Part shown: piece after piece, positions 1-64,000 of the stretch | How the letters are laid out: each line of letters begins with the position of its first letter | How positions within the stretch are numbered: position 1 is the stretch's first letter | Assembly (NCBI GenBank): GCA_031292525.1 | Contig: JARLGY010000010.1 | Location: 90,806-154,805 of the forward strand | Reading direction: 5' to 3' | Length of the DNA: 64,000 nt | DNA from: Flavipsychrobacter sp. | Lineage (GTDB): Bacteria > Bacteroidota > Bacteroidia > Chitinophagales > Chitinophagaceae | Notes under the pieces: model-generated | Told to the model about the DNA's origin: nothing | The model's database searches: none | What the model saw: the letters and a program-made list of their open reading frames with translations, nothing else | Program-made: the position numbers and the translations under genes

Positions 1-530
1 AAAAACTGGTCAAGCTATCCAATGGATTGCTTGATCTGGCAAAGGCAAGCTACGACCAGACCGAGATCAATTTTAAAGAACTTCGCCTTGATGAGGTTCT
101 ATTAGATGCTCGTAATGATGTGATACATGATCAGAATTCATACAAGGTGAATATTGTCTTTGAGAAAGAGATTGAAAATGACGATTTCATCTCGGTAATG
201 GGAAATGAATATCTGTTGAAAGTAGCCTTTATGAATCTAATAGAAAATGGATGCAAATTTTCCGAAGAGCATGAATCGACGGTTGCAATAACCTACCTTA
301 ATAACACGACCATTCTCCGCTTTCATGATAATGGTATTGGCATTGATGAAAAGGAGTTACCCAATATTTTTACTTCATTTTATAGGGGTGAGAACAAACA
401 ATATGTTAGCGGCAATGGTATCGGGCTTTCCCTTACGCAAAAGATAATCAAACTGCATAACGCAGAGATATCTGTCGTTTCAACCGTAAATGAGGGAACG
501 ACCTTTACGGTTATCTTGCCTCACGTGTAG
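1..530 (+). CDS. Sensor histidine kinase, C-terminal HATPase_c part (5' end outside the window)
   Basis: The reading frame is open from the window edge. N-box-like NLIENGCKF, G1 box HDNGIGI and G2 box GNGIGLS are present. The stop codon is at 528-530. Confidence 0.85.
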   Translation, partial: KLVKLSNGLLDLAKASYDQTEINFKELRLDEVLLDARNDVIHDQNSYKVNIVFEKEIENDDFISVMGNEYLLKVAFMNLIENGCKFSEEHESTVAITYLNNTTILRFHDNGIGIDEKELPNIFTSFYRGENKQYVSGNGIGLSLTQKIIKLHNAEISVVSTVNEGTTFTVILPHV

Positions 531-540
531 TATTGTTCGC

Positions 541-579
541 TCTAATGAAATTCTAATATTTTTCTAAGCATCTTCTAAT
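541..579. promoter_or_regulatory. Four direct TCTAA(T/G) hexamers phased at exactly 11 bp (starts at 541, 552, 563, 574)
   Basis: Read directly: tctaat gaaat tctaat atttt tctaag catct tctaat. The array begins 11 nt after the kinase stop codon and lies upstream of the porin-mgtA operon. Confidence 0.5.
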
Positions 580-601
580 GGCCTATCCCATAGGCCAGCT
601 T

Positions 602-609
602 TACTTTTG
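602..609 (+). promoter_or_regulatory. Candidate Bacteroidota -7 box (TACTTTTG, fits TAnnTTTG) for the porin-mgtA operon
   Basis: The motif matches the published Bacteroidetes sigma-A -7 consensus. No clear -33 TTG was seen. Confidence 0.35.
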
Positions 610-730
610 TGCCACAATAATAAAAACAAACGCTATGGACGCTGGTCCGAGTATCAACCAATTAATCACCTCTCCATTCATATAGGATGTCCTAGCTATC
701 CCATATGAAAGGGATAAACATGCACAGCCT

Positions 731-2098
731 ATGTACAAATTCTTAAAGCACACAGTCCTTTTTTCCTTTGCAGCGATCAATGGTGTCGCATATGCACAGG
801 ATAGTCCGTCATTAGCAGCAAATAGCAGTGAAGGAAAAGCGAAGCTGGATACTCTTAATAAAAACGAGCGGTATAGCTATCATTTTCAAACCACAATGAT
901 AGGCCAACATCAAGAAAATTTCAGTGCTCCCTATTCAGGCAAGAACAGTCTGCTCACAGATGAAAAGCTTCGGCTTTCAGCAACGTCAACGCTTTTTTTA
1001 GGCGCACGATTGTGGAAAGGTGCGGAAGTATTTTTCAATCCTGAACTAAGTGGCGGCAGAGGAATAAGCTCTACTACGGGCATGGCTGGATTTCCCAATG
1101 GCGAAACTTATCGCATTGGCGATCCTGAACCTGTAATTAGTATATCCAGGATATTTTTGAGACAGACCTTTGACCTCAACAGTGAATTTAGCAATATAGA
1201 TGGCGGGCAAAATATTCATAAAGGCTATGTATCAACGAACAGGCTGGTGCTCACATTTGGTAAATTCTCCGTGGCAGACATTTTTGATGCCAACACGTAT
1301 AGCCATGATCCGCGCAACCAATTCATGAACTGGGCGACCATGAGCGCTGGTGCCTGGGATTACCCCGCCAATACCAGAGGATATACTTACGGTTTTGTTG
1401 CTGAACTGATAAAGCCCACCTGGAGTTTAAAAGGCGCAGTTACGATGGTGCCAGAAGTCGCGAATGGCCCTTATATGGATATGAATATTGGGAATGCCCA
1501 TTCTGAAACGGTAGAATTTGATAAGAAGATCACAATCAATAAGCGAAATGGGATAATCCGGCTTATCGGCTATTATACCCAGGCAGATATGGGTAATTAT
1601 AAAGAAGCAACGACAGATACCCAATATCATTTAGATGTTACGCAGACACGGTCATATGCACATGCCAAAGGCGGGTTTGTGATCAATGCAGAGCAGGAAC
1701 TGAGTAATTCCATAGGCGTCTTCTGTAGATATAGCTGGAATGATGGTAAAAACGAAACATGGGCATTTACCGAAATAGACCGCTCATTCAATATCGGAGT
1801 TCAGGTAAAAGGCACAGGATGGAAACGGCCTGCGGATCAATTTGGCGCGGCATTATTACTAGACGGCTTGTCAAAAGACCATAGAGCGTATCTCACTGCT
1901 GGAGGCTATGGCTTCATAATAGGCGATGGGCAACTGAATTATGGTCTTGAACACGTGATCGAGCTTTATTATAGCGCGAAACTGTTTGATAACTTCTGGC
2001 TTTCTCCCGATTATCAATTTGTCCTTAACCCCGCATATAACAAGGATCGTGGCCCGGTGGTAAATATCGTTGGCATACGCGGACACATAGAGTTCTAA
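731..2098 (+). CDS. Outer-membrane porin, carbohydrate-porin (OprB)-like
   Basis: The protein has a signal peptide (FSFAAINGVAYAQ), alternating beta-strand composition and a C-terminal aromatic residue (EF). It sits immediately upstream of mgtA. Confidence 0.6.
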   Translation: MYKFLKHTVLFSFAAINGVAYAQDSPSLAANSSEGKAKLDTLNKNERYSYHFQTTMIGQHQENFSAPYSGKNSLLTDEKLRLSATSTLFLGARLWKGAEVFFNPELSGGRGISSTTGMAGFPNGETYRIGDPEPVISISRIFLRQTFDLNSEFSNIDGGQNIHKGYVSTNRLVLTFGKFSVADIFDANTYSHDPRNQFMNWATMSAGAWDYPANTRGYTYGFVAELIKPTWSLKGAVTMVPEVANGPYMDMNIGNAHSETVEFDKKITINKRNGIIRLIGYYTQADMGNYKEATTDTQYHLDVTQTRSYAHAKGGFVINAEQELSNSIGVFCRYSWNDGKNETWAFTEIDRSFNIGVQVKGTGWKRPADQFGAALLLDGLSKDHRAYLTAGGYGFIIGDGQLNYGLEHVIELYYSAKLFDNFWLSPDYQFVLNPAYNKDRGPVVNIVGIRGHIEF

Positions 2099-2138
2099 CC
2101 TAAAAACATGATCCTACCATTTTTAAAACTATTCAGAA

Positions 2139-4856
2139 ATGCGTTCTACAAATAAAATACAGCAGCTAAAAAGCAACCTATCCCCAAATGGAGTAAGCGG
2201 CTTTGACGAAAGCGCTATTACCAAACTTCGCGGTGCAGCCCGCACAGACAGCGCATATTTTTTGCCAGCACTTGATAGCAATATCAATGGTCTTACACCT
2301 GAACAAGTATCAGAAAAAATAAAATTATTCGGCTTGAACGAAATTGAGCATGAAAAAGCGCCTGCCTGGTACAAGCAGTTATTTCAGGCTTTCGTCAATC
2401 CGTTCATCGCTGTTCTTATTATCCTTGCCATCATTTCTTTTATCATGGATGTGCTGCTGGCGGCACCCGGGGATGCTGACTATAAAACAGTGATCGTGGT
2501 AGGAACAATGGTGATGCTTAGCTCACTATTGCGGTTTTGGCAGGAATATACCAGTAACCGTGCAGCGGAGGAATTAAAAGGGATGGTTAAAACTACCGCT
2601 ACCGTATTAAGGCAGGTAGGATTGCGTATCAGTACCAAAAAAGAGATCGAGATAAAAGATATCGTACCGGGCGACATTATATCACTCAGTGCAGGAGATA
2701 TGATACCTGCGGACTGTAGAGTTATTCAATCCAAAGACCTGTTTGTGAGCCAGGCCATGCTCACCGGGGAATCGCTGCCATTAGAAAAGCGAGAGGTAAA
2801 AATTGCAGGTGCTGAAAACAAATCACCATTAGAGCTGGATAACATCTGCTTTATGGGTACTAATGTTGTCAGCGGGATGGCAACCGTAGTTGCCGTCACC
2901 ACAGGGAACCTCACCTATTTCGGCTCGATTGGCAAAGCTATTTCAGGGAAAAGAGCTGAAACAAGTTTTGACAAAGGTGTTAACAAAGTAAGCTGGCTGC
3001 TTATTCGTTTTATGCTGGTCATGGTGCCACTGGTTTTTTTGATCAATGGCTTTACCAAGCACAACTGGCTGGAAGCGCTATTATTTGGAATATCCGTAGC
3101 TGTTGGCTTAACCCCAGAAATGCTGCCGATGATCGTTACCGCCAACCTGGCAAAAGGGGCGTTGAACATGAGCAAAAGGAAAGTGATCGTAAAACGCTTG
3201 AATGCTATCCAGAATATTGGTGCTATGGATATCCTGTGTACGGACAAAACGGGTACCCTTACAATGGATAAGATAGTGCTTGAGCGGCATTTAAATGTGT
3301 TTGGTGATGAAGATGACGAGGTGATGAAATGGGCGTATCTCAACAGTTTTCACCAAACAGGACTAAAGAATTTGCTGGACGTAGCGGTATTGGAACATGC
3401 AGAGATACATAATTGTTTGAAGGCTGACGAATTTTTTAAAAAGATCGATGAAATACCATTTGATTTCCAGCGCAGGCGAATGAGTGTGATCCTCGAAGAA
3501 AAGAATGGTAAACACTTATTGATATGCAAGGGGGCTGTGGAAGAGATGCTGGATATTTGTTCCCATGCTTTTGATCCTGGCGAAGATAAACAACTACATA
3601 TTGAGAATGACAAGATCGTTCCGATGGATGATGCCATGCGAAAGATCATTCTCAATACCTCTAAGAAATTAAACGAGGAAGGTCTGAGGGTCTTATTGGT
3701 TGCTATCAAAGAATATGATGAACGTCCACTTACCTATTCTATCGCTGATGAACATGGCTTGGTACTGACAGGTTTTGTTGGCTTCTTGGACCCGGCCAAA
3801 CCTTCTGCTAAGCCAGCTATTGAGGGTTTGCATAAATTGGGCGTGAGTATAAAGGTGCTAACGGGCGATAATGAAATTGTCACTAAAAAGATATGCAGGG
3901 ATGTAGGTATTCCTATTACCAATGTGTTATTGGGTAGTGATATGGAGAAAATGAGCGATGAGGATATTATCTCCAAGATCGATGATATTTCTATCATAGC
4001 TAAACTAAGCCCAATACAAAAATCACGGGTCATAAAGTTACTACAAATCAAAGGTCATACTGTCGGCTTTATGGGCGATGGTATTAATGATGCCGCTGCC
4101 TTACGTGATGCAGATGTTGGCATTTCCGTTGATACTGCCGTTGATATAGCCAAGGAAAGTGCCGATATTATTTTGTTGGAGAAAGACCTGATGGTGATCC
4201 GCAAAGGTGTAGTATATGGCCGTAGAACTTTCGGCAATATCATCAAGTATATTAAAATGACTGCAAGCAGCAATTTCGGTAACATGTTCAGTGTACTAGG
4301 CGCAAGTGCTTTATTGCCGTTCTTACCGATGCTGCCTATTCAATTATTGGTGCAGAACCTGTTGTATGATATCTCCCAGATATCTATCCCCTGGGATAGC
4401 ATGGATAAGGAGTTTATCGAAAAACCACAAAAATGGGATGCAGGCAGTATCAGCCGCTTTATGGTTTTCATTGGACCTATTAGCTCTATATTCGATTATA
4501 CGACGTTTGCCGTGATGTTCTTTTTCTTTAAAGCCAATTCCCCTGAACATCAAAGCTTGTTTCAAAGTGGGTGGTTTATAGAAGGCTTATTGTCTCAGAC
4601 ACTGATCGTCCATATGATCCGCACCAGGAAAATTCCATTCATCCAAAGCTGGGCTACTGCACCTGTCCTTGCGCTTACGTCTCTGATCATGGCACTCGGC
4701 ATTTTTATTCCGTTCTCGCCATTAGCTTCAGCGTTGAAAATGCAAGCTTTACCCCTTAGTTATTTCCCTTGGCTTATAGGGATATTGTTGAGTTACTGCT
4801 TCCTGACACAATTTGTAAAGACATGGTTCATTAAAAAATTCAACGAGTGGTTATGA
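2139..4856 (+). CDS. mgtA: Magnesium-translocating P-type ATPase
   Basis: P-type ATPase motifs are present: TGES, DKTGTLT, TGDN and GDGINDAAAL. At 905 aa, the length and TM layout are typical of MgtA/MgtB. Confidence 0.93.
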   Translation: MRSTNKIQQLKSNLSPNGVSGFDESAITKLRGAARTDSAYFLPALDSNINGLTPEQVSEKIKLFGLNEIEHEKAPAWYKQLFQAFVNPFIAVLIILAIISFIMDVLLAAPGDADYKTVIVVGTMVMLSSLLRFWQEYTSNRAAEELKGMVKTTATVLRQVGLRISTKKEIEIKDIVPGDIISLSAGDMIPADCRVIQSKDLFVSQAMLTGESLPLEKREVKIAGAENKSPLELDNICFMGTNVVSGMATVVAVTTGNLTYFGSIGKAISGKRAETSFDKGVNKVSWLLIRFMLVMVPLVFLINGFTKHNWLEALLFGISVAVGLTPEMLPMIVTANLAKGALNMSKRKVIVKRLNAIQNIGAMDILCTDKTGTLTMDKIVLERHLNVFGDEDDEVMKWAYLNSFHQTGLKNLLDVAVLEHAEIHNCLKADEFFKKIDEIPFDFQRRRMSVILEEKNGKHLLICKGAVEEMLDICSHAFDPGEDKQLHIENDKIVPMDDAMRKIILNTSKKLNEEGLRVLLVAIKEYDERPLTYSIADEHGLVLTGFVGFLDPAKPSAKPAIEGLHKLGVSIKVLTGDNEIVTKKICRDVGIPITNVLLGSDMEKMSDEDIISKIDDISIIAKLSPIQKSRVIKLLQIKGHTVGFMGDGINDAAALRDADVGISVDTAVDIAKESADIILLEKDLMVIRKGVVYGRRTFGNIIKYIKMTASSNFGNMFSVLGASALLPFLPMLPIQLLVQNLLYDISQISIPWDSMDKEFIEKPQKWDAGSISRFMVFIGPISSIFDYTTFAVMFFFFKANSPEHQSLFQSGWFIEGLLSQTLIVHMIRTRKIPFIQSWATAPVLALTSLIMALGIFIPFSPLASALKMQALPLSYFPWLIGILLSYCFLTQFVKTWFIKKFNEWL

Positions 4857-4936
4857 GAAAGAAAAGTATCCGGTTAGCTATCGCCATCATTTTATTGATG
4901 GCGATAGTTGCCATTATTGATTTTAAATGCAGGTAG
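4853..4936 (+). CDS. 27-aa hydrophobic small ORF (MRKKSIRLAIAIILLMAIVAIIDFKCR) overlapping the mgtA stop codon (ATGA)
   Basis: My own translation. It has a basic N-terminus followed by about 17 hydrophobic residues. The ATG at 4853 overlaps the mgtA TGA at 4854-4856. The nearest hairpin follows this ORF, not mgtA. Confidence 0.4.
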   Translation: MRKKSIRLAIAIILLMAIVAIIDFKCR

Positions 4937-4953
4937 AAAACTCCTATTCGTTT

Positions 4954-4982
4954 AAAAGAGCGTTCATTTTTAAGGCTCTTTT
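4954..4982 (+). terminator. Weak hairpin after mgtA and the small ORF
   Basis: aaaagagc (4954-4961) pairs with gctctttt (4975-4982) around a 13-nt loop. The stem is A/T-rich. Confidence 0.35.
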
Positions 4983-5024
4983 AAAAATGCTCATGTCGTG
5001 ATAGGTTCGATAGTCAAAAAGGAT

Positions 5025-5071
5025 GACCCATTTTGACTCGAACCAACCAGCACTGAAAATCAATGCATTGC
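5025..5071 (-). repeat. Decayed tRNA-like fragment (T-arm-like GGTTCGAGTC), left copy
   Basis: The minus strand reads ...GCATTGATTTTCAGTGCTGGTTGGTTCGAGTCAAAATGGGTC. No complete cloverleaf can be folded. It is paralogous to 10678-10724. Confidence 0.45.
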
Positions 5072-5090
5072 AACTTCAAACAACGAGGCT

Positions 5091-5136
5091 AAAATAGTAA
5101 AACCCGCTCTGAGAGCGGGTTTTACCTTACATGTTA
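5091..5136. repeat. Left copy of a 46-nt direct repeat (orphan copy of the tRNA-Gln terminator flank)
   Basis: It is 44/46 identical to 10743-10788. Both mismatches lie at the apex of the hairpin aaacccgctc/gagcgggttt (5100-5122). Confidence 0.85.
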
Positions 5137-5187
5137 ACCCATCTGTATTTTTTTCGAACCAATTTGTAGGAGATTTGAAGAAAATCG
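5136..5187. repeat. Copy 1 of a roughly 50-nt repeat family (AACCCATCTG-ATTTTTTTCGAACC-TTTGTAGGAGATTTGAAGAAAATCG)
   Basis: It aligns by eye with 5853-5903 and 5919-5972. Positionally it corresponds to a decayed 3' part of tRNA-Gln. Confidence 0.7.
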
Positions 5188-5260
5188 GCCTTTCGATTAT
5201 CTAACATTCGTATATTTATTTATTCGTATGACATACAAATAAAATACCGTGCAAAGTAAT

Positions 5261-5818
5261 ATGGGCTTTTCGCTTGAAAATATAGAGGAATTTAAAATTC
5301 CATTAGACGACTACATATCGAAATGGATATTCACGGATGAAAACGAGCAATTGGCGAGTAAAGAACATCAAGACCAAATCTTTCCATTAACAAAAGAAGC
5401 TGCAAATTTTCTTTGGGATCATGAAGTAAAAATCGGCATCATATGTTCAGAGAAGTTTTTTAAAAATATTTCGGCGTTTGATGGTGGATCATCTGGTCAA
5501 CAGACAATTAAGAAATACTTGTACAATTTAGGTATTCCGTTTAGCCAAAAGGTTTTTATAGCGCAGCAGCCCGATACCGCTTTTGTGCTTACCTGGAAAA
5601 TGGTGATCAAATACTCACACAATCTTTTTTTCGCTCATGACCAAATAGTTTGGGACAGAACATTGAATTGGCAACTAGAATTTCACCACGACGGGCTTTT
5701 TACCTTTGGACGAGACTTTATTTACGACGGACAATCTGAGATGCAAAAAAATAAAGAAAAAACACAAATAGCATTGAAAGAAATGGCTGAACGAAAAAAC
5801 CGACACGGTTTCGACTAA
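5261..5818 (+). CDS. Hypothetical protein (185 aa from the ATG; the ORF track starts at GTG 5249)
   Basis: It is the only long ORF in this segment. It is flanked by repeat copies 1 and 2. No motif was recognised. Confidence 0.55.
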   Translation: MGFSLENIEEFKIPLDDYISKWIFTDENEQLASKEHQDQIFPLTKEAANFLWDHEVKIGIICSEKFFKNISAFDGGSSGQQTIKKYLYNLGIPFSQKVFIAQQPDTAFVLTWKMVIKYSHNLFFAHDQIVWDRTLNWQLEFHHDGLFTFGRDFIYDGQSEMQKNKEKTQIALKEMAERKNRHGFD

Positions 5819-5827
5819 ATAAAAAAA

Positions 5828-5844
5828 GCCCCGCAATGCGGGGC
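5828..5844. terminator. GC-rich hairpin gccccgc-aat-gcggggc
   Basis: The 7-bp GC stem has an A7 tract on its plus-strand 5' side, which reads as a U-tract on the minus strand. It lies 10 nt after the stop codon of 5261-5818. Confidence 0.55.
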
Positions 5845-5852
5845 TGAAAGTT

Positions 5853-5903
5853 AACCCATCTGGATTTTTTTCGAACCGGTTTGTGGAGGATTTGAAAAAA
5901 TTG
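5853..5903. repeat. Copy 2 of the roughly 50-nt repeat family
   Basis: aacccatctggatttttttcgaaccggtttgtggaggatttgaaaaaattg. Confidence 0.7.
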
Positions 5904-5918
5904 TCAGCATGATATGAT

Positions 5919-5972
5919 GACCCGGATTGCATTTTTTTTCGAACCGGTTTGTAGAAGATTTGAAGAAAATCG
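5919..5972. repeat. Copy 3 of the roughly 50-nt repeat family
   Basis: gacccggattgcattttttttcgaaccggtttgtagaagatttgaagaaaatcg. Confidence 0.65.
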
Positions 5973-6157
5973 TCGTCTATTATATGTAAAGATATAGTCT
6001 CATTTGGTCGGGAGAACGTGTCAAATTTCGAACTTATTTATGAACCTCATGCAATTCAACATATCATTACATCAGTAGGCCTAACCATGCATAACTTGAC
6101 ATCACTCGATACAACCGAGCACAATACCAAATGAGGTTGACAGGACAACTTTCAAAC

Positions 6158-7636
6158 TCATAATTTGCTTTTGATACTTTGCATATCATTCTTAAATTGC
6201 ATAAGTTTATTATCATCTATTGCAATATCAGGGTAATAGGTTTTAATAAATTCCAGTGCAGAAACTCTACCTGATAATATCAGAAATTTCTTTTTGTCAG
6301 AGGTTAATTTGAAATCTGTTGTCTTTATTGGAGTGGTATCGATTTTTACAATCTTATCGAGATTTCTATCTACAAAGTCCATTTCTTCCCCGTCAACAGA
6401 CAAATTAAATAGCTCATTGAGGACAGACCAGCTTCTCTTGGTCGTCGATTTTAGATAGAGGCCAATGAACGGTTTCTCTGGATTGTCTTCAATAAAGCGT
6501 TTTAATGGGAAATTATTTCGTAATCCACCATCGTAAACTTTTATCCCGTCTTCTTTTTTGCAAGTGAAGTAAATTGGAATTGACATGGAGCACCTCGCAG
6601 CATATGCAGCATGTGCTGTTTTCCGATCTCCATGAGACTCAAATTTTATTGTCCCGTCCTTTACTCTGCTTGCATATAAAGTTATCTCAACCGGAATATC
6701 TGCTAAAACGACTTCATTTTCTTTTTTTATTTTCTTTTTGATTAACTGGCTAATCCAACTTTCTATTTCGTTCCCTGGATATAAGCCACCTTTTGAAAAA
6801 AGGTTAGCAAGCATCTGTAAAACACCTGCGTCTTTAAAATCATTGAAGTTTTTGCTACTCAATTCAATAAGTAACTCAGCAGGTGTATATCCAGCTCCTA
6901 ATAGAACAGCAGCAATTGCACCAGCATATGCGGTAAAAGAAAAATGCTGCTCTAATTCAAGTAGTGCCCCAGCAAAAGCCAAGCCTTTCACCCCACCTCC
7001 TTTCAAAATAATTGCGTACGAATGTTGGTTACTAACAACCAAAAGTAATTTGTTAATAGCTTCATTTATACCAATAGTCAGCCTGGGTTGCAGTTTGGCA
7101 CGACAACTATCACAAATGTGGCCCGAAGCCAACGATAAAAGTAATTCATATTTTTTCTCTTTGAAATGGAAAATGCAATCTTTATTTTCCTTTTCATTGT
7201 GTGATTTTAATTCGGGCTGTAGAAAACTCAGCGCATATCTTACCAAATAGTAACGGCAGTATCTAACTCTATCGTTTACAAATTGATTGAAGTTGTACGT
7301 CGTAAATACAGCAAATTCACCATTTTCGGACCTTGTTCCAAATATATCCTCCCATCTGTTCGATGATAAATAACCATTAACAATTAGTATTATGAATGGT
7401 CGATGGCCCTTTGCCTCCGCTTTATACTCTATAAGCCATTTAAAAACATCGTTTGAAACGTATTTCTCTCTCTTATAAGGGTACAGTTTTTCCCTGAGGT
7501 CATGTTCAGCTAGGCTAAAATGGAATTCGGTTTGCACTTTATTGAGCGATTCGCAAGCTGCGCTCACACTTTTAATCAAATCAAGGCTGATTGTTAATAT
7601 TTCTATTGGATAAGGCATCGTGTCTTTAAGTAACAA
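6158..7636 (-). CDS. Two-domain protein: unassigned N-terminal domain of about 205 aa fused to a patatin-like phospholipase fold with no GxSxG serine
   Basis: Three patatin blocks are present: GGGVKG (oxyanion), ARCSMSIPIYF and YDGGLRNNFP (Asp of the dyad). The nucleophile-elbow position reads FTAYAGA instead of GTSAGA. Position 7636 is a TTG, so ATG 7618 (MPYPIE) is the more likely start. Confidence 0.75.
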   Translation of the reverse strand: MLLKDTMPYPIEILTISLDLIKSVSAACESLNKVQTEFHFSLAEHDLREKLYPYKREKYVSNDVFKWLIEYKAEAKGHRPFIILIVNGYLSSNRWEDIFGTRSENGEFAVFTTYNFNQFVNDRVRYCRYYLVRYALSFLQPELKSHNEKENKDCIFHFKEKKYELLLSLASGHICDSCRAKLQPRLTIGINEAINKLLLVVSNQHSYAIILKGGGVKGLAFAGALLELEQHFSFTAYAGAIAAVLLGAGYTPAELLIELSSKNFNDFKDAGVLQMLANLFSKGGLYPGNEIESWISQLIKKKIKKENEVVLADIPVEITLYASRVKDGTIKFESHGDRKTAHAAYAARCSMSIPIYFTCKKEDGIKVYDGGLRNNFPLKRFIEDNPEKPFIGLYLKSTTKRSWSVLNELFNLSVDGEEMDFVDRNLDKIVKIDTTPIKTTDFKLTSDKKKFLILSGRVSALEFIKTYYPDIAIDDNKLMQFKNDMQSIKSKL

Positions 7637-8009
7637 TTAATGTTGGATCTTCGTCGTAAAGCATTTCACCGGTCTGACCGCTTTCTACCTTCACTCCATA
7701 TTTAAAATGACCTTTTTTTTCTGCCTCGTCTTCTGCAATTCGAACAATTGTCTTCTCATTTTCCTGAAGGATAAAAGGAATATCTAACACTTGCACAAAC
7801 TTCCGTTTCCAACTAAAAGGTGAACTCCTATCAAAATATACTGTAAAAATCAAGCCTATCGGCGAATAGTGCGGGCGGATTCTTTTTTAAAAATCGATAA
7901 TATTCCATTGGATGATTGAGTGCAGTGGAACGACAATTTCGTTTGGGATCCGCAAAAGTTTTTCGGGTTGTCCTGTGAGTTCGATATCTATTTTTATTAT
8001 CTCGGCCAT
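7626..8009 (-). pseudogene. 127-codon reading frame interrupted by one in-frame TAA (7887-7889). It is either a nonsense-disrupted gene or two small ORFs (40 aa plus about 75 aa).
   Basis: My own translation: ATG 8009 MAEIIKIDIELTGQPEKLLRIPNEIVVPLHSIIQWNIIDF, then TAA, then KRIRPHYSPIGLIFTVYFDR... in the same frame. The stop lies in a T5A6 tract. Confidence 0.5.
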
Positions 8010-8065
8010 TGCACTTATTTTACGATAAACATACTAAGAGAATATTTTTTAGTAACAATTGTACT

Positions 8066-8947
8066 TTAATCCTCGTCAAACAACTTTTTACGATTTGCTT
8101 CAAACTCTGCCATAATTGTAAAGTTGATGTCTTTGGCGATGCCTTCAATGTCTGGGAATATCGAATAATGAGTTATTCCTTTTTCCTCTCTTAATTCGTG
8201 AAATATTTCTTTCCGGCAAGCATTTGGAATAAATATTTTATGAAGTGATTTATCAATTGGCCAATATTCTTCCAAAGATTTAACCCAAAAACCGAAATAG
8301 ACAAAAACACCTTTTTGCGCATGTATTCTTACATTGTTATTGTCTGTTTTGACGGCGAATGGAAAGTCTACATTGGATAATGTGTCGAAGTTATACTCGT
8401 TGAGGTCTACAATTTCCGCTCTGTTTATAAAATGAATATTTTCATTTATTTTCTTTGGATTAATACAATAAATAGCGGCACCGTTTTCTGACCAGCCCCC
8501 ATTCATAATGAAATCACGAATGTCTATGGTTACAGAATCCGCAGATAGCTGACCATTATTTTTTTCAGAGACGGCAAAATACGCAGCGACTAGAGGTTCT
8601 TTACTAAAATCCAACAAACGAGTTAATATCCCATAATGTTGCATGAGATATAAATAGTCAATTTCATTAAAGCCGGCACAATTACATAACTTACTATACT
8701 GCTCTTTAAACGAACTTAATACACCTATATCGTTGGGTAAGATTACTTTTCCTTCAGTAATTCGGAAGTTTCTTATTTTATCAGATATGTTGTGCTTTGG
8801 TAACACAATCTTTTGCCTAAATAGGGTTGGTTCTAATTGATACATCGCGCTCGTGTGGCCCCTATACCAAACAGCACCTTCGATATTCTCGATTTCTTTA
8901 ATAATTTCAAAGAGCTCGTTTAAACTTGTAGCAGTATATAGTGTCAT
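8066..8947 (-). CDS. FRG-domain protein
   Basis: WYRGH is the FRG-motif equivalent, and MQHYGILTRLLDFSKEPLVAAYFA matches the conserved QHyGlpTrLLDwt..p.vAlyFA block of the Pfam FRG family as I recall it. Confidence 0.72.
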   Translation of the reverse strand: MTLYTATSLNELFEIIKEIENIEGAVWYRGHTSAMYQLEPTLFRQKIVLPKHNISDKIRNFRITEGKVILPNDIGVLSSFKEQYSKLCNCAGFNEIDYLYLMQHYGILTRLLDFSKEPLVAAYFAVSEKNNGQLSADSVTIDIRDFIMNGGWSENGAAIYCINPKKINENIHFINRAEIVDLNEYNFDTLSNVDFPFAVKTDNNNVRIHAQKGVFVYFGFWVKSLEEYWPIDKSLHKIFIPNACRKEIFHELREEKGITHYSIFPDIEGIAKDINFTIMAEFEANRKKLFDED

Positions 8948-8991
8948 TGCGCTTTTGTTTAATTACAGGAACCAAACTGAAAACAAGCCTC

Positions 8992-9477
8992 CTAAACCCT
9001 CGTTTCATCGTTTTCGACATCATCTTCAATGCTAGTCAATTTTTTCGCAATCGAAAGCAGTGTGGTTATTAGAATGTAGAACGTTATAGCAAAAACAATC
9101 GCGATTGTAGTCTGGACGGATGTTGCGAAATTTGAGTCTTTATTTAACCATGGATAATCTTTTCCAAATTGTTTAACAGATTCAACATAGCCATACTTGA
9201 TCCCAGCTTGGAGTAAAAAGCCAATAGACGCTAATAACAGCCTTTCCCCCTGCTTTGCCGCAAACTCCTCTGTGCGCTTAACAGACCTACTCCAGTTGAA
9301 AGTGACACTCCCAAGACCAGCAATAATTGCCGCGCCATAACTTGTCAGAGTACTATAAGTACTATTATCGAGATCGGCGAATGTTTTAATGAAGACATTT
9401 ATGCATAAAAGTGCGAAGATGATGAATGGCACGTAGAGAAATAAAAGTTTCGCAAGAATCTTAAACGTTTTCATCAT
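8992..9477 (-). CDS. Hypothetical membrane protein, about four TM helices, acidic C-terminal tail
   Basis: Four hydrophobic segments are visible: LLFLYVPFIIFALLCINVF, YGAAIIAGLGSVTF, LLLASIGFLLQAGI and TIAIVFAITFYILITTLLSI. It is 12 nt downstream of the preceding gene. Confidence 0.65.
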   Translation of the reverse strand: MMKTFKILAKLLFLYVPFIIFALLCINVFIKTFADLDNSTYSTLTSYGAAIIAGLGSVTFNWSRSVKRTEEFAAKQGERLLLASIGFLLQAGIKYGYVESVKQFGKDYPWLNKDSNFATSVQTTIAIVFAITFYILITTLLSIAKKLTSIEDDVENDETRV

Positions 9478-9489
9478 GGGAATTCTGGA

Positions 9490-10155
9490 TTATTGTTTCC
9501 GACTTCTTTTGGGTTTTCCTAGTTTCAGCAATTCTGCTTGTACGTAAGAATTGTTTTCGACAATGTTCTCCGCAACCTTTCCCTCTTTTGTACTTGCAAT
9601 CTGAGCGGTAATTACGGTATTACCCTCCATGTTTTCTTCTGAAATAAATCTTTCAATAAAAAATCTGTTTCCTAAAGCTTTGTTCTCAAATTGCGGGAGA
9701 ATATGATTGAGCAAAATTTGATTTCTTTCTGAGAGATGTTTTATCAGATAAGAATTTACAATTTCGGCATCTGCTTCCGAAATTTTTTGTTTTCGCCCCT
9801 TAGTAAATTCTTCCACAACACTGCTAACAATGAAGCCAAGCGTGAGGATGCTAGTAGCGGCTATTACACCTACAAGTAAGAGACTCCCTTTTTCAATTTT
9901 ATCTATATAGAAATTTGTTGTTTCCGAAAATCTTGAATACAGTTTATCCTGAATAGATTGCTTCTCTCTGTACTTTAGATTAATCTTTAAGAGCAGAAAT
10001 TCAATTTCTGCTCTTAAAATATCGTTAGTGATCTTCGAATATTCTCTTATCAACTGTCTAAAAGTTCCATCTGAAATATTTTCTAGTTCAGCATGATAAA
10101 ATCGGATATACAAATCTGGAATTCCAGGACTATCTTTCGATTTGTGTTTTGCCAT
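9490..10155 (-). CDS. Hypothetical single-pass membrane protein (221 aa) with helical, charged flanks
   Basis: There is one central hydrophobic segment (LLLVGVIAATSILTLGFIVSSVV). It is the first gene of the co-directional cassette. Confidence 0.6.
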   Translation of the reverse strand: MAKHKSKDSPGIPDLYIRFYHAELENISDGTFRQLIREYSKITNDILRAEIEFLLLKINLKYREKQSIQDKLYSRFSETTNFYIDKIEKGSLLLVGVIAATSILTLGFIVSSVVEEFTKGRKQKISEADAEIVNSYLIKHLSERNQILLNHILPQFENKALGNRFFIERFISEENMEGNTVITAQIASTKEGKVAENIVENNSYVQAELLKLGKPKRSRKQ

Positions 10156-10677
10156 GGTGATTTATTAAGATGAGAGTGCAGCTATTGCTACTCTTGGGCT
10201 ACTTAAGCGCAGTCACCAGTGGAGTATTTCTACTTAACGAGCTTTGGGTCACTCTATTACGGCAGATAGCCTCACTCTCATCGTAGGTAGTATTAATATA
10301 ACGACTCTTAAGCGTATTTTTTACAAAATAAGCTGTTTCAGTTAGAAAATATACTACATCTAAAAATAAATTTAGGGCTCCTGTAATTAGGCAGCCTATA
10401 GAACTAATCGAAGTAACTAAGTGCTTTTCGGAGTCTGATAATTTTTGCAGCTTCGAATAATGTGATTAAAGGATGAGACCATTTGACTTTGATGGGTATT
10501 GAATTGGTTGCGAGCCGAGATTATTAGTGGAACTGTTTTAAAAGAAATTTGAGCCACATTAAACTCAATTACCCCTCTTTTCTTCGTTTGTAACGAGGAT
10601 GCAACCACAACCGTTTGTAACGACAATATAATAAGAGGCAATTTCAACCCTTTTGAAAAGGACTCTTTATTTTTAGT

Positions 10678-10724
10678 GACCGAATTGGACTCGAACCGAG
10701 AATAGTTGAAAATGAATTGGTTAC
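10678..10724 (-). repeat. Decayed tRNA-like fragment, right copy
   Basis: The minus strand reads ...CCAATTCATTTTCAACTATTCTCGGTTCGAGTCCAATTCGGTC. The T-stem is not complementary and there is no D-arm. Confidence 0.45.
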
Positions 10725-10742
10725 AAATAAACCAAAAATTAG

Positions 10743-10788
10743 AAAATAGTAAAACCCGCTTTCAGAGCGGGTTTTACCTTACATGTTA
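10743..10788. repeat. Right copy of the 46-nt direct repeat, which is the intrinsic terminator flank of tRNA-Gln
   Basis: Hairpin aaacccgct/agcgggttt (10752-10774) is followed on the minus strand by TTTTACTATTTT, immediately 3' of the tRNA. Confidence 0.85.
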
Positions 10789-10856
10789 TCCGACCTGGAC
10801 TCGAACCAAGACAAACAGAACCAGAATCTGTTGTGCTACCATTACACAATCGGACA
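10786..10856 (-). tRNA. tRNA-Gln (anticodon CUG), 71 nt, no encoded CCA
   Basis: Hand-folded cloverleaf. Acceptor stem TGTCCGA/TCGGATA (U1-A72). D stem GTGT/GCAC. Anticodon stem ACAGA/TCTGT with loop TTCTGGT. T arm CTTGG-TTCGAGT-CCAGG. Confidence 0.9.
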
Positions 10857-10876
10857 GTGTTCCTTTTAACGGAGAG

Positions 10877-10884
10877 CAAAGATA
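10877..10884 (-). promoter_or_regulatory. -7 box TATCTTTG for tRNA-Gln
   Basis: The minus strand reads cattatctttgctctccgttaaaaggaacac, followed by the tRNA 5' end. The motif fits TAnnTTTG. Confidence 0.5.
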
Positions 10885-11025
10885 ATGCATTATCTCATTT
10901 TTCGAAAAAAGTCTTGCACTTTTTTTCAGAAGACGATATTAAAACAGAAAATAGTATCTAGGGAATACTCGCTATTTTTGCTGCTCACAATCCAACTTTT
11001 TTTGAGTACAGACGATAAATTCCTG

Positions 11026-11955
11026 ATGTTTGAGAACCGCCTGCGCAAGGTGTACAAACACTACAGCAAGCTAGCGCGCAACCAGGATGTGGCGTGCTTC
11101 CGTTTTTACGATCACGACCTGCCCGAATTTCCTTTTGCTATAGAATGGTACAATGGCGCAGTGCATGCTGCTGAATACAAGCGCAAACATGGCATGGAGG
11201 ATGATGCACACGATGCATGGCTGCTACAATGCCGCCAGATACTAGCCGATGTGTTGCAGATATTGCCAGATGTGATATTTATGAAGGAACGCATGCGCAA
11301 AGCAGGGCGGCAAGGCCAATATGAGAAGTTTGATGAGCGGAAAGAAGAGCGCATTGTACCAGAGGGTGGCCAGAGCTTTATCATCAACCTTACAGATTAC
11401 CTGGATACCGGGCTATTCCTGGATCACCGTATTACTCGCGGCATGGTGCGCGATGAGGCTAAAGGCAAACATGTACTCAACCTATTCTGCTACACGGGGT
11501 CGTTTAGCGTGTACGCTGCAGCCGGTGGCGCAGCAACTGTTACGTCAGTAGATATATCAAAAACCTACCTCAACTGGGCTAAGCGAAACATGCAGTATAA
11601 TAAGCTGTACAAAGATACCCAGCACGATTTTATACATACAGATGTATTGGATTTTATAAACGACATACCAGCCAATACTTACGATCTTATTATTTGCGAT
11701 CCGCCCACATTCTCGAACAGTAAGCGAATGGAGGGCGACTTTGACGTACAAAGGGATCATGTAGCATTATTAAAAAAACTGTTAAAAGCATCGACAGAAA
11801 CAGGCAAAATATACTTCAGCAATAACTACCGAAATTTTGTGCTCGACAAAGATGCAATACCCGTTTTCAACATAAAAGACATAACCAAAGCCACTACCCC
11901 ATTCGATTTTCAGGGTAAACTGAACCGTTCTTGTTTTCTGCTGGATAAATTGTAA
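11026..11955 (+). CDS. Class I SAM-dependent RNA methyltransferase (RlmK/RlmL C-terminal-like)
   Basis: Contains DHDLPEFPF, a VLNLFCYTGSFSV SAM-binding loop and a DPPTFS catalytic motif. The start is moved to ATG 11026 because the 10885 extension overlaps the tRNA-Gln promoter. Confidence 0.75.
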   Translation: MFENRLRKVYKHYSKLARNQDVACFRFYDHDLPEFPFAIEWYNGAVHAAEYKRKHGMEDDAHDAWLLQCRQILADVLQILPDVIFMKERMRKAGRQGQYEKFDERKEERIVPEGGQSFIINLTDYLDTGLFLDHRITRGMVRDEAKGKHVLNLFCYTGSFSVYAAAGGAATVTSVDISKTYLNWAKRNMQYNKLYKDTQHDFIHTDVLDFINDIPANTYDLIICDPPTFSNSKRMEGDFDVQRDHVALLKKLLKASTETGKIYFSNNYRNFVLDKDAIPVFNIKDITKATTPFDFQGKLNRSCFLLDKL

Positions 11956-12011
11956 GTAATTTGCGATGGAAAGATCGCTGTGCTGCAATTAGTCAACAAT
12001 AGATACTCAAT

Positions 12012-12773
12012 ATGAGCAACCATATAATTAAAGTAGATAACCTGGTAAAAAAATATGGTGATTTCACCGCGGTGAAAGGCATCAGTTTTGACGTGAAGGA
12101 AGGAGAGATATTTGGCTTGCTGGGGCCTAACGGTGCCGGTAAAACAACTACGCTGGAGATCATGGAGACCCTGCGTGAAAAAACTTCAGGACAGGTATTT
12201 ATAGACGGCATGGACCTTGATAAGGAGCCACAGACCATTAAGAATATAATAGGTGTACAATTGCAGGCTGCAGGGTATTATCCCAACCTGAACCTGAAGC
12301 AGATCATCAACCTCTTTGCTGGTCTGTACAACCGCGATACAGACCCTATGGCATTGCTGGATACTGTGAACCTGCGCGAAAAAGCCAAAAACAAATTTAA
12401 ACAACTAAGCGGCGGGCAGAAGCAACGGTTTTCAATAGCTACAACGCTTATTAACGAACCCAAACTTATATTCCTGGATGAGCCTACTACAGGGCTAGAC
12501 CCCCAGGCACGCCGCAACCTTTGGGACCTCATTAAACAACTGCGCGAGCGGGGCTGTACGGTTGTTATCACCACCCACTACATGGATGAAGCCGAAGAAC
12601 TTTGTGAACGGGTTGCCATCATAGACAGCGGAGAACTGATAGCACTGAACACACCTGCCGAGTTGATAGATAAACTATTGGCTACGGGTTTTCAACGCCC
12701 TAAGGCCATGAAAGCTGCTAACCTTGAAGATGTGTTCCTGAACATGACAGGCAAAGAATGGCGGGAAGGATAA
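12012..12773 (+). CDS. ABC transporter ATP-binding protein
   Basis: Walker A GPNGAGKTT, signature LSGGQKQR and Walker B LIFLDEPT are present. Confidence 0.9.
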   Translation: MSNHIIKVDNLVKKYGDFTAVKGISFDVKEGEIFGLLGPNGAGKTTTLEIMETLREKTSGQVFIDGMDLDKEPQTIKNIIGVQLQAAGYYPNLNLKQIINLFAGLYNRDTDPMALLDTVNLREKAKNKFKQLSGGQKQRFSIATTLINEPKLIFLDEPTTGLDPQARRNLWDLIKQLRERGCTVVITTHYMDEAEELCERVAIIDSGELIALNTPAELIDKLLATGFQRPKAMKAANLEDVFLNMTGKEWREG

Positions 12774-13214
12774 CTAAGCCCCCCCTTTTAACCTGTGTTC
12801 CAGTTCGGGTTTCAGATTTTCGGTCTTGTGCGTTTCATAATTATAGCATACCAAACCGGTTTTGGCATGTGCAATATCGGTTACAGCTCCATTGCGCAAG
12901 GTAGTTATGTGGTACAGTATATCAAACGAACGAGTTGTGATTTCTTCAGTGTAAAACTCAATGGTAAGTATATCTCCATAAAATGCTTCACCCCGGTAAG
13001 CTATCATAACATCGGCCATAATAAGCGCATTACCACCGGCATTCAGCTCTGTGAAACCCCAATAATTAAATAATTGCACCCGGGCCTCATGTATGATAGA
13101 AAGTATAGCATCGTTACCTACGTGGCCGCCATAATTAACATCGCCTATACGTACAGGAATTGTTACTGTATGTAACGGCGTTTGAGCTGGAAACTTTATT
13201 TTTACACGGGCCAT
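12774..13214 (-). CDS. Acyl-CoA thioesterase (4HBT/YbgC-like hotdog fold)
   Basis: A DVNYGGHVGND motif is present, and the 146-aa size fits. Confidence 0.75.
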   Translation of the reverse strand: MARVKIKFPAQTPLHTVTIPVRIGDVNYGGHVGNDAILSIIHEARVQLFNYWGFTELNAGGNALIMADVMIAYRGEAFYGDILTIEFYTEEITTRSFDILYHITTLRNGAVTDIAHAKTGLVCYNYETHKTENLKPELEHRLKGGA

Positions 13215-13227
13215 AAAAAAAGGAAAG

Positions 13228-13839
13228 ATGAAAATAATTTGTGTAGGGCGAAATTACAGCGAACACGCCAAAGAATTGAACAATGATATACCCACTGAAC
13301 CGGTAATTTTCATGAAGGCAAAAAATGCTTTTTTGCCGCCTGCAAAACCTTTCTATTACCCTGAAATCACTGAAGACCTGCAGTACGAATGCGAAATAGT
13401 ATATAAAATATGCAAGAACGGCCGCTATATACAGGCAAAATTTGCTGATAAATATTACGATGAAGTAACACTGGGTATTGATTTTACAGCACGTGACCTG
13501 CAACGTAAGCAACAGCAAAAAGGTTTACCGTGGGAAATTGCAAAGGCATTTGACAATTCTGCGGCTGTGGGTGAGTTTCTACCAATTACACCCGAAATGA
13601 ATTTGAATGATCTGAATTTTCAACTGAAGCACAATGGCAACCTAGTACAGGATGGCCATACCAAGGACATGATATTCAGCATTGATAAAGTAATAGAATA
13701 TGTTTCTAAATTTTTCACTTTAAATATCGGCGACCTTATTTTTACAGGCACACCAGCAGGCGTAGGCGCTGTAAATGTAGGCGACAGGCTAGAAGGATTT
13801 TTTGAAGGTAAGAAACTACTGGATGTAGATATTAAGTAA
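13228..13839 (+). CDS. Fumarylacetoacetate hydrolase (FAH) family protein
   Basis: The N-terminus KIICVGRNYSEHAKE and the GDLIFTGTPAGVG motif fit this family. Confidence 0.8.
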   Translation: MKIICVGRNYSEHAKELNNDIPTEPVIFMKAKNAFLPPAKPFYYPEITEDLQYECEIVYKICKNGRYIQAKFADKYYDEVTLGIDFTARDLQRKQQQKGLPWEIAKAFDNSAAVGEFLPITPEMNLNDLNFQLKHNGNLVQDGHTKDMIFSIDKVIEYVSKFFTLNIGDLIFTGTPAGVGAVNVGDRLEGFFEGKKLLDVDIK

Positions 13840-13880
13840 CGTTGACCACTTTTATTGCTGCCTGTAAACATTCCATAAAC

Positions 13881-14351
13881 ATGAAGAGAGTTTTTATCAT
13901 TATCATCATTACCCTAATACCATTTATCACATTTGCACAGCAAGAGGCTGCGCCAGCTATAGGCTGCATTGACAAAGATATTGTGTTACGTATAGACGAC
14001 GTAAAGCATGGCTTTATTGAAAAAGGCATGAAAGTCTTTAAAGATGCAATGGTAAGCATGGAGTCTGAAACACCCTATAACATTGAAGTAAAACTGGAGA
14101 AAGGCCACTTGTACCAATTGCTATACATGGGTAGCGAAATATCATCAAAGTCATCTATTGAGCTTTTTGACGGAGACGATAAATCTGTTATGAAAAAAGA
14201 AATAAAACGCGGAGAGGAACCGGGGTACATAACGTTTGACTACACACCCACTAAAACCGATATTTACCTGATAGTGCTGCAGCAGAAACAAAAACATGCC
14301 AGTATGTGTGGCAGCTTCAGCATACTTGAGCGTACTCAATCTAAAAACTAA
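13881..14351 (+). CDS. Hypothetical secreted protein
   Basis: A signal peptide is present (MKRVFIIIIITLIPFITFAQQ). No motif was recognised. Confidence 0.55.
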   Translation: MKRVFIIIIITLIPFITFAQQEAAPAIGCIDKDIVLRIDDVKHGFIEKGMKVFKDAMVSMESETPYNIEVKLEKGHLYQLLYMGSEISSKSSIELFDGDDKSVMKKEIKRGEEPGYITFDYTPTKTDIYLIVLQQKQKHASMCGSFSILERTQSKN

Positions 14352-14378
14352 AGCACACAGCCATATAACATTAATGCC

Positions 14379-15050
14379 ATGGATGTACAAATAGAAGCAG
14401 GCTGGAAGAAAGAGCTGGAAAGTGAATTCAATGAAGATTATTTTAAGAAAATAGCTGATTTTCTGAAAGAAGAAAAGAAGGCGGGGAAAGTAATTTACCC
14501 TCCTGGGAAACTCATTTTCAATGCTTTTGAACATACCCCTTTTCATAAAGTAAAGGTGGTGATACTGGGCCAGGACCCGTATCACAACGTGGGGCAGGCC
14601 ATGGGATTATCATTTTCGGTGCCGGATGGTGTTGCACCCCCACCCTCTCTTGTCAACATCTTTAAAGAGATCAGGGAAGACCTCGGAATAGAAATATCGT
14701 TACAAAATGGCAACCTGGAACGCTGGGCAAACCAGGGCGTATTGTTGCTTAATGCGTCACTTACAGTGGAAGCCAATCAAGCTAATTCGCATAGCACAGT
14801 AGGTTGGCACCGGTTTACTGATGCCGTTATCAGGAAGATCTCACAAGACAGAGAGGGGATCGTTTTTATGCTCTGGGGCAAGTTTGCCCAAGGCAAGCAA
14901 GATCTAATAGATACAACAAAACACCTTGTATTAAAGGCAGCACACCCTTCGCCATTTTCGGCATATAACGGGTTCTTTGGTAGCCACCACTTTAGCAAAG
15001 CCAACAACTGGCTGAGAGAACATGGAGAACGGCCTATAGATTGGTCGTGA
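14379..15050 (+). CDS. ung: Uracil-DNA glycosylase
   Basis: Contains the GQDPYH water-activating loop, HPSPFSA and LLLNASLTV. Confidence 0.93.
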   Translation: MDVQIEAGWKKELESEFNEDYFKKIADFLKEEKKAGKVIYPPGKLIFNAFEHTPFHKVKVVILGQDPYHNVGQAMGLSFSVPDGVAPPPSLVNIFKEIREDLGIEISLQNGNLERWANQGVLLLNASLTVEANQANSHSTVGWHRFTDAVIRKISQDREGIVFMLWGKFAQGKQDLIDTTKHLVLKAAHPSPFSAYNGFFGSHHFSKANNWLREHGERPIDWS

Positions 15051-15829
15051 ACATAATAGAACAGAAAGAAATGAAAGTCATAAAAAATATCTTAGGCGCA
15101 CTATACCTCGTGTATTTCCTATTGCTGTTTATTATCACTATGCTGGTGGTGATCATCCCGATATGGATCATATCGTACATAAAGGAGCCAAAAAAATCGG
15201 CATACCTGCACCCCGTGTTCAGATTGTGGATGGGTATTTTCATGCCATTAGTTGGGTGCCCGGTAAGAAGACGAGGCACAGAACATTTTAAAAAAGGAGA
15301 GAATTATGTAGTGGTTATCAATCACAATTCATTCGTGGATGTTCCGGTATCATCCCCATGGATACCCGGCCCTAATAAAACCCTTGCAAAAATAGAAATA
15401 TCGCGTACTCCCGTATTTGGACTCATCTATAAAACAGGTTCTATATTAGTAGATCGCACAAGCACAGAAAGCCGCAGGGAAAGTTTCACACAAATGCAGC
15501 GAATGCTAGACATGGGCATTCACCTATGTCTTTACCCTGAAGGAACCAGGAATAAGACAGGGAAGCCCCTACAACCTTTTTTTGATGGCGCATTTATAAC
15601 AGCAATAAAGGCACAAAAACCTGTAATGCCAGCTGTGATATTTAATACCGGAAAGATTTTACCACACAACAAGAAATTCTGGGCAAGGCCTATGCGTATC
15701 CATTTTCATTTCTTGCCCCCGGTTTCTACCGAAGGACTGACACTGAAAGATGCAGCTGCTCTTAAGGAAATAGTATATGGTATGATGGAACAGTACTATA
15801 CCAGTAATGTAAATAAGAAACTGGCATAA
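15041..15829 (+). CDS. plsC: 1-acyl-sn-glycerol-3-phosphate acyltransferase family protein
   Basis: Contains the HX4D motif (NHNSFVD) and YPEGTRN, plus an N-terminal TM helix. The start is uncertain (15041 or ATG 15071). Confidence 0.8.
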   Translation: MVVNIIEQKEMKVIKNILGALYLVYFLLLFIITMLVVIIPIWIISYIKEPKKSAYLHPVFRLWMGIFMPLVGCPVRRRGTEHFKKGENYVVVINHNSFVDVPVSSPWIPGPNKTLAKIEISRTPVFGLIYKTGSILVDRTSTESRRESFTQMQRMLDMGIHLCLYPEGTRNKTGKPLQPFFDGAFITAIKAQKPVMPAVIFNTGKILPHNKKFWARPMRIHFHFLPPVSTEGLTLKDAAALKEIVYGMMEQYYTSNVNKKLA

Positions 15830-17140
15830 CTATAGCCCGTTAAAAAAAGCCTCTGTTACCGATACTGTCTTCTCAATATCTTTTGTACTTAATGCATGGC
15901 TAATAAACCAGCTTTCGTATGCTGAAGGTGGCAGGTATATTCCGTTATCCAGCATAAAGTGAAAGTATTTATTAAACAAAGCATTATCTGCATGTGCAGC
16001 ACAATCGAAGTTGGTAACTGGTACCTTACTAAAATGCACGCTGATCATTGACCCCAGTCGGTTAATTACATATTGCACTCCAGTCTTTTGCAGCACCGCA
16101 TCAAGACCATTGTGCAACAAGGCCGTCTTCTCTTCCAGCTGTGTATAGATAGACGGATTGTTTTTCAAGGTTTTGAGCATTGTGTACCCGGCTATCATAG
16201 CTATAGGATTGCCACTTAATGTACCGGCCTGGTAAACATTACCCAACGGGGCAATGTGCTGCATGATCTCTTTTTTACCACCAAAAGCACCAACAGGCAT
16301 GCCACCGCCAATCACTTTGCCATAGGTAACCAAATCAGCATGTATGTTGAGTCTTTCCTGGGCACCACCGGCAGCCAGGCGAAAACCAGTCATTACCTCA
16401 TCAAAAATATACACTATACCTTCCTGGTCGCATATTTTGCGCAACCCTTCCAGGAAACCAGGCAATGGCAATATACACCCCATATTACCGCATACCGGCT
16501 CTATGATGATAGCCGCTATTTCACCTTTATTTTCCTTCACCAATTTCTCAACAGCTTCAAGGTCATTGTAAGGTGCGGTCAGCGTATCAGCCGAAACACC
16601 AGCTGTTATGCCAGGCACTGTTTGTATATTGAACGTAGCTACCCCACTACCTGCCTTCACTAAAAAAGCATCTGCATGGCCGTGGTAACATCCTTCAAAC
16701 TTTATAAACTTATTGCGGCCGGTATAGCCACGGGCCAATCTTAAAGCACTCATACAAGCTTCTGTACCACTGCTTACCATACGCACCAGATCTACATTTG
16801 GCGCCATGCTTTTTATAAGCTCGGCCATCTCCACTTCAAGCTCTGTTGGTGCACCAAACGATGTAGAATATTCAACACGTTCTTTTATAGCATTGATAAC
16901 AGGCTCGTAGGCATGGCCAAGTATCATTGGGCCCCACGAGTTAATGTAATCTATATATTGGTTACCATCAGCATCGTACATGTATGCACCTTTTGCTTTC
17001 TCCATAAAAAGAGGAGTACCGCCTACACTTTTAAAGGCGCGCACAGGAGAGTTCACACCACCGGGAATAGATAGTTTTGCGCGTTCGAAAAGTTGTTTGC
17101 TTTTATCTGTAGTTGTTGGATTAGCTATTGTACCAGGCAT
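15830..17140 (-). CDS. hemL: Glutamate-1-semialdehyde 2,1-aminomutase
   Basis: Contains [12 protein letters not shown] and class III aminotransferase blocks. Confidence 0.93.
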
Positions 17141-17176
17141 ATAAATAAGGTAATTCAGAATTGTAATGAATAAGTT

Positions 17177-18154
17177 TTAAGCGTTCAAAAGTATAGCAGC
17201 ATCTTTAGCAAAGTAAGTAGCTATAAGGTCTGCACCAGCACGTTTTATGCTGGTCATAGACTCCAGTATGGCTTTATTTTCATCCAGCCAGCCCATTTGA
17301 GCAGCAGCTTTTATCATGGCATATTCACCACTTACATGATAGGCGCTTACAGGAACTGTTACTTCGTTCTTTATCTCACGAATAATATCAAGATACGCCA
17401 TTGCAGGTTTTACCATAACAATATCAGCGCCTTCCTCTATATCCATCAAAGTTTCTTTTACTGCCTCTATACGGTTGGCATAATCCATCTGGTAAGTCTT
17501 CTTGTCACCAAAACCCGGTGCACTATCCAGTGCATCGCGGAAGGGGCCGTAAAAGCAAGACGCATACTTGGCGCTATAAGCCATAATGCCTGTACGGGTA
17601 CAACCATTACTTTCCAGTATATCGCGGATGGCAATAATCCGGCCATCCATCATATCGCTTGGCGCCACAAAATCAGCACCTGCCTGCGCATGACTCAAAC
17701 TCATACTAGCAAGCACTTCTACAGTAGGGTCATTTACTATCTCAGAGCCTTCTACAATACCATCGTGGCCGTATGTAGAAAAAGGATCTAATGCTACATC
17801 AGTCATCACTATAGTATCGGGGCAAGCATGTTTAATTGCCCTTATAGCACGCTGCATCAGGCCATTGGGGTTCAAAGCCTCGGTGCCTTTATTATCTTTC
17901 AGGTTATCATCACATTTTATAAACAGCAACACACTTCGTACACCTAATGACCAAAGCTCTTTTACTTCCTTTATTGTAAGGTCTATACTACGGCGGTAAT
18001 AGCCTGACATAGAAGATATTGGCTCCTGCACGTTAGTGCCTTCTACTATAAACAAGGGCGCTATAAAGTCGGCAGGTTTTAATATTGTCTCAGCCACCAT
18101 AGCCCTTATAGCAGGAGTTTGGCGCAGTATTCGGTTCCTTCTTATTAAATGCAT
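17177..18154 (-). CDS. hemB: Porphobilinogen synthase (ALA dehydratase)
   Basis: The N-terminus RRNR..PAIRAMVAET, the family-typical length and the heme-operon context all fit. Confidence 0.92.
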   Translation of the reverse strand: MHLIRRNRILRQTPAIRAMVAETILKPADFIAPLFIVEGTNVQEPISSMSGYYRRSIDLTIKEVKELWSLGVRSVLLFIKCDDNLKDNKGTEALNPNGLMQRAIRAIKHACPDTIVMTDVALDPFSTYGHDGIVEGSEIVNDPTVEVLASMSLSHAQAGADFVAPSDMMDGRIIAIRDILESNGCTRTGIMAYSAKYASCFYGPFRDALDSAPGFGDKKTYQMDYANRIEAVKETLMDIEEGADIVMVKPAMAYLDIIREIKNEVTVPVSAYHVSGEYAMIKAAAQMGWLDENKAILESMTSIKRAGADLIATYFAKDAAILLNA

Positions 18155-18173
18155 AAAAACGTTTTCAAAATAA

Positions 18174-19082
18174 TTATACCCAGTCCCTGGGTTTCAAATA
18201 TTCCAACAATTCAGCTTCCTTACTACCTGGTTCAGGATGATAATCATACTTCCACTGCGCGCGAGGAGGCAGACTCATTAATATACTTTCAGTACGGCCA
18301 TTGGTCTTTAAACCAAACAATGTACCCCGGTCATGTATCAGGTTAAACTCTACATACCGCCCTCGTCTAATCTCCTGCCAGTTTATTTCCTGTTCGGTAT
18401 ATGGCATATCCTTCCTACGCTCAACAATAGGTAAGTAGGCAGGTAGAAATGACTTCCCTACGGCTTCCTGAAAATTAAATAGATCCTGGCCATGGGCCTC
18501 ATCTTTAGGGCGCAGGTAATCGTAAAATACACCTCCAATACCACGTGTCTCATTATTCCTGTGGGTGTTCACGAAGTATTTATCGCACTGGGCTTTAAAT
18601 TTAGGGTAATGCCCTTTATCAAAAACATCCATTGCATTTTTTAAAGTGGTGTGGAAATGCTTGCCGTCCTCTTCAAATATATAATAAGGCGTAAGGTCGC
18701 TGCCACCACCATACCAACTATCCAGCTTTTGTCCCTGCTTGTTATACAACTCGAAGTAACGCCAGTTGGCATGTACGGTAGGCACAAACGGGTTAATCGG
18801 GTGTATGACTAACGAGATGCCACATGCAAAGAAATCGCTCTCGGGTACACCAAATGATTGCTGCATAGCTGTTGGTAAAGCCCCATGTACAGCAGAGATA
18901 TTTACCCCACCCTTTTCAAAAACATTTCCATCAGCAATTACTCTCGATATGCCACCACCGCCTTCCGGGCGCTGCCATTTGTCTTCTATAAAACGAGCTT
19001 TACCATCTGCAGCCTCAAGCGCTGTACAAATCTCATTTTGTAAGTTTTTTACAAAATCTAAAAACTGTTCTTTAGCCTCCAT
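18174..19082 (-). CDS. hemF: Oxygen-dependent coproporphyrinogen III oxidase
   Basis: Contains GGGISRV, FEKGGVN, RRGRYVEFNL and DRGT.FGL blocks. Confidence 0.92.
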   Translation of the reverse strand: MEAKEQFLDFVKNLQNEICTALEAADGKARFIEDKWQRPEGGGGISRVIADGNVFEKGGVNISAVHGALPTAMQQSFGVPESDFFACGISLVIHPINPFVPTVHANWRYFELYNKQGQKLDSWYGGGSDLTPYYIFEEDGKHFHTTLKNAMDVFDKGHYPKFKAQCDKYFVNTHRNNETRGIGGVFYDYLRPKDEAHGQDLFNFQEAVGKSFLPAYLPIVERRKDMPYTEQEINWQEIRRGRYVEFNLIHDRGTLFGLKTNGRTESILMSLPPRAQWKYDYHPEPGSKEAELLEYLKPRDWV

Positions 19083-19136
19083 AACTTAACTAATATAATG
19101 CGCAATGATCAGGAATAAGGATAAGTAAATGTTGCC

Positions 19137-20189
19137 TTATGCTATCTGTTGCGCAGTAGTCATACTATATTCTTTCACTGCATCTACAAACGCCCGCGCA
19201 TGATCTACCGGTACATTTGGTAGTATGCCATGCCCCAGGTTAGCTATGTAGCGCTGCGTACCAAAACCATCTATCATTTCTTTTACTGACTTCTTGATCT
19301 CGCTGATAGGAGCCAGTAAACGGGAAGGATCAAAATTGCCTTGCAATGTAATATTACCACCTGTTAGTTTTCTTGCTAATTGTGGTGTTACTGTCCAGTC
19401 TATACCCAGACCAGCCGCACTGCTGTTACTCAAATCTTCCAGTGCATACCAACTCCCCTTAGGGAATAATATCACCGGCACATCTTCACTTACCGCGTCT
19501 GCTATTTGTATTAAATATGGCCGCGCAAAACTATTGAAATCCTGCGGGCTTAACATACCACTCCAACTATCAAAAACCTGTACAGTATCTGCACCTGCTT
19601 TTACCTGGGCTTTCAGGTATGCAATAGTCATATCGGTGATCTTCTGGAGCAGGCTATGCGCCAGTTCAGGTTGTGTAAAGCAAAACTGCTTTGCCTTATC
19701 AAACGACTTACTGCCCTTCCCTTCTACCATGTAGCAAAGCAATGTCCATGGGGCACCAGCAAAACCTATAAGAGGCACACGTCCATTAAGTTCCTGCTTT
19801 GTAAGCGACAACGCATCCATTACATACTTTAAGGTATGCTCTACCCCGTCAGTTACCAAGTTATCTATATCAGCTTTTGTTTTTATCACATCCGGCAACA
19901 ATGGCCCCTTACCTTCTTCCATCAGCACAGTCATACCCATAGCCTGCGGTATCACCAGTATGTCAGAAAATATGATAGCAGCATCTACACCCACCTGATC
20001 CACTGGTTGCAAGGTAATAGCACTTGCCAATTCAGGGGTCTGTACTCGGGTAAAGAAATCGTATTGGTTACGCAGCTTTATATAATCGGGCAGGTAACGT
20101 CCGGCCTGGCGCATCATCCATACAGGAGGGCGTTCAACATTCTCGCCACGCAAGGCTCTTAATAACAGGTCGTTTTTTAAATTACTCAT
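19137..20189 (-). CDS. hemE: Uroporphyrinogen decarboxylase
   Basis: Contains the [17 protein letters not shown] motif. Confidence 0.93.
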
Positions 20190-20199
20190 TGCTTATTGT

Positions 20200-20907
20200 T
20201 TACCGGCTTTCAGATTGTTCAAAAAAATCAACAACCAGCTCCACCATATTTTCCTTTGAGGGTACACTGCTTATTATTATCCTATTCCTTGTCACTTCTT
20301 TTAAAGCATCGGCGGTCGTTTCGCCTATTGCAAACAGAACAGTACGTGTAGGAAACTCGTTCTCGGTAAGGAAACTATCTACACCACTTGGACTAAAAAA
20401 CAAAATAGCATTGTAGAACCTGGTCATTTTTGCAGAAGTAACAACCGTATTATACACAACAATTTTTTGTACAGCTATTTTTGCTTTTATTAGTTTATCG
20501 GGCAGTTCATACCGCGCCTTATTGCCGCAAAAAAAGACGACGTTCTTACACTTGTTCTTAATTATTTTCTCGGCTAGTTTCGATGCGTTATCGGCCATCG
20601 CCACTATCTTATCGGCACCAAAAAAAGCTTTCACCGCGTCTGCTGTGGCCTTGCTGGTGCAGAAAATACGCCAATCGAGCTTTGCACCTTTTGCAGTAGC
20701 CGCAATAACATGCTCTACTGCATTAACACTCGTAAATACAACAGTCGCCTGTTGTGTAAACAATTCCTTTAATTGCTTGGTAACGGAGTCGGACTTAACC
20801 GGCTCTATATTTATCATGGACGAAATATCTACAGATATACCGTGTTCACCCAGCTTATCTATAAGTGACTGATGTAAAGGCGACGTACTTAATATATTTC
20901 TATCCAT
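20200..20907 (-). CDS. hemD: Uroporphyrinogen-III synthase
   Basis: The call rests on size and position between hemC and hemE. Sequence conservation in this family is weak. Confidence 0.65.
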   Translation of the reverse strand: MDRNILSTSPLHQSLIDKLGEHGISVDISSMINIEPVKSDSVTKQLKELFTQQATVVFTSVNAVEHVIAATAKGAKLDWRIFCTSKATADAVKAFFGADKIVAMADNASKLAEKIIKNKCKNVVFFCGNKARYELPDKLIKAKIAVQKIVVYNTVVTSAKMTRFYNAILFFSPSGVDSFLTENEFPTRTVLFAIGETTADALKEVTRNRIIISSVPSKENMVELVVDFFEQSESR

Positions 20908-20972
20908 TTTTGGCTAAAGCCATTTGTTTATTTGTGAGATGAACCTAAAAGCTGCAAAGGTAACGCTTCAAA

Positions 20973-21884
20973 TTAAGCACTACGAACGCTTTCCAATATT
21001 GCTCTACCCCCCTTGCGTAATAATTCTTCGGCCGCATCTTTACCTATATCTGTCGCGCTATCGACCGGAATAGTTCGCCTTACTTCCAATTTCTCCGTGC
21101 CATCTACACTCAATATATTCCCCTCAAATACAACTACTCCATTTTGTATTTGCGCTAAAGCACTTATTGGTGTAGCACACCCTCCCATCAAAGCTCTTAA
21201 GAAATCTCTTTCCAGTCCTGTGCACAAAGCTGTTTCGTTATCATGAAAAGAACTGCAAGCATCGAGACTGTGATTATCATCTGCACGACAAACCACCATA
21301 ATAGCGCCCTGTGCAGGAGCTGGCAGCATCCAATCTAATTCGATAGCATTTGCAGGGCGCAAGTTTATACGTTCCAGACCTGCGGCAGCAAATATTGCCC
21401 CGTTCCAATTGTTATCCTTCACCTTTTGCAAACGTGTGTTTACATTTCCACGCAAATTTTCGAGGGTATGACCAGGATATCGATTCAGCCATTGTGCTTT
21501 GCGGCGTATGCTGCTGGTAGCTATTACTACGGGTAATGTGCCATCTAAAAATGCAATATCTGTTTTGGGAACAAGGAGATCTTTATAAGATGCACGCTTT
21601 AGTATAGACGCACAAACAATACCTTTTGGCATTTGCGTAGGCACATCTTTCATAGAGTGTACCGCAATATCTATATTGCCATTAAGCAACGCTATATCCA
21701 GAGCCCTTGTAAAAATCCCCTGTACCCCTATTTCGTAGAGCGGGGTTTTAAGGTCTGTATCACCTTCACTTTTTATAAAAATCAGTTCAGCCTCATGTCC
21801 ATCGTCTGCTAGTAATCGTTTTACCAGGTTTGCCTGCCATACAGCCAGCTCACTTTCCCTGGTACCTATTCTTATTTTGGGCAT
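20973..21884 (-). CDS. hemC: Hydroxymethylbilane synthase (porphobilinogen deaminase)
   Basis: The N-terminus IRIGTRESELAVWQA and RGNVNTRL are present. Confidence 0.93.
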   Translation of the reverse strand: MPKIRIGTRESELAVWQANLVKRLLADDGHEAELIFIKSEGDTDLKTPLYEIGVQGIFTRALDIALLNGNIDIAVHSMKDVPTQMPKGIVCASILKRASYKDLLVPKTDIAFLDGTLPVVIATSSIRRKAQWLNRYPGHTLENLRGNVNTRLQKVKDNNWNGAIFAAAGLERINLRPANAIELDWMLPAPAQGAIMVVCRADDNHSLDACSSFHDNETALCTGLERDFLRALMGGCATPISALAQIQNGVVVFEGNILSVDGTEKLEVRRTIPVDSATDIGKDAAEELLRKGGRAILESVRSA

Positions 21885-23089
21885 TACGCTATAAATTCAT
21901 TTATTGCTTCAATATAATGACAGCCTATTGTGTTTTTGCTGCGCATCTTCATGGCCATTACATTCAGCACTTTTTGTATTCTATCATCCCCCGCGCCGCT
22001 ATATGCCAGCTCAAGGCCAGCATCATTATTTAATTCTCTAAGCTTATGCTTTACCTCTTTCAGCATAGGTACATGCTTACGCATGTTGCACCATTCATCA
22101 AACTCGGTAATATGTTCATTGATAATATGGAGCGCCTTTGGAACTTCCCCTTGACGCATTTCCAGTGTCTTATCTTTTATACGGGATAGTTCATCAATAT
22201 TTATGAAGGTAACACCGGGTACTTGCTGTGCTGCCGGTTCCACATTGCACGGCACGGAAAGATCTATGATCATTTTTTCGCCACTGCCTGTTACATGCGA
22301 TGCCAGCACAACAGGGTGTGAGGCATTTGTAGAAACGATAATAACATCTGCACTATGCAATTCTTCATTCATCATTTCAACCGGCGCATGGCTTAAATTA
22401 AGCTCTGCAGCCAGTTCTACAGCCTTTTGTGCTGTACGGTTGATGAGTGTAACACGGTTCGTATTGAGATAATGCACCAGATTCTTACAAGTATTACGCC
22501 CCATTTTACCTGTCCCCAACAAAACTATTTTCTTGCTTGCAATACTTGCAACGTGTTCTTTTATGTATTGTATAGCTGCAAAAGAAACAGATACTGTTCC
22601 TCCGCTAAGCGCTGTATGAGTTTTAATAGCTTTTGACGATTGCAACACACTGTTTACCAGCCTTTCGAGGAAAGGGCCAAAAAATCCGGCTTCTTTAGAA
22701 AAGCGTGCTGCAGTTTTTATCTGTCCTAATATTTCATAGTCACCAAGTATCTGTGAATCCAGGCCTGCACTTACTTTAAAAAGGTGTTCTATAGCATCGG
22801 GGCCACTTTTAGTATAGGCTAGTTCTGCAAAAAGTGCTGGATCGCCTTCAGTCACCGCACAAACCATATCCATCATTTGGCGATAATTAGACGCAAAGCC
22901 ATAAATTTCGGTGCGATTGCAGGTAGAAAGAATAAATATCTCTTTAATACCAGACTGAGGCGCTATAGTAAGAATTCGAACATACTGGTCATTATTTACA
23001 GCAAACTGACCTCTGATGTCTGCATCAGTTTTTTTATAACTGATACCCACGATCCTGAAATCATTAATGTTCCTGATATCTTTGTCCAT
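21884..23089 (-). CDS. hemA: Glutamyl-tRNA reductase
   Basis: Contains the STCNRTEIY active-site Cys block and a GTGKMG NADPH loop. It shares 1 nt with hemC. Confidence 0.92.
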   Translation of the reverse strand: MDKDIRNINDFRIVGISYKKTDADIRGQFAVNNDQYVRILTIAPQSGIKEIFILSTCNRTEIYGFASNYRQMMDMVCAVTEGDPALFAELAYTKSGPDAIEHLFKVSAGLDSQILGDYEILGQIKTAARFSKEAGFFGPFLERLVNSVLQSSKAIKTHTALSGGTVSVSFAAIQYIKEHVASIASKKIVLLGTGKMGRNTCKNLVHYLNTNRVTLINRTAQKAVELAAELNLSHAPVEMMNEELHSADVIIVSTNASHPVVLASHVTGSGEKMIIDLSVPCNVEPAAQQVPGVTFINIDELSRIKDKTLEMRQGEVPKALHIINEHITEFDEWCNMRKHVPMLKEVKHKLRELNNDAGLELAYSGAGDDRIQKVLNVMAMKMRSKNTIGCHYIEAINEFIA

Positions 23090-23271
23090 CTGTTAGTGAA
23101 GTGTGAATGCTTGCGCAAAGGTAGTTTCCTATGTCCCTGTTAGGTAATTTTTGTGTCACATGTTCGTCATTTTAAAAACACAACTTTATCATGTTTATAT
23201 TGTTGCTTTATTTGCACCCAAAGAACAGGGCGTGTTTAACATACGTTTTCAACAAAAAATAAGTTTTAAAA

Positions 23272-24330
23272 ATGCCAGATAATATAAAAAGGGCGGTTGT
23301 ATTAATGAATCTTGGTTCACCAGATTCTACTAATGTAAAGGATGTAGGTACCTATCTGAAAGAATTTTTGATGGATAAAAGGGTATTAGATACCCCCTAC
23401 CTGCTGCGTTCTCTTCTTGTAAATGGTATCATTGTTCCTTTCCGGTCGCCCAAATCAGCACACGCTTACAAATCTGTGTGGACAAAAGAAGGATCACCAC
23501 TTATTGTACTTACACGCCAACTACAAAAACTTGTGCAGGCTCAAATGCAGGAACCTGTAGAAATAGCTATGCGCTATGGCAACCCTGGCATGAAGGAAGC
23601 TTATGACAACATTTTAGCAAAGCAGCCAGATACTGAAGAAGTTATATTGCTCCCATTATATCCGCACTATGCTATGTCCAGCTACGAAACCGCAGTGGTG
23701 CATGCGGAAGATACATACACCAAAGGCAAGTATCCATTTAAGATAACAACTATAAAACCTTTCTACAACGAAACAAATTACATAGATGCCCTTCGCGATA
23801 GCATTGCCTCTTATTTAAATGAGGATTATGACCAAGTATTATTCAGCTTTCACGGAATACCTGAAAGACATTTGCTAAAAAGTGACCCCACTCATAGCCA
23901 CTGCCTGAAGGTAGCAGATTGCTGTAACGTGCCTTCAACTGCACATGCTACTTGTTACAGGCATCAGTGCTACCAAACGGCAAACCTTGTAGCTGCATCG
24001 CTTGGTATTCCTAAAAACAAATACGCAATTTCTTTCCAATCAAGGCTTGGACGCTCAGAATGGATAAAACCATATACAGCGGCACGCCTTACAGAACTTC
24101 CTGGAGAAGGAGTAAAGAAGCTACTGGTTGTTTGTCCTGCATTTGTAAGCGATTGTCTTGAAACCCTGGAGGAAATAGCCATGCAAGGGAAAGAGTCCTT
24201 TATCAGTTCAGGTGGCACTTCACTCACTCTTATTCCTTGCCTAAACATACACCCACTATGGGTAAAAACAATTGCAAGCTGGATCACGCAATTCAGGGAA
24301 AATAATTTACAGATGGCACTCACAAAATAA
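23272..24330 (+). CDS. hemH: Ferrochelatase
   Basis: Contains LMNLGSPDS, PLYPHYA and the FSFHGIPE His block. Confidence 0.92.
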   Translation: MPDNIKRAVVLMNLGSPDSTNVKDVGTYLKEFLMDKRVLDTPYLLRSLLVNGIIVPFRSPKSAHAYKSVWTKEGSPLIVLTRQLQKLVQAQMQEPVEIAMRYGNPGMKEAYDNILAKQPDTEEVILLPLYPHYAMSSYETAVVHAEDTYTKGKYPFKITTIKPFYNETNYIDALRDSIASYLNEDYDQVLFSFHGIPERHLLKSDPTHSHCLKVADCCNVPSTAHATCYRHQCYQTANLVAASLGIPKNKYAISFQSRLGRSEWIKPYTAARLTELPGEGVKKLLVVCPAFVSDCLETLEEIAMQGKESFISSGGTSLTLIPCLNIHPLWVKTIASWITQFRENNLQMALTK

Positions 24331-24333
24331 AAC

Positions 24334-24870
24334 ATGTACGAATATTATAATTACATAAAGGCACTCCACATCATTTTCATAGTTACATGGTTTAGTGGTA
24401 TGTTCTATATGCCCAGGTTGTTCATCTATAATACAGAAGCAAATGATGCCCCTGATGGCATTCGTGAAGCGATGCATAGCCAGTTCAACTTGATGATAAA
24501 AAGACTGTGGTTTGGTATAACATGGCCGTCAGCTGTTCTTACACTCATCTTCGGCCCATGGATGTGGTATATGATGGGTGCGCTGCCAACATGGTTAGTA
24601 GTTAAACTCTGTTTTGTAGTCGGCCTTTATTGTTATCATTTTACGTTGCACATTATTTACAAACAGGAGGCAAAAGGAATTTACAAATACTCTTCGCAGC
24701 AGTTGCGCATATGGAACGAAGTGGCCACAATTTTCCTTATAGCTATTGTAATGCTTGCTGTGGTAAAACAAAGCCTTAGTGCATTTTGGGGAGTACTTGG
24801 TCTTGTTGCATTTGTAGTATTGCTTATGAGTGCAATAAAAATTTATAAACTTGTTCGAAGCAAAAAATGA
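24334..24870 (+). CDS. hemJ: Protoporphyrinogen IX oxidase HemJ (UPF0093/CopD-like membrane protein)
   Basis: It is 178 aa with about 4-5 TM helices. The N-terminal KALHIIFIVTWFSGMFYMPRLFIY is typical of HemJ. It follows hemH directly. Confidence 0.8.
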   Translation: MYEYYNYIKALHIIFIVTWFSGMFYMPRLFIYNTEANDAPDGIREAMHSQFNLMIKRLWFGITWPSAVLTLIFGPWMWYMMGALPTWLVVKLCFVVGLYCYHFTLHIIYKQEAKGIYKYSSQQLRIWNEVATIFLIAIVMLAVVKQSLSAFWGVLGLVAFVVLLMSAIKIYKLVRSKK

Positions 24871-25123
24871 CTATGCTTGATAAGTATTGTGTAATTTTTT
24901 CCTCATTTATCTTTAAATAAATGAACTTACTTAATATAAAAAGATACTGCTAGAAACATAACCAACAAACAAGTAATCATCATAAAATAATGAAAATCAA
25001 CATTTTATAAATAAACACAAGCAATACCTATAAAATAGTCAATAAATATCACATACATAATATTAAGATCCTAAAGGTTAGCCTGATTTTTGCATAGACA
25101 TTGCAGCATTTGTTAGTAACCTC

Positions 25124-25381
25124 ATGTATAGATTTAATAAGATCCAGGATAACGACGGAATTTGGCGGTTTGAGCTTGACGGAATAAACCTTTTGGTAGA
25201 CGGCTATACTATTAAAGATGAAAAACACTGGATCAAAAATCCACAGACAGCAATTGCCTATTTCAATATCAGCGGTCACTTGTACGGCGTGTCCAATTCA
25301 CTAAAAACATTCCCCACCATAGAAGACCTGTACGATACCCTTTTTCAACAATACCAATTCTTCAAAAGGAAAACGGCCTGA
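25124..25381 (+). CDS. Hypothetical small protein (85 aa)
   Basis: The ORF is followed by a strong hairpin terminator. No motif was recognised. Confidence 0.45.
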   Translation: MYRFNKIQDNDGIWRFELDGINLLVDGYTIKDEKHWIKNPQTAIAYFNISGHLYGVSNSLKTFPTIEDLYDTLFQQYQFFKRKTA

Positions 25382-25403
25382 TTACACATATTATTTCTCC
25401 GTT

Positions 25404-25435
25404 AATAGTTACCAATTTACATTTTGGTAACTATT
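25404..25435 (+). terminator. Intrinsic terminator hairpin
   Basis: aatagttacca (25404-25414) pairs perfectly with tggtaactatt (25425-25435). The tail is T-rich. Confidence 0.6.
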
Positions 25436-25489
25436 ATTATTGGCAGATAGCCCGTTTTCTATTTATTTTTAGGGTACAATAAATTTTCT

Positions 25490-26023
25490 ATGCCCATTAC
25501 TCCCCCTCCAGCACAATCTGATTTTGGATTTTACAACCGATACATATTTAAAGTAAAACATCTAGACCTCATAAATGCCTTTAAGGAAAACTGGACTGAA
25601 GTTAATAATCTATTCAGCAATATCCCGGAAGACAAACTTTTATATCGCTATGATACAGGCAAGTGGAATATTAAGGAAATAGCACAACACCTAATGGACG
25701 GCGAACGAAATTTCTGTTACCGTGCTATGCGTATTTCAAGAAAGGATGCGATTGAGGTGCCTGTTTATGATCCACATGCTTTTGTGAGCAATAGCAATGC
25801 CACAGAAAGGGACATAAAAAATTTACTTGACGAACTACAGGCTACAAGAAATGCTACAATTGCCTTTTTTGAAGGCATGAGTACAGAAATGCTGGACAAT
25901 GAGGGCCCTGCAAGAGACGCAATAGTATCGGCACGAGCTATGGGTTTTGCAATAGTTGGCCACGCCATACATCATATGGAAATAATAAAGGAACGCTATC
26001 TGGCTGTGCAAGCAGTTGCCTAA
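25490..26023 (+). CDS. DinB-family (four-helix bundle, His-triad) protein
   Basis: The size fits. The spaced His residues include IAQHLMDGERNF and a C-terminal HAIHHME. Confidence 0.6.
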   Translation: MPITPPPAQSDFGFYNRYIFKVKHLDLINAFKENWTEVNNLFSNIPEDKLLYRYDTGKWNIKEIAQHLMDGERNFCYRAMRISRKDAIEVPVYDPHAFVSNSNATERDIKNLLDELQATRNATIAFFEGMSTEMLDNEGPARDAIVSARAMGFAIVGHAIHHMEIIKERYLAVQAVA

Positions 26024-26199
26024 TTTCGGAACTTATATCAAGGCAATAATTATCCGTTAAGATCTCGTGTTATAATATTGTGCTTGGCAAATAATAACTT
26101 CAATTATTTATTGTTTTGAAGCAACTTTTTCGGCTTTGGTCTCATTTTTAGTATCTGTGGATAGATTTATATGCATTTTGTACATCCAAAGCGATGTAA

Positions 26200-28944
26200 A
26201 TGAAGTATATATTCTTGTTGGCAGTTGTAACAATATTATTTAACCATGCAGATGCTCAGATATTTAAAAAGCAAATAAAAAGAGCACATTCTCAACTTGA
26301 CAACATTAAGATCGATGAACATTTTAGCATTGAAAACCTAGACACGGTATATAATATTCTGCACGACCACTACGGGCTCAATATTGTATATGATACCGCG
26401 TACTGTAATTCACTATTCTTTTCTTATTGGTATATGGCCACTGCTGCGCCGCTGGCTATTGAGATAACAACAAGAAACAACGATCTTTCCTATACAATTG
26501 ACAGTACCAACACAATATATGTAAAGGCCAGACACGTACATAACATCAAGAAAAAGCCGCTACCAAATACCCGGGAAGAAAAAAACAACTCAGCACTATC
26601 CAGTCTCAATTTTACGCTTTATGGTCATGTGGTTGATGATTCGACCAACGAAAGCCTAGCCGGAGTTTATGTTACAGTTAAAGGCACATCCATATCTGCT
26701 ATATCGGGTACAGATGGTTCTTTCACGTTAAACAATGTGCCGAACGATACGGCTTCTTTATCTGTTTCTTATATGGGCTATATGCCTGCCGATATCTATT
26801 TGACGCCCAATATCAGCAAAACAAATTTCATGATAGGGCTTCACCAGGCGGAGCATATTCTTGATGAAGCTACTGTCCTTGCAAACAGAGTAGATCTTAT
26901 GCGCTTGTCGGGTAAAACGATCAGCACAATAAAACTATCACCTGAAAAACTGGAACAGATACCCAATGTGGGAGAAAAGGATATCATGCGCACTTTCCAA
27001 CTAATGCCGGGTATCAGTGCCGCTAATGAATCGTCTTCAGGGCTTTACGTCCGGGGTGGCACACCAGATCAAAACCTGGTTATGTACGATGGCTTTACAG
27101 TTTACCAAGTAGATCACTTATATGGCTTCTTCAGTGCATTTAATGCTAATGCTGTTAAAGAAGTTGAACTTTACAAAGGAGGATTTGATGCAAAGTATGG
27201 TGGACGCCTATCCAGCGTTACCGACATAACCGGAAAAGAAGGAAGCACAAAACAATTTAATTTGGGTGGCGATGTAAGTTTGTTGAGTGCAAATATATTT
27301 ACAGAGATACCCATTACAGAAAATCTATCTCTGGTAGCTGCTGCGAGGCGTTCATGGAACGGCCCCATCTATAACTGGATATTCAATAGTTTCAACAAGA
27401 GTTCTGGTTCTTCTAATGCTACAGGTGCATCGGGCCAAGGTCCAGGTGGCGCAGACAATACAACTAAAGCAAAGTCGTACTTCTACGATTTAAATACCCG
27501 GCTTACATTTAAACCTACTAAAAAAGACGTGCTCACATATAGCATGTTCAGTGGTGGAGATGACCTCAATAATAGCTTTACTGTTAATACACCATCATTC
27601 CTGGCGAGTATGGGCATATCACTCAACTTTGGAACCACTGATGTAACCAATTATGGAAATGTAGGCATGAGTATGGGCTGGCGACGGACATGGAATAAGA
27701 AAATGACCAGTAATACCGTATTGAGCTACTCCAACTTTTACAGTGACAGGAATCGTGTTACAAACGGCTCTTTTGGTGAACTGGGCAGCACGACAACCAC
27801 CAAAACAGGCATATTTGAGCACAATAACCTTAAAGATATTTCTCTACGAACGGATCATGAATGGTTACTCACAAAATGGAACCATATAGGATTTGGAGCC
27901 TTTTGTACGCACTACGATATCAAATATACTTATTCACAAAACGACTCTTCACTTTTGCTTAATAGCCATAATACCAGTGATCTGGTTGGAGGCTACTTAC
28001 AAGACAAATTCATATTTTTTAACGATAAAGTTTCCATTACCGCAGGAATGCGCTTCAGTTATTTTGGGCTGACTGCAAAAACCTATACCGAACCAAGAGT
28101 TGCATTGGACTATGATATTACACGCAAACTCTCATTTAAAGCAGCTTATGGCGAATATTATCAATTTGCAAACCGTATAACACGTGAGGACATTTCTGCT
28201 GGCAGCAGCGAGTTTTGGGTATTATCAGATGGGAAAACAGTGCCGGTAAGCAGTGCCACACACTATATAGCAGGACTAAGCTATGAGACCAATTCTTATT
28301 TATTTGGTGTAGAAGGTTATTACAAAACGCTGAATAATATTGTGCAGTACACTGAGCGATATTCTGCCACAACTTCCACCATCAACTATACTCAAAACTT
28401 TTACACAGGTAGCGGCTACTCGCAAGGTGTAGAGTTTATGGCGCAGAAGAAAATACGCAAATTTACAGGTTGGGTTAGCTATACGTTATCCAAAACTATG
28501 AATCATTTCCCGGTATATTCTGCCCAGGATTTTCCGGCAGACAATGATGTAAGAAATGAATTTAAGATAGTGAGTATGTACAAAATGAACCACTGGGATT
28601 TTGCTGCAACATGGATCTATGCCAGCGGCAAACCATATACAGCGCCGGGTGGCGGATATACTATTACCCTACTTGATGGCACTAAAGAGAACTACGTTAC
28701 AATAACATCAAAAAACACCTTGCGGTTACCAGATTATCACAGGATGGACGTCTCTGTCAATTATCATTTTTACAATGAGGCTAAAAAAGATGTTGGCTAC
28801 GTTGGTTTATCGTTGTTTAACGTATATGCCCGGCAAAATGTATGGTATAAGGAGTTCACTATTGTTAGCGGCCATGTGGTTGAAACCAATGTAGATTACC
28901 TCAGCTTCACCCCTAACCTAACTTTATCCTTAAAACTTAGATAA
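26200..28944 (+). CDS. TonB-dependent receptor with a CarboxypepD_reg domain and an N-terminal extension of about 130 aa
   Basis: Contains a signal peptide, LYGHVVDDSTNESLAGVYVTVKG, plug motifs (DIMRTFQLMPG, GLYVRGG) and a beta-barrel ending in an aromatic-rich terminus. Confidence 0.85.
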   Translation: MKYIFLLAVVTILFNHADAQIFKKQIKRAHSQLDNIKIDEHFSIENLDTVYNILHDHYGLNIVYDTAYCNSLFFSYWYMATAAPLAIEITTRNNDLSYTIDSTNTIYVKARHVHNIKKKPLPNTREEKNNSALSSLNFTLYGHVVDDSTNESLAGVYVTVKGTSISAISGTDGSFTLNNVPNDTASLSVSYMGYMPADIYLTPNISKTNFMIGLHQAEHILDEATVLANRVDLMRLSGKTISTIKLSPEKLEQIPNVGEKDIMRTFQLMPGISAANESSSGLYVRGGTPDQNLVMYDGFTVYQVDHLYGFFSAFNANAVKEVELYKGGFDAKYGGRLSSVTDITGKEGSTKQFNLGGDVSLLSANIFTEIPITENLSLVAAARRSWNGPIYNWIFNSFNKSSGSSNATGASGQGPGGADNTTKAKSYFYDLNTRLTFKPTKKDVLTYSMFSGGDDLNNSFTVNTPSFLASMGISLNFGTTDVTNYGNVGMSMGWRRTWNKKMTSNTVLSYSNFYSDRNRVTNGSFGELGSTTTTKTGIFEHNNLKDISLRTDHEWLLTKWNHIGFGAFCTHYDIKYTYSQNDSSLLLNSHNTSDLVGGYLQDKFIFFNDKVSITAGMRFSYFGLTAKTYTEPRVALDYDITRKLSFKAAYGEYYQFANRITREDISAGSSEFWVLSDGKTVPVSSATHYIAGLSYETNSYLFGVEGYYKTLNNIVQYTERYSATTSTINYTQNFYTGSGYSQGVEFMAQKKIRKFTGWVSYTLSKTMNHFPVYSAQDFPADNDVRNEFKIVSMYKMNHWDFAATWIYASGKPYTAPGGGYTITLLDGTKENYVTITSKNTLRLPDYHRMDVSVNYHFYNEAKKDVGYVGLSLFNVYARQNVWYKEFTIVSGHVVETNVDYLSFTPNLTLSLKLR

Positions 28945-28945
28945 C

Positions 28946-29758
28946 ATGAAGAAAATAATAGCTTTTTTTATCGCGACTCTTTGGATATACGGATGTAAAA
29001 AAGAAGCTTCATTACCTGAGTATAACACAGACCCGGTAATTACTTCGTATCTAATACCAGGCAATACCATAAGCCTGCAGCTGAGCCACCAGGAATCTAC
29101 AACGTCCACTCAATATTCTGCACCTAGTTTAGATTCACTTAATATTACCATCACATCAAAGGATACAATATACCACCTTGTACCTAAGGGTAATGGGCTT
29201 TACACAGATACGTCATTAGTGATCACAGCGGGAAACAAGTATAGCCTGCAATTTACTTATAATGGAAAAGTAGTGACTGCATCAACCGTAATACCTGCTA
29301 AGCCGGTAAATTATGCACAGTCGGCAACGTCTATAGCTATAACACAAATCACTTCCTCATCATCATCTAGTATTGGAATGCCTGGGGGCGGTCCTGTTGA
29401 TCCAATAAAACTCACATGGTCTAATAGTGACGAATCTTATTACGTAGTAGTAGTACAAAATATGGAAACCAACCTGGTACCTATTAATGATACTATAACT
29501 GTCGTGGATTCATCACGGATATTCAGGAATTCGCCTACTACCGGAACTTCGTATAATATAAATACTCGTGATTTTACTTATTACGGCTATCATAGGTTGA
29601 TCCTTTTCCATATCAATGCAGATTATGCATCTCTATATAATAATAACAGCAGCAGTTCACAAAATCTGTCAACACCTTCTACAGGCATCACTAATGGTGT
29701 TGGTATATTTACAGGTATAAATTCTGATACTTTATTCCTTCACGTGGATAAACAATAG
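28946..29758 (+). CDS. Lipoprotein, DUF4249-like partner of the TonB-dependent receptor
   Basis: It has a lipobox (LWIYGC) and sits 1 nt after the receptor. This is the usual receptor/DUF4249 pairing in Bacteroidota. Confidence 0.55.
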   Translation: MKKIIAFFIATLWIYGCKKEASLPEYNTDPVITSYLIPGNTISLQLSHQESTTSTQYSAPSLDSLNITITSKDTIYHLVPKGNGLYTDTSLVITAGNKYSLQFTYNGKVVTASTVIPAKPVNYAQSATSIAITQITSSSSSSIGMPGGGPVDPIKLTWSNSDESYYVVVVQNMETNLVPINDTITVVDSSRIFRNSPTTGTSYNINTRDFTYYGYHRLILFHINADYASLYNNNSSSSQNLSTPSTGITNGVGIFTGINSDTLFLHVDKQ

Positions 29759-29762
29759 TTAC

Positions 29763-30854
29763 ATGACAATGAGTTTCACAACACGCAATAAGCTTTGGGT
29801 AGTACCGATGATTCATATTCTGTGCTGGTTGGTGTTTTTTTCTATACCTTTCATTGCACGGGATGAACACATGCGTTTTAATGAGCATTTCCCTAACGAG
29901 CATTTTGCCCCTCACCCTATACATGCCAGGGATGGCATATTGTATCTCTCGTTGGTTACAAACATTTGCATTGTTGCAATATTTTATATCAATATATTAT
30001 TTATATCAAAAATTTTTACAAAGCAGAAAAGACACATAAGGTATATACTCATACAGTTAACTAGTCTCATATTGTTTTACTATCTGCTAAAGTTGTTTAT
30101 GTCTTTTATGATGCCTGATGATATGGGTATGCCATTGGGCATGCAACTGTTTAACTATGCCATTATAATTTTAGTAGCTTTTTGTTACAGTCTTATAAAA
30201 GAAAATGCAGAAGCGGAACAAAAGCGAAAAGAAAAAGAAACTGAGAATTTAATGGCAGAGTTAATCTTCTTACGATGGCAAATTAGCCCGCATTTTCTTT
30301 TTAATGTACTTAATAATATGGTTTCATTGGCTCGTATAAAATCAGAGAAGCTTGAAAAAATGCTTTTTGATCTATCCAATCTCATGAGATACATGATATA
30401 TGAAACTGAAGATCATAAAATATCTATAGACCGCGAAATTGAATATCTTAAAAGCTATATTGATTTACAAATATTAAGGTTTACCAATGAGGTGACAGTC
30501 AATACCAACATATTTATATCAGAAAATGACAACAGCGTTATAGAGCCGATGTTACTCATCCCTTTTATAGAGAATGCTTTTAAGCACGGTATTAATAACC
30601 TTATTGCTGAGCCGGTTATTACTATTGATGTTCACTATGCCAGGGAGAGGCTTACGATGACTATAAAAAATAAACGCAGCCCGCAATTACCTTCTGGTAA
30701 TGATGAAACAAAAGGCATAGGTCTTGCTAATGTAAAAAGGCGGCTAGGGCTGCTATACCCTAAACGACATTCGCTCAACATTACCGCAATAGATGATTGG
30801 TATAGCTGTACCTTAGGTATAAATCTGGCAGAAAATGAAGTGCATAATTATTGA
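29763..30854 (+). CDS. LytS/YehU-type sensor histidine kinase
   Basis: It has multi-TM N-terminal helices, a His_kinase block (LRWQISPHFLFNVLNN) and an HATPase tail. Confidence 0.85.
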   Translation: MTMSFTTRNKLWVVPMIHILCWLVFFSIPFIARDEHMRFNEHFPNEHFAPHPIHARDGILYLSLVTNICIVAIFYINILFISKIFTKQKRHIRYILIQLTSLILFYYLLKLFMSFMMPDDMGMPLGMQLFNYAIIILVAFCYSLIKENAEAEQKRKEKETENLMAELIFLRWQISPHFLFNVLNNMVSLARIKSEKLEKMLFDLSNLMRYMIYETEDHKISIDREIEYLKSYIDLQILRFTNEVTVNTNIFISENDNSVIEPMLLIPFIENAFKHGINNLIAEPVITIDVHYARERLTMTIKNKRSPQLPSGNDETKGIGLANVKRRLGLLYPKRHSLNITAIDDWYSCTLGINLAENEVHNY

Positions 30855-31530
30855 CGATGAGCCATTAGCCCTTGATTTGCTGGAAGACTACATTAGTAAG
30901 ATTTCATTCTTGCAACTCATAAAAAGGTGCGGCAATGCAATGGAAGCATTGGACATTCTGCAAAAGGACGAAATAGACATTGTTTTTTCTGATATACAAA
31001 TGCAAGGTCTTACGGGCATGCAGCTAATCAAAACACTTACCGTAAAACCAATGTTTATTATTATATCGGCTTACCAATCTTATGCAATAGAGGGATATGA
31101 ATTAGATGTACTGGACTATTTGCTAAAACCGGTGTCTTATGAAAGATTTGTTAAGGCATGCAATAGAGCTTTAGCTTATTATAATTCTATGCAAAAGAAT
31201 GCTCCGGAACCAGATCATACTTTTTTTCATGTAGACTATAGCTTGATAAAAGTAATCTTTGAAGAAGTCTCATACATAGAAAGCATCAAGGATTATGTAA
31301 AAATATATTTTGTAAATGCCCGGCGTCCCCTACTGGTAAGGCACAGCATGAAGGGTATTGAAGAAATATTCCCCTCTTCAGCTTTTATACGGATTCATAA
31401 ATCATATATAGTTAGCAAAGCATCAGTAACTGCTATTCGTAAGAACAGTCTATACATAAATGCGTTTGAATTACCTATAAGCGAGCAATATAAAGAAGTT
31501 GTTAATCAGCTTACTAACAGGCATATCTAG
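30835..31530 (+). CDS. LytTR-family response regulator
   Basis: It has a receiver domain (IIIDDE...DIVFSDIQM) and a LytTR DNA-binding C-terminus. It overlaps the kinase gene by 20 nt. Confidence 0.88.
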   Translation: MKCIIIDDEPLALDLLEDYISKISFLQLIKRCGNAMEALDILQKDEIDIVFSDIQMQGLTGMQLIKTLTVKPMFIIISAYQSYAIEGYELDVLDYLLKPVSYERFVKACNRALAYYNSMQKNAPEPDHTFFHVDYSLIKVIFEEVSYIESIKDYVKIYFVNARRPLLVRHSMKGIEEIFPSSAFIRIHKSYIVSKASVTAIRKNSLYINAFELPISEQYKEVVNQLTNRHI

Positions 31531-31565
31531 AAAATTCAGTTAATTAATACGCTGATAATTTTCCC

Positions 31566-32261
31566 TTAACGGGAGATACGATAAGTACCTCTTGCACGGT
31601 ACAGGTCGGCTGCATGCTTTATGTACGCATAGAAACCATATTCACTCATGCCCCTAGCCTGCTCATAGGTTGGGCGGTAACGCCTCATGTAATAATTAAG
31701 ACTATCCCCGGTAAGACCTGTTAACTTAGTTACAGTTGCCGGATTAAATAGATTGTCTACATACTTCTGCTTTTCAGTCTCATAATAATCATCCTGGAAG
31801 GCCCATACTTCCCTGTTTTTCTTACTCATAGCAGAAAAAGGATGCTCTATAGAGCCAAAGGTTGAAAGCTTAGGTACATTTAACTCATGACTATATAATT
31901 CACGATACCGTAGACTGTCTGAAGTGTATTTATTTGCCAGGTAAGGAGGTATAACCATTGGCCCCGCTTCCATTATTATTTTAAAATATGGCGGCACGTC
32001 TCCATCAGGTATCCGTGCATGTACCGTCTTGTATCCAGGTTTTCTAAATTCCAGTAATTGTCCCTTAGATGCTGTAATGAAAAACTTACCCTGCTCATCG
32101 GTAAGCATCACAAACCCTGTATATGTATTTTCAATATTTACATCATTTATTGGCTTCTTGCCCGCATTGTCAACTACTACCCCAACAATAGATTGCGCAA
32201 ACAACCCGGTACTCATAACACCCAATATAAATATGCAACCTATAAATACACGTATGCGCAT
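31566..32261 (-). CDS. Carboxypeptidase-regulatory-like domain protein
   Basis: It has a signal peptide followed by IVGVVVDNAGKKPINDVNIEN...TDEQGKFFI. Confidence 0.6.
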   Translation of the reverse strand: MRIRVFIGCIFILGVMSTGLFAQSIVGVVVDNAGKKPINDVNIENTYTGFVMLTDEQGKFFITASKGQLLEFRKPGYKTVHARIPDGDVPPYFKIIMEAGPMVIPPYLANKYTSDSLRYRELYSHELNVPKLSTFGSIEHPFSAMSKKNREVWAFQDDYYETEKQKYVDNLFNPATVTKLTGLTGDSLNYYMRRYRPTYEQARGMSEYGFYAYIKHAADLYRARGTYRISR

Positions 32262-32348
32262 AGCGCACTAAATTACATTATAGCTGATTTTTCTGAGATT
32301 TAATTTTGTTAAAATAACCAAAGCCATTCAATTGCTATCTTTGACGCT

Positions 32349-33380
32349 ATGTATAAACTAGTACGCAAAGCGCTGTTTACTGTAGAGCCAGAAAAAGTAC
32401 ATTACATGGTAATGAAAAATCTAAACAGGGCATACAAAATACCTTTTTCCAGAAATATACTTAAATCAATATTCTCTGTTCAGCACCCTTCCCTTGAGCG
32501 TACCTTATGGGGCATTACCTTTCCTAACCCTGTAGGCTTAGCTGCAGGATTTGATAAAGACGCAAAGTATACAGATGCTCTAGCATGCCTTGGCTTTGGG
32601 TTTGTAGAAATAGGCACACTAACCCCTAAAGCACAGCCAGGCAATCCGCAGCCCAGGCTATTCAGGCTCCCTGCCGATAAAGCACTCATTAATCGGATGG
32701 GGTTTAATAACGGAGGTGCGGCGGCAGCGGCAGAAAAGTTACGCCATCGCAAAGAGCACATAATAATAGGCGGTAATATTGGTAAGAATAAAGACACACC
32801 TAATGATGACGCCATAAACGACTATGAAGCTTCTTTTAAGGAGCTATACCCTGTTGTAGATTATTTTGTAGTGAATGTAAGCAGTCCTAATACTCCCAAT
32901 CTGCGTGCCCTGCAAGACAAAGTACCTTTAACCCGACTATTGCAAAGGCTTCAAGAACTAAATAATGAATTGGGTAATCCGAAGCCGTTATTACTTAAAA
33001 TAGCACCCGATCTAACAGACGGGCAATTGGACGATATTGTTGAAATAGTAACGCAAACCGGAATACAAGGAATAGTAGCTACCAATACGACCATTAACCG
33101 TGATGGCCTTGAAACGCCACGAAATATAATAGGTAATATTGGTGCCGGCGGCCTTAGTGGCAAGCCATTGACCAAAAGAGCTACTGAAGTGATCAGCTAC
33201 ATACACAAAAAAAGCAACGGGGAAATACCAATTATGGCAGTTGGGGGAATTTTCACCGCTGAAGATGCCAGAGAAAAAATAAACGCCGGAGCGGCGTTAG
33301 TTCAGATATACACTGGATTTATATACGAAGGACCCGGAATTGTAAAGAAAATATGCAATGGCCTGATCAACAAAAACTAA
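32349..33380 (+). CDS. pyrD: Quinone-dependent dihydroorotate dehydrogenase
   Basis: Contains [26 protein letters not shown] and GVGGI blocks. Confidence 0.92.
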
Positions 33381-33765
33381 TATGGGTTTTAATTTTGCAG
33401 TGCAGCCTGTTCGCCCATGCGCATCTTACGGATCGCTAGCTTGATCTTCTGAACGGTATAAAGAATAATTCCCATTCCTATATACACCTTAACTACTATC
33501 GGTATAAAAACTTTCTGTATCATAACCTGTTGTTTAAAAAGCCTTTTTTTATTCTCTGACACAAAGATGATACACCTGATGCACCCATTGAAGCTTTTAG
33601 GCGTTCTTAACTGCACCTTTAAAAGCGGTTAACCATTAGTTTAATTTCTGTTAACTATCAATTTAGGTTCTATTAACGAGCTATTATGAACCGTGACATA
33701 TATAGGATGAGGTTAACACGAAAAGTGCATATGCGTATTTGCCACATTTCAGTTAAGTTTGCGCC

Positions 33766-34779
33766 ATGAAGAATTTATGGATAAAGCTGCTTCCCCTATT
33801 GGCGGGCTTAGCACTTTTTACTTCTTGTCATAACCACACAAAAAACGTAGATACCAGCAGCGCTCTGTACCAAACGCCTGAACTGAAGACCGCATCGGAT
33901 AAAATAGCAGACAATCCTAAAGATGCTTCGCTATACTATGACAGAGGTAATATCCTGCACAGGCAAAAAAAAGATTCGCTTGCTATAAGTGATTATAAAA
34001 AAGCTATATCGATCGACTCCAGCAAAGCTGAATATTACAGTGCTATTGGCAACCTGCTTTTCGACCACAAAGACATTACAGGCTCACTACCCTATATACA
34101 AAAAGCCATTGCCATAAATCCTAGAGACCCAAAGGCACGTATAAAAGTGGCCAAGATGTTCCTGTTTACTAAAAAATATAATGAAGCCTTTGCCGAGTTG
34201 AATATAGTGCTTCGCCAAAACGTACACGATCCTGAACCCTACTTTATAAAAGGGCTTATTTATAAAGAAACTAAGGATACGGCCAGGGCCATATCTAGTT
34301 TTCTTACGGCATTGCAGGAAGGGCCCGATGATAAAGAAGCTATGATACAGCTGGGACAACTATACGGCGAAAAACATAACCCTATTGCACTTAAATATTT
34401 TGAGAATGCCTTTAAAGCAGACACTGCCGATGTATTCCCTTTATACGCAACAGGCGTATACTACCAGGAAAATAAGGACTATGAAAACGCAAAAGCCGCC
34501 TACAAAAACTGTATTTTGCACGATAATCAGTATGCTAATGCCTACTTCAATACCGGGTATATCCTATTGCAACAAGACTCTGTAGAAAAAGCCTGGAGGC
34601 AGTACAACCTGGTTACACAGATAGAACCAACCAATGCCACTGCGTACTATAGTAGAGGGTTGTGCAGCGAAATGATGAACAAGAAACAAGACGCTATAAA
34701 TGACTACAAACAAGCACTTGTGTTCAATAGTAAGTATGATGACGCCAAACAAGGGCTGAAACGCATGGGCGTAAAATAG
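33766..34779 (+). CDS. Tetratricopeptide-repeat lipoprotein
   Basis: It has a lipobox (LFTSC) and repeated TPR-like A..Y..A...P patterns. Confidence 0.75.
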   Translation: MKNLWIKLLPLLAGLALFTSCHNHTKNVDTSSALYQTPELKTASDKIADNPKDASLYYDRGNILHRQKKDSLAISDYKKAISIDSSKAEYYSAIGNLLFDHKDITGSLPYIQKAIAINPRDPKARIKVAKMFLFTKKYNEAFAELNIVLRQNVHDPEPYFIKGLIYKETKDTARAISSFLTALQEGPDDKEAMIQLGQLYGEKHNPIALKYFENAFKADTADVFPLYATGVYYQENKDYENAKAAYKNCILHDNQYANAYFNTGYILLQQDSVEKAWRQYNLVTQIEPTNATAYYSRGLCSEMMNKKQDAINDYKQALVFNSKYDDAKQGLKRMGVK

Positions 34780-34821
34780 CAACAAAAAATTATCTAGTAA
34801 AATAATAAAACATAAAACGCA

Positions 34822-35469
34822 ATGGCCATAATAGCACCATCCATGCTCTCTTCAAATTTCTCGAACCTGGAGCAAGATATACAAATGGTAAACAATAGCG
34901 ATGCCGACTGGTTTCACCTTGATGTAATGGATGGCAGGTTTGTACCTAACATCACCTTTGGTATGCCCATAATAGCTGCCATGAAGAAAAGTGCAAAAAA
35001 ACCTTTTGATGTGCACTTGATGATAGTAGAACCTGAAAAATACTTTGAGGCTTTTGCCAAGGCGGGAGCCGACATATTGACCGTGCATTACGAAGTATCG
35101 CCACACTTGCACCGCAACCTGCAAGTGATAAAATCTTTAGGCATGAAGGCAGGAGTAGCCATTAACCCTGGTACCCCTGTAAGCCTGCTTGAGGATGTGT
35201 TGTGCGACATAGACCTTGTATGTGTAATGAGTGTGAACCCCGGGTTTGGTGGCCAGAAATTCATAGATCAGACCACACATAAACTAAGGGTACTTAAAAG
35301 GATGATAAATGATCGTGGAGTGGGCACCCTTATAGAGGTGGATGGAGGTGTAACCCTGGAAAATGCATCAACCATAATAAAGAACGGCGCAGATGTGCTT
35401 GTTGCAGGCAATACAGTATTTTCTGCAGCAAATCCGGCAGATGCTATTAAATCATTAAAAGAGTTCTGA
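34822..35469 (+). CDS. rpe: Ribulose-phosphate 3-epimerase
   Basis: Contains APSMLS, HLDVMDG.FVPN, MSVNPGFGGQ and VDGG. Confidence 0.93.
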   Translation: MAIIAPSMLSSNFSNLEQDIQMVNNSDADWFHLDVMDGRFVPNITFGMPIIAAMKKSAKKPFDVHLMIVEPEKYFEAFAKAGADILTVHYEVSPHLHRNLQVIKSLGMKAGVAINPGTPVSLLEDVLCDIDLVCVMSVNPGFGGQKFIDQTTHKLRVLKRMINDRGVGTLIEVDGGVTLENASTIIKNGADVLVAGNTVFSAANPADAIKSLKEF

Positions 35470-35504
35470 AAATAAAATAAACGGTTTTAACGTTTGCTTG
35501 TGGT

Positions 35505-37922
35505 ATGCTTCAAAAACATTTAGGATTTTCCATTCTTTTAATACTTGCCAGCTTTCTTTCTCATGCACAGCTGGCTACAATTTCCGGTATAGTAAAAGAT
35601 GAGCGTGGAGCAGCCATTGATGCCGCAACAATAGCGGTAATAAACAGTAACCTGAGCACCTATACCAACAAAAATGGTTACTACACCCTACAGGTGCCTG
35701 CAGGTAAAAGCATAACGGTAGTAGCGTCTTTCACTGGTTACGAGCCTGAACATAAAAACATTGTTTTTGTTGCTGGTGAGTTCAAAAACTGGGATGTGGT
35801 GTTGACCATAAAAACAAACACACTACACGATTTTATTAAAAGAGACGACAGATCAACCTTCGAAGCGGGCAGTGTTGGCATAGACGCTTCAAAAGCCAAT
35901 CTCATCCCAACACCTGGCGGTGGTATAGAAAGCATACTTAAGCTAATGGTGGGCTCTAATAACGAGCTTACATCGCAATATAGTGTAAGGGGGGGCAGCT
36001 ACGATGAGAACCTAGTGTACGTAAATGATTTTGAGATCTATCGTCCATACCTGGTTCGTTCGGGACAACAAGAGGGCTTAAGTTTTATCAACCCCGACCT
36101 TGTATCTAACGTTTATTTCTCTGTTGGTGGTTTCCAACCTAAGTACGGCGACAAAATGTCCAGCGTGTTGGATGTAACCTATAAGAAACCAACAACTTTC
36201 TCTGGTAGCGTAATGGTGAGCTTACTAGGTGCCAGTTTGCATCTGGAAGGAGCATCTAAGAACCAGAAGCTCACCTACCTTATTGGTGCACGCCAGAAAA
36301 GCAACCAATACCTGCTCCAGTCTCAACCCATAAAAGGGGTGTACAACCCTTCATTTACAGATCTGCAATTTTTAATTAACTATCGTTTTAATAGTAAGTG
36401 GGAAATTGAAGCTATTGGTAATTATGCACGTAACCGCTTTACATTTTACCCGGAAAGCCAGGTAACCAGTTTTGGTGTCGTAAACCAGGCCTACCAGTTG
36501 CAGGTGTCTTATAATGGCAGCGAACTAGACCAGTTCGATAGTCGTTTTGGAGGTATATCTGCCACCTACCGTCCCAATGATAAATTGAAATGGAAATTTC
36601 TTGCTTCAGGCTTTCAAACCAATGAACAAGAGACCTTTGACAAAAGCGGCGAATACCTATTGGGAGAATTACAAACAGATCAGAGCCAGAAAAACTTTGG
36701 CCAGGTAAAGGATTATCTAGGTACAGGTCTCATACACGATTATGCCCGTAATTTCCTGAATGTAAATGTTGTGAATGTAGGTTTCCGTGGTGCATATACT
36801 GCAACAAACAATTATTTTTCGTGGGGTAGCGATGTAAACATTACCAGCATTGATGACAACCTGCACCAATGGGAGATGCACGATTCATCGGCCTTTAACC
36901 AGCCCTATAACCCCACTGCGCTGTTCATGAGTTATTTCCTTAACTCTTCAGCAAATTTTAATTATACCAGGTTGAGTGGTTTTGTACAAGACAACTTTAA
37001 ATTCAGTGATTCATCGCGTGTTACAGGCACGTTAGGGGCCAGATACAACTATAGCTACCTTAATAGCGAACTGGTTATTAGTCCGCGTATGCAGCTTGCC
37101 TACCAGCCCAAATGGCAACGCGATGTAGTATTCCGGTTTGCCACGGGTGTGTATGCGCAGCCCCCGTTCTACAGGGAAATGCGGGATGCAGTGGGAGATG
37201 TAAATAAAAACCTGCTAGCACAGAAGTCATTTCATACGGTACTAGGTGCAAATTATAATTTTAAAATGTACAACAGGCCTTTTAAGCTCACCGCAGAGGT
37301 GTATTATAAATACCTGTGGGATCAGGACCCTTATTATTACAACGATGTACAACTCATCTATACCGGCAAGAATGACGGCGTAGGCAGGATATATGGCGGC
37401 GAAATAAGGTTGTATGGGGACATAGTTAAGGATGCCACATCGTGGGTAAGTATAGGTATATTAAAAGCTGAACAAAAACTTATAGACAGCAGCCAGATAT
37501 ACAGTGGCTATTTCCCATTGCCAAACGATCAGCGTTTCATGCTGGGTATGTATTTTGAAGATTACCTGCCTCGCAATAAGAACTTTAAAATGCACCTGAG
37601 CCTTATATACGCCAGTGGGTTACCTGTAGAGGCACCAAATGGCCACCTGTTTGATAACACGCTGAGACTCCCCGATTATAAACGTGTGGATATAGGTTTT
37701 TCAGCCTTGTTGCTTGATGCGGCACGCAGGCAACACCCTTCGCATAGCTTGTTCAATAACATACACAGTATATGGGCAAGCTTCGAGGTGTTTAATTTGT
37801 TAGGAATACAGAATACACTTTCCTATAGTTACATACAAGACCAAACAACAGGGAATAGCTATGATGTACCTAATCGCTTGACGGCAAGATTGCTGAATTT
37901 GAAGATCATTTGTGCCTTTTAA
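35505..37922 (+). CDS. TonB-dependent receptor-like outer-membrane protein with a CarboxypepD_reg domain
   Basis: It has a signal peptide, ISGIVKDERGAAIDAATIAV, a plug (VRGGSYDENLVYVNDFEIY) and a C-terminal F. Confidence 0.8.
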   Translation: MLQKHLGFSILLILASFLSHAQLATISGIVKDERGAAIDAATIAVINSNLSTYTNKNGYYTLQVPAGKSITVVASFTGYEPEHKNIVFVAGEFKNWDVVLTIKTNTLHDFIKRDDRSTFEAGSVGIDASKANLIPTPGGGIESILKLMVGSNNELTSQYSVRGGSYDENLVYVNDFEIYRPYLVRSGQQEGLSFINPDLVSNVYFSVGGFQPKYGDKMSSVLDVTYKKPTTFSGSVMVSLLGASLHLEGASKNQKLTYLIGARQKSNQYLLQSQPIKGVYNPSFTDLQFLINYRFNSKWEIEAIGNYARNRFTFYPESQVTSFGVVNQAYQLQVSYNGSELDQFDSRFGGISATYRPNDKLKWKFLASGFQTNEQETFDKSGEYLLGELQTDQSQKNFGQVKDYLGTGLIHDYARNFLNVNVVNVGFRGAYTATNNYFSWGSDVNITSIDDNLHQWEMHDSSAFNQPYNPTALFMSYFLNSSANFNYTRLSGFVQDNFKFSDSSRVTGTLGARYNYSYLNSELVISPRMQLAYQPKWQRDVVFRFATGVYAQPPFYREMRDAVGDVNKNLLAQKSFHTVLGANYNFKMYNRPFKLTAEVYYKYLWDQDPYYYNDVQLIYTGKNDGVGRIYGGEIRLYGDIVKDATSWVSIGILKAEQKLIDSSQIYSGYFPLPNDQRFMLGMYFEDYLPRNKNFKMHLSLIYASGLPVEAPNGHLFDNTLRLPDYKRVDIGFSALLLDAARRQHPSHSLFNNIHSIWASFEVFNLLGIQNTLSYSYIQDQTTGNSYDVPNRLTARLLNLKIICAF

Positions 37923-38017
37923 TAAGTTGGTAATAGCTTAAAACGTACGCCTGTGGCTCATCAACAAATTTTTTTAAAAAAATCCACAAAAACATTTTGC
38001 AGAGAAAATGATATTCC

Positions 38018-38025
38018 TATCTTTG
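38018..38025 (+). promoter_or_regulatory. -7 box TATCTTTG, with TTTG at 37995-37998 as the -33 element, for tRNA-Lys
   Basis: The spacing of about 19 nt fits the Bacteroidetes TTTG-N19-21-TAnnTTTG consensus. Confidence 0.55.
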
Positions 38026-38053
38026 CGTCCCGTTCTGAAAGAACATAGGGAAT

Positions 38054-38126
38054 GATTTCGTAGCTCAGTTGGTAGAGCAATACACTTTTAATGTATGGGT
38101 CTTGGGTTCGAGTCCCAACGGAATCA
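38054..38126 (+). tRNA. tRNA-Lys (anticodon UUU), 73 nt
   Basis: Hand-folded cloverleaf. Acceptor stem GATTTCG/CGGAATC. D arm GCTC-AGTTGGTA-GAGC. Anticodon stem ATACA/TGTAT with loop CTTTTAA. T arm TTGGG-TTCGAGT-CCCAA. Confidence 0.92.
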
Positions 38127-38133
38127 CTCGAAA

Positions 38134-38159
38134 AGCCTCGCAAATTGCGAGGCTTTTTT
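38134..38159 (+). terminator. Intrinsic terminator after tRNA-Lys
   Basis: agcctcgca/tgcgaggct is a 9-bp stem followed by T6. Confidence 0.8.
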
Positions 38160-38584
38160 GTTATTACAGATGTTTCAATCCCCTAATAGAGACTTGCTAT
38201 TACGGAGAGGGATCAATGGAGTAGCTCCACGAAACTATAATATGCCGGAGTAAAAGTTTGGCCAATTGACGCGTTGTTATTTCCCTTATACTCCCCAACT
38301 AAATTCGCACGCCAAGCATTCAGCAACAACAATTCTAATTACCATATCCACGTCTTCTATGGCAGGGTGTCAATATTGATCATCCTGAACTCACCCAATC
38401 TTAGAGTTAGGATTACAAATTTCGCAAAAACTTATATTTTTTTTCTGATAATTTTTAATAAAATATTTACTGATAGATACTTATCCATAACATTTATTTT
38501 AAATTTTAAATATTAATTACCATAAAGAGTTATTTTCTGGTAAAATAACATATCTTTATATTTAACCTTAAAAACACTAATTTT

Positions 38585-40006
38585 ATGAGATCACTATTAA
38601 CTTTTTTAGCGCTGGTGGTACTGTCAACCAATGCTTTTGGGCAAGCACCTACCCTTGTTGGTTCTTGGCAATTTAACGGTAATGCCAATGATGGCTCGGG
38701 CAACGGCCTTAACGGTACGGTCTATAATGCAACACTTACTGCTGGTCAATCCGGAGGGGCAAATACTGCTTATAAGTTTAATGGAGCGACTTCATTTATT
38801 AGTGTGCCTTATAGCGCGCTGCTGGACATTACTAAATTTACCATCCAAGCCACGGTAAGGATAGATAGTTTTAACCCCAACACTTGCCAAGCAGAGTTTA
38901 TTGTGAACAGAGGTACACAAGCTACCACACATTGGTACAACATGGGGATAAATGACAATGCCTATGATAATAGTTGCAGCATATATAGTCCAAATAATAC
39001 TGAATTTGTAGATGGTGTTTCTGGTACCAGTACTGCAAGCCTTCATGCCGGAAACTATATACAAGCGGGCACATGGTATTGCCACACATACACCTATGAT
39101 GGCACTAAAATGAGATTGTACCTGAATGGTACTATTATCGATTCTGTGGCCATTGCCAATGTCCTCAACTATTCCGGCTCTCACGATTCACTCGTTTTTG
39201 GTTACTATCCAGCGGGAGGTGTTTCATTCCCTTATTGGCTTAATGGTGCTATCGATAACATTTCAATCTGGAATGGTGTATTATCGGATTCTGTTATTGC
39301 AAATATTTGCAACGTTGAGGATTCTTGCAGCTTGCAGTGCTACTGGCGTGTAGGTGGCAACAGCAGTATAACATCTAGTGATTTCTTAGGTACCACAAAT
39401 GCAGAACCGGTAGTTATTAAAACAAACAACATTCAGCGTGCAGTTATACAGGGTAGTGGAAATGGGAATATGGGTATTGCTACTGCAACACCAACTACAA
39501 CGTTGCACTTAAATGCGGTGGCTCCAAAAGGGGTGCCATCAGGACTACGTCTTGAACAATTACCTGCAGGCACTGGTAACATACTTGTAATAGATAGTGC
39601 TGGCTATGTATATAAAGCAAAGTCCCAAACTGCATTAGCTGAAACAAGAGATAACGAACTTGCTAATATGCAAGATAAAATAACCCAAATGCAACAACAA
39701 ATAAATACACTTCAAGCGTCAATGGCTGCGAGTATTACAAAAAATGGCAGCTCATTATCCTTATCACCCAATCCCACTTCAGGCCAGGTTACCGCTGTTT
39801 ATACTATATCAGGATCTGTATCTAATGCCGAAATAAGCATAACAGACAACATGGGCAAAACAATTCTTATGCAACCAGTAACAGGTAACAGCGGCAGCAT
39901 TATCCTGGACATACCAGGCAATGTTGTGTCTAATCAACTGCTCTGTACATTATTTGCAGATGGTAGAGTTGTGGCATCACAAAAATTAGCATTGCTCAAT
40001 AAATAA
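38585..40006 (+). CDS. Secreted LamG/concanavalin-A-like lectin domain protein with a T9SS C-terminal sorting domain
   Basis: It has a signal peptide, a LamG-like block (SFISVPYS...FTIQATV...MRLYLNG...NISIWN) and a C-terminal SLSPNPTSGQV...beta-sandwich tail of about 80 aa. Confidence 0.75.
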   Translation: MRSLLTFLALVVLSTNAFGQAPTLVGSWQFNGNANDGSGNGLNGTVYNATLTAGQSGGANTAYKFNGATSFISVPYSALLDITKFTIQATVRIDSFNPNTCQAEFIVNRGTQATTHWYNMGINDNAYDNSCSIYSPNNTEFVDGVSGTSTASLHAGNYIQAGTWYCHTYTYDGTKMRLYLNGTIIDSVAIANVLNYSGSHDSLVFGYYPAGGVSFPYWLNGAIDNISIWNGVLSDSVIANICNVEDSCSLQCYWRVGGNSSITSSDFLGTTNAEPVVIKTNNIQRAVIQGSGNGNMGIATATPTTTLHLNAVAPKGVPSGLRLEQLPAGTGNILVIDSAGYVYKAKSQTALAETRDNELANMQDKITQMQQQINTLQASMAASITKNGSSLSLSPNPTSGQVTAVYTISGSVSNAEISITDNMGKTILMQPVTGNSGSIILDIPGNVVSNQLLCTLFADGRVVASQKLALLNK

Positions 40007-40024
40007 TCAGTATGATAACAAGAG

Positions 40025-40059
40025 GCCGTCTCCAAAATTACTTTTGGGACGGTTTTTTT
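40025..40059 (+). terminator. Intrinsic terminator
   Basis: ccgtc(t)ccaaaa - ttac - ttttgggacgg, followed by T8. Confidence 0.75.
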
Positions 40060-40449
40060 TATTTCATACCGTTTTGACTTTGTCAGCACTGTACTGCGAA
40101 TGAAGTGTTCCACGTCCAATTCACATACAGGCTTCAGAATATGTTGGGTGCACTGTCTAGGTGCTTGTGCTACTATAGGCGATGTCACTCGTCCTTATCC
40201 TCGTCTGGCTTTTACTGCAGTGCCTGTTTCTGATGCTGTTTTTATTTATAGAATTTAAAAAGCCGCTATGGGAGCGGCTTTTGCTAATTAGAGCACTACT
40301 GATAACAGTAACTAATTTGTAAGGTAAACGTAATGATCAGACTAATTATTGCGCTAAAAAAATATAGTATAAAATGATTTTTTTACCCGTGGATATCTGA
40401 TATTTTTGAACGTTTAGTACTGGTTTTTGGTAGAAGAATTCACATCTAA

Positions 40450-43086
<2,637 letters not shown>

Positions 43087-43164
43087 ACGGGTAGCTGCAG
43101 CTTTAACAATAAACCACCAATCTACATAATAAATAGCCGTTGAAAATAAAGATAATTGTACCAT

Positions 43165-43172
43165 TATCTTTG
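43165..43172 (+). promoter_or_regulatory. -7 box TATCTTTG only 5 nt before the ATG of the Crp/Fnr gene (possible leaderless mRNA)
   Basis: The motif fits TAnnTTTG. A TTG at 43140-43142 gives a spacer of about 22 nt. Confidence 0.35.
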
Positions 43173-43177
43173 CGTGA

Positions 43178-43753
43178 ATGGATCATACCAAGCTTCACTC
43201 CTATATTAAAAAAGTCTCCAAAAGAATAACTGATGAGGAGTTTTCTTTGATCATTAGTTGTGCACAAAGCAGACAACTAAAAAAAGGTGATGCTGTATTA
43301 AAGGAAGGAGATATTTGCCGTTCCTTTTACCTGGTTGAAAAAGGATATCTACGTACTTGGTATAACAAAGATGGCATACCCATCAATCTAAACTTTACAC
43401 TGGAGGGTGAATTTGCCACGAATGTAAAAAGCCTGAACAGTCACCAACCCTCAGAATTCACCATTGAAGCGGGGGAAGAGGCGTCGGTATTGATCTTCAA
43501 TCTGGACATTATAGTCAAAGAATTTGATTCACATCCCCAGATCGTTCTCTTTATCAGACGGTTGGCTATGCATATGCTCCTGGCCTCAGAAGAGCACAAT
43601 AAACTATTCAAAATGTACACTCCCACTGAGCGCTACAGGTACATTGAAGAACACAAACCCGAATTGCTGCAACGTATATCCCTCTCTCAAATAGCATCGT
43701 ACCTGGGTGTAACCCGCGAAACACTGAGCCGTATACGTGGGAAAAGGGATTAA
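43178..43753 (+). CDS. Crp/Fnr-family transcriptional regulator (cNMP-binding domain plus HTH)
   Basis: Contains the beta-roll pattern GD.......YLVEKGYLR and a C-terminal HTH (SLSQIASYLGVTRETLSRIR). Confidence 0.85.
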   Translation: MDHTKLHSYIKKVSKRITDEEFSLIISCAQSRQLKKGDAVLKEGDICRSFYLVEKGYLRTWYNKDGIPINLNFTLEGEFATNVKSLNSHQPSEFTIEAGEEASVLIFNLDIIVKEFDSHPQIVLFIRRLAMHMLLASEEHNKLFKMYTPTERYRYIEEHKPELLQRISLSQIASYLGVTRETLSRIRGKRD

Positions 43754-43813
43754 CAACCCGGATTGTGACGTTTGTCACAGGTCTATGTTATACACTTGAG
43801 CCACCTTTGCAGT

Positions 43814-45076
43814 GTGAGTATCAGTACATTCAACGCATTTAAAAACAAGAACTACAGATTATTTTTTTCGGGCCAGTCCATTTCTCAAATTGGCACCTGG
43901 ATGCAGCGTACCGGCGTAAGTTGGGTTGTCTATACAATGACACATTCTGCTTTTATGCTGGGCGCTACAGTATTTGCAGCGCAATTCCCGTCCTTTCTTT
44001 TTTCTTTATTAGGTGGTATAGCAGCAGACAGGTATAACCGGTATAAAGTACTGCTCATTACCCAGGTAGCATCTATGATACAAGCAATATTGCTGGCCAT
44101 ACTTACACTTACCAATCACTACCAGGTTTGGGAGATCCTTGCACTGAGTGTTGCTCTTGGTATCATTAATGCCTTTGATGTGCCCGCCAGGCAACCGCTG
44201 ATACACGACCTAGTAACTGATCCGGCAGAACTACCCAATGCACTTGCGCTCAATTCCTCTATGGTAAACCTTGCCCGTTTAGTTGGCCCGGCATTATCGG
44301 GCATTGTATTGGTAAGATTCGGTGCAGGTATATGTTTCAGCCTGAACGCTGTAAGCTTTGTAGCCGTGATCACCTCCCTGTTATTAATGAAGTTACCAGC
44401 GCATATACCAGCAACTATAAAAAAGAAAACCACTACTGAACTTGCTGAAGGCTTCACCTATCTGAAAAACACACCTACAATTGGCATCATAATGATAATG
44501 CTTGCATCTACCAGTCTATTGGTTTTGCCATATAACACGCTCTTGCCTGTGTTTGCAAAAGTTATCTTTAATGGTAATGCAGCCACTTATGGATATATCA
44601 ATAGTTTTATAGGATTGGGGGCAATTATTGGTTCCATATTCCTGGCATCTTTAAAGAAGGGGGCCGATCTTAAATTTGTACTACTCATCAACACGCTTAT
44701 TTTTGGCACATGCCTCATGCTTTTTTCATACATCAGTTATTACCCATTGGCTATGTTTTTTGCCACACTAACGGGGTTTGGAATGATGTCGCAGACAACT
44801 ATTATCATGACGATAATACAGATCAATTCAGATAAAAAAATGAGGGGAAGGATAATGAGCTATGTAGCTATGGCTTACTTTGGAATGTTGCCATTGGGTA
44901 GCCTTATTATCGGTGCTATTTCTCAGAAAATAGGGGCACCCAATACGCTTCTTTGCCAAGGAGCAGTAGCGCTTATTATTGCAGCCATATTTGCCAAGTA
45001 TTTAACAAGAGATAGACTAAGTAAGAAAGAGATGGAGCTGTTTGAAGAAGAAGAGGTAATAAAGGAAAACGTGTAG
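43814..45076 (+). CDS. MFS transporter (EntS/MFS_3-like)
   Basis: It has about 12 TM helices, an N-terminal NKNYRLFFSGQSISQIGTW and a GGIAADRYNR loop. GTG 43814 is the likely start; the ORF track starts at 43772. Confidence 0.8.
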   Translation: MSISTFNAFKNKNYRLFFSGQSISQIGTWMQRTGVSWVVYTMTHSAFMLGATVFAAQFPSFLFSLLGGIAADRYNRYKVLLITQVASMIQAILLAILTLTNHYQVWEILALSVALGIINAFDVPARQPLIHDLVTDPAELPNALALNSSMVNLARLVGPALSGIVLVRFGAGICFSLNAVSFVAVITSLLLMKLPAHIPATIKKKTTTELAEGFTYLKNTPTIGIIMIMLASTSLLVLPYNTLLPVFAKVIFNGNAATYGYINSFIGLGAIIGSIFLASLKKGADLKFVLLINTLIFGTCLMLFSYISYYPLAMFFATLTGFGMMSQTTIIMTIIQINSDKKMRGRIMSYVAMAYFGMLPLGSLIIGAISQKIGAPNTLLCQGAVALIIAAIFAKYLTRDRLSKKEMELFEEEEVIKENV

Positions 45077-45111
45077 CAAAAAACATTTATCATAAAAACA
45101 ACAATAAAAAA

Positions 45112-45675
45112 ATGGAACAAAACACACAAAACACCGCTCTGTTGGTGATGGATATGCAGGCCGGCATTGTTGGAATGCTGCCGGATAGTGCAGCTATTAT
45201 TGGCAATGTTGCTAAAGCTATAGCACATGCCCGCGATAACGGCATTCCAGTTATATATGTAGTAGTTGGATTCAGACAAGGAGCGCCAGAAATTAGCATG
45301 AATAATAAGGGCTTCGCAGAAAGCAAGGGAAGATTTGGCACTGTGAACTTTGAAGAATTCATGAAAATCCATACAGATATTGCACCACGGGAAGGAGAGA
45401 TCACAGTTACAAAACGCCGTGTTAGTGCATTTACAGGCAGCGATCTTGAAGTGGTGTTAAGGGCATTCGGCATACAGCACCTGGTACTTACAGGTATTTC
45501 TACAAGCGGCGTAGTATTATCGACCACCCGAGAAGCGGCAGACAAAGACTACCGCCTGACCATATTAGCAGATTGCTGTGCTGATACAGATGAAGAAGTG
45601 CACCGCGTTTTAACCACTAAGGTTCTCCCTCGCCAGGCCGGCGTAGTGACACTAGCAGAATGGAACAAAAAGTAA
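45112..45675 (+). CDS. Isochorismatase-family hydrolase
   Basis: Contains ALLVMDMQ (Asp), a conserved Lys region and the LVLTGISTSGVVLST block. Gly occupies the usual Cys position. Confidence 0.75.
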   Translation: MEQNTQNTALLVMDMQAGIVGMLPDSAAIIGNVAKAIAHARDNGIPVIYVVVGFRQGAPEISMNNKGFAESKGRFGTVNFEEFMKIHTDIAPREGEITVTKRRVSAFTGSDLEVVLRAFGIQHLVLTGISTSGVVLSTTREAADKDYRLTILADCCADTDEEVHRVLTTKVLPRQAGVVTLAEWNKK

Positions 45676-45720
45676 GCCCATTACGAACCATTGATAAAAT
45701 TCATTGCACATGATCAAATT

Positions 45721-45758
45721 AAAAAATGAGCCTCTTTTGGGAAAGAGGCTCATTTTTT
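45721..45758. terminator. Bidirectional intrinsic terminator between convergent genes
   Basis: A6, then atgagcctcttt, loop tggg, then aaagaggctcat, then T5. The 12-bp stem is perfect. Confidence 0.85.
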
Positions 45759-45798
45759 AATTATATAACAGACTGCGAGGAGAAGCCTTCTATTTAAA

Positions 45799-47673
45799 TT
45801 ACTTTATCTCCTTATCCAAAGACGCCTGGGCCAGTGGATGATAATTCATGCGGTATTTGGCATACAGCCTTTTTGCCATTTCCTTTCCGTTAGGGGTTTT
45901 CATCATAGCTGCATATAGTGGCTCTATGAATTTGCGACGCCCTACACTGCCGAGGAACTGCTCCATGGCTGTATAGGCTGGCTCATAGCCTGCACGTATG
46001 GCCATTACAAACCACAGATCAGCTATCTCACTGTTGCCGATTTGGGTGAAGTGGAATGTTCCATCCAACTGTTTCATTTGCTCTCGGGTAATGCTGTCTG
46101 GCATTTTACGTAAAAATTGCTGCCACTCGTTACTACTCCACCCTGTTGTATCCAATTGTGCAGGTGGTGTACCTTTTAAAAATTTTCCGTTTTGTGCATC
46201 TACTTTTGCAAACCGAACATTACCTGCACGGGGACAATTGGCAGGTATGCCCGGACCATATACCCATGCACTGATGTCTAGTTTTTTAGCAAGTGTACTG
46301 TCTCCTTTAATAAGATTAGCATTTAAGTAGCTGAGGAAATTCTCAGTATTTATAGTTTTAAAAGCATGTTCATCAAAGTATTTTTTCAAAAACGCATCAA
46401 ACTTTTCCCTACCCACATTTATTTCTATCAGCTTTAAGAAATGACTTCCCTTTTCGTAAGGTATATCAGAGAACCCATCATCAGCATCACGGCCATCCAG
46501 GTTTATTTTCAACCAGGTATCTTTATTATCCTTCCCCAATTCGTTCACATTGGTCACCAGATCCTGGTAGCCCAGCTCCCACAGCATGTCTGCATAATCC
46601 TTACCTTCTATAGATTCCATTATGCGACGCTCGAAATAGTCAGTAAACCCTTCGTTCAGCCAAAAGTCGTTCCAGGTTGCATTAGTTACCAGGTTGCCAC
46701 TCCAGCTATGGGCCAGCTCATGGGCTATAAGACTCACTAAGCTACGATCACCAGCGATGATAGTAGGCGTGCAGAATGTAAGGCGTGGGTTCTCCATACC
46801 ACCTATAGGGAAGCCTGGAGGTAGGACCAACATATCGTACCTACCCCACCTGTAAGGTCCGTAGAGTTTCTCTGCTGCGTTCACCATCTTTCCTACACCA
46901 TCAAATTCATAGCGTGCTTTGTCTATCATTCCTGGCTCCGCATATACACCTGTGCGATTGTCGATAGCTTTAAAATCGATATGCCCAACGGCCAACGCCA
47001 TAAGGTATGCAGGTATAGGCAGATCCATCTTAAAGTGATAAATACCACTATCATTTACCTGTTTTGGATTTTCTGCACTCATTAAAGCCAGAGCGCCTTT
47101 AGGTACAGACACCCTTGCAGTATAGGTGTAACGTATGCCTGGACCATCAGCACATGGCAACCAACTTCTTGCATAAACAGATTCAGACTGCGTATATAAG
47201 AATGGATATTTCTTAGCGTGGGTTTGTTGTGGGTCAAGCCACTGAAGGGCTGTGGCATTCTTACCTGTTTTATAAAATATGGTTACTTCTGTGCTTCCTA
47301 CTTCAACAGGTATGTTTAGGGCACTGCCCATGTATTTTATAGGACTGTCCAGTATGGCATTTACTTTTTTACCATTCACAAATACGCTGTCTACAGTAAG
47401 GTCATATGTATCCAGCTTCAGGTTGTTCAGCTTGTTGTTGTTATCTATTGTCCAGGTCGCTTTCCCAGATATTTTTTTCTGGTCAAAATCTACCTTTATA
47501 TCCATATCAAGGTGCTTCAGCGTTATGCTGTCTGCATTGGACAAGGTATGCATATCCTTTTCAACCGTATCTGTCGCTGTTGCAACGACAGTAGTTGACG
47601 TAGTTGCATTTTTACAAGCGCTCAACAGGATAAAAGACAGCAACGCTGTGTATATATACTTATTCATAATCAT
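45799..47673 (-). CDS. M1-family zinc metallopeptidase (aminopeptidase N / LTA4-hydrolase-like) lipoprotein
   Basis: Contains GGMENP, HELAHSWSGN, WLNEGFT and a lipobox (LLSAC). Confidence 0.9.
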   Translation of the reverse strand: MIMNKYIYTALLSFILLSACKNATTSTTVVATATDTVEKDMHTLSNADSITLKHLDMDIKVDFDQKKISGKATWTIDNNNKLNNLKLDTYDLTVDSVFVNGKKVNAILDSPIKYMGSALNIPVEVGSTEVTIFYKTGKNATALQWLDPQQTHAKKYPFLYTQSESVYARSWLPCADGPGIRYTYTARVSVPKGALALMSAENPKQVNDSGIYHFKMDLPIPAYLMALAVGHIDFKAIDNRTGVYAEPGMIDKARYEFDGVGKMVNAAEKLYGPYRWGRYDMLVLPPGFPIGGMENPRLTFCTPTIIAGDRSLVSLIAHELAHSWSGNLVTNATWNDFWLNEGFTDYFERRIMESIEGKDYADMLWELGYQDLVTNVNELGKDNKDTWLKINLDGRDADDGFSDIPYEKGSHFLKLIEINVGREKFDAFLKKYFDEHAFKTINTENFLSYLNANLIKGDSTLAKKLDISAWVYGPGIPANCPRAGNVRFAKVDAQNGKFLKGTPPAQLDTTGWSSNEWQQFLRKMPDSITREQMKQLDGTFHFTQIGNSEIADLWFVMAIRAGYEPAYTAMEQFLGSVGRRKFIEPLYAAMMKTPNGKEMAKRLYAKYRMNYHPLAQASLDKEIK

Positions 47674-49379
47674 TATTCAAGTTCTGTTTTTCGCACGGCA
47701 TCCCATGTTGTATTTGCATAGCTATCCCATACCAGCCAGAGCAGGATTGCGGAAAGTACCATAAATAACAACTTCAGCCAAAGAATATTTATAGCCATGT
47801 AATGGCCAAAACCCAGAGCCGAAGGTATTGCCATAGCTATGAAAGATTTGAGAAAACGGTTGCCGCCCTGGTTCATTTGTTCTTGCATAGAAAACGGAAG
47901 GTCCCTAAAACTTACCCTCATCATGCAGGCAGCAAACAATGTTACGTTTATCAGCGCAAGTATTACATCGGTAATGGCAGGCCAGCCCCATACAGAAACA
48001 ATAAATATGGCCAATAGAATAAACAATGGCAAGAAGAACTTTATCCACATTGCCTTAAACGCACCTGACATAACCCTACCCGGAGTAACAACAGGAGTAG
48101 CATAATACACCCAGGCTGACTTATACTGGTCTGATATAGTAAGATAGTTCAGCACCCTTATGAGCATGAAAGATGATAAATACAGCAGTAGTAAGTAGCT
48201 GGGGTTATCAGGTGATGTTGCTTTATCCCAGGCATCTTTAAAAGACATATGCTTTTCTGAAGTAAGCAGGAAAACAAAGTAAATGGGCATGTATGCAAAA
48301 AACGGGTACACTTTCATTTTAAAAGACCGGGAACGGGATGTTTGCAACCAGGTAATGATAAAACCTGCCTTTGCAACGTCATCCTTATTCATCAGGTTGG
48401 CAAGCTTTTGATAGAACTTTCCTCCGGTGGTTTTTGCTTGTGCTACAGGGGCATATTCTGCTGCGGCCACTGTGTCTATACCGCCAATAGCCCTGGCAAA
48501 TTGTGGTGACAAATATTTAACCAACAACCACAAACAGAGCAAAGGAAGCGCTATTGCCAATATAAAGAACCATTGTGTACCAGCCAGGTTAACAGGGAAA
48601 CCCAGCAAAGACCAAAAGGAAGCCAGCCAATATGATGGTGTAAACATTACCCAGCTATGTTTGCTGATATCCAGGTTAACGAGGTCTTCTATATTGCCGC
48701 TTGTGTTGAGCATACCGCGCATGAGGTAGCCCGAAGCAAACAATACTATGGAAAATGCAATCTGAAAATAATTGATAATATCTTTAAAACGCTCGGGCTT
48801 TGCCAGCTTTAACAACAGTAAGTAGGTACAGTTGACCAGGAAAATGGCAATACACGCCAATAATATAAGTGGTAAAGGGAATAGGAGCGCTGACTTCCAG
48901 CCGTCCAGGATGCCAAGTGTTATCCACATAGGCAATGACATGGGTAGTATGATGCGAAACAGGTAAATGAACACATGCAGCAACCTGGATAGTACTATTG
49001 TAATATCACTTACAGGCCGGGGAACTATAATATATTTATCGCGGGTATCAAAAAGTACATTGCTGAAATCAGTGATCAGCATGAACGTAAGCATGAATAA
49101 AAAGAAAGAGAACGAAATGGTAAGCCCAAATATACGGTCCTTAATAGTTGCCAGTGCAAAAATGTATACCAGCCCTGTAAGTGCAGCTATGAACATGTTG
49201 AGCCACACCGAATTATTACGCTCTTTTTTTTGGGTGCGTTGCCTGCCAAAGGGTATTGGCTTACGGTCGTCCAGTTTCAGGCGTATATCAAGAATGGCGG
49301 CTAATTGTTCTGTATCGGCCCCCATACTACGCCAAAGCCCAGATGGCAGCATTACCAGCTTTAGAAATATCTTATTCAT
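47673..49379 (-). CDS. Polytopic membrane protein, putative ABC-2-type permease partner
   Basis: It has more than 10 hydrophobic segments. It is 8 nt downstream of the ABC ATPase, and its stop overlaps the peptidase start (TAATG). Confidence 0.6.
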   Translation of the reverse strand: MNKIFLKLVMLPSGLWRSMGADTEQLAAILDIRLKLDDRKPIPFGRQRTQKKERNNSVWLNMFIAALTGLVYIFALATIKDRIFGLTISFSFFLFMLTFMLITDFSNVLFDTRDKYIIVPRPVSDITIVLSRLLHVFIYLFRIILPMSLPMWITLGILDGWKSALLFPLPLILLACIAIFLVNCTYLLLLKLAKPERFKDIINYFQIAFSIVLFASGYLMRGMLNTSGNIEDLVNLDISKHSWVMFTPSYWLASFWSLLGFPVNLAGTQWFFILAIALPLLCLWLLVKYLSPQFARAIGGIDTVAAAEYAPVAQAKTTGGKFYQKLANLMNKDDVAKAGFIITWLQTSRSRSFKMKVYPFFAYMPIYFVFLLTSEKHMSFKDAWDKATSPDNPSYLLLLYLSSFMLIRVLNYLTISDQYKSAWVYYATPVVTPGRVMSGAFKAMWIKFFLPLFILLAIFIVSVWGWPAITDVILALINVTLFAACMMRVSFRDLPFSMQEQMNQGGNRFLKSFIAMAIPSALGFGHYMAINILWLKLLFMVLSAILLWLVWDSYANTTWDAVRKTELE

Positions 49380-49387
49380 GGTACGAG

Positions 49388-50170
49388 TTAGCTAGCAGGT
49401 GTATCATTAAGTGCGGAAGCAAAATCATCAGCGCGATGACTATAGCCTTCACGTGCAGTAAGTTTTGAGAATATCTGTTCCAGCGAATCATTGCTGTTCT
49501 GCCGCAGCTCTTCTATAGTGCCATTGGCTACTATAATACCGTTATCTATCAATACTATCCGGTCAGATACTTTTTCCACCACATCCATCATATGAGATGA
49601 GTAAAATATGGTTTTACCTTCCTGCTTCAAAACCTGCAGCAACTCCTTCACCATGATTACTGTATTGGCATCCAGGCCTGATAAAGGCTCATCCAATATA
49701 ACTATAGAGGGATTATGCAACAACCCGGATGTCAGCAACACCTTTTGTCGCATACCCTTTGAAAAGCTATCCATACGCTGGTCTATATTGCCCAGCAGTC
49801 CAAATGAATCCAGCATCCTGCGCGAGCGCTCTTCTATTACAGCATCTGATAAGTGATAGAGCTTACCTATAAAAGACAAGTATTCGCGCGCCGTCAGCAG
49901 GTCATATAGCTCAGCCAACTCTGGTATATAACCTATCATTTTCTTCACGTCCATTACATTCTGGCGTACATCTTTTCCACCAACTGTCACTTCGCCACTA
50001 TAGTCTTGTATAATACCAGCAAGGATTTTTACTGTAGTAGATTTACCTGCACCATTAGGACCAATGTAGCCTATTATCTGCCCAGGGTAAATATCAAGAT
50101 TTATATCCTTTAGCACTTGTTTTTCACCATAGTTTTTACTCAAGTGCCGCAGAGTGATTATTGGTTTCAT
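49388..50170 (-). CDS. ABC transporter ATP-binding protein
   Basis: Walker A GPNGAGKST, signature FSKGMRQK and Walker B IVILDEP are present. The start is moved to ATG 50170 (MKPIITLRHLSKNYG). Confidence 0.88.
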   Translation of the reverse strand: MKPIITLRHLSKNYGEKQVLKDINLDIYPGQIIGYIGPNGAGKSTTVKILAGIIQDYSGEVTVGGKDVRQNVMDVKKMIGYIPELAELYDLLTAREYLSFIGKLYHLSDAVIEERSRRMLDSFGLLGNIDQRMDSFSKGMRQKVLLTSGLLHNPSIVILDEPLSGLDANTVIMVKELLQVLKQEGKTIFYSSHMMDVVEKVSDRIVLIDNGIIVANGTIEELRQNSNDSLEQIFSKLTAREGYSHRADDFASALNDTPAS

Positions 50171-50247
50171 AGTTGTAAAATTAAAAAACCTCCAATAACA
50201 AGTGCATCGGAGGTGAAAAATAAAAAAACGGTTAGCCAGCCATGTAT

Positions 50248-50889
50248 TTAAGCTTTTATAAGCCTGAATGCATGGTTCCATTTATTGTTGAGCATACCCG
50301 GTATGCACCAAAGCATACATAATGGCTCTATAGCACGAGAAGCTTCTACCTTACCCATATCTTCAACTTCCCATCCAAAACCGACAAGTATATCCGACAC
50401 TTCTTTTTTAGCAGTATCATTATTACCACAAATGAACATGCTGGGCTTTTCTGTGAATGCCGGGTTTATCATGTATGCATTGCCCACGCTATTAAACGCT
50501 TTTACAAAGTGCGCTGCGGGAAAACGCTCCTGTAGTTGCTCCATAAGAGATTCATCCAGCGTAGTAAAAAACTTCAACACTCCATTTTCCGGCGGTGCAT
50601 CTGCTGTCGGGTTAGTAGTATCTATAACTGTCTTACTATTAAAGTTTTGCACTCCAGCCTGTTCTATGGCATCTGATGCAGCAAGGCCTTTTACAGAAAG
50701 CACAATGATATCCCCAAACACCGCTGCGTCTTCAAAAGTGCCGGTCTTACCTTTTGCATTCTTTTCTTTCCATGCATCCAGTTTATTTACATCCCTGCTA
50801 CCTAGCATTACCTCGTGGCCTTTTGCCAAAAAACCACTGCCTAATGTTTGAGCTACAATACCCGAACCTATAATTCCTATCTTTTTCAT
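50248..50889 (-). CDS. NADP-dependent oxidoreductase (F420-reductase/ProC-like Rossmann protein)
   Basis: The N-terminal MKKIGIIGSGIVAQTLG dinucleotide fold is present. Confidence 0.6.
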   Translation of the reverse strand: MKKIGIIGSGIVAQTLGSGFLAKGHEVMLGSRDVNKLDAWKEKNAKGKTGTFEDAAVFGDIIVLSVKGLAASDAIEQAGVQNFNSKTVIDTTNPTADAPPENGVLKFFTTLDESLMEQLQERFPAAHFVKAFNSVGNAYMINPAFTEKPSMFICGNNDTAKKEVSDILVGFGWEVEDMGKVEASRAIEPLCMLWCIPGMLNNKWNHAFRLIKA

Positions 50890-50980
50890 GATTGGTTATT
50901 TAAGGTAAAGTAATAGCAAATTCTGTGATCTGATGACAACGTTAACATTATTTTTTTAGTCGTTTACGGACGACAAAAAA

Positions 50981-51007
50981 CCGTCTTTTACAAGGAGTAA
51001 AAGACGG
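50981..51007 (-). terminator. Intrinsic terminator of the 3-hydroxyacyl-CoA dehydrogenase gene
   Basis: ccgtctttta/taaaagacgg is a 10-bp stem. The minus strand continues with TTTTTT. Confidence 0.8.
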
Positions 51008-51038
51008 TTCAAACAAACATTTTAATTAATTATAAATA

Positions 51039-52022
51039 TTATATTTTCCAACTCTTATTCTGGAAGCGCTCGCTTACCACCATGTCTTTACTACCGGGGG
51101 TATATTTATAAAAACCTTCACCAGATTTTACTCCATAAAACCCTGCTTGTACCATATTGGCCAGTAATGTTGCCGGTGCATACTTTGTGGCACCAAAGCC
51201 CATGTGCAGCACATTCATTATAGAGTAGCAAGTATCCAGGCCTATAAAGTCTGCAAGCTGCAATGGCCCCATAGGATGCGCCATACCCAGCTTCATTATA
51301 GTGTCTATTTCTGTAACACCTGCAACACCTTCCTGTAAAGACAGGATCGCTTCGTTTATCAATGGCATTAATATACGGTTGGATATAAAGCCAGGATAAT
51401 CATTAACAATACATGGCACTTTACCCAAGTACTGCGACAAGTGGAAAATAGTATTGGTTACTTCAGTTTCAGTTGCGTAGCCGTTTATTATTTCTATAAG
51501 CTTCATTACCGGTACCGGGTTCATGAAGTGCATACCTATTACCTTACCCGGACGTTTTGTATGCGACGCGATCCGTGTAATTGAAATGGATGATGTATTA
51601 GTAGCCAGGATGGTATGTGCAGGGCAAAGTTTATCGAGCTCCAGGAATATTTTCACTTTAAGATCAATATTCTCGGTTGCCGCCTCTACTACCAGGTCAG
51701 CATCCTTCACAGCTTCTACCATATCGGTATATGTAGTGATGCGTGCGAGCGCAGCATGCTTTGCATCCTCAGTTAAGGCACCTTTCAATACCTGGCGATC
51801 CATATTTTTACCAATGGTTACCAGTGCCTTGTCCATAGCGGCCTGGTTAATATCCATCATGTGTACATTAAAGCCGCTTTGTGCAAATACATGAGTGATA
51901 CCGTTACCCATAGTACCAGAACCTATTATGGTTACTGTCTTTAATTGTTGCAACATGTCCTTGGTATTCTGTGTTACCCCGGCACTTTCAATTTTTACCA
52001 TATTATCCTGCAGTTGTGTCAT
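51039..52022 (-). CDS. 3-hydroxybutyryl/3-hydroxyacyl-CoA dehydrogenase
   Basis: Contains IIGSGTMGNGI, NTSS.SIT and PG.V.NR.L blocks. The N-terminal start is uncertain. Confidence 0.85.
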   Translation of the reverse strand: MTQLQDNMVKIESAGVTQNTKDMLQQLKTVTIIGSGTMGNGITHVFAQSGFNVHMMDINQAAMDKALVTIGKNMDRQVLKGALTEDAKHAALARITTYTDMVEAVKDADLVVEAATENIDLKVKIFLELDKLCPAHTILATNTSSISITRIASHTKRPGKVIGMHFMNPVPVMKLIEIINGYATETEVTNTIFHLSQYLGKVPCIVNDYPGFISNRILMPLINEAILSLQEGVAGVTEIDTIMKLGMAHPMGPLQLADFIGLDTCYSIMNVLHMGFGATKYAPATLLANMVQAGFYGVKSGEGFYKYTPGSKDMVVSERFQNKSWKI

Positions 52023-52256
52023 TAAGTAATTTTTATAAAACGTGCCAAAGATAAGTTTTTACTTAATAATGCATTACGTTATCATAAAAGCTAATACACT
52101 ACAGCTATTCACATTCATCACATTCATTCAATTAATTGTATTTAAATACACAGCAAGATAAAATCTCCATTCTACACATCAGAAACATTAAGTTTTTATA
52201 AGGCTTTTTTGCTATCGTTTGTATGGCGAATTGCCTACATTTGAGCGACTGGAATT

Positions 52257-54872
52257 ATGAATATACAGCGCGCTACCCCGGTAAATGAGTTACTGGCAAA
52301 ATTGATCTTCCTGATAGCACCAACTATACTGGTCAGCTATTTTTTGCTCTATAATGCTAATCAATACTATACCATTCTACAAAACCAGGCACTACAGCAA
52401 ACCATTTATCTTGCTGCAGGCATGGGCATATCTGCTTTGCTATACTCATTCCGGTTTCGTTTTCCGCTCACATTCGGGCTATTACTCTTCGGCTTATATG
52501 TTGTTTACAAAGGGCTGGATAAGTATGCCATAGGAGAATTTGATACTTTTTTCATTTCAGTACAGTTCCAGGTATTTGCGGTGCTTTTCCTGGCAGGGTG
52601 GCTTACAGGCTGGGGATTTATCAGGCTTCGGTATTTTTCTGTGTTCATCTCAGCAGCCCTGTTAAGCTCTTGCATATTACTGATAGCTAAAGCCAACGTA
52701 ACTACTGTATATACCCTTATGCGGGCCTTCTCCCCTGCCCTGCTGTTTACTATCTACATTATTTTTACTGCAGAGCAGATCTATAGTTATAAAGACAAAT
52801 CGCAACGATTTTGGTGGTTTCTCACCCGCAGACTGGTTGCATTTGCAGTATTAGCTGCCCTTTTACTGGGTGGGGTTTACTATATAATGCAAAAAGAAAT
52901 AAAGGAAACTGTTGCAAATTACGGTGGTAGTGGTAAGCAGGGCAATGGCATGCTGCACCAGAATAAAGATGGACGTTTTGACCTGAACGACGAAACCCAG
53001 TTACGGGGCAGCATGGGGCGCACTAATGAATTATTGTTCTGCGCTCATATAGCCCATTTCTTCCCGGGCACACAGGTTCCTAACCCATTATATCTTACTG
53101 CGTTTTACTATACTAAATTCGATACACTCACTGAAACATTCGAACGAGACCCTAACATACCATCCAATGACCTTTTCCTTCCCGATGTTTCTAAAATACC
53201 ATTGTTTGTTACTAAAACTGACTCTACAGTTATAAAGAATAGCATGGCTGATAAACTGCGAGAAGTGGTTGAAGTGCAGATATACAATGTAAAACTATCA
53301 AACAACACCTACCTGGCCCCTAATGTCGGGTATTTTGTACAACCGGTTACTGTTGAAAAAGACTTCAGGGGCGAGTTCACCAGCGCATTCAGGGCTAAAA
53401 GTTATGTATCGCTGCTCAACAGCGCCTACTTTGTATATAATGCAATTGACCCGAGCATAAAGAAATTCCAGGAACAACGTTTTAAGGTATTGCGGAATGT
53501 AACAGACTATAAAGGCATGGACACAAAGTTCATGAAGTATTATACCTACATGCCATCTGATGTTAAGTTCAAAGAAATTGCCGACCTGTCGCATAAGGTG
53601 ACTGATAAAGCAATAACACCTGTTGACAAGGTAATAGCCATTCGCGACTACTTCCTTTCAAAAGACGAAAACGGCGATCCTCTTTATAAATACACTGATA
53701 ATCCCGGAGTACCTGATATCCCCAGCGCATCAAAGCTCAGGTACTTCCTGTTCGAGAACCATAAAGGCTACTGCGCTTATTATGCCGGCGCTACCCTATT
53801 CATGTTGCGGGCTTTGGGCATACCATCGCGTATAGCGGTCGGGTTTCTTACCATGGACCGCAGTGATGCCAAAAACAAAGGTTGGTACTGGTACTACGCC
53901 AACCAGGCACATGCTTGGGTGCAGGTCTACTTCCCCGGTTATGGTTGGCTAGACTTTGATACCACCGTTGGTAACAGCGATGCCCAGGAAAGCCCCAAAC
54001 CAGACGGTACGCCACCTAGCCAGCCACCTAAAGCATGGCTGGCAGCCGATGGTATCATCCAAGAATTGGACACCACCAGGAAAACAATGGTGCTGAAGGT
54101 GAAACATATGGTGTTCCAGGACAAGGAATATAACCTACCCGCGCCTATAGACGTGAATATGGATCTGAAAATAGCTGCCATAAGGCGCGACAGCATAGAT
54201 GTACCGCTGGCTACTATTGAGAAGGGAGAAGAAGCCACGGCCGTGTCTTATGCCGAAGCTTTCAAAAAAATGGTTCCCGGCGATAACGAGAGTGGGACTT
54301 CATTAATAAAAAGGTTCCCAAATCCAGCCCCTATTGATGAGGTGTACCTGAAAATTAAAGATGTAACCAAACCGCCTGAACAAAAAATAGTGGCACAGGC
54401 GGCAAAACCAGTGCCCTTATCACATATACTTTGGATAACAGGTGGCATATTTGGGGCACTTATACTGTTGATGTTATCATTGCCATATACTATATACCTA
54501 TATTTTAAAAGCAGGTACAATAGCGCTAAGAATGATGGGGCAAAAGCATATTGGGGATACAGAACAGCAACTTACTACCTGCACCAAGTAGGTATATACA
54601 GAGGCTTATCTACCCCAATGCAGTATGCAAGGCAGGTTGTAGATCCACGGTTTGGCACCTCGTTATCTGTATTTATGAATGCATACCTAAAGAATAAATA
54701 TGCGAAACAGGAATTAACTGCACAGGAAAAAGAAACTGTACATCATTTTCTTGCTCCTTTCCTTAAAACAGTGCGTGCACAAATAAAGCCCGGCAAGCGT
54801 TTCGCGGGTTTTATAAACCCTATGCGTACTGTTAGCTTTTTTGTAATGCCCGAAGAGGAAAAAGAAATGTAA
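52257..54872 (+). CDS. Membrane-anchored transglutaminase-like domain protein
   Basis: It has N-terminal multi-TM helices. The core has the Cys block GYCAYYAGATLFMLRALGIPSRIAVGF and the His/Asp block AHAWVQVYFPGYGWLDFDTT. Confidence 0.85.
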   Translation: MNIQRATPVNELLAKLIFLIAPTILVSYFLLYNANQYYTILQNQALQQTIYLAAGMGISALLYSFRFRFPLTFGLLLFGLYVVYKGLDKYAIGEFDTFFISVQFQVFAVLFLAGWLTGWGFIRLRYFSVFISAALLSSCILLIAKANVTTVYTLMRAFSPALLFTIYIIFTAEQIYSYKDKSQRFWWFLTRRLVAFAVLAALLLGGVYYIMQKEIKETVANYGGSGKQGNGMLHQNKDGRFDLNDETQLRGSMGRTNELLFCAHIAHFFPGTQVPNPLYLTAFYYTKFDTLTETFERDPNIPSNDLFLPDVSKIPLFVTKTDSTVIKNSMADKLREVVEVQIYNVKLSNNTYLAPNVGYFVQPVTVEKDFRGEFTSAFRAKSYVSLLNSAYFVYNAIDPSIKKFQEQRFKVLRNVTDYKGMDTKFMKYYTYMPSDVKFKEIADLSHKVTDKAITPVDKVIAIRDYFLSKDENGDPLYKYTDNPGVPDIPSASKLRYFLFENHKGYCAYYAGATLFMLRALGIPSRIAVGFLTMDRSDAKNKGWYWYYANQAHAWVQVYFPGYGWLDFDTTVGNSDAQESPKPDGTPPSQPPKAWLAADGIIQELDTTRKTMVLKVKHMVFQDKEYNLPAPIDVNMDLKIAAIRRDSIDVPLATIEKGEEATAVSYAEAFKKMVPGDNESGTSLIKRFPNPAPIDEVYLKIKDVTKPPEQKIVAQAAKPVPLSHILWITGGIFGALILLMLSLPYTIYLYFKSRYNSAKNDGAKAYWGYRTATYYLHQVGIYRGLSTPMQYARQVVDPRFGTSLSVFMNAYLKNKYAKQELTAQEKETVHHFLAPFLKTVRAQIKPGKRFAGFINPMRTVSFFVMPEEEKEM

Positions 54873-54944
54873 GTTTGGGGTATTTTTACGCGTACGCACG
54901 CAGTTACCAGCAGTATTAAAGAACTGATCTAAAATCATATTACG

Positions 54945-57230
54945 TTGACTAAAACACAAAAACAAAGCCCTTCCACAGGTCGCGCCAAAAGGTCGGTGCG
55001 CATATTATGGGCTGCGTTTTTTATAGGAATTGCTTCCCTTGCGTTGCTTGTTATCATGCTCAATTCTGGCTGGCTGGGCTACATGCCTTCCATGTACGAG
55101 CTTGAAAACCCAAGTAGTGCCCTGTCTTCTGACGTATATGCAGCTGATGGTACGCTCATAGGCCGGTACTATGTACAAGACAGATCGAACAGTAAGTACA
55201 CAGAAATATCTCCTAATGTATTCAATGCATTGCTGGCTACAGAAGATGCCCGTTTTTTTGAACACTCAGGTATAGACCCTATAGGCACAGTTGCCATACC
55301 ATTTTATATAATGACGGGCAAAAAACGTGGCTCATCTACAATAACCCAGCAGTTAGCCAAAAATCTGTTTCATCGTAAGAATGAAAATGTCTTCACCCTG
55401 CCATTCATCAAACTGAAAGAATGGATCATGGCTGTAAAACTGGAACGCAACCTTACCAAAAGTGAGATCATTACGCTATACCTGAACACTGTACCTTATA
55501 GTGATAACGTTTATGGTATCAAGAATGCATCGATGACGTTTTACAATAAAACGCCCGACAAACTGAACATTGAAGAAGCTGCAGTTTTGATAGGTATGCT
55601 GAAAGGCAATACGCTTTATAATCCACGCCGCCACCTGGCAAAGGCTACTGAAAGACGCAACGTTGTTCTGGACCAAATGGCCAAGTACAATTATATAAGC
55701 AACAGGCAAGATGAAGATCTAAGCAAACAACCTATAAAGCTTGATTACCATAAACAAGATTACCATGAGGGTATAGCCCCTTACTTCAGGCAAGTTGTGG
55801 AAGCACAAGTGAAACTGCTGTGTAAAGACCTGAAGAAGCCCGATGGCACCCCTTACGACTTGTATAAAGACGGGTTGAAAATATATACAACGCTCGATAT
55901 AAAAATGCAACACTATGCTGAAGAAGCGGTGCAAGAGCACATGAGCGATGTACAGAAACTGTTTGTTGCCCAAGCGGCCTATAAAGACGGCAGCATTTGG
56001 AATGCCCCTGAAGTTAAGACCATTCTGAAAGCGGCTATTGCTAATTGCGACCGGTACCAAATGCTGAAGGATGACGACATGACCGATGAACAGGCGCTTA
56101 GAGAAATGGCTAAACCCATAAAGATGCGTGTGTTTGCCTGGAACGATGTGCACTACAAGGATACAGTAATGAGCCCTATCGATTCTATAAAATACATGAA
56201 GGTTTTCTTACAGGCAGGCTTTATGGCTATGGATCCATTCACTGGTGAAGTGAAAGCCTGGGTGGGCGGCATAGACCATACTTTTTTCCAGTACGATCAC
56301 GTAAATATCAACACCAAACGCCAAGTAGGTTCAACTATAAAACCACTATTATATTGCCTTGCTGTTGACAATGGTTTTTCGCCATGCGGCACAGTGTCAA
56401 CTGCTCCCCAGTCGTTCCCGGGATACATGAACCACCCTTATGATGCTGGTGGCTCAGAACATGGAGATGTGACCATGAAGTACGCACTGGCACTATCTTT
56501 AAACAACGCTGCGCTTTATATACTAAAACAAGTAGGTATCCCGGCATTTGTTGACTTTGTACACAAATGTGGTATTTCTAATATTGACAAGTATCCAGCG
56601 TCAGCCCTTGGTGTTTCAGATATATCTCTATATGAAATGCTGGGCGCTTACAGTATGTTCCCTAGCGGCGGTATCAACACCCAGCCCTATTATATCACCA
56701 AGATCGAGGATAAGAACGGCACCCTGCTTAAAAATTTTACTCCTATACAAAAAGAGATCATCAATGCAGGCACAGCCTACAGGATGGTGAACCTGATGCG
56801 CGGAGTTGTTGATTTTGGTACGGGTAAACGTATGCGTTACCGCTATGGTATAAAAAGCGATATAGCTGGCAAAACAGGTACTACCAATAACCAGGCCGAT
56901 GCATGGTTTATTGGCTATACACCACAGCTTATTGCAGGTACATGGGTAGGTTGCGATGACCGCGTATTCCGTTTTAAGAGCGAGGCTTTAGGACAAGGCT
57001 CTGCCGCGGCATTACCTGTGTGGGCTTACTTCATAAAACGTGTTTATGCAGACAGGTCGCTAGGCATAAGTCCCGAAGCTACATTTAAGGTGCCATCTGG
57101 TTATAACGACTGCGATGTTACCGACCCTACAAGCGGGGCACGCAGCAGCACTTACTATAGCAATGGCCTGGTACCTAATAGTAAAGACACCAGCGACCCA
57201 ATAGAAACCGCCCCGCCGGAGAATGAATAA
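54945..57230 (+). CDS. Class A penicillin-binding protein (PBP1A; transglycosylase plus transpeptidase)
   Basis: Contains EDARFFEHSGID, GSTITQQLAKN, STIKP and KTGTT. It uses a TTG start in the ORF track. Confidence 0.9.
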   Translation: MTKTQKQSPSTGRAKRSVRILWAAFFIGIASLALLVIMLNSGWLGYMPSMYELENPSSALSSDVYAADGTLIGRYYVQDRSNSKYTEISPNVFNALLATEDARFFEHSGIDPIGTVAIPFYIMTGKKRGSSTITQQLAKNLFHRKNENVFTLPFIKLKEWIMAVKLERNLTKSEIITLYLNTVPYSDNVYGIKNASMTFYNKTPDKLNIEEAAVLIGMLKGNTLYNPRRHLAKATERRNVVLDQMAKYNYISNRQDEDLSKQPIKLDYHKQDYHEGIAPYFRQVVEAQVKLLCKDLKKPDGTPYDLYKDGLKIYTTLDIKMQHYAEEAVQEHMSDVQKLFVAQAAYKDGSIWNAPEVKTILKAAIANCDRYQMLKDDDMTDEQALREMAKPIKMRVFAWNDVHYKDTVMSPIDSIKYMKVFLQAGFMAMDPFTGEVKAWVGGIDHTFFQYDHVNINTKRQVGSTIKPLLYCLAVDNGFSPCGTVSTAPQSFPGYMNHPYDAGGSEHGDVTMKYALALSLNNAALYILKQVGIPAFVDFVHKCGISNIDKYPASALGVSDISLYEMLGAYSMFPSGGINTQPYYITKIEDKNGTLLKNFTPIQKEIINAGTAYRMVNLMRGVVDFGTGKRMRYRYGIKSDIAGKTGTTNNQADAWFIGYTPQLIAGTWVGCDDRVFRFKSEALGQGSAAALPVWAYFIKRVYADRSLGISPEATFKVPSGYNDCDVTDPTSGARSSTYYSNGLVPNSKDTSDPIETAPPENE

Positions 57231-57263
57231 CAATACTCCCTGCATAAACGTTAAACAGATTAG

Positions 57264-58484
57264 ATGATAGTAAAGGGAAAAATAATTAATGACCCCGTTT
57301 ATGGTTTCCTGCGTTTTCCTGAACCCGAATTATTGCAACTTATAGAGCATCCCTGGTTTCAGAGGTTGCGTAACATAAAGCAAATGGGTATGGCAGCCTT
57401 GGTTTACCCCGGCGCTGTACATACACGTTTCCATCACTCATTAGGGGCCTGTCACCTTATGGGTAAGGCGCTTGACGAATTAAAGACAAAGGGTGTACAC
57501 ATATCTAATGAAGAATGTCTTGCTGCACGTATAGCAGCTTTGCTGCACGACATAGGTCACGGCCCTTTCTCGCATGCCCTTGAGCATACGCTTGTAGGAG
57601 GCATATCGCACGAAGCTTTATCGCACCTCATCATGATGAGGTTGAACACGGAAATGGATGGCATGCTTGAAAAAGCCATACAAGTCTTCGATCATTCTTA
57701 CCATTTAAAGTACCTACACCAGTTAGTATCCAGCCAGTTGGATGTGGACAGGATGGATTATCTGAATCGCGATAGTTTTTACACCGGTGTATCAGAAGGA
57801 GTTATTGGGTATGACCGCATTTTGCAGATGCTTACCGTTGTAAACGGTGAGTTGATGGTGGAAGAAAAGGGAATACATTCCATAGAAAAATTCATCATAG
57901 CCCGCAGGTTGATGTACCAGCAAGTGTACCTGCACAAAACAGTGCTTGGCGCTGAACAATTATTGATAAAAATACTTGAACGTGCAAAATACCTGGTTGC
58001 CGAAGGTGCTATTTTATTTGCTACACCGGCACTTGGCTACTTCTTATATAAAGATTTGACTATAGAAGATTTCAGGAACGAACCTGAACATCTGAAAAGG
58101 TTTTGCGAATTAGACGATTCTGATGTTTTTGCAGCTATTAAGACCTGGCAGGAACATGAAGATTTTGTATTATCTAATCTATGTAAGATGATGGTATTGC
58201 GAAAATTGTATAAGGTTATATTAGATTCCAAACCTTTAACAGATATTTTTAACCGCAAAAAAGAAGAATTCTCATCCAAATTACACATAAATAATAACAA
58301 CATAAGTTATTTTGTTTTTACAGGCGAAACCTCTAACAATACCTACAACACTACCGATGAGCGGATACAGATAGCTTTAAAAAATGGCACAGTAAAAGAT
58401 ATTTCAGAAATTGATTATTCATTAGTTACCCAAACACTTGCGAGGCCCGTACATAAGAACTACATTTGCTACGCCCAAATTTGA
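57264..58484 (+). CDS. HD-domain phosphohydrolase (dNTP triphosphohydrolase-like)
   Basis: Contains RFHHSLG, LLHDIGHGPFSH and DVDRMDYLNRDS. Confidence 0.85.
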   Translation: MIVKGKIINDPVYGFLRFPEPELLQLIEHPWFQRLRNIKQMGMAALVYPGAVHTRFHHSLGACHLMGKALDELKTKGVHISNEECLAARIAALLHDIGHGPFSHALEHTLVGGISHEALSHLIMMRLNTEMDGMLEKAIQVFDHSYHLKYLHQLVSSQLDVDRMDYLNRDSFYTGVSEGVIGYDRILQMLTVVNGELMVEEKGIHSIEKFIIARRLMYQQVYLHKTVLGAEQLLIKILERAKYLVAEGAILFATPALGYFLYKDLTIEDFRNEPEHLKRFCELDDSDVFAAIKTWQEHEDFVLSNLCKMMVLRKLYKVILDSKPLTDIFNRKKEEFSSKLHINNNNISYFVFTGETSNNTYNTTDERIQIALKNGTVKDISEIDYSLVTQTLARPVHKNYICYAQI

Positions 58485-58559
58485 AAATTTGGAATAATTA
58501 TTGATTAAAAGTATTTGTTTTGTACTTCATCAAACAAAGTTTGTAATTTCATTAGATCC

Positions 58560-59633
58560 ATGCAGTTTACCGCTTTACAAATAGCAACATTAATAAAAGG
58601 AAAAATTGAGGGCAATCCTGACGTTAAGGTAAGCCATGTAGCCAAAATTGAAGAAGCCAAAGAACACTCTCTTAGTTTTATAGCCAACCCTAAGTACGAA
58701 GAATTTCTTTACACCTCGAATGCGTCAGTAATTATTATAAATGATTCATTCGAATTGTTGAAGCCCGTAACTGCCACCCTGATAAGGGTGAAAGACGCAT
58801 ATAGTGGCTTTGCGTTGTTGCTGGAAAAGTACAACGAAATGATATCACGGACAGGCAAAAATGGTATTGAACAGCCATGCTTTGTATCTAAAACTGCTTC
58901 GATTGGTAAAAATGTTTATATCGGCGCCTTTGCCTACATTGGCGATAATGTAATGATAGGCGATGGCGTGAAAATATATCCTGGTTGCTATATAGGCGAC
59001 AATGTGGTGATCAATGAGAATTCAAAATTGTACGCAGGTGTAAAAATATACGATGGTTGCTCTTTGGGCAGTCGGGTTATTATACATTCGGGTACTGTAA
59101 TAGGTGGCGATGGGTTTGGTTTTGCACCACAGAACGATGGTGTATACAAAAAAGTACCACAGATAGGCAATGTGATCATTGAAGACGATGTGGAAATAGG
59201 CGCTAACACTACAGTTGACAGGGCTACAATGGGTTCTACTTACATTCGTAAAGGGGTGAAGCTGGATAACCTGATACAGATAGCCCACAACGTAGAGATA
59301 GGAGAAAACACTGTTATCGCTGCACAGTCGGGCGTATCGGGCAGTACAAAAGTAGGTAAGAACTGTATGATAGGTGGACAGGTAGGCATTGTAGGGCATA
59401 TAAACATTGCAGACGGCACCCGTATAGGCGCCAAAAGCGGTATATCTAAGTCTGTTACTGTACCCTACGCTGCTATTAATGGCAGCCCTGCGTTTGAATA
59501 TAAAAGTTCACTGAAAAGTCAGGCAATTTTTAGAAATTTGCCCGAATTACATCAACGGCTTTTAAAAATGGAAGAAATGGTACAGGAGCTGACCGCTTTA
59601 TTAAATAATCAAAACCTGGAAGTAAAGAAGTGA
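58560..59633 (+). CDS. lpxD: UDP-3-O-acylglucosamine N-acyltransferase
   Basis: It has hexapeptide repeats, and the N-terminus [19 protein letters not shown] is typical. The start is moved from 58515. Confidence 0.9.
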
Positions 59634-61099
59634 ACGTAGATATAACATCTAAAGCAGAGACAAGAAAAAAACATTCAGACCACGTGTCACAATATACATC
59701 TCCCCAAAATCAGCAAACCATAAAGGGTCCTGTTACCCTGCATGGCGTGGGGCTACATACAGGACAGCAGGTAAACATGACGTTGAAACCCGCTATACCA
59801 GGCTATGGTATCCGCTTTCAGCGTATAGACCTTCCGGAAAAACCAATAGTTAAAGCTGACGTTGATTTTGTAGTAGATACCTCAAGAGGTACTACAATTG
59901 AATATAATGGTGCACGTGTAAGCACAATTGAGCATACGCTTGCCGCATTGGTAGGTATGGATATTGACAACGTGCTTATAGAGTTGGATGGTCCTGAAGT
60001 ACCGATACTGGATGGCAGCGCACGCGAAATAATTGAAGCCATAGAGAGCGTAGGCGTACAGGAACTGGAGGCAAAACGTATAGTTTATGCAATAGACAGC
60101 AACATACATTACTACGATCCTACAAAGAACGTAGATATGCTGGCTGTACCTTCTACAGATTACCAGATCACAACGCTCATAGACTTTAATTCACCGGTTT
60201 TGGGTACGCAGCATGCCACCCTGAAACACATGTCTGAATTCAAGGAAGAAATTGGCCCATGCCGCACATTTTGCTTTCTGCATGAGCTGGAATATTTGCT
60301 GGACAACAACCTGATAAAAGGTGGTGACCTGAGCAATGCAATAGTTGTGGTAGATAAAGTGGTGGGTCAGGACGAACTGAACAGACTAGCCAAGGTCTTC
60401 AACAAGAAAAAAATAGAAGTAAAACAGGAAGGCATCCTGAATAATATACAGCTTCATTTCACCAACGAGCCTGCACGCCACAAACTGCTTGATGTAGTGG
60501 GCGACCTGGCATTGGTAGGTTACAATATAAAAGCACACATCATTGCCAGCCGTCCAGGCCACGCATCAAATGTTGAGTTTGCCAGGAAGATCAAGCAATA
60601 CATAAAAAAGAACAAGCATCTTTCTGATGTACCGCATTACGATCCGGGACAACAGGCTATTTACGATATCGCACAAATAGAACGCGCATTACCACATAAA
60701 TTTCCGTTCCTGTTTGTTGATAAGATCATAGAACTGAGTGATAACCACGTTGTAGGTATTAAGAATGTTACGTTTAACGAGCATTTCTTCCAGGGCCATT
60801 TTCCTGGTAACCCTGTAATGCCGGGTGTGTTGCAGATAGAAGCGCTTGCCCAGACAGGTGGCATACTTGCGCTAAATAACTACGATGATCCTGAAAACTA
60901 TGATACCTACTTTATAAAGATAGATAAGGTAAGGTTTAAGCATAGAGTACTGCCAGGCGATACACTAATATTGAAACTTGAATTACTAAACCCAATAAGG
61001 CGTGGTATATGTGAGATGAGGGGAACTGCTTATGTGGGTAATAAACTGGCTACCGAAGCTGAATTGGTAGCACAAATCGTTCGAAAAGATAAGAAATGA
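59630..61099 (+). CDS. lpxC-fabZ: Bifunctional UDP-3-O-acyl-GlcNAc deacetylase / 3-hydroxyacyl-ACP dehydratase
   Basis: The LpxC block is GVGLHTG, and HKLLD is also present. The FabZ block is [16 protein letters not shown]. The exact start is uncertain. Confidence 0.9.
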
Positions 61100-61896
61100 T
61101 CCACCCGCTTACATACGTTCATCCGGACGCTAAAATAGCGCCCAATGTAAATATAGACCCCTTTACCACCATTCATAAGAATGTGGAGATAGGAGAAGGT
61201 ACCTGGATAGGTTCCAATGTGACCATAATGGAAGGCGCCCGTATTGGTAAAAACTGCCGTATATTTCCAAGTTCAGTTATTTCTGCCATTCCGCAGGACC
61301 TTAAGTACAAGGGCGAAGATACGCTGACCATTATAGGCGATAATACTACCATCCGCGAGTGTGTTACCATAAACAGGGGCACATCTGATAAGAATAAGAC
61401 CAAAATAGGCAATAACTGCCTTATAATGGCCTATACCCACATAGCTCACGATTGCGAGATCGGCAACTACTGTATATTTTCTAACAACACTACCCTTGCC
61501 GGGCATATCATTGTAGGCGACCACGTAGTGCTTGCTGGCCTGACGGCTGTGCAGCAGTTCGTACGTATAGGCTCACACGCTTTTGTCACTGGTGGCTCGC
61601 TGGTACGTAAAGATGTACCACCTTATGTTAAGGCTGCCCGCGAACCATTGTCTTATGTTGGTGTAAACTCTGTAGGTCTTAAACGCAGGGGCTACAGCAT
61701 TGATAAGATCAATCATATACTGGATATATACCGTATCTTGTTTGTTCGTGGCTTCAATGTTTCAAAGGCGCTCAGCATCATTGAGACAGACATTCCGGTT
61801 TCAGATGAGCGCGATGAGATCATCAGTTTTGTACGGGAAACCGGACGGGGCATCATGAAAGGCTACATACGCCGCCACAATGAAGATATCCCTTGA
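61096..61896 (+). CDS. lpxA: Acyl-ACP--UDP-N-acetylglucosamine O-acyltransferase
   Basis: It has hexapeptide repeats, an IHP.A.I N-terminus and the lpx-operon context. Confidence 0.9.
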   Translation: MIHPLTYVHPDAKIAPNVNIDPFTTIHKNVEIGEGTWIGSNVTIMEGARIGKNCRIFPSSVISAIPQDLKYKGEDTLTIIGDNTTIRECVTINRGTSDKNKTKIGNNCLIMAYTHIAHDCEIGNYCIFSNNTTLAGHIIVGDHVVLAGLTAVQQFVRIGSHAFVTGGSLVRKDVPPYVKAAREPLSYVGVNSVGLKRRGYSIDKINHILDIYRILFVRGFNVSKALSIIETDIPVSDERDEIISFVRETGRGIMKGYIRRHNEDIP

Positions 61897-62497
61897 TCAT
61901 ATAAGTAAACGCTTCCAGCAACACTGGATATTTAAAGAAGTTACTTACACATTTTCTGCACCCGGCGCATATGCCCTTCTGGGGCCTAACGGCAGTGGGA
62001 AGTCAACCTTATTGCGTATAATAGCCGGGATGCAAGGGCCTTCTCTGGGAAAAGTACATTATACAACCAACGATAAACCAGTTGGCTTAGACAGCATCTT
62101 CCCGTATATTAGTTTTTCAGCACCGGGCATGGAGCTGGTTGAAGAATTGACATTAAGAGAGTTTCTCGAGTTCCATTTTTCGTTCAAGAAACCGTTGCCA
62201 GGATTAGATATTGAATCTATTATAGAAATATCGGGGCTGCAGGCGGCGGCAAATAAACCCATAGCAGATTATTCCAGCGGCATGAAACAACGGGTAAAAC
62301 TGATACAGGCCATCTTCAGCGATACTCCCGTGCTACTCCTGGATGAACCTTGCAGCAACCTGGACCAGCAAGGTGTTGACCAGTATCGTGAGTGGATGGA
62401 AAAATATACTTCAGGCCGTCTCGTAATCATAGCTTCTAACGATGTACGAGAATATTTTTTCTGCAGAGAGATTTTAGTTGTAGAAGACTATCGTTAA
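61880..62497 (+). CDS. ABC transporter ATP-binding protein (no adjacent permease)
   Basis: Walker A GPNGSGKST, signature YSSGMKQR and Walker B LLLDEP are present. Confidence 0.85.
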   Translation: MKISLDHISKRFQQHWIFKEVTYTFSAPGAYALLGPNGSGKSTLLRIIAGMQGPSLGKVHYTTNDKPVGLDSIFPYISFSAPGMELVEELTLREFLEFHFSFKKPLPGLDIESIIEISGLQAAANKPIADYSSGMKQRVKLIQAIFSDTPVLLLDEPCSNLDQQGVDQYREWMEKYTSGRLVIIASNDVREYFFCREILVVEDYR

Positions 62498-62668
62498 GGA
62501 ATTATTTATAAAGATAAACAAAACAGTCTTTTATAATATAAGGGCACGGTTTTACACGTAGTAAATATTAGCAGCATCTTAATTGATTTGAAGTAAATGA
62601 TTGAATGCGAGATTGTGATCATCACCATCCGTTTTATTATTTACACACTACCTGCTCTTGCAAGAAAC

Positions 62669-64000
62669 ATGAAAGTAACTATCCCTATTAAGTTAGCCCT
62701 TATTTCTGTAGTCTTTCTTTCTATCAACTTATTTATTGGCTATAGCGTTTATCAATCTTTTCAAAAACTACGCAATTCACAGAGATGGCTATTGCATACT
62801 GATGTAGTTATTAACCAATCTCATCTTATATATTCCTATACAAAAGAGATGCAAGCAGCCGGGCGTGGATTTATCATAACCAATGATAGCGCATTCCTTA
62901 AACCTTTTTGGCCAGCCAGGGGAAACGTACTCCCTGTAATAGCTCAGTTAAAGCTGATGACAAGCGATAATCCAATACAACAACGACGCGCCGATTCACT
63001 TAGAATATATATGGAAAAGCTATGCGAATATGCGTCAAACAGCATCAACATACGAAGCCAATTTGGCTTGGCTGCTGCTACAAGATATATTTCAACTAAA
63101 GAAGGTGAGAGTTTGGCTGCACACATACAACAAATAACAAATAATGTTCAGCAAGAGGAACTTGCCCTGCGTCAGCAGCGCTTACAAACAAATGAACAAA
63201 GTGTGCTTCACCTCAACATGTTTGCGCTAATAACCTTTGCGGTCATAATGTTATTTACTATTATTTCTATGGCCATGGTTGCAAGTTATATGTTTCAAAA
63301 CCGCCAAAAGGAACGGCGGGCTGCAGAGTTAGTTATAGCTAATAATGAGTTGCTCTTTCAAAACAGTGAGAAAGCGAAACGCGCTGCTGAGTTGGTAGTT
63401 GCAAATAAAGAACTCCTTTTCCAGAGTAAAGAAAAAGCAAAGCGCGCAGCTGAACTGCTTATTGCTAACGATGCGCTTATCTATCAGAACGAAGAAAAAG
63501 AAAAACGTGCAGCAGAATTGGTGATTGCCAATGCAGAACTTAGTCATCAAAATAACGAGAAAGAAAAACGTGCGGCAGAGTTGGTGATTGCTAATGTGGA
63601 GCTCATTTACCAAAATAAAGAAAAAATCAAACGCTCTGCAGAATTGATCATTGCTAACGTTGAACTCAGCTATCAAAACTATGAGAAGGAAAAGCGCGCA
63701 GCTGAACTTGCTATTGCAAACAAAGTACTCTTAGCATCGCAGGAAATTGCCAACTATGGAAATTTTAAACTAGACTATAATACTGGTGTTACTTTTTGGT
63801 CTGACCAGCTATGCGACATCTTTGGACTGTCTCAAGAGGATAATTCTCAGTCATACAAGAACTTCCTGAGCTATATTCATCCTGATGATATTGACGAAGT
63901 ATTAAAAGTGACCAAGTTAAATAATGTTACTGCAAGCAATGTCAATTTCTATCATCGTATCATCAGGAAAGATGGATCGATAAAACACCTTCATACCTGG
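62669..64000 (+). CDS. CHASE3-like sensor protein with a 21-aa tandem-repeat stalk and a PAS domain (3' end outside the window)
   Basis: My own translation from ATG 62669 is open to the window edge (444 codons). The order is TM helix, periplasmic domain of about 170 aa, TM helix, 7 repeats, then a PAS-like region (FWSDQLCDIFGL...YIHPDD). It is absent from the ORF track because it has no stop codon. Confidence 0.8.
   Translation, partial: MKVTIPIKLALISVVFLSINLFIGYSVYQSFQKLRNSQRWLLHTDVVINQSHLIYSYTKEMQAAGRGFIITNDSAFLKPFWPARGNVLPVIAQLKLMTSDNPIQQRRADSLRIYMEKLCEYASNSINIRSQFGLAAATRYISTKEGESLAAHIQQITNNVQQEELALRQQRLQTNEQSVLHLNMFALITFAVIMLFTIISMAMVASYMFQNRQKERRAAELVIANNELLFQNSEKAKRAAELVVANKELLFQSKEKAKRAAELLIANDALIYQNEEKEKRAAELVIANAELSHQNNEKEKRAAELVIANVELIYQNKEKIKRSAELIIANVELSYQNYEKEKRAAELAIANKVLLASQEIANYGNFKLDYNTGVTFWSDQLCDIFGLSQEDNSQSYKNFLSYIHPDDIDEVLKVTKLNNVTASNVNFYHRIIRKDGSIKHLHTW
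63308..63748 (+). repeat. Seven tandem in-frame 63-bp repeats encoding K-x-K-R-A-A-E-L-x-I-A-N-x-E-L-x-(F/Y)-Q-N-x-E
   Basis: Units start at 63308, 63371, 63434, 63497, 63560, 63623 and 63686. The last unit is degenerate. Confidence 0.9.

Follow-up and report, generated by a model that had tools for sequence, protein, structure and literature searches.

The 5.6-kb AT-rich islet beside the tRNA-Gln(CTG) gene of this Flavipsychrobacter genome was probably built up by the successive insertion, at the very 3′ end of that gene, of non-autonomous, CIME-like islets that accreted there. It lies in a window of 64,000 nt, the whole stretch of DNA analysed, and would be the youngest, tRNA-proximal portion of an array that counts at least six modules, each inserted in its turn. 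CIMEs (cis-mobilisable elements) are integrase-less units that retain att sites and accrete in tandem, as described for streptococcal ICEs and IMEs (PMC5704250, citing Pavlovic 2004 and Bellanger 2011).

The modules are separated by copies of a junction element of ∼55 nt, here termed D1, laid out as a terminator hairpin, a stretch resembling a tRNA 3′ end, ∼6 nt and a conserved arm of 32-35 nt. The tRNA-like stretch, which is degenerate, the ∼6 nt and the arm would form the distal end of an inserted unit, while its proximal end would supply the tRNA with the unit's own trailer and terminator. A new insertion would displace the previous unit's terminator block from the tRNA to beside the newcomer's arm, and this juxtaposition would create the composite scar of hairpin, tRNA-like stretch and arm. 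The 46-nt direct repeat that brackets the islet would then be the near-identical terminator and trailer of two modules, one bearing mgtA and the other patatin and FRG-domain genes, and the two copies would enclose a unit of one gene, another almost entirely lost to deletion, and a unit of five genes. Since the units have no recombinase they would be non-autonomous, either decayed or mobilised in trans; we infer a site-specific recombinase as the agent, and likewise the order of events and the route of transfer.

The 46-nt repeat (Table 1) was seen directly, and the initial annotation described it correctly: its copies are identical at 44/46 positions (BLAST against the whole genome, E = 1e-14), and both mismatches, 5109 and 5111, fall in the loop of the palindrome GTAAAACCCGCT...AGCGGGTTTTAC, at the apex of the hairpin. 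Similarity extends over 55 nt at 91% identity (5091-5145 versus 10743-10797). A second tRNA-like fragment, here frag2, is likewise present twice (70% identical), with homologues in blocks of two congeners, G002 (two copies) and G001. Because tRNA-Gln(CTG) occupies 10785-10856 of the minus strand, the repeat takes in no more of the tRNA than its final 3-4 bases, together with its trailer and terminator. The adjoining segment 5137-5187 had been taken for a T-arm-like remnant of the tRNA. It does contain acceptor- and T-stem-like bases and the motif TCGAACC, but what lies beyond them is a distinct repeat found elsewhere too, not a decayed tRNA body; the segment is a member of the D1 family, which is spread across the class. 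Its tRNA-like bases (5137-5153) match the tRNA at only ∼7/11 positions and represent a D1 variant common to other copies.

Table 1. Features of the islet and its borders, in positions of the window
Feature	Position	Strand	Remarks
frag2, left copy	5024..5073		tRNA-3′-end-like, closest to tRNA-Arg(TCT), then arm-like tail; lies within the proximal end block of the older, mgtA-bearing module
46-nt repeat, left copy	5091..5136		displaced terminator hairpin 5097-5125 (minus-strand action) and trailer ACCTTACATGTTA
D1 copy 1	5133..5204	+	tRNA-Gln-3′-end-like GTTAACCCATCTGTA, T-run, arm from 5154 (TCGAACCAATTTGTAGGAGATTTGAAGAAAAT); short frame SNQFVGDLKKIGLSII terminates at 5204; nhmmer E = 1e-6
189-aa ORF	5249..5818	+	weak DUF2947 match (Pfam E = 8.6e-7); G+C 36%, GC3 = 0.36; the small module bounded by D1 copies 1 and 2 has no other gene
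Terminator hairpin GCCCCGCAATGCGGGGC	5828..5844	-	minus-strand U-run; proximal end of the small module
D1 copy 2	5850..5912	+	arm from 5871; frame SNRFVEDLKKLSA, then stop; E = 4e-8
D1 copy 3	5918..5989	+	tRNA-like part resembles tRNA-Arg(TCT); arm from 5939; distal end of the five-gene module; E = 2.6e-8
492-aa patatin-like phospholipase	6158..7636	-	extra N-terminal region; Pfam PF01734, E = 5.5e-19
Small ORF upstream of patatin gene	7626..8009	-	called piece 7626-7853; no family match
293-aa FRG-domain protein	8066..8947	-	Pfam PF08867, E = 5e-20
Two ORFs	8992..10155	-	161 aa (8992-9477) and 221 aa (9490-10155), without family assignment
frag2, right copy	10677..10726		belongs to the newest module's proximal end block
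46-nt repeat, right copy	10743..10788		serves tRNA-Gln as working terminator (hairpin 10749-10777) and trailer
tRNA-Gln(CTG)	10785..10856	-	insertion target; ARAGORN; Rfam tRNA, 54 bits

Three D1 copies lie inside the islet, starting at 5133, 5850 and 5918, and three more lie upstream of the window; the hairpin at 5828..5844 with its adjacent D1 is 90% identical to one of the upstream units (C52:89071-89150). The genome holds seven strong copies of the arm, all antisense to the tRNA: six are on the 3′ side of tRNA-Gln(CTG), none farther from it than 25.7 kb, and the seventh is 3.1 kb from tRNA-Gln(TTG), also on its 3′ side. A weaker copy is found 2.2 kb behind tRNA-Leu(CAG). A dispersed repeat of the MITE or REP type was rejected because 7/7 strong copies are 3′ of the two tRNA-Gln genes and in one orientation. 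An integron or CALIN array was rejected as well, since the hairpins, ordinary GC-rich terminators, vary in sequence and it is the unpaired arm that is conserved; genes on both strands and modules of up to 11 kb also disfavour it.

The islet is AT-rich, as annotated: G+C content over 5137-10742 is 35.8%, against a genome mean of 42.0% (sd 2.2, z = -2.8), and only 0.98% of 4205 genome windows of equal length are as low. The earlier hand counts (17/60 G+C at 6241-6300, 25/60 at 16021-16080) were exact, and the windowed analysis proposed as a check shows a clear deviation. GC3 is 0.28-0.41 in the islet genes and 0.42-0.50 in flanking genes. In line with the annotation, scans with Pfam, NCBIfam, PHROGs and PADLOC detected no integrase among the seven islet ORFs; a genome-wide search with PF00589 gave no match on this contig region, and when the six integrases of the genome were compared with the array by tblastn nothing significant emerged (best E = 0.095). 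The patatin-like protein has weak PADLOC matches of the CBASS-lipase type. The FRG-domain protein matches the PADLOC candidate defence family PDC-S15 (E = 5.5e-42); it was not found in either congener, and homologues, only 28-33% identical, occur in 3/300 family genomes.

The annotation had read the islet as an old, immobilised insertion or a hotspot. An immobilised insertion or hotspot at tRNA-Gln without a recombinase of its own is upheld; a single insertion is not, the islet being three accreted units with internal junctions at 5828-5912 and 5918-5989. The array as a whole comprises six modules in a stack of ∼26 kb downstream of tRNA-Gln(CTG), all within the 25.7 kb given above. The only relative with the locus, G002 of the same genus, carries different genes there, and not the same set that would have spoken against the annotation. 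The distal modules and their D1 copies are common to both genomes (Cyclophilin-M20-D1, HK/LytTR-D1 and GH18...D1, syntenic at 91-93% nucleotide identity) and the proximal modules are species-specific. Between the tRNA and the nearest D1 common to both genomes, gene content is unrelated: here a response regulator/histidine kinase (RR/HK) pair, porin, mgtA and the islet; in G002 dehydrogenases, AraC regulators and an aldo-keto reductase. The variable region is thus larger than the islet, since the mgtA/porin/two-component module on its left is also absent from the locus in G002. In G002 mgtA is on another contig, with a different downstream context, so the predicted empty site in which mgtA adjoins tRNA-Gln does not exist among the available relatives, which offer no other empty site for tRNA-Gln(CTG) either. 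Several modules, however, hold housekeeping-looking genes of normal G+C (mgtA, two-component systems), which counts against serial insertion.

Homology with G002 resumes inside the block just downstream of the tRNA, at 10686. G002 has an islet of its own there, of 3.7 kb, with the same type of block on both sides (C16:22927-23073 and beside the tRNA). The tRNA itself is identical at 72/72 positions and identity averages 91% from the block to the end of the methyltransferase gene, whereas the tRNA-adjacent blocks are only 68.5% identical, no closer than other block pairs (55-76%). The block therefore appears to travel with its cargo, and a local duplication is disfavoured; this comparison favours taking the 46-nt copies for the putative tRNA-proximal ends of two related inserted units.

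An occupied and an empty site could be compared directly at tRNA-Gln(TTG), where a 3.1-kb islet bearing a D1 arm is present in this genome and the site in G002 is uninterrupted. The empty site reads GAPDH-hairpin-ATTAAGTAGTCCCGACTGGATTCGAACC (the 3′ end of tRNA-Gln(TTG), + strand)-PBP2, and the flanks are 90% identical between the genomes. At the occupied site one junction is ATTAAGTAG/ACTTAACTGGA-CCGTTA-arm, followed by two orphan genes, a new terminator and then ATTCAGTAG/TCCCGACTGGA, the latter being tRNA (slashes mark the junctions). The pair of sites thus documents a precise insertion at the terminal bases of the tRNA.

Beyond this genome the arm pattern occurs in 13/301 family genomes, representing 11/151 genera, and in four further genomes from three other families, with the same architecture each time; a reversed control gave zero matches. 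Where a tRNA is near, the tRNA-like bases beside the arm resemble it, best for tRNA-Lys (13/13 nt, 9.4-kb islet) and more weakly for tRNA-Leu(CAA) (islets of 1 and 5 kb) and tRNA-Arg(ACG) (1.3-kb islet). Integrase-less, D1-marked stacking is of low frequency across the class as sampled. No recombinase was found in ∼20 islets, including -6/+9 kb around 12 arms and our own array, so the catalyst is hypothetical. No arm-bearing element with an integrase turned up in 301 family and 400 class genomes, nor in metagenome, viral, plasmid and phage scans. Integrase-bearing tRNA islands in this genome, and one in another (G277), have ordinary tRNA repeats of 23-46 nt and no arm, unlike the D1 islets, a further point against serial insertion.

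We think it unlikely that homologous recombination built these loci, with the tRNA, the terminator block and D1 as anchors, relatives' DNA replacing or adding to what stands between them, and unequal exchange or gene conversion among repeats yielding the duplicated block and keeping parts of it near-identical. Apparent crossover points do differ among copies: some look joined at the last tRNA bases, and in the left block of G002 and our copy at 75.9k tRNA-identical bases are kept up to the T loop. This variability counts against serial insertion too, as homologous exchange or subsequent gene conversion would explain it no less well than site-specific recombination. The blocks bracketing the islet, near-identical over terminator and trailer and ∼65% identical elsewhere, form a mosaic typical of gene conversion; the derived variant GTTAACCCATCTGGA is common to several D1 copies, and the failure to find a recombinase anywhere searched also speaks for this account. 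The two tRNA-Gln(TTG) junctions, however, have only ATT(A/C)AGTAG in common, too little for RecA-type exchange. The arm is conserved beside different tRNA remnants in different families without flanking homology, and the cargos of this genome and G002 have no common sequence usable as a second anchor.

It is quite improbable that D1 is a functional unit, spread or kept for its own function, whether as the gene for a short peptide, as a small RNA, or as a regulatory or terminator element serving genes beside tRNAs, the islets being incidental. Column entropy of the arm by codon position is codon-like (0.50/0.35/0.92), although the N at four variable positions of the search pattern inflates this periodicity, and substitutions in the arm peptide SNxF(V/I)(E/D)DLKK(I/L) are conservative. 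An ATG directly precedes the arm in five copies, but most lack a start codon, and the frames, of 13-37 codons, lose conservation after ∼16. A good minus-strand terminator adjoins every copy; outside it no consistent RNA fold was found among D1 copies, and no Rfam family matches D1. That copies occur only 3′ of tRNAs, at boundaries of variable DNA, also argues against a function of this kind. Already disfavoured and scarcely credible is an ancient local tandem duplication of tRNA-Gln and its flank, with one copy decayed and native AT-rich genes between: the duplicated segment (∼160 nt) does take in flank outside the tRNA, unlike classical att repeats, but its left copy has a D1 arm in place of tRNA body sequence, an insertion that can be demonstrated at another tRNA is marked by this arm too, congeners lack the cargo, whose composition also differs, and the parallel bracket in G002 surrounds different genes.

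Several known systems resemble the serial insertion favoured here. The integrase gene and attP of phage Mx8 (intP/attP) are grouped with the SSV-type integrases as split-gene attP arrangements. The D1 arm is like the products of archaeal SSV-type (‘suicidal’) integrases (PMC7253208, PMC8371274) in resembling a coding stub beside a tRNA remnant. If it were the fossil end of a gene spanning attP, that gene would have been cut in two on integration, with a short coding stub staying behind at one junction. A split-gene attP was rejected, as no islet has a gene body beside the tRNA and joining the two ends of the tRNA-Gln(TTG) islet yields a frame of only 42 codons; the SSV/Mx8-type resemblance is a lead, not membership. 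IMEX and pdif modules are recombinase-less, are limited by short repeated sites and are thought to have their enzyme encoded elsewhere; these sites are dif-like and acted on by XerC/D. D1 differs in having no clear dyad of that kind and in targeting tRNA ends.

As in tRNA-integrated genomic islands (Islander; PMC4383910), the target is the tRNA 3′ end, the tRNA is regenerated, what may be a displaced fragment marks the opposite end, the accessory cargo deviates in composition, and an occupied/empty comparison, here at tRNA-Gln(TTG), maps precise ends. An intact tRNA, tRNA-Gln(CTG), stands at one end of the islet, whose content differs in relatives and whose composition deviates, but there is no tyrosine integrase inside. 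The ends of such islands, moreover, are identical over 20-45 nt of tRNA, whereas here the identity is mostly in trailer and terminator. Streptococcal CIMEs have a related autonomous ICE with a matching integrase, whereas no such autonomous relative was found here in ∼700 genomes, and they belong to another lineage with another site sequence, the present genome being Bacteroidota-like. The likeness to CIMEs is in units flanked by putative att-type sites without integration or transfer genes, forming a tandem stack where a target gene ends, the apparently newest of them beside the intact target.

An insertion hotspot behind a tRNA gene is normally spotted through its integrase, and islets that have no recombinase are for that reason written off as debris. 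In the present case recombinase-free islets in many genera are defined by a short conserved junction sequence, and a clean pair of occupied and empty sites maps islet ends to the base.

The islet beside tRNA-Gln(CTG) is an AT-rich interval of ∼5.6 kb in a genome of 4.44 Mb (75 contigs, 42.0% G+C). The window corresponds to C52:90806-154805 of this genome, which the presence of a type IX secretion sorting domain marks as Bacteroidota-like. As described in the initial annotation, the islet's bracketing 46-nt repeats are 44/46 identical, with both mismatches (5109 and 5111) in the loop of a hairpin, a 29-nt palindrome that serves as a minus-strand terminator. Only the last 3–4 bases of the tRNA belong to the repeat, the remainder being trailer and terminator. 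The duplication of a second tRNA-like fragment (frag2) was likewise recovered, at 70% identity, as was the low G+C: 35.8% between the repeats against a genome mean of 42.0% (sd 2.2 for windows of the same size; z = −2.8, with 0.98% of genome windows equally low). Two 60-nt hand counts of G+C proved exact on recount, and GC3 is 0.28–0.41 in islet genes versus 0.42–0.50 in flanking genes. The claim that the islet lacks a recombinase stands after searches with profile libraries, a genome-wide PF00589 search and tblastn with the genome's own integrases; integrase remnants were also sought in the islet, and none was found. An N-terminal extension of ∼200 aa in the patatin-like protein gives a weak archaemetzincin-type match (NF033823, E = 9.5e-5, residues 19–125).

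Features of the islet, the junction elements and related loci. Bare coordinates are window positions; C numbers are contigs (C14, C52, C61 and C65 from the window's own genome) and L numbers are extracted loci.
Feature	Position	Strand	Remark
tRNA-Gln(CTG)	10785-10856	-	
46-nt repeat, left; right	5091-5136; 10743-10788		
frag2, left; right	5024-5073; 10677-10726		
Weak DUF2947-like ORF	5249-5818	+	
Patatin-like lipase	6158-7636	-	
Small ORF, islet		-	
FRG-domain protein	8066-8947	-	PADLOC candidate family PDC-S15, E = 5.5e-42
Two proteins, islet		-	no family assignment
76-aa ORF, islet		-	doubtful
D1 segments, window	5133-5183; 5850-5900; 5918-5968		
D1 copies upstream of window	C52:75997; C52:87817; C52:89122		
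Junction with other terminator type	5828-5912		with its arm, 90% identical to C52:89071-89150
AAAACCCGC...GCGGGTTTT hairpins	C61:279053-279089; C61:339833-339860; C14:206945-206975; 5097-5125; 10749-10777		
GCGGGAATCGAACCCGTA fragments	L024 9163-9200 and 11700-11740; L001 16930-16990		L024 from G002
T9SS-tailed protein	L001 5727-13019 (C52:76531-83823)		2430 aa
ORF at same position, G002	L024 2742-5156		804 aa
Y_Y_Y/His_kinase sensor and LytTR pair	L001 13135-16879 (C52:83940-87684)		
tRNA-Gln(TTG) islet	L003 (C14:195000-212000) 8972-11682		3.1 kb
Internal block, G002	C16:22927-23073		3.7 kb from tRNA
frag2-hairpin-D1-D1', G001	C35:17790-18050		hairpin loop as at 5097-5125
tRNA-Leu(TAA)/tRNA-Gly(GCC) tandem	C65:129306-130014		478-nt period
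Integrase gene, PF00589 match	C65:127918-128337		407 aa
Two integrase fragments	C65:126521-127217		

The segment to the right of the left repeat recurs twice within the islet. Whole-genome BLAST and an nhmmer model found three further copies on the same contig (C52), and one on contig C14, at a distance of 3.1 kb from tRNA-Gln(TTG), the second glutamine tRNA gene. This junction element of ∼55 nt, D1, is antisense to the tRNA in 7/7 copies. On the + strand the aligned copies start with a GC-rich hairpin, a good minus-strand terminator; there follow 11–20 nt like the 3′ strands of tRNA acceptor and T stems, ∼6 variable nt (a T-run in this genus, CAAWTN elsewhere) and the conserved arm, TCGAACCnnTTTGTnGAnGATTTGAAGAAAAT. 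A known RNA family was rejected as an identity for D1, Rfam at E ≤ 1 giving only tRNA and chance terminator-like matches, and so was a hidden tRNA: ARAGORN called none, and partner strands for the acceptor and T stems are missing.

Over 25.7 kb downstream of tRNA-Gln(CTG), the six D1 copies on C52 separate one module from the next. From most distal to most proximal the modules hold the 2430-aa T9SS protein with a HK/LytTR pair; a GH18 gene; an OmpR-type response regulator, histidine kinase, OprB porin and mgtA; the DUF2947-like gene; a remnant only a few bases long; and the five-gene patatin/FRG cassette. The islet is a composite, one portion of a longer array, and the mgtA/porin/two-component module belongs to this variable stack, which bears on its annotation as core or accessory.

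Near-identical terminator hairpins of the AAAACCCGC...GCGGGTTTT type serve several tRNAs of this genome (Arg-TCT, Leu-CAG and both Gln), so hairpin likeness alone says little about shared descent. Left of the hairpins in several D1 copies is another T-arm-like fragment, GCGGGAATCGAACCCGTA, which is closest to tRNA-Glu and whose position is analogous to that of frag2. Remnants of more than one kind of tRNA are nested in the D1 junctions.

The C14 copy provides the clean pair. The order there is GAPDH, hairpin, D1, two orphan 427-aa genes (both without a Pfam match), a different terminator, tRNA-Gln(TTG) and PBP2, the islet thus having core genes, GAPDH and PBP2, on its two sides. In the congener G002 the site is empty: both flanks are contiguous, at 90% identity, and read GAPDH-hairpin-ATTAAGTAGTCCCGACTGGATTCGAACC..., where ATTAAGTAGTCCCGACTGGATTCGAACC is the tRNA-Gln(TTG) 3′ end on the + strand. 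The occupied site reads ...hairpin-ATTAAGTAG|ACTTAACTGGA-CCGTTA-arm...cargo on its left and new terminator-ATTCAGTAG|TCCCGACTGGATTCGAACC on its right. This comparison places the entry point of the islet at the tRNA's last bases; the junctions have only ATT(A/C)AGTAG as common identity, and the 11 tRNA-like nt, the 6-nt spacer, the arm and the present terminator of the tRNA are element DNA. Because the tRNA-like bases belong to the element, several D1 copies can share the non-tRNA variant GTTAACCCATCTGGA.

At tRNA-Gln(CTG) itself no empty site was found among the two congeners compared, G001 and G002. G002, a MAG and the nearest genome compared, is the only one of 30 relatives in which the methyltransferase gene adjoins this tRNA; outside the genus the orthologue is not beside a tRNA, which makes those relatives uninformative. 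G001 has no such locus: the tRNA-Gln(CTG) gene was not found anywhere in its 93%-complete assembly, and may be lost or unassembled. A frag2-hairpin-D1-D1′ stretch does occur there. Synteny with G002, at 91–93%, runs through cyclophilin-M20-D1, HK/LytTR-D1 and GH18 to the last shared D1, is absent from there to the tRNA, and returns within the tRNA-downstream block at 10686. In this gap G002 has dehydrogenases, a cupin, two AraC regulators and an aldo-keto reductase, and also an internal block of frag2, hairpin, tRNA-like bases and arm, so that a bracketed islet with different cargo exists in G002 too. The initial annotation had looked to an islet-free relative with mgtA beside tRNA-Gln, and this was not seen, the G002 mgtA being on another contig, where its downstream context differs. 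The tRNA-adjacent blocks of the two genomes are only 68.5% identical, no closer to each other than other block pairs are (55–76%), whereas identity is 100% in the tRNA and averages 91% from the block to the end of the methyltransferase gene, which marks the tRNA-adjacent block as inserted DNA rather than conserved backbone. Neither congener has the FRG protein, and homologues, only 28–33% identical, occur in 3/300 family genomes.

Between two shared D1 copies the T9SS-tailed protein (46–53% G+C) is replaced in G002 by a shorter ORF, another variable module inside the array. The Y_Y_Y/His_kinase and LytTR pair has a G+C as low as that of the islet (33–36%), and is nonetheless common to G002 at 92% identity.

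With up to 3 mismatches the arm pattern occurs in 13/301 genomes and 11/151 genera of the family (reversed control, 0). A codon-degenerate pattern adds 4 genomes from 3 other families of the class, and exact-pattern scans found the arm also in a Flavobacterium isolate, a lake MAG and several metagenome contigs. Every copy has hairpin, tRNA-like bases, spacer and arm in that order, and a tRNA within 10 kb is always on the expected side and strand. The tRNA-like bases resemble the nearby tRNA, the scored cases being a 9.4-kb islet at tRNA-Lys (full match, 13/13 nt) and islets of 1 kb and 5 kb at tRNA-Leu(CAA) (partial resemblance); another islet, of 1.3 kb, lies at tRNA-Arg(ACG). Cargo is unrelated between cases, and no integrase lies within −6/+9 kb of 12 arms. 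A literature search with the arm sequence gave unrelated primer matches only. The arm is a sequence handle for locating such islets in genomes of the class, seeking the missing enzyme and delimiting cargo, which in the window includes the patatin-like lipase and FRG/PDC-S15 protein, a candidate defence cassette.

We consider it fairly likely that the stack arose by serial insertion, followed by accretion, of related non-autonomous units. These would insert precisely at the tRNA 3′ end, by a putative recombinase supplied in trans or since lost. The left repeat would be terminator and trailer imported with the mgtA module and the right repeat those imported with the patatin/FRG module, and the direct repeat would exist because these related units each brought their own. 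Such insertion-accretion matches that described for the non-autonomous CIMEs (PMC5704250). Since the apparent crossover points vary and the 44/46 identity is confined to terminator and trailer, homologous exchange and gene conversion are probably at work in addition; homology-driven exchange alone is unlikely, given junctions with so short a common identity at tRNA-Gln(TTG). That D1 is a functional unit in itself is distinctly improbable, and its single-sequence folds agree on the terminator only. Local duplication as the source of the paired repeats is very improbable; a D1 copy stands also at the second tRNA-Gln gene, on another contig.

The arm resembles coding sequence. In one + strand frame its column entropy by codon position is 0.50/0.35/0.92 (35 distinct copies), a signal that is partly circular because four variable positions were free in the search pattern. 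Translated, the frame reads (Q)(F/M)SNxF(V/I/L)(E/D)(D/N)L(K/R/E)K(I/L), with synonymous or conservative changes (e.g. TTG/CTG/TTA, GAG/GAA/GAT, GTG/ATT). The frame extends 5–105 codons upstream (mostly <40) and 11–36 downstream, with one 62-codon outlier that is perhaps no true copy; peptide conservation stops after ∼16 codons, and rejoining the C14 islet ends gives a frame of 42 codons. There is no long ORF at the arm in ∼45 copies, no intact ORF with the motif in the window's genome and no Pfam match for ten stub peptides. Viral contigs gave 0 matches in the codon-degenerate scan, and plasmids and phages only chance matches by blastn. A word-index protein search with the padded motif gave none at E ≤ 10, where a 13-residue motif cannot reach significance. 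By analogy with archaeal SSV-type integrases (PMC7253208), the stub would fit an attP-spanning gene split on integration, the body of which was never seen.

A broader reading, which we regard as doubtful, is that the arm marks an undescribed family of non-autonomous islets inserting at the last bases of tRNA genes with their own terminator, the recombinase being encoded elsewhere or else self-destroyed or lost on integration. The family would be of low frequency across the class sampled. If the enzyme destroyed or lost its gene in this way, the codon-like arm would be a fossil of that gene's end, giving bacteria a counterpart to the ‘suicidal’ arrangement of the archaeal SSV type. If such a family exists, accessory and defence genes would pile up through it in recombinase-free stacks behind tRNAs.

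Classical islands in the window's genome, at tRNA-Ala, Leu, Arg, Met and Pro, have 24–63-nt repeats that include tRNA sequence, some with an integrase beside the tRNA and none with the arm. A tie between the arm and integrase islands was considered and rejected in a further genome (G277), where the repeats of an integrase/tRNA-Ser island are separate ones of 23 nt that end 8.8 kb short of the arm. On contig C65 a tRNA-Leu(TAA)/tRNA-Gly(GCC) pair is tandemly duplicated, beside an integrase gene and two integrase fragments; with a 24-nt tRNA-Leu repeat 39 kb away, the locus looks like a classical island.

Follow-up and report, generated by a model that had tools for sequence, protein, structure and literature searches.

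Among the described systems closest to the locus analysed here, Rst_2TM_1TM_TIR is a three-gene system made up of two membrane proteins and a TIR NADase. CapV, the patatin-fold lipase of CBASS, carries a GGGxKG oxyanion motif and a DGG aspartate, is encoded in defence islands and has the membrane as its presumed target, while other patatin effectors are modular, a single effector cassette being fused to differing sensor or regulator modules such as STAND/P-loop or receiver domains. Archaemetzincins (AmzA, family M54; PDB 2x7m, 3lmc, 3zvs and 4axq) are stand-alone archaeal and eukaryotic proteases with an HExxHxxGxxH zinc motif. The FRG domain belongs to the ADP-ribosyltransferase (ART) superfamily and is a putative NAD+-consuming effector domain (PMC9503650). 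PDC-S15 is a PADLOC candidate made up of one FRG-domain gene.

The window, a 64,000-nt stretch of DNA from a Flavipsychrobacter metagenome-assembled genome, holds five co-directional minus-strand genes that are treated here as three modules: a pair of membrane proteins (TM1 and TM2, module A), an FRG-domain protein (module B) and a small gene followed by a patatin fusion (module C; Table 1). The succession of a one-TM protein, a multi-TM protein and a protein with a putative NAD+-targeting domain gives modules A and B a superficial analogy to Rst_2TM_1TM_TIR; however, TM1 and TM2 gave no PADLOC match even at E<=1, and the FRG gene and the TM pair are not found together elsewhere. The FRG protein is an ordinary member of PDC-S15 with no notable difference. 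In module C, the fusion shares the patatin fold, both motifs, the defence-island setting and the presumed target with CapV but differs in having an apparently dead archaemetzincin-fold N-domain and an obligatory small beta-sandwich partner, with the window copy additionally lacking the nucleophile serine. It likewise follows the cassette principle of the modular patatin effectors, but with a probably inactive metalloprotease fold and a separate small protein in place of an NTPase. Compared with archaemetzincins the N-domain has the same overall fold and retains a Cys-rich, metal-site-like C-terminal pattern, whereas the zinc motif is missing and the domain is fused to a lipase and found in bacterial defence islands.

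Table 1. Positions of genes, domains, lesions and repeats in and around the islet, numbered from the first nucleotide of the window.
Feature	Position	Strand	Basis and remarks
Left copy of flanking direct repeat	5024..5204		Degenerate tRNA 3' fragment, same hairpin as right copy, second fragment
Terminator-like hairpin	5827..5845	-	7/8 pairs G-C; sole strong one downstream of the five ORFs
Two further degenerate tRNA-3'-like repeat copies (D1, D3)	5850..5989		Repeat search, sequence
Patatin fusion (module C gene 2)	6158..7618 (ATG) or 6158-7636 (TTG)	-	ORF call; 486 aa from ATG
Patatin domain	6494..7009	-	GGGVKG oxyanion motif and DGG aspartate present, GxSxG missing
12-nt in-frame deletion site, between codons 231 and 232	6923..6928	-	Alignment with homologues
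N-terminal domain of fusion, residues 1-203	7010..7618	-	Archaemetzincin (M54) fold without HExxH
Small gene (module C gene 1), pseudogene here	7626..8009	-	127-codon frame; internal stop
Small gene pieces as ORFs	7887-8009 and 7626-7853	-	ORF call
Premature TAA, codon 41 of small gene	7887..7889	-	Frame analysis
FRG-domain protein (module B), intact	8066..8947	-	293 aa; Pfam PF08867, PADLOC PDC-S15
TM2 (module A)	8992..9477	-	ORF call; 161 aa, about 4 hydrophobic helices by eye
TM1 (module A)	9490..10155	-	ORF call; 221 aa, single central hydrophobic helix
Right copy of flanking direct repeat	10677..10797		tRNA 3' end, terminator hairpin and tRNA-like 3' fragment
tRNA-Gln(CTG), right-hand islet boundary	10785..10856	-	ARAGORN; Rfam tRNA 54.2 bits

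The small gene and patatin fusion as a conserved pair

Relatives of the fusion protein number 287 at E<=1e-3, the best-scoring 120 being mostly full-length. Its patatin domain, recognized in the preliminary description, was confirmed by Pfam (PF01734, E 5.5e-19, 69.6 bits against a gathering cut-off of 27.7). The GGGVKG oxyanion motif of the window copy is invariant in alignment A1, as are D363-G364-G365 within VYDGG (residues 361-365), and the DGG motif is found in 114 of the best 120 of the 287 homologues. The nearest patatin-domain relatives without the N-domain (about 40% identity) carry receiver-like (REC-like) or approximately 390-aa P-loop ATPase N-termini, which points to a modular effector. 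Matches to the PADLOC CBASS phospholipase effector models were weak (E 1.8e-5) and the score against NCBIfam CBASS_lipase NF041079 was 20.5 bits against a cut-off of 200; neither a cyclase nor any other CBASS component was matched by PADLOC or Pfam in the seven ORFs in and beside the islet. Membership of CBASS is contradicted by the lack of a CD-NTase cyclase match in these seven ORFs and by the low CapV equivalog score.

An AF2 model of the N-domain (pLDDT 92.6) gave five top Foldseek matches of AmzA type (E 7.6e-7 to 1.7e-5, TM 0.55-0.70, probability 1.00). By sequence, no PDB chain was matched significantly, and the match to the NCBIfam archaemetzincin model (E 9.5e-5, 22.4 bits) lies below the cut-off of 145 and ends before the zinc motif. 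HExxH occurs in one of 118 homologues among the matches listed and is absent from the window copy, which reads L-S-x-x-Q-x-x-L-x-x-H at the position of HExxHxxGxxH, while the Cys-rich, metal-site-like pattern H140...C148...C169xxC172 is kept in 117 of these 118 listed matches. The N-domain is thus predicted, from motif and model, to be a catalytically dead archaemetzincin fold.

The small gene goes with this N-domain in the loci scanned, an HMM detecting it in 20/20 full-length loci and in 0 loci lacking the N-domain. Intact homologues, of 109-147 aa, adjoin the patatin fusion gene in 20/20 loci. The AF2 model of one homologue (P0121, pLDDT 84.5) is a beta-sandwich with weak similarity to the cupredoxin fold (nitrite/N2O reductase domains and pseudoazurin; Foldseek E ~1e-3, TM 0.4-0.5) and, by sequence, to plastocyanin (E 0.17). 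The His, Cys and Met copper ligands are absent, the invariant residues of the family being W, Y, P, G, K and D only. Neither the small protein nor the N-domain has a model in Pfam, NCBIfam or PADLOC.

Module C is a strictly conserved two-gene unit with the small gene immediately upstream of the fusion gene, present as such in 20/20 genome loci from about seven phyla (Bacteroidota, Acidobacteriota, Verrucomicrobiota, Armatimonadota, Gemmatimonadota, Balneolaceae and Proteobacteria). As a descriptive observation, it often stands beside restriction-modification (R-M), Gabija and other defence genes: Pfam neighbours include Gabija-like genes, MksE, integrase, Abi_C, NERD, TIR_2, Vsr/Dcm/Z1 and type IIG R-M, and PADLOC neighbours include type III R-M (E=0), GajA/GajB (~1e-217), PDC-S02 and AriA.

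It is possible, rather than probable, that this pairing of a small beta-sandwich protein with a dead-archaemetzincin-patatin fusion represents an undescribed, widespread two-gene abortive-infection system, in which infection would be sensed by the pseudo-protease domain, the small partner serving it as bait or inhibitor, and a lipase that destroys membranes would be set free; the window copy would be a recently inactivated one. In an intact module the N-domain and the small partner, predicted to be a cytoplasmic beta-sandwich protein of ~125 aa, would together keep the lipase off until it was released by a cue from infection or because the small protein was lost. The released lipase would then hydrolyse membrane phospholipids leading to cell death or arrest, an outcome comparable to abortive infection or to the action of a toxin-antitoxin pair. 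Regulation by the N-domain and its small partner is putative, as are the membrane targeting and any anti-phage phenotype. A less likely reading makes module C chiefly a toxin-antitoxin or addiction module belonging to mobile elements rather than a phage sensor, with the small protein as antidote and the patatin lipase as toxin, so that the double lesion in the window would reflect toxin loss followed by antidote decay. The strict linkage of the pair, the upstream and nearly abutting position of the small gene (in locus L101 its stop overlaps the lipase start), the frequent location on integrative or conjugative-type DNA and the joint inactivation of both genes in the window are in keeping with this, but the small protein has neither a DNA-binding fold nor that of a known antitoxin, and many neighbours are bona fide defence genes. 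As a role in abortive infection need not rule out one as a toxin-antitoxin pair, this reading overlaps with the preferred one set out above.

Lesions in the window copy

The small ORF had been described as split; it is indeed broken, but as one 127-codon frame interrupted by a single in-frame TAA. At the stop column homologues with a residue mostly have E, D, Y, K or Q, the distant ones being gapped. The patatin, reported to lack its serine, has lost exactly four residues (12 nt), A-G-T-S, from the F-A-G-T-S-A-G elbow such that the window protein reads FTAY-AGAIAA. At the deletion site the window has TAT followed directly by GCT GGT GCA where homologues have TTT GCA GGA ACA TCG GCA GGT GCA, a comparison which places the deletion between GCN-GG direct repeats. 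Judged from its sequence, with a stop at codon 41 and the nucleophile serine lost, the window copy of module C is non-functional.

It is very unlikely that the copy still functions, the serine-less patatin being a neo-functionalised pseudo-enzyme and the small gene being translated either through the TAA or as two separate peptides. The remainder of both frames is intact, a TTG could serve as start codon for the 75-codon downstream part of the small gene, and the oxyanion motif and DGG aspartate are retained; however, GxSxG is kept in 118 of 119 homologues among the matches listed, the window copy being the only exception, all 20 homologous small genes are uninterrupted and TAA is a normal stop for neighbouring window genes. 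Two independent lesions of an inactivating type within one two-gene module fit decay better. It is about as improbable that both lesions are assembly or sequencing artefacts and that the organism carries an intact module C, as might be suspected of a metagenome-assembled genome, since the Logan assembly L001 (SRR23300977), which is independent, matches the window at 100% identity over 6301 nt and so reproduces both lesions, the protein is recorded on three contigs in two samples, and a clean 12-nt in-frame deletion between such repeats is atypical of sequencing error.

Composition of the tRNA-linked islet

The five genes are non-housekeeping, as first proposed, and lie in a 5.6-kb islet bracketed by imperfect direct repeats of the tRNA-Gln 3' region (5024-5204 vs 10677-10856), the left and right copies matching at 91% over 55 nt (D2, the shared core) and 70% over 50 nt (D4). 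The islet is AT-rich (G+C 0.359 vs 0.412 in the rest of the window) and adjoins a tRNA, identified as tRNA-Gln(CTG), both as previously noted; the low G+C and flanking repeats bear out the view that it is a horizontally acquired, tRNA-linked islet. No integrase was found among the ORFs in 5200-10700 (ORF call and Pfam), and the mechanism of integration is therefore suggested by the repeats. The D1 and D3 repeat copies stand between a DUF2947-like gene and the five ORFs.

Module A is a rare pair of membrane proteins whose context was followed in two other loci. TM1 has no match in Pfam, PADLOC, NCBIfam or PHROG, and a search of 1.84 billion representatives gave TM2 no more than 24 relatives at E<=1e-3. 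A TM1 homologue (68% identity) lies directly upstream of a TM2 homologue (63% identity in L090, 65% for P0298) in loci L090 and L091, and in L090 the pair has neither FRG nor patatin nearby.

Pfam supported the earlier FRG assignment (PF08867, E 5.3e-20, 72.6 bits, cut-off 25) and the protein also matches phrog_4962 (E 3.6e-34). A match to a named system was to count against the proposal of one undescribed system, and the FRG protein does match a named candidate, hitting 14 PDC-S15 models in PADLOC, the best (PDLC04938, E 5.5e-42) over almost its full length. PDC-S15 is a phage-defence candidate with a predicted NADase role. Four loci with FRG relatives (59% identity in two, 41% and 40% in the others) have unrelated neighbours, the gene lying after type I R-M and AbiE, in an ICE-like element, or beside integrase, HNH and IS elements. 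In these four loci the FRG relatives occur singly with no conserved partner gene, and TM1, TM2 and the patatin pair are absent. The placing of FRG and patatin proteins in conflict contexts had been anticipated correctly.

The preliminary description had proposed a single undescribed five-gene system, with independent two- or three-gene modules as a fallback. The five ORFs were confirmed by ORF call, and both the intergenic gaps (12, 44 and 56 nt) and the final junction of -11 or +7 nt are exactly as given. A minus-strand hairpin scan revealed no strong terminator between the five genes, which with the short gaps makes their co-transcription at this locus possible and a local functional link conceivable. 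Searches with all window proteins (tblastn) across 80 genome loci with patatin relatives found FRG, TM1 and TM2 in none, so that the expected co-occurrence of FRG and patatin-fusion homologues was not borne out, and only the small ORF accompanies the fusion gene. It is the sole companion of a full-length lipase relative in 22 other loci. The loci of the two closest fusion relatives (71% and 64% identity) hold only the small and fusion pair, with FRG, TM1 and TM2 absent, and in neighbour clustering only the small and fusion families recur. The idea that the TM and FRG proteins sense for a patatin effector found no support, the patatin copy lacking its nucleophile and its partner gene being prematurely stopped.

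A single new defence system encoded by one operon, with the TM and FRG proteins sensing or anchoring and the patatin fusion as effector, is therefore most improbable, for while the genes are co-directional, closely spaced, unbroken by a strong terminator and within one islet, the five do not co-occur in any of ~100 related loci, the FRG protein matches a single-gene candidate, and the supposed effector has no nucleophile and its conserved partner is truncated. Of the fallback the notion of independent smaller modules stands, their number being three. The region is probably a small composite, horizontally acquired islet 3' of tRNA-Gln, made up of three independent modules, co-oriented by chance, with module C in a broken copy. 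The locus is a decaying mosaic islet, and it is module C, the most interesting of the three modules, that deserves attention as a family.

Organisation and borders of the islet

The five ORFs are separated by 12, 44 and 56 nt, with the last junction at -11 or +7 nt according to which start codon is taken, and the segment in which they lie (5205-10676) has a G+C content of 0.359 vs 0.412 in the remaining window. The ORF, tRNA and composition data bear out the co-directional, tightly spaced and low G+C arrangement beside a tRNA gene reported in the preliminary description. Both domains named there were also recovered with significant Pfam matches (FRG, E 5.3e-20; patatin, E 5.5e-19), with no significant family for the two hydrophobic proteins (TM1 and TM2) or the small ORF.

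Features of the five-ORF islet
Feature	Position	Strand	Length
TM1 ORF	9490-10155	minus	221 aa
TM2 ORF	8992-9477	minus	161 aa
FRG ORF	8066-8947	minus	293 aa
Small ORF	7887-8009 + 7626-7853	minus	
Patatin fusion ORF	6158-7636 / 6158-7618	minus	492/486 aa
tRNA-Gln(CTG)	10785-10856	minus, same strand as the five ORFs	

The only strong terminator-like hairpin on the minus strand 3′ of the five ORFs (5827-5845) sits past the patatin gene, such that read-through transcription across all five is possible. A sigma-70 promoter scan gave sites no commoner than in shuffled sequences, the sigma-70 model not being appropriate for Bacteroidota, and Rfam at a relaxed threshold returned the tRNA only. The region upstream of TM1 (10156-10676) is non-coding over ~520 nt, its sole ORF being a doubtful one of 76 aa, and carries a 20-nt inverted repeat (10166-10185 / 10266-10285) with no Rfam match. 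Within the TM1 coding sequence a perfect palindrome of 16+16 nt with a 1-nt spacer (TTTAAGAGCAGAAATT A AATTTCTGCTCTTAAA) is found at 9986-10018.

The region 10677-10856 recurs as a segment of ~180 nt at 5024-5204, which comprises a degenerate tRNA 3′ part, a hairpin-bearing core (D2) and another tRNA-like 3′ fragment; between these outer two repeats the core is 91% identical over 55 nt. Two extra degenerate copies at 5850-5989 separate a DUF2947-like gene from the five ORFs. Of the four copies of the tRNA-3′-like element with its GGTTCGA T-arm core, one is the real tRNA-Gln and three are degenerate. The copies look like att-site scars, the residue of successive insertions at the tRNA 3′ end, and since no integrase gene was found between them the element seems to be a remnant. 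The DUF2947-like gene (5249-5818, plus strand; 189 aa, partial match E 8.6e-7) lies alone between two repeat copies in the opposite orientation to the five ORFs, and a homologue was present in none of the related loci.

Three modules in the place of one system

The preliminary description had taken the five ORFs as a candidate for a single undescribed defence-like system. In a tblastn search of 80 genome loci with genes for patatin-protein relatives, all window proteins served as queries and the small ORF was the sole one found near the patatin gene, with TM1, TM2, the FRG protein and the DUF2947-like protein at 0/80 loci. In 20 of the 80 the relative was full-length, having both the patatin domain and the N-domain (residues 1-203 of the window fusion). 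All-vs-all clustering of the neighbouring ORFs recovered the small protein and the patatin fusion as the only recurring gene families, and in the two closest relatives of the fusion (71% and 64% identity) the pair occurs alone, the other islet genes being absent. Since the FRG gene, the TM pair and the patatin pair do not co-occur in the relatives' loci, the five ORFs fall, judged by gene content, into three modules, with TM1-TM2 as module A, FRG as module B, and the small protein and patatin fusion as module C. The window locus is thus a mosaic defence-type islet of three unrelated mobile modules. The five-gene reading falls on two findings that the preliminary description had itself set against it, namely that the FRG protein matches a named candidate (PDC-S15) and that the homologues do not co-occur; the conserved neighbourhood of FRG protein and patatin fusion suggested for study there was likewise not recovered, their homologues being found apart in both the 80 patatin loci and the FRG loci. 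Among known systems, CBASS was rejected as there is no cyclase, and a 2TM-1TM-NADase-like system as the genes are not linked.

The module A proteins had no match in Pfam, NCBIfam, PADLOC or PHROGs, and only 24 relatives of TM2 were found among 1.84 billion representatives. The closest of these (65% identity) is preceded by a TM1 homologue (68% identity) on a contig without an FRG or patatin gene, and module A is a rare, conserved membrane-protein pair. Metagenome scans with alignments of TM2 and three relatives, and of TM1 and its homologue from locus L090, returned no relatives, nor did a scan of viral contigs with TM1 return anything. A TM2 relative of lower identity (41%) at a further locus (L093, 437-1347) has a 134-aa ORF ahead of it instead of a 220-aa TM1-like one, and an ABC ATPase gene behind it.

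The FRG protein of module B hits PDC-S15, a single-gene candidate in PADLOC, through 14 models (best E 5.5e-42) and also hits phrog_4962 (E 3.6e-34), and the window gene looks like an intact, ordinary PDC-S15 member. Published work places the FRG domain in the ADP-ribosyltransferase superfamily and proposes an NADase-type antiviral effector role for it (PMC9503650). Relatives of the FRG protein were found directly after a type I R-M and AbiE cluster (59% identity), within an ICE-like element (40% identity) and beside an integrase, HNH, SymE and IS elements (41% identity), with no TM1, TM2 or patatin homologues nearby in the loci examined.

Module C as a linked gene family and its probable decay in the window

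Searched for with its own profile HMM, the small protein was found in 20/20 full-length loci, just upstream of the fusion in 19 and downstream in one, and in 0/60 loci with a patatin relative devoid of the N-domain, such that linkage of the module C pair is 100% in 20 genomes from about seven phyla. The sole exception in gene order is an Acidobacteriota locus (L011, 10001-12569) with the small gene ~760 nt downstream of the fusion. Intact pairs are found, for example, in Flavobacterium zhoui ZS1P70 (L012, 9628-11470) and Kordia zhangzhouensis (L005, 9588-11476). Pfam matches in the neighbourhood of the pair included a Gabija-like OLD-TOPRIM ATPase and UvrD helicase, MksE and an integrase at one locus; ParB, DUF932, SRAP and a reverse transcriptase at a second; Abi_C, DUF4365, a radical-SAM protein and NERD at a third; TIR_2, Uma2 and an antitoxin at a fourth; Vsr, Dcm, HATPase_c_3, Z1 and DUF4420 at a fifth; and type IIG R-M at a sixth. 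A PADLOC scan of 216 neighbouring ORFs from the 20 full-length loci, which is purely descriptive of context, gave matches that include type III R-M (E=0), GajA/GajB (about 1e-217), PDC-S02, NERD+UvrD, a DRT-like protein and AriA. In Kordia zhangzhouensis (L084, 14108-17994) the module C defence island adjoins a PF10672-type SAM methyltransferase and an E1-E2 cation ATPase, families which also border the window islet (2139-4856, 10885-11955), where an RlmI-like methyltransferase and MgtA mark the tRNA-Gln locus, and at another locus (L102, 1003-3546) a cation ATPase lies 4.5 kb off. The shared flanks in Kordia and the window reflect either chance or a hotspot of recurrent insertion.

Among patatin-domain relatives without the N-domain, the nearest have N-termini that are receiver-like or consist of a ~390-aa P-loop (GxxxxGKT/S) region (L023, L026, L030, L031, L032, L034). 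The patatin lipase cassette is thus reused on varied regulatory modules, as is typical of a shuffled effector cassette. No full-length fusion was found in a scan of viral contigs, only distant patatin domains without the N-domain. A literature search covering archaemetzincin-patatin combinations, PDC-S15 and patatin in anti-phage or conflict systems returned no description of the module C pair, and Pfam, NCBIfam, PADLOC and PHROGs hold no model for the small protein or N-domain.

In the window both partners are damaged. The small ORF is a single 127-codon frame with one in-frame TAA at 7887-7889, while the homologous genes elsewhere are uninterrupted (20/20) and, where they have a residue in that alignment column, it is mostly E, D, Y, K or Q. 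Stop-codon reassignment was rejected as the neighbouring genes end in TAA. Alignment with 14 full-length homologues revealed that the window patatin lacks exactly A-G-T-S of the conserved F-A-G-T-S-A-G nucleophilic elbow; GxSxG is present in 118 of the 119 GGGxKG-bearing homologues among the matches listed, with the window protein the sole exception. In the DNA, 12 nt are missing between two GCN-GG direct repeats, a pattern that deletion by slippage would be expected to leave. Run SRR23300977 yielded a Logan assembly with 100% identity over 6301 nt, indicating that a single assembler's error explains neither lesion. With the small gene truncated at codon 41 and the lipase without its nucleophile the window copy should be inert, and the double loss of both partners fits the decay of a toxic module.

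Predicted folds and a possible mechanism for intact copies

The N-domain was modelled with AlphaFold2 (residues 1-203, 72-sequence alignment, pLDDT 92.6), and the five best PDB matches of the model are all archaemetzincin-type (peptidase M54; E 7.6e-7 to 1.7e-5, TM 0.55-0.70), in keeping with a sub-threshold NCBIfam archaemetzincin match. The HExxHxxGxxH zinc motif is absent, the window protein reading L-S-x-x-Q-x-x-L-x-x-H, and among the matches listed any HExxH occurs in 1/118 homologues, so that by its predicted fold the N-domain is a pseudo-protease of archaemetzincin type. An H...C...CxxC pattern, formed by H140, C148, C169 and C172 in the window protein, is kept in 117/118 homologues among the matches listed and probably represents a retained structural metal site. 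In a model of an intact small-protein homologue (P0121, pLDDT 84.5) the fold is a beta-sandwich; its cupredoxin-like matches are weak, and copper ligands are not conserved. PDB sequence searches with the N-domain and small-protein profiles gave nothing, or plastocyanin only at E 0.17, Pfam on members of both families gave scattered sub-threshold matches only, and a Foldseek search of viral models with the small protein gave only generic beta-sandwich matches to tail/baseplate domains. An initial Pfam DP-EP match of the 75-aa fragment of the small ORF (E 0.031) was dropped as it was not reproduced across the family.

In intact copies of module C, the pseudo-protease domain and the small protein may form a regulatory part holding the patatin lipase inactive, from which infection, the loss of the small protein or some other trigger would free it. 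The freed lipase would then break down membrane phospholipids, leading to abortive infection or toxin-antitoxin-like killing. Two observations lend indirect support to such a role: linkage of the small protein is confined to patatins with the N-domain, and the upstream, nearly abutting small gene resembles antidote-toxin pairs.

For the window the result is mainly corrective, an apparently tidy five-gene operon being a junkyard-like islet with one module already dead, and shared orientation and tight spacing within defence islets are no proof of one system. Module C, whose neighbours are recurrently those of defence islands, is a useful by-product and the family behind it is worth following up. 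Should intact copies turn out to protect against phages, lipase-based abortive infection would gain a new type of sensor or regulator, a pseudo-protease with a small beta-sandwich partner.

Follow-up and report, generated by a model that had tools for sequence, protein, structure and literature searches.

A two-gene operon of Flavipsychrobacter sp. (contig JARLGY010000010.1) is probably an inactivated copy of a conserved two-gene candidate defence module. Its downstream gene encodes a patatin-like phospholipase domain that has no nucleophile serine and is fused to a predicted archaemetzincin-like domain, and its upstream gene encodes a small partner protein. The fusion gene has undergone a deletion that is specific to this genome and the partner gene carries a nonsense codon; with both genes damaged, the operon most likely represents the remains of a module that was inactivated recently rather than a scaffold that evolved as such or an enzyme that acquired another nucleophile. 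Coordinates are those of the window, the whole stretch of 64,000 nt that was analysed, and residues are counted from the ATG at 7618 unless stated otherwise. The operon comprises the following features:

6158..7618, minus strand: pseudo-archaemetzincin/patatin fusion gene with a helical C-terminal region (486 aa; AF2 model, pLDDT 87.7)
7019..7618, minus strand: N-terminal domain (N-domain), residues 1-200, predicted to fold like an archaemetzincin but without HExxHxxGxxH or the Met-turn Met
7103..7201, minus strand: His-Cys3 site, predicted to bind zinc (H140, 7199-7201; C148, 7175-7177; C169, 7112-7114; C172, 7103-7105)
6494..7009, minus strand: patatin-like phospholipase domain (PF01734), with GGGVKG and D363-G-G kept and the nucleophile elbow deleted
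6920..6928, minus strand: deletion junction TAT-GCT-GGT; relatives have TTY GCN GGN ACN TCN GCN GGN, and the 12 nt for (A)GTS(A) are gone, and the catalytic Ser with them
7626..8009, minus strand: partner gene for a beta-sandwich protein of ~125 aa, here a pseudogene (ATG at 8009; TAA at 7887-7889, codon 41)

The fusion protein and its patatin domain

An open reading frame occupies 6158..7636 on the minus strand, and the ORF track begins it at a TTG (7636). The true start is likely the ATG at 7618, 7 nt past the normal stop of the upstream partner gene (7626-7628), and the TTG is the less likely choice; with this start, the residue numbers of an earlier note on this DNA are 6 too high. The patatin assignment made in that note stands. 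The Pfam Patatin model (PF01734), which it had proposed for alignment, matches residues 210-381 (TTG numbering) with 69.6 bits against a gathering cut-off of 27.7 (E 5.5e-19), and the three blocks that it had named, GGGVKG, ARCSMSIP and YDGGLRNNFP, are all found in the protein. Both the oxyanion block GGGVKG (residues 207-212) and the catalytic Asp motif D363-G-G are invariant in the family.

The comparison with an AlphaFold model that the note had suggested likewise gave patatin-type enzymes: Foldseek matched the patatin domain of the AF2 model to CapV, CapE and PlpD (E 1e-11 to 1e-8). The catalytic domain of the family has its fold in common with CapV/CapE of CBASS, PlpD and ExoU, and relatives of the window protein share with these enzymes the GGGxKG block and the Ser-Asp dyad of GxSxG and DGG. 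The role predicted for the intact domain is, as in CapV/CapE, that of a membrane-degrading suicide effector. The family nevertheless differs from CapV and CBASS. The NCBIfam model CBASS_lipase scores only 20.5 for the window protein and 41.3 for the L002 homologue against a cut-off of 200, and CD-NTase or cyclase genes were found neither among the neighbours in the window, nor in the gene tables read, nor among the commonest Pfam families of 148 scanned neighbours. In addition, the window family has an N-terminal pseudo-metzincin domain of 200 aa and a beta-sandwich partner that CapV and CapE lack, and the window copy is without the Ser.

Loss of the nucleophile elbow

The GxSxG motif with the catalytic Ser, by which membership of the patatins is recognised, is absent from the window protein. 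The elbow reads F-T-A-Y-A-G-A, as the earlier note had it, the Tyr codon at 6926-6928 is indeed TAT on the minus strand, and alignments with ExoU and PlpD put this Tyr at the position of the nucleophile Ser. Inspection of the homologues, which the note had also proposed, found G[TA]SAG at the elbow in every one: in 119 of 119 full-length homologues among the matches listed (41-71% identity, the closest from Bacteroidota) and in all 25 full-length genome loci. Judged against these sequences, the absence of the serine from the window is far beyond chance, and its loss is not a family trait. One homologue (L023) seemed to lack the motif because the search pattern missed it; its sequence contains KGGGIKS, and GASAG is intact.

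In the alignment, the window elbow reads FTAY----AGA, an in-frame gap of four residues or 12 nt that only the window has. The elbow codons of the L007 homologue are GCT GGT ACG TCA GCT GGT and contain a 6-nt direct repeat with copies 12 nt apart (GCTGGT-N6-GCTGGT). The gap is consistent with slippage between two such GCTGGT repeats, and the insert that would restore the window elbow is GCTGGTACNTCN. Without it the window protein presumably has no lipase activity. Apart from the deletion, three substitutions fall at columns that are at least 90% conserved (N91D, P200S, and D327E). Long-term decay, sought as an excess of changes at conserved columns, was not significant: the window protein has five deviations (the three substitutions among them) and close relatives have 0-4.

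The earlier note had left open a non-canonical nucleophile, in which Tyr231 or Thr229 would replace the Ser in an active enzyme. In the alignment with ExoU, the hydroxyl-bearing Tyr does stand opposite the Ser. However, four residues of the strand-elbow-helix are absent rather than substituted, and the geometry of the elbow therefore cannot be preserved; moreover, all relatives use Ser, and we know of no precedent for a non-Ser nucleophile in patatin-fold enzymes. We consider this reading hardly credible.

A truncated partner gene

The upstream gene is interrupted by the TAA at codon 41. Both halves of it match the partner HMM (9e-30 and 9e-11), and while the window copy has this TAA, the 22 partner homologues in the same alignment (A3) are all uninterrupted. 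The partner proteins of intact relatives are cytoplasmic and have the C-terminal motif GD[FY]KYGV...[DE]xDPxLIV. A partner homologue adjoins 25 of the 25 full-length patatin loci, and it also adjoins TM, TIR_2, Metallophos, and PNP fusions of the N-domain (E 3e-23 to 3.5e-12). Every close-branch locus examined has a gene for a ~125-aa beta-sandwich partner alongside; two loci of the distant branch (L087 and L088) are without one.

Structure comparison gives the partner a generic beta-sandwich fold with no functional match. A profile search (hmmsearch) against PDB sequences returned no matches, and Foldseek against viral structures produced nothing beyond generic beta-sandwiches and tail proteins, at TM <0.5. 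The partner resembles SO1698/DP-EP (PF08985), a self-cleaving beta-sandwich, in size and fold (TM ~0.54-0.57, E ~1e-3) and in the conservation of an Asp-Pro close to the C-terminus. This likeness is at the level of a generic beta-sandwich, PF08985 scores 15.1 bits against a cut-off of 25, and one of 24 members matches it (E 0.04); we keep it as a lead only.

The paired lesions bear on the other proposal of the earlier note, a catalytically dead scaffold or sensor. Such an evolved pseudo-enzyme, functional without catalysis and under selection, would account for an ORF that stays in frame and keeps GGGVKG, the Asp of DGG and almost every conserved column, and for the confident fold that AF2 still gives. 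Yet none of ~145 homologues shares the serine loss, which traces to one 12-nt indel and not to residue changes within a clade; the obligatory partner gene is cut short at codon 41; and the AF2 confidence stems from the alignment of intact relatives. This makes an evolved pseudo-enzyme distinctly improbable. Both of the note's proposals give way to a deletion that is unique to this genome and coincides with a partner nonsense codon: the "serine-less patatin" would be a gene that has been damaged rather than a novel way to catalyse or to scaffold.

Alternatively, both lesions could be artefacts of assembly or sequencing, the real genome having GTSAG and an intact partner. The lesions are small, and the comparison, and with it any dating of the lesions, is limited to relatives of at most 71% identity. 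On the other hand, the exact window protein occurs on three contigs from at least two samples, and an independent assembly (Logan SRR23300977; one contig read) is 100% identical over 12.4 kb with both lesions included, which makes a one-off sequencing error unlikely. A clean in-frame 12-nt deletion together with a base substitution is also atypical of read errors, and we regard an artefact as very improbable. A frameshifted homologue (L029), considered as a second natural pseudogene, was set aside; its frameshifts are probably sequencing errors, because the contig name (tig00018968) is typical of long-read assemblers.

An archaemetzincin-like N-terminal domain

The earlier note could not assign the N-terminal ~205 residues to any family. 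They appear archaemetzincin-like by fold match, by sub-threshold matches to archmetzin and by the register of the AmzA motif, and the strands described there as Rossmann-like are those of the beta-sheet of a metzincin-type fold. Foldseek matched the modelled N-domain to 3lmc (5e-6), 2x7m (7e-6), 3zvs, and 4axq, with target TM-scores of 0.64-0.70. The NCBIfam model archmetzin matches it with E 9e-5 and 22 bits against a cut-off of 145, and such sub-threshold matches recur; Pfam gave no match for the N-domain, and hmmsearch of its profile against PDB sequences gave chance matches only. In register with 2x7m, 3lmc, and 3zvs, the residues of HExxHxxGxxH correspond to A129, L130, L133, and S139, and the Met-turn Met corresponds to Phe150. 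As modelled, the N-domain is an archaemetzincin-like fold in which the catalytic HExxH has been lost.

The His/Cys cluster that the note had proposed as zinc-binding held in part: H140, C148, C169, and C172 are invariant in three alignments (A1, A2, and A5), and in a fourth (A7) their conservation is complete or no lower than 90%, whereas the H151 position holds His or Asp and H167 is variable. The spacing of the four conserved residues fits the CX4CXM...CXXC motif of AmzA, with His and not Cys at the first ligand position. The site is predicted to bind zinc and, by this register, to be the counterpart of the Cys4 structural zinc site in archaemetzincins (AmzA/AMZ1-2, M54), which follows the active-site helix with the equal spacing CX4CXM-X16-CXXC. 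While the overall fold is alike, the N-domain departs from these proteases in lacking HExxHxxGxxH, in having Phe150 for the Met-turn Met and His140 for the first Cys, and in always being fused to or adjoining immune-type effectors.

Interchangeable effectors

An exhaustive profile search, from which the census is drawn, found the N-domain in 330 protein clusters (50% identity); a word-indexed search with a non-patatin N-domain profile gave 14 proteins. The carriers belong to Bacteroidota, Acidobacteriota, Proteobacteria, Verrucomicrobiota, Chloroflexota, and others, and their N-domains are fused to patatin, TIR, CAP12-type TIR, PNP, metallophosphatase, CHAT, SIR2, EAD, or membrane domains. Among 107 representatives, Pfam identified Patatin (21), CAP12-TIR (16), TIR_2 (9), PNP (9), EAD11 (7), Metallophos (5), MCU (3), and one each of CHAT, SIR2, and SEFIR. 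With PADLOC 2.0.0, only the C-terminal effector domains found matches (models for ThsB and for CBASS, Pycsar, and CHAT effectors), and the N-domain and four partner proteins had none. Neither the N-domain nor the partner is modelled in the Pfam, NCBIfam, and PADLOC libraries, and a literature search found no description of the N-domain/partner/effector architecture.

This repertoire of swappable C-terminal effectors resembles that of CBASS, Pycsar, and Thoeris fusions, which join SAVED, cNMP-binding, or SLOG domains to TIR, patatin, PNP, or TM effectors. In contrast to those systems, the conserved domain here is a predicted dead metzincin and not a known nucleotide sensor, and the partner is a small beta-sandwich without a cyclase motif or a TIR signal-generating motif. 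Together, the N-domain fusions and their partner suggest a modular defence family not yet described, and the window copy would be a broken member of it.

Genomic setting

Repeats derived from tRNA-Gln bound the low-GC island in which the window module lies, beside an FRG/PDC-S15 gene:

10677..10856, minus strand: tRNA-Gln(CTG) at 10785-10856 and the proximal direct-repeat copy at 10677-10797, at the other edge of the low-GC island
5024..5145, no strand assigned: distal copy of an imperfect direct repeat that covers the 3' end of tRNA-Gln, the terminator and a second tRNA-like fragment, probably an island boundary
5850-5900 and 5918-5968: further copies of the tRNA fragment

This context fits a defence island. 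Elsewhere, the L002 module adjoins a Vsr-Dcm-HATPase-Z1 cluster, and Gabija-like, AAA_21, OLD, or NERD genes adjoin some other loci; around the genome loci, the genes are of mixed kinds and many are housekeeping genes.

The tight two-gene operon with its small upstream gene would also suit a toxin-antitoxin or effector-immunity pair, in which the beta-sandwich partner inhibits the fused toxin and, in the window, the antitoxin decayed once the toxin had been disarmed. That both window genes are damaged together agrees with such a pair, as does a weak structural resemblance of the partner to Ig-like protease inhibitors such as EhICP2. However, both the effector range (CAP12-TIR, PNP, CHAT, EADs, SIR2) and the island settings match immune systems, and neither secretion signals nor nearby T6SS or T4SS genes were found in the window and genome-locus neighbourhoods. 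We judge this reading unlikely, although it overlaps with an anti-phage role because many Abi systems behave as toxin-antitoxin pairs.

A proposed mechanism for the module

As a candidate defence module, the intact pair would consist of the partner gene and, directly downstream, a gene joining the dead archaemetzincin-like domain to a C-terminal killing domain, which in the window version would be a CapV-like patatin phospholipase. Because the N-domain recurs with many interchangeable effectors, several of them next to a partner homologue, we infer that it forms a sensing or regulatory unit with the partner. A trigger, for which phage infection is the most plausible candidate, would make this unit release the effector, and a patatin effector would then degrade membrane phospholipid (abortive infection). 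Possibly, the [DE]xDPxLIV tail of the partner fills the cleft that once bound substrate in the dead protease, and infection displaces it or leads to its cleavage. Two lesions would inactivate the window copy: the in-frame loss, probably between two GCTGGT repeats, that took G-T-S-A of the GTSAG elbow, and the premature TAA in the partner.

More tentatively, the dead archaemetzincin-like domain and its ~125-aa partner may be an undescribed phage-sensing unit that controls at least 10 types of abortive-infection effector in many bacterial phyla, with the window as a natural loss in which a toxic effector was disarmed by a slippage deletion. The module, a beta-sandwich partner and a pseudo-metzincin domain with a swappable effector, has its N-domain in at least 330 clusters, and if it is a defence system, a repurposed dead protease would add a new type of sensor to bacterial immunity. 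Intact copies are available from the cultured Flavobacterium zhoui (strain ZS1P70), Kordia zhangzhouensis, and Pedobacter chitinilyticus, and intact Proteobacterial copies include those of Shimia (L025) and Paraburkholderia (L028). As a pair, the lesions of the window would be a small natural case of the loss of a costly suicide module.

Origin of the serine-less patatin

The ORF at 6158..7636 (minus strand) is confirmed as real. Its start codon is likely the ATG at 7618, giving 486 aa, because this codon lies 7 nt past the stop of the upstream ORF and homologues open with M-[AP]-Y-x-I-E there; residue numbers in the earlier note, counted from TTG, are thus 6 too high. Pfam Patatin covers residues 210-381 in TTG numbering (E 5.5e-19, 69.6 bits; cut-off 27.7), and the GGGVKG, ARCSMSIP, and YDGG blocks described earlier are all present. 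The Tyr codon was also placed correctly (TAT on the minus strand at 6926-6928), as was the absence of the nucleophile: phmmer against PlpD and ExoU leaves the query gapped at the elbow, with the window Tyr opposite ExoU Ser142 and no Ser at the elbow.

The earlier note took this protein for a dead scaffold or the bearer of a new nucleophile, a claim that the homologues and the neighbouring gene largely explain away as gene decay. A protein search of 5.8 billion sequences returned 287 relatives, and all 119 full-length relatives among the matches listed (~490 aa, 41-71% identity) have the elbow F-[AV]-G-[TA]-S-A-G-[AS]-I. The elbow is likewise intact at all 25 full-length loci taken from species-representative genomes, which span Bacteroidota, Acidobacteriota, Verrucomicrobiota, Gemmatimonadota, Armatimonadota, Alphaproteobacteria, and Betaproteobacteria. 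The loss is therefore specific to the window; a 4-residue gap is seen in its protein only (SFTAY----AGAIAAV versus SFNAFAGTSAGAIAAV).

The Ser-less patatin is the product of a genome-specific 12-nt deletion. Where relatives read TTY GCN GGN ACN TCN GCN GGN GCN, the window reads TAT GCT GGT GCA, and the elbow of homologue locus L007 (GCT GGT ACG TCA GCT GGT) contains a 6-nt direct repeat spaced 12 nt. Slippage between such repeats would delete 12 nt and account exactly for the window sequence. That the lesions are an artefact, absent from the real genome, is argued against by an independent Logan assembly of SRR23300977 (single contig read), whose 100% identity with the window across 12,439 nt makes a one-off error unlikely; three contigs, representing two or more samples, carry exactly the window protein.

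A nonsense mutation in the partner gene

In relatives, a gene of ~125-130 aa runs up to or into the patatin start codon. A match to the partner HMM adjoins the patatin gene in all 25 full-length genome loci (upstream in 24, downstream in L015), and the homologues are uninterrupted in 22 of 22 aligned. In the window this gene is broken.

8009 (start ATG) to 7626, minus strand: partner gene; 40 codons match the family (MAEIIKIDIE...WNIIDF)
7887-7889, minus strand: in-frame TAA, after which the same frame continues to the normal end (...DEDPTLIVT*)

The elbow deletion is thus paired with a nonsense mutation in an obligate partner, so that both genes of the operon carry a disabling lesion, and we infer that the window copy of the module is non-functional. 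Outside the elbow, the patatin protein is without visible decay, which suggests that the loss is recent; it has three substitutions at columns at least 90% conserved (N91D, P200S, and D327E, ATG numbering), and its deviations at conserved columns number five, including two deleted columns, versus 0-4 in close relatives. The same preservation would fit a residual, non-catalytic function, against which stand the confinement of the deletion to this genome and the nonsense mutation in the partner. A non-canonical nucleophile is a further, unlikely alternative to decay. Asn91 (codon 7346-7348), Asp in the window, is invariant or nearly so in patatin and non-patatin N-domains alike, and N91D may be a third damaging change.

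The partner is modelled as a beta-sandwich (pLDDT 82) with only generic structural matches (cupredoxins, phage baseplate proteins, self-cleaving SO1698, and chagasin-like inhibitors). Its conserved motifs are GD[FY]KYGV and a C-terminal [DE]xDPxLIV.

An archaemetzincin-like N-terminal domain

An AlphaFold2 model of the window protein (87 homologues; mean pLDDT 87.7, pTM 0.82) was searched against the PDB with Foldseek. The C-terminal half matched CapV, CapE, PlpD, VipD, and ExoU (E 1e-11 to 1e-5). The N-terminal 200 residues, previously considered unassignable, matched four archaemetzincins (target TM-scores 0.64-0.70), namely 3lmc (5e-6), 2x7m (7e-6), 3zvs, and 4axq; other metzincins ranked below. 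The NCBIfam archaemetzincin model also hits this domain, always far below its cut-off, in the window protein (E 9e-5), in the L002 homologue (E 7e-5), and in 5 of 26 non-patatin members.

We aligned the family consensus (VRYALSFLxPxIKSH-x4-7-C-x-F-x18-C-x-x-C) with reference AmzA motif sequences taken from the PDB, e.g., a 20-letter stretch-x16-CGKC. The three zinc His and the catalytic Glu of archaemetzincins correspond to A129, L130, L133, and S139 in the family, the Met-turn Met to Phe150, and the structural Cys4 site to H140, C148, C169, and C172. By this alignment and the model, the N-domain is predicted to be an archaemetzincin-like pseudo-protease. H140, C148, C169, and C172 do not vary in three of the alignments, and in a fourth each is either invariant or conserved to 90% or more; they probably form a His-Cys3 zinc site. 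The His/Cys cluster proposed earlier thus survives in these four residues; the conserved site does not include position 151, which can be His or Asp, or H167, which varies.

A sensor-like unit with interchangeable effectors

Run exhaustively with HMMER against 1.84 billion representatives, the N-domain profile matches 330 clusters at E <= 1e-3, many of them not patatin fusions; 95 of the 330 reach E <= 1e-30.

C-terminal domains in a Pfam scan of 107 representatives (>= 270 aa), with number of representatives
Patatin: 21
CAP12/Pycsar-type TIR: 16
TIR_2: 9
PNP_UDP_1: 9
EAD11: 7
Metallophos: 5
TIR: 4
MCU-like membrane domain: 3
EAD1, EAD5, EAD7, EAD8, SIR2_2, CHAT, SEFIR: 1 each

Other N-domain proteins have multi-pass membrane segments. 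The partner also adjoins a membrane-type fusion (L089, E 3e-23), a TIR_2 fusion (L093, E 2.7e-23), a metallophosphatase fusion (L092, E 1.7e-18, opposite strand), and a PNP fusion (L090, E 3.5e-12), and is thus linked to the N-domain rather than to the patatin domain; it is missing from L087 and L088, two loci that belong to a more distant branch. In intact form, the family is a module of two genes that joins one conserved sensor-like unit to many interchangeable immune-type effectors, akin to modular sensor-effector immune modules. It would act as an abortive-infection-type defence system, in which the dead metzincin domain and its beta-sandwich partner may serve to sense the trigger or to gate it; the alternative is that the family plays a toxin-antitoxin-like role and not an anti-phage one.

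PADLOC models for ThsB, CBASS, Pycsar, and CHAT effectors match C-terminal parts only, and the N-domain and all partner proteins have no match in PADLOC, Pfam, or NCBIfam models. What lies behind the decayed window gene is thus an architecture that Pfam (2025), NCBIfam (June 2026), and PADLOC 2.0.0 do not model and of which full-text searches and paper look-ups turned up no description, an absence that is not proof of novelty.

The MCU-like domain (PF04678) is an unusual candidate pore-forming effector; P0213, P0233, P0246, and similar proteins are guessed from their sequences to be carriers. Among full-length members such as L023 and L028 (C-termini), P0115, and P0119, some have a hydrophobic tail-anchor-like segment at the end and others Sel1 repeats, which suggests that parts of the family use membrane targeting or additional adaptor modules. 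A patatin-fusion homologue in a Flavobacteriales MAG (L029:5990-7600) is split by several frameshifts; these are probably sequencing errors rather than real decay, as the contig name tig00018968 hints at a long-read assembly.

Genomic context

The patatin pair lies in a low-GC stretch (0.35-0.37, about 4.9-10.7 kb; flanks 0.42-0.45) that coincides with a repeat-bounded island.

5024-5145 and 10677-10797: imperfect direct repeats bracketing the stretch
5249-5818, plus strand: DUF2947 protein (E 8.6e-7)
5850-5900 and 5918-5968: further tRNA 3'-half-like copies
8066-8947, minus strand: FRG-domain gene (Pfam E 5e-20; PADLOC candidate PDC-S15, E 5.5e-42)
8992-9477 (161 aa) and 9490-10155 (221 aa), minus strand: two co-oriented genes upstream of the FRG gene
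10785-10856, minus strand: tRNA-Gln(CTG), at the end of the stretch

Within each direct repeat, the 3' end of the tRNA is accompanied by a terminator hairpin and a second tRNA-like fragment; the imperfect copy of the tRNA-Gln block (~120-170 nt), at 5024-5145, shows 70-91% identity and lies at a distance of 5.65 kb. This layout resembles nested or tandem att remnants of genomic islands, and no integrase was seen in the ORFs examined. The FRG-domain gene, just upstream of the broken pair, appears intact. The 161-aa and 221-aa proteins, hydrophobic and membrane-protein-like in sequence and neither with a significant family match, might belong with it.

Elsewhere, the closest homologue (L002:4954-9492; also L003) sits beside a Vsr, Dcm methylase, HATPase_c_3, and Z1 cluster, which resembles a restriction island or defence island. 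A few genome loci adjoin GajB-like helicases, AAA_21, OLD-TOPRIM, or NERD genes, and many others housekeeping genes. Within the window, the DUF2947 gene stands alone between tRNA-fragment repeats (5133-5183 and 5850-5900), resembling a mini-island.
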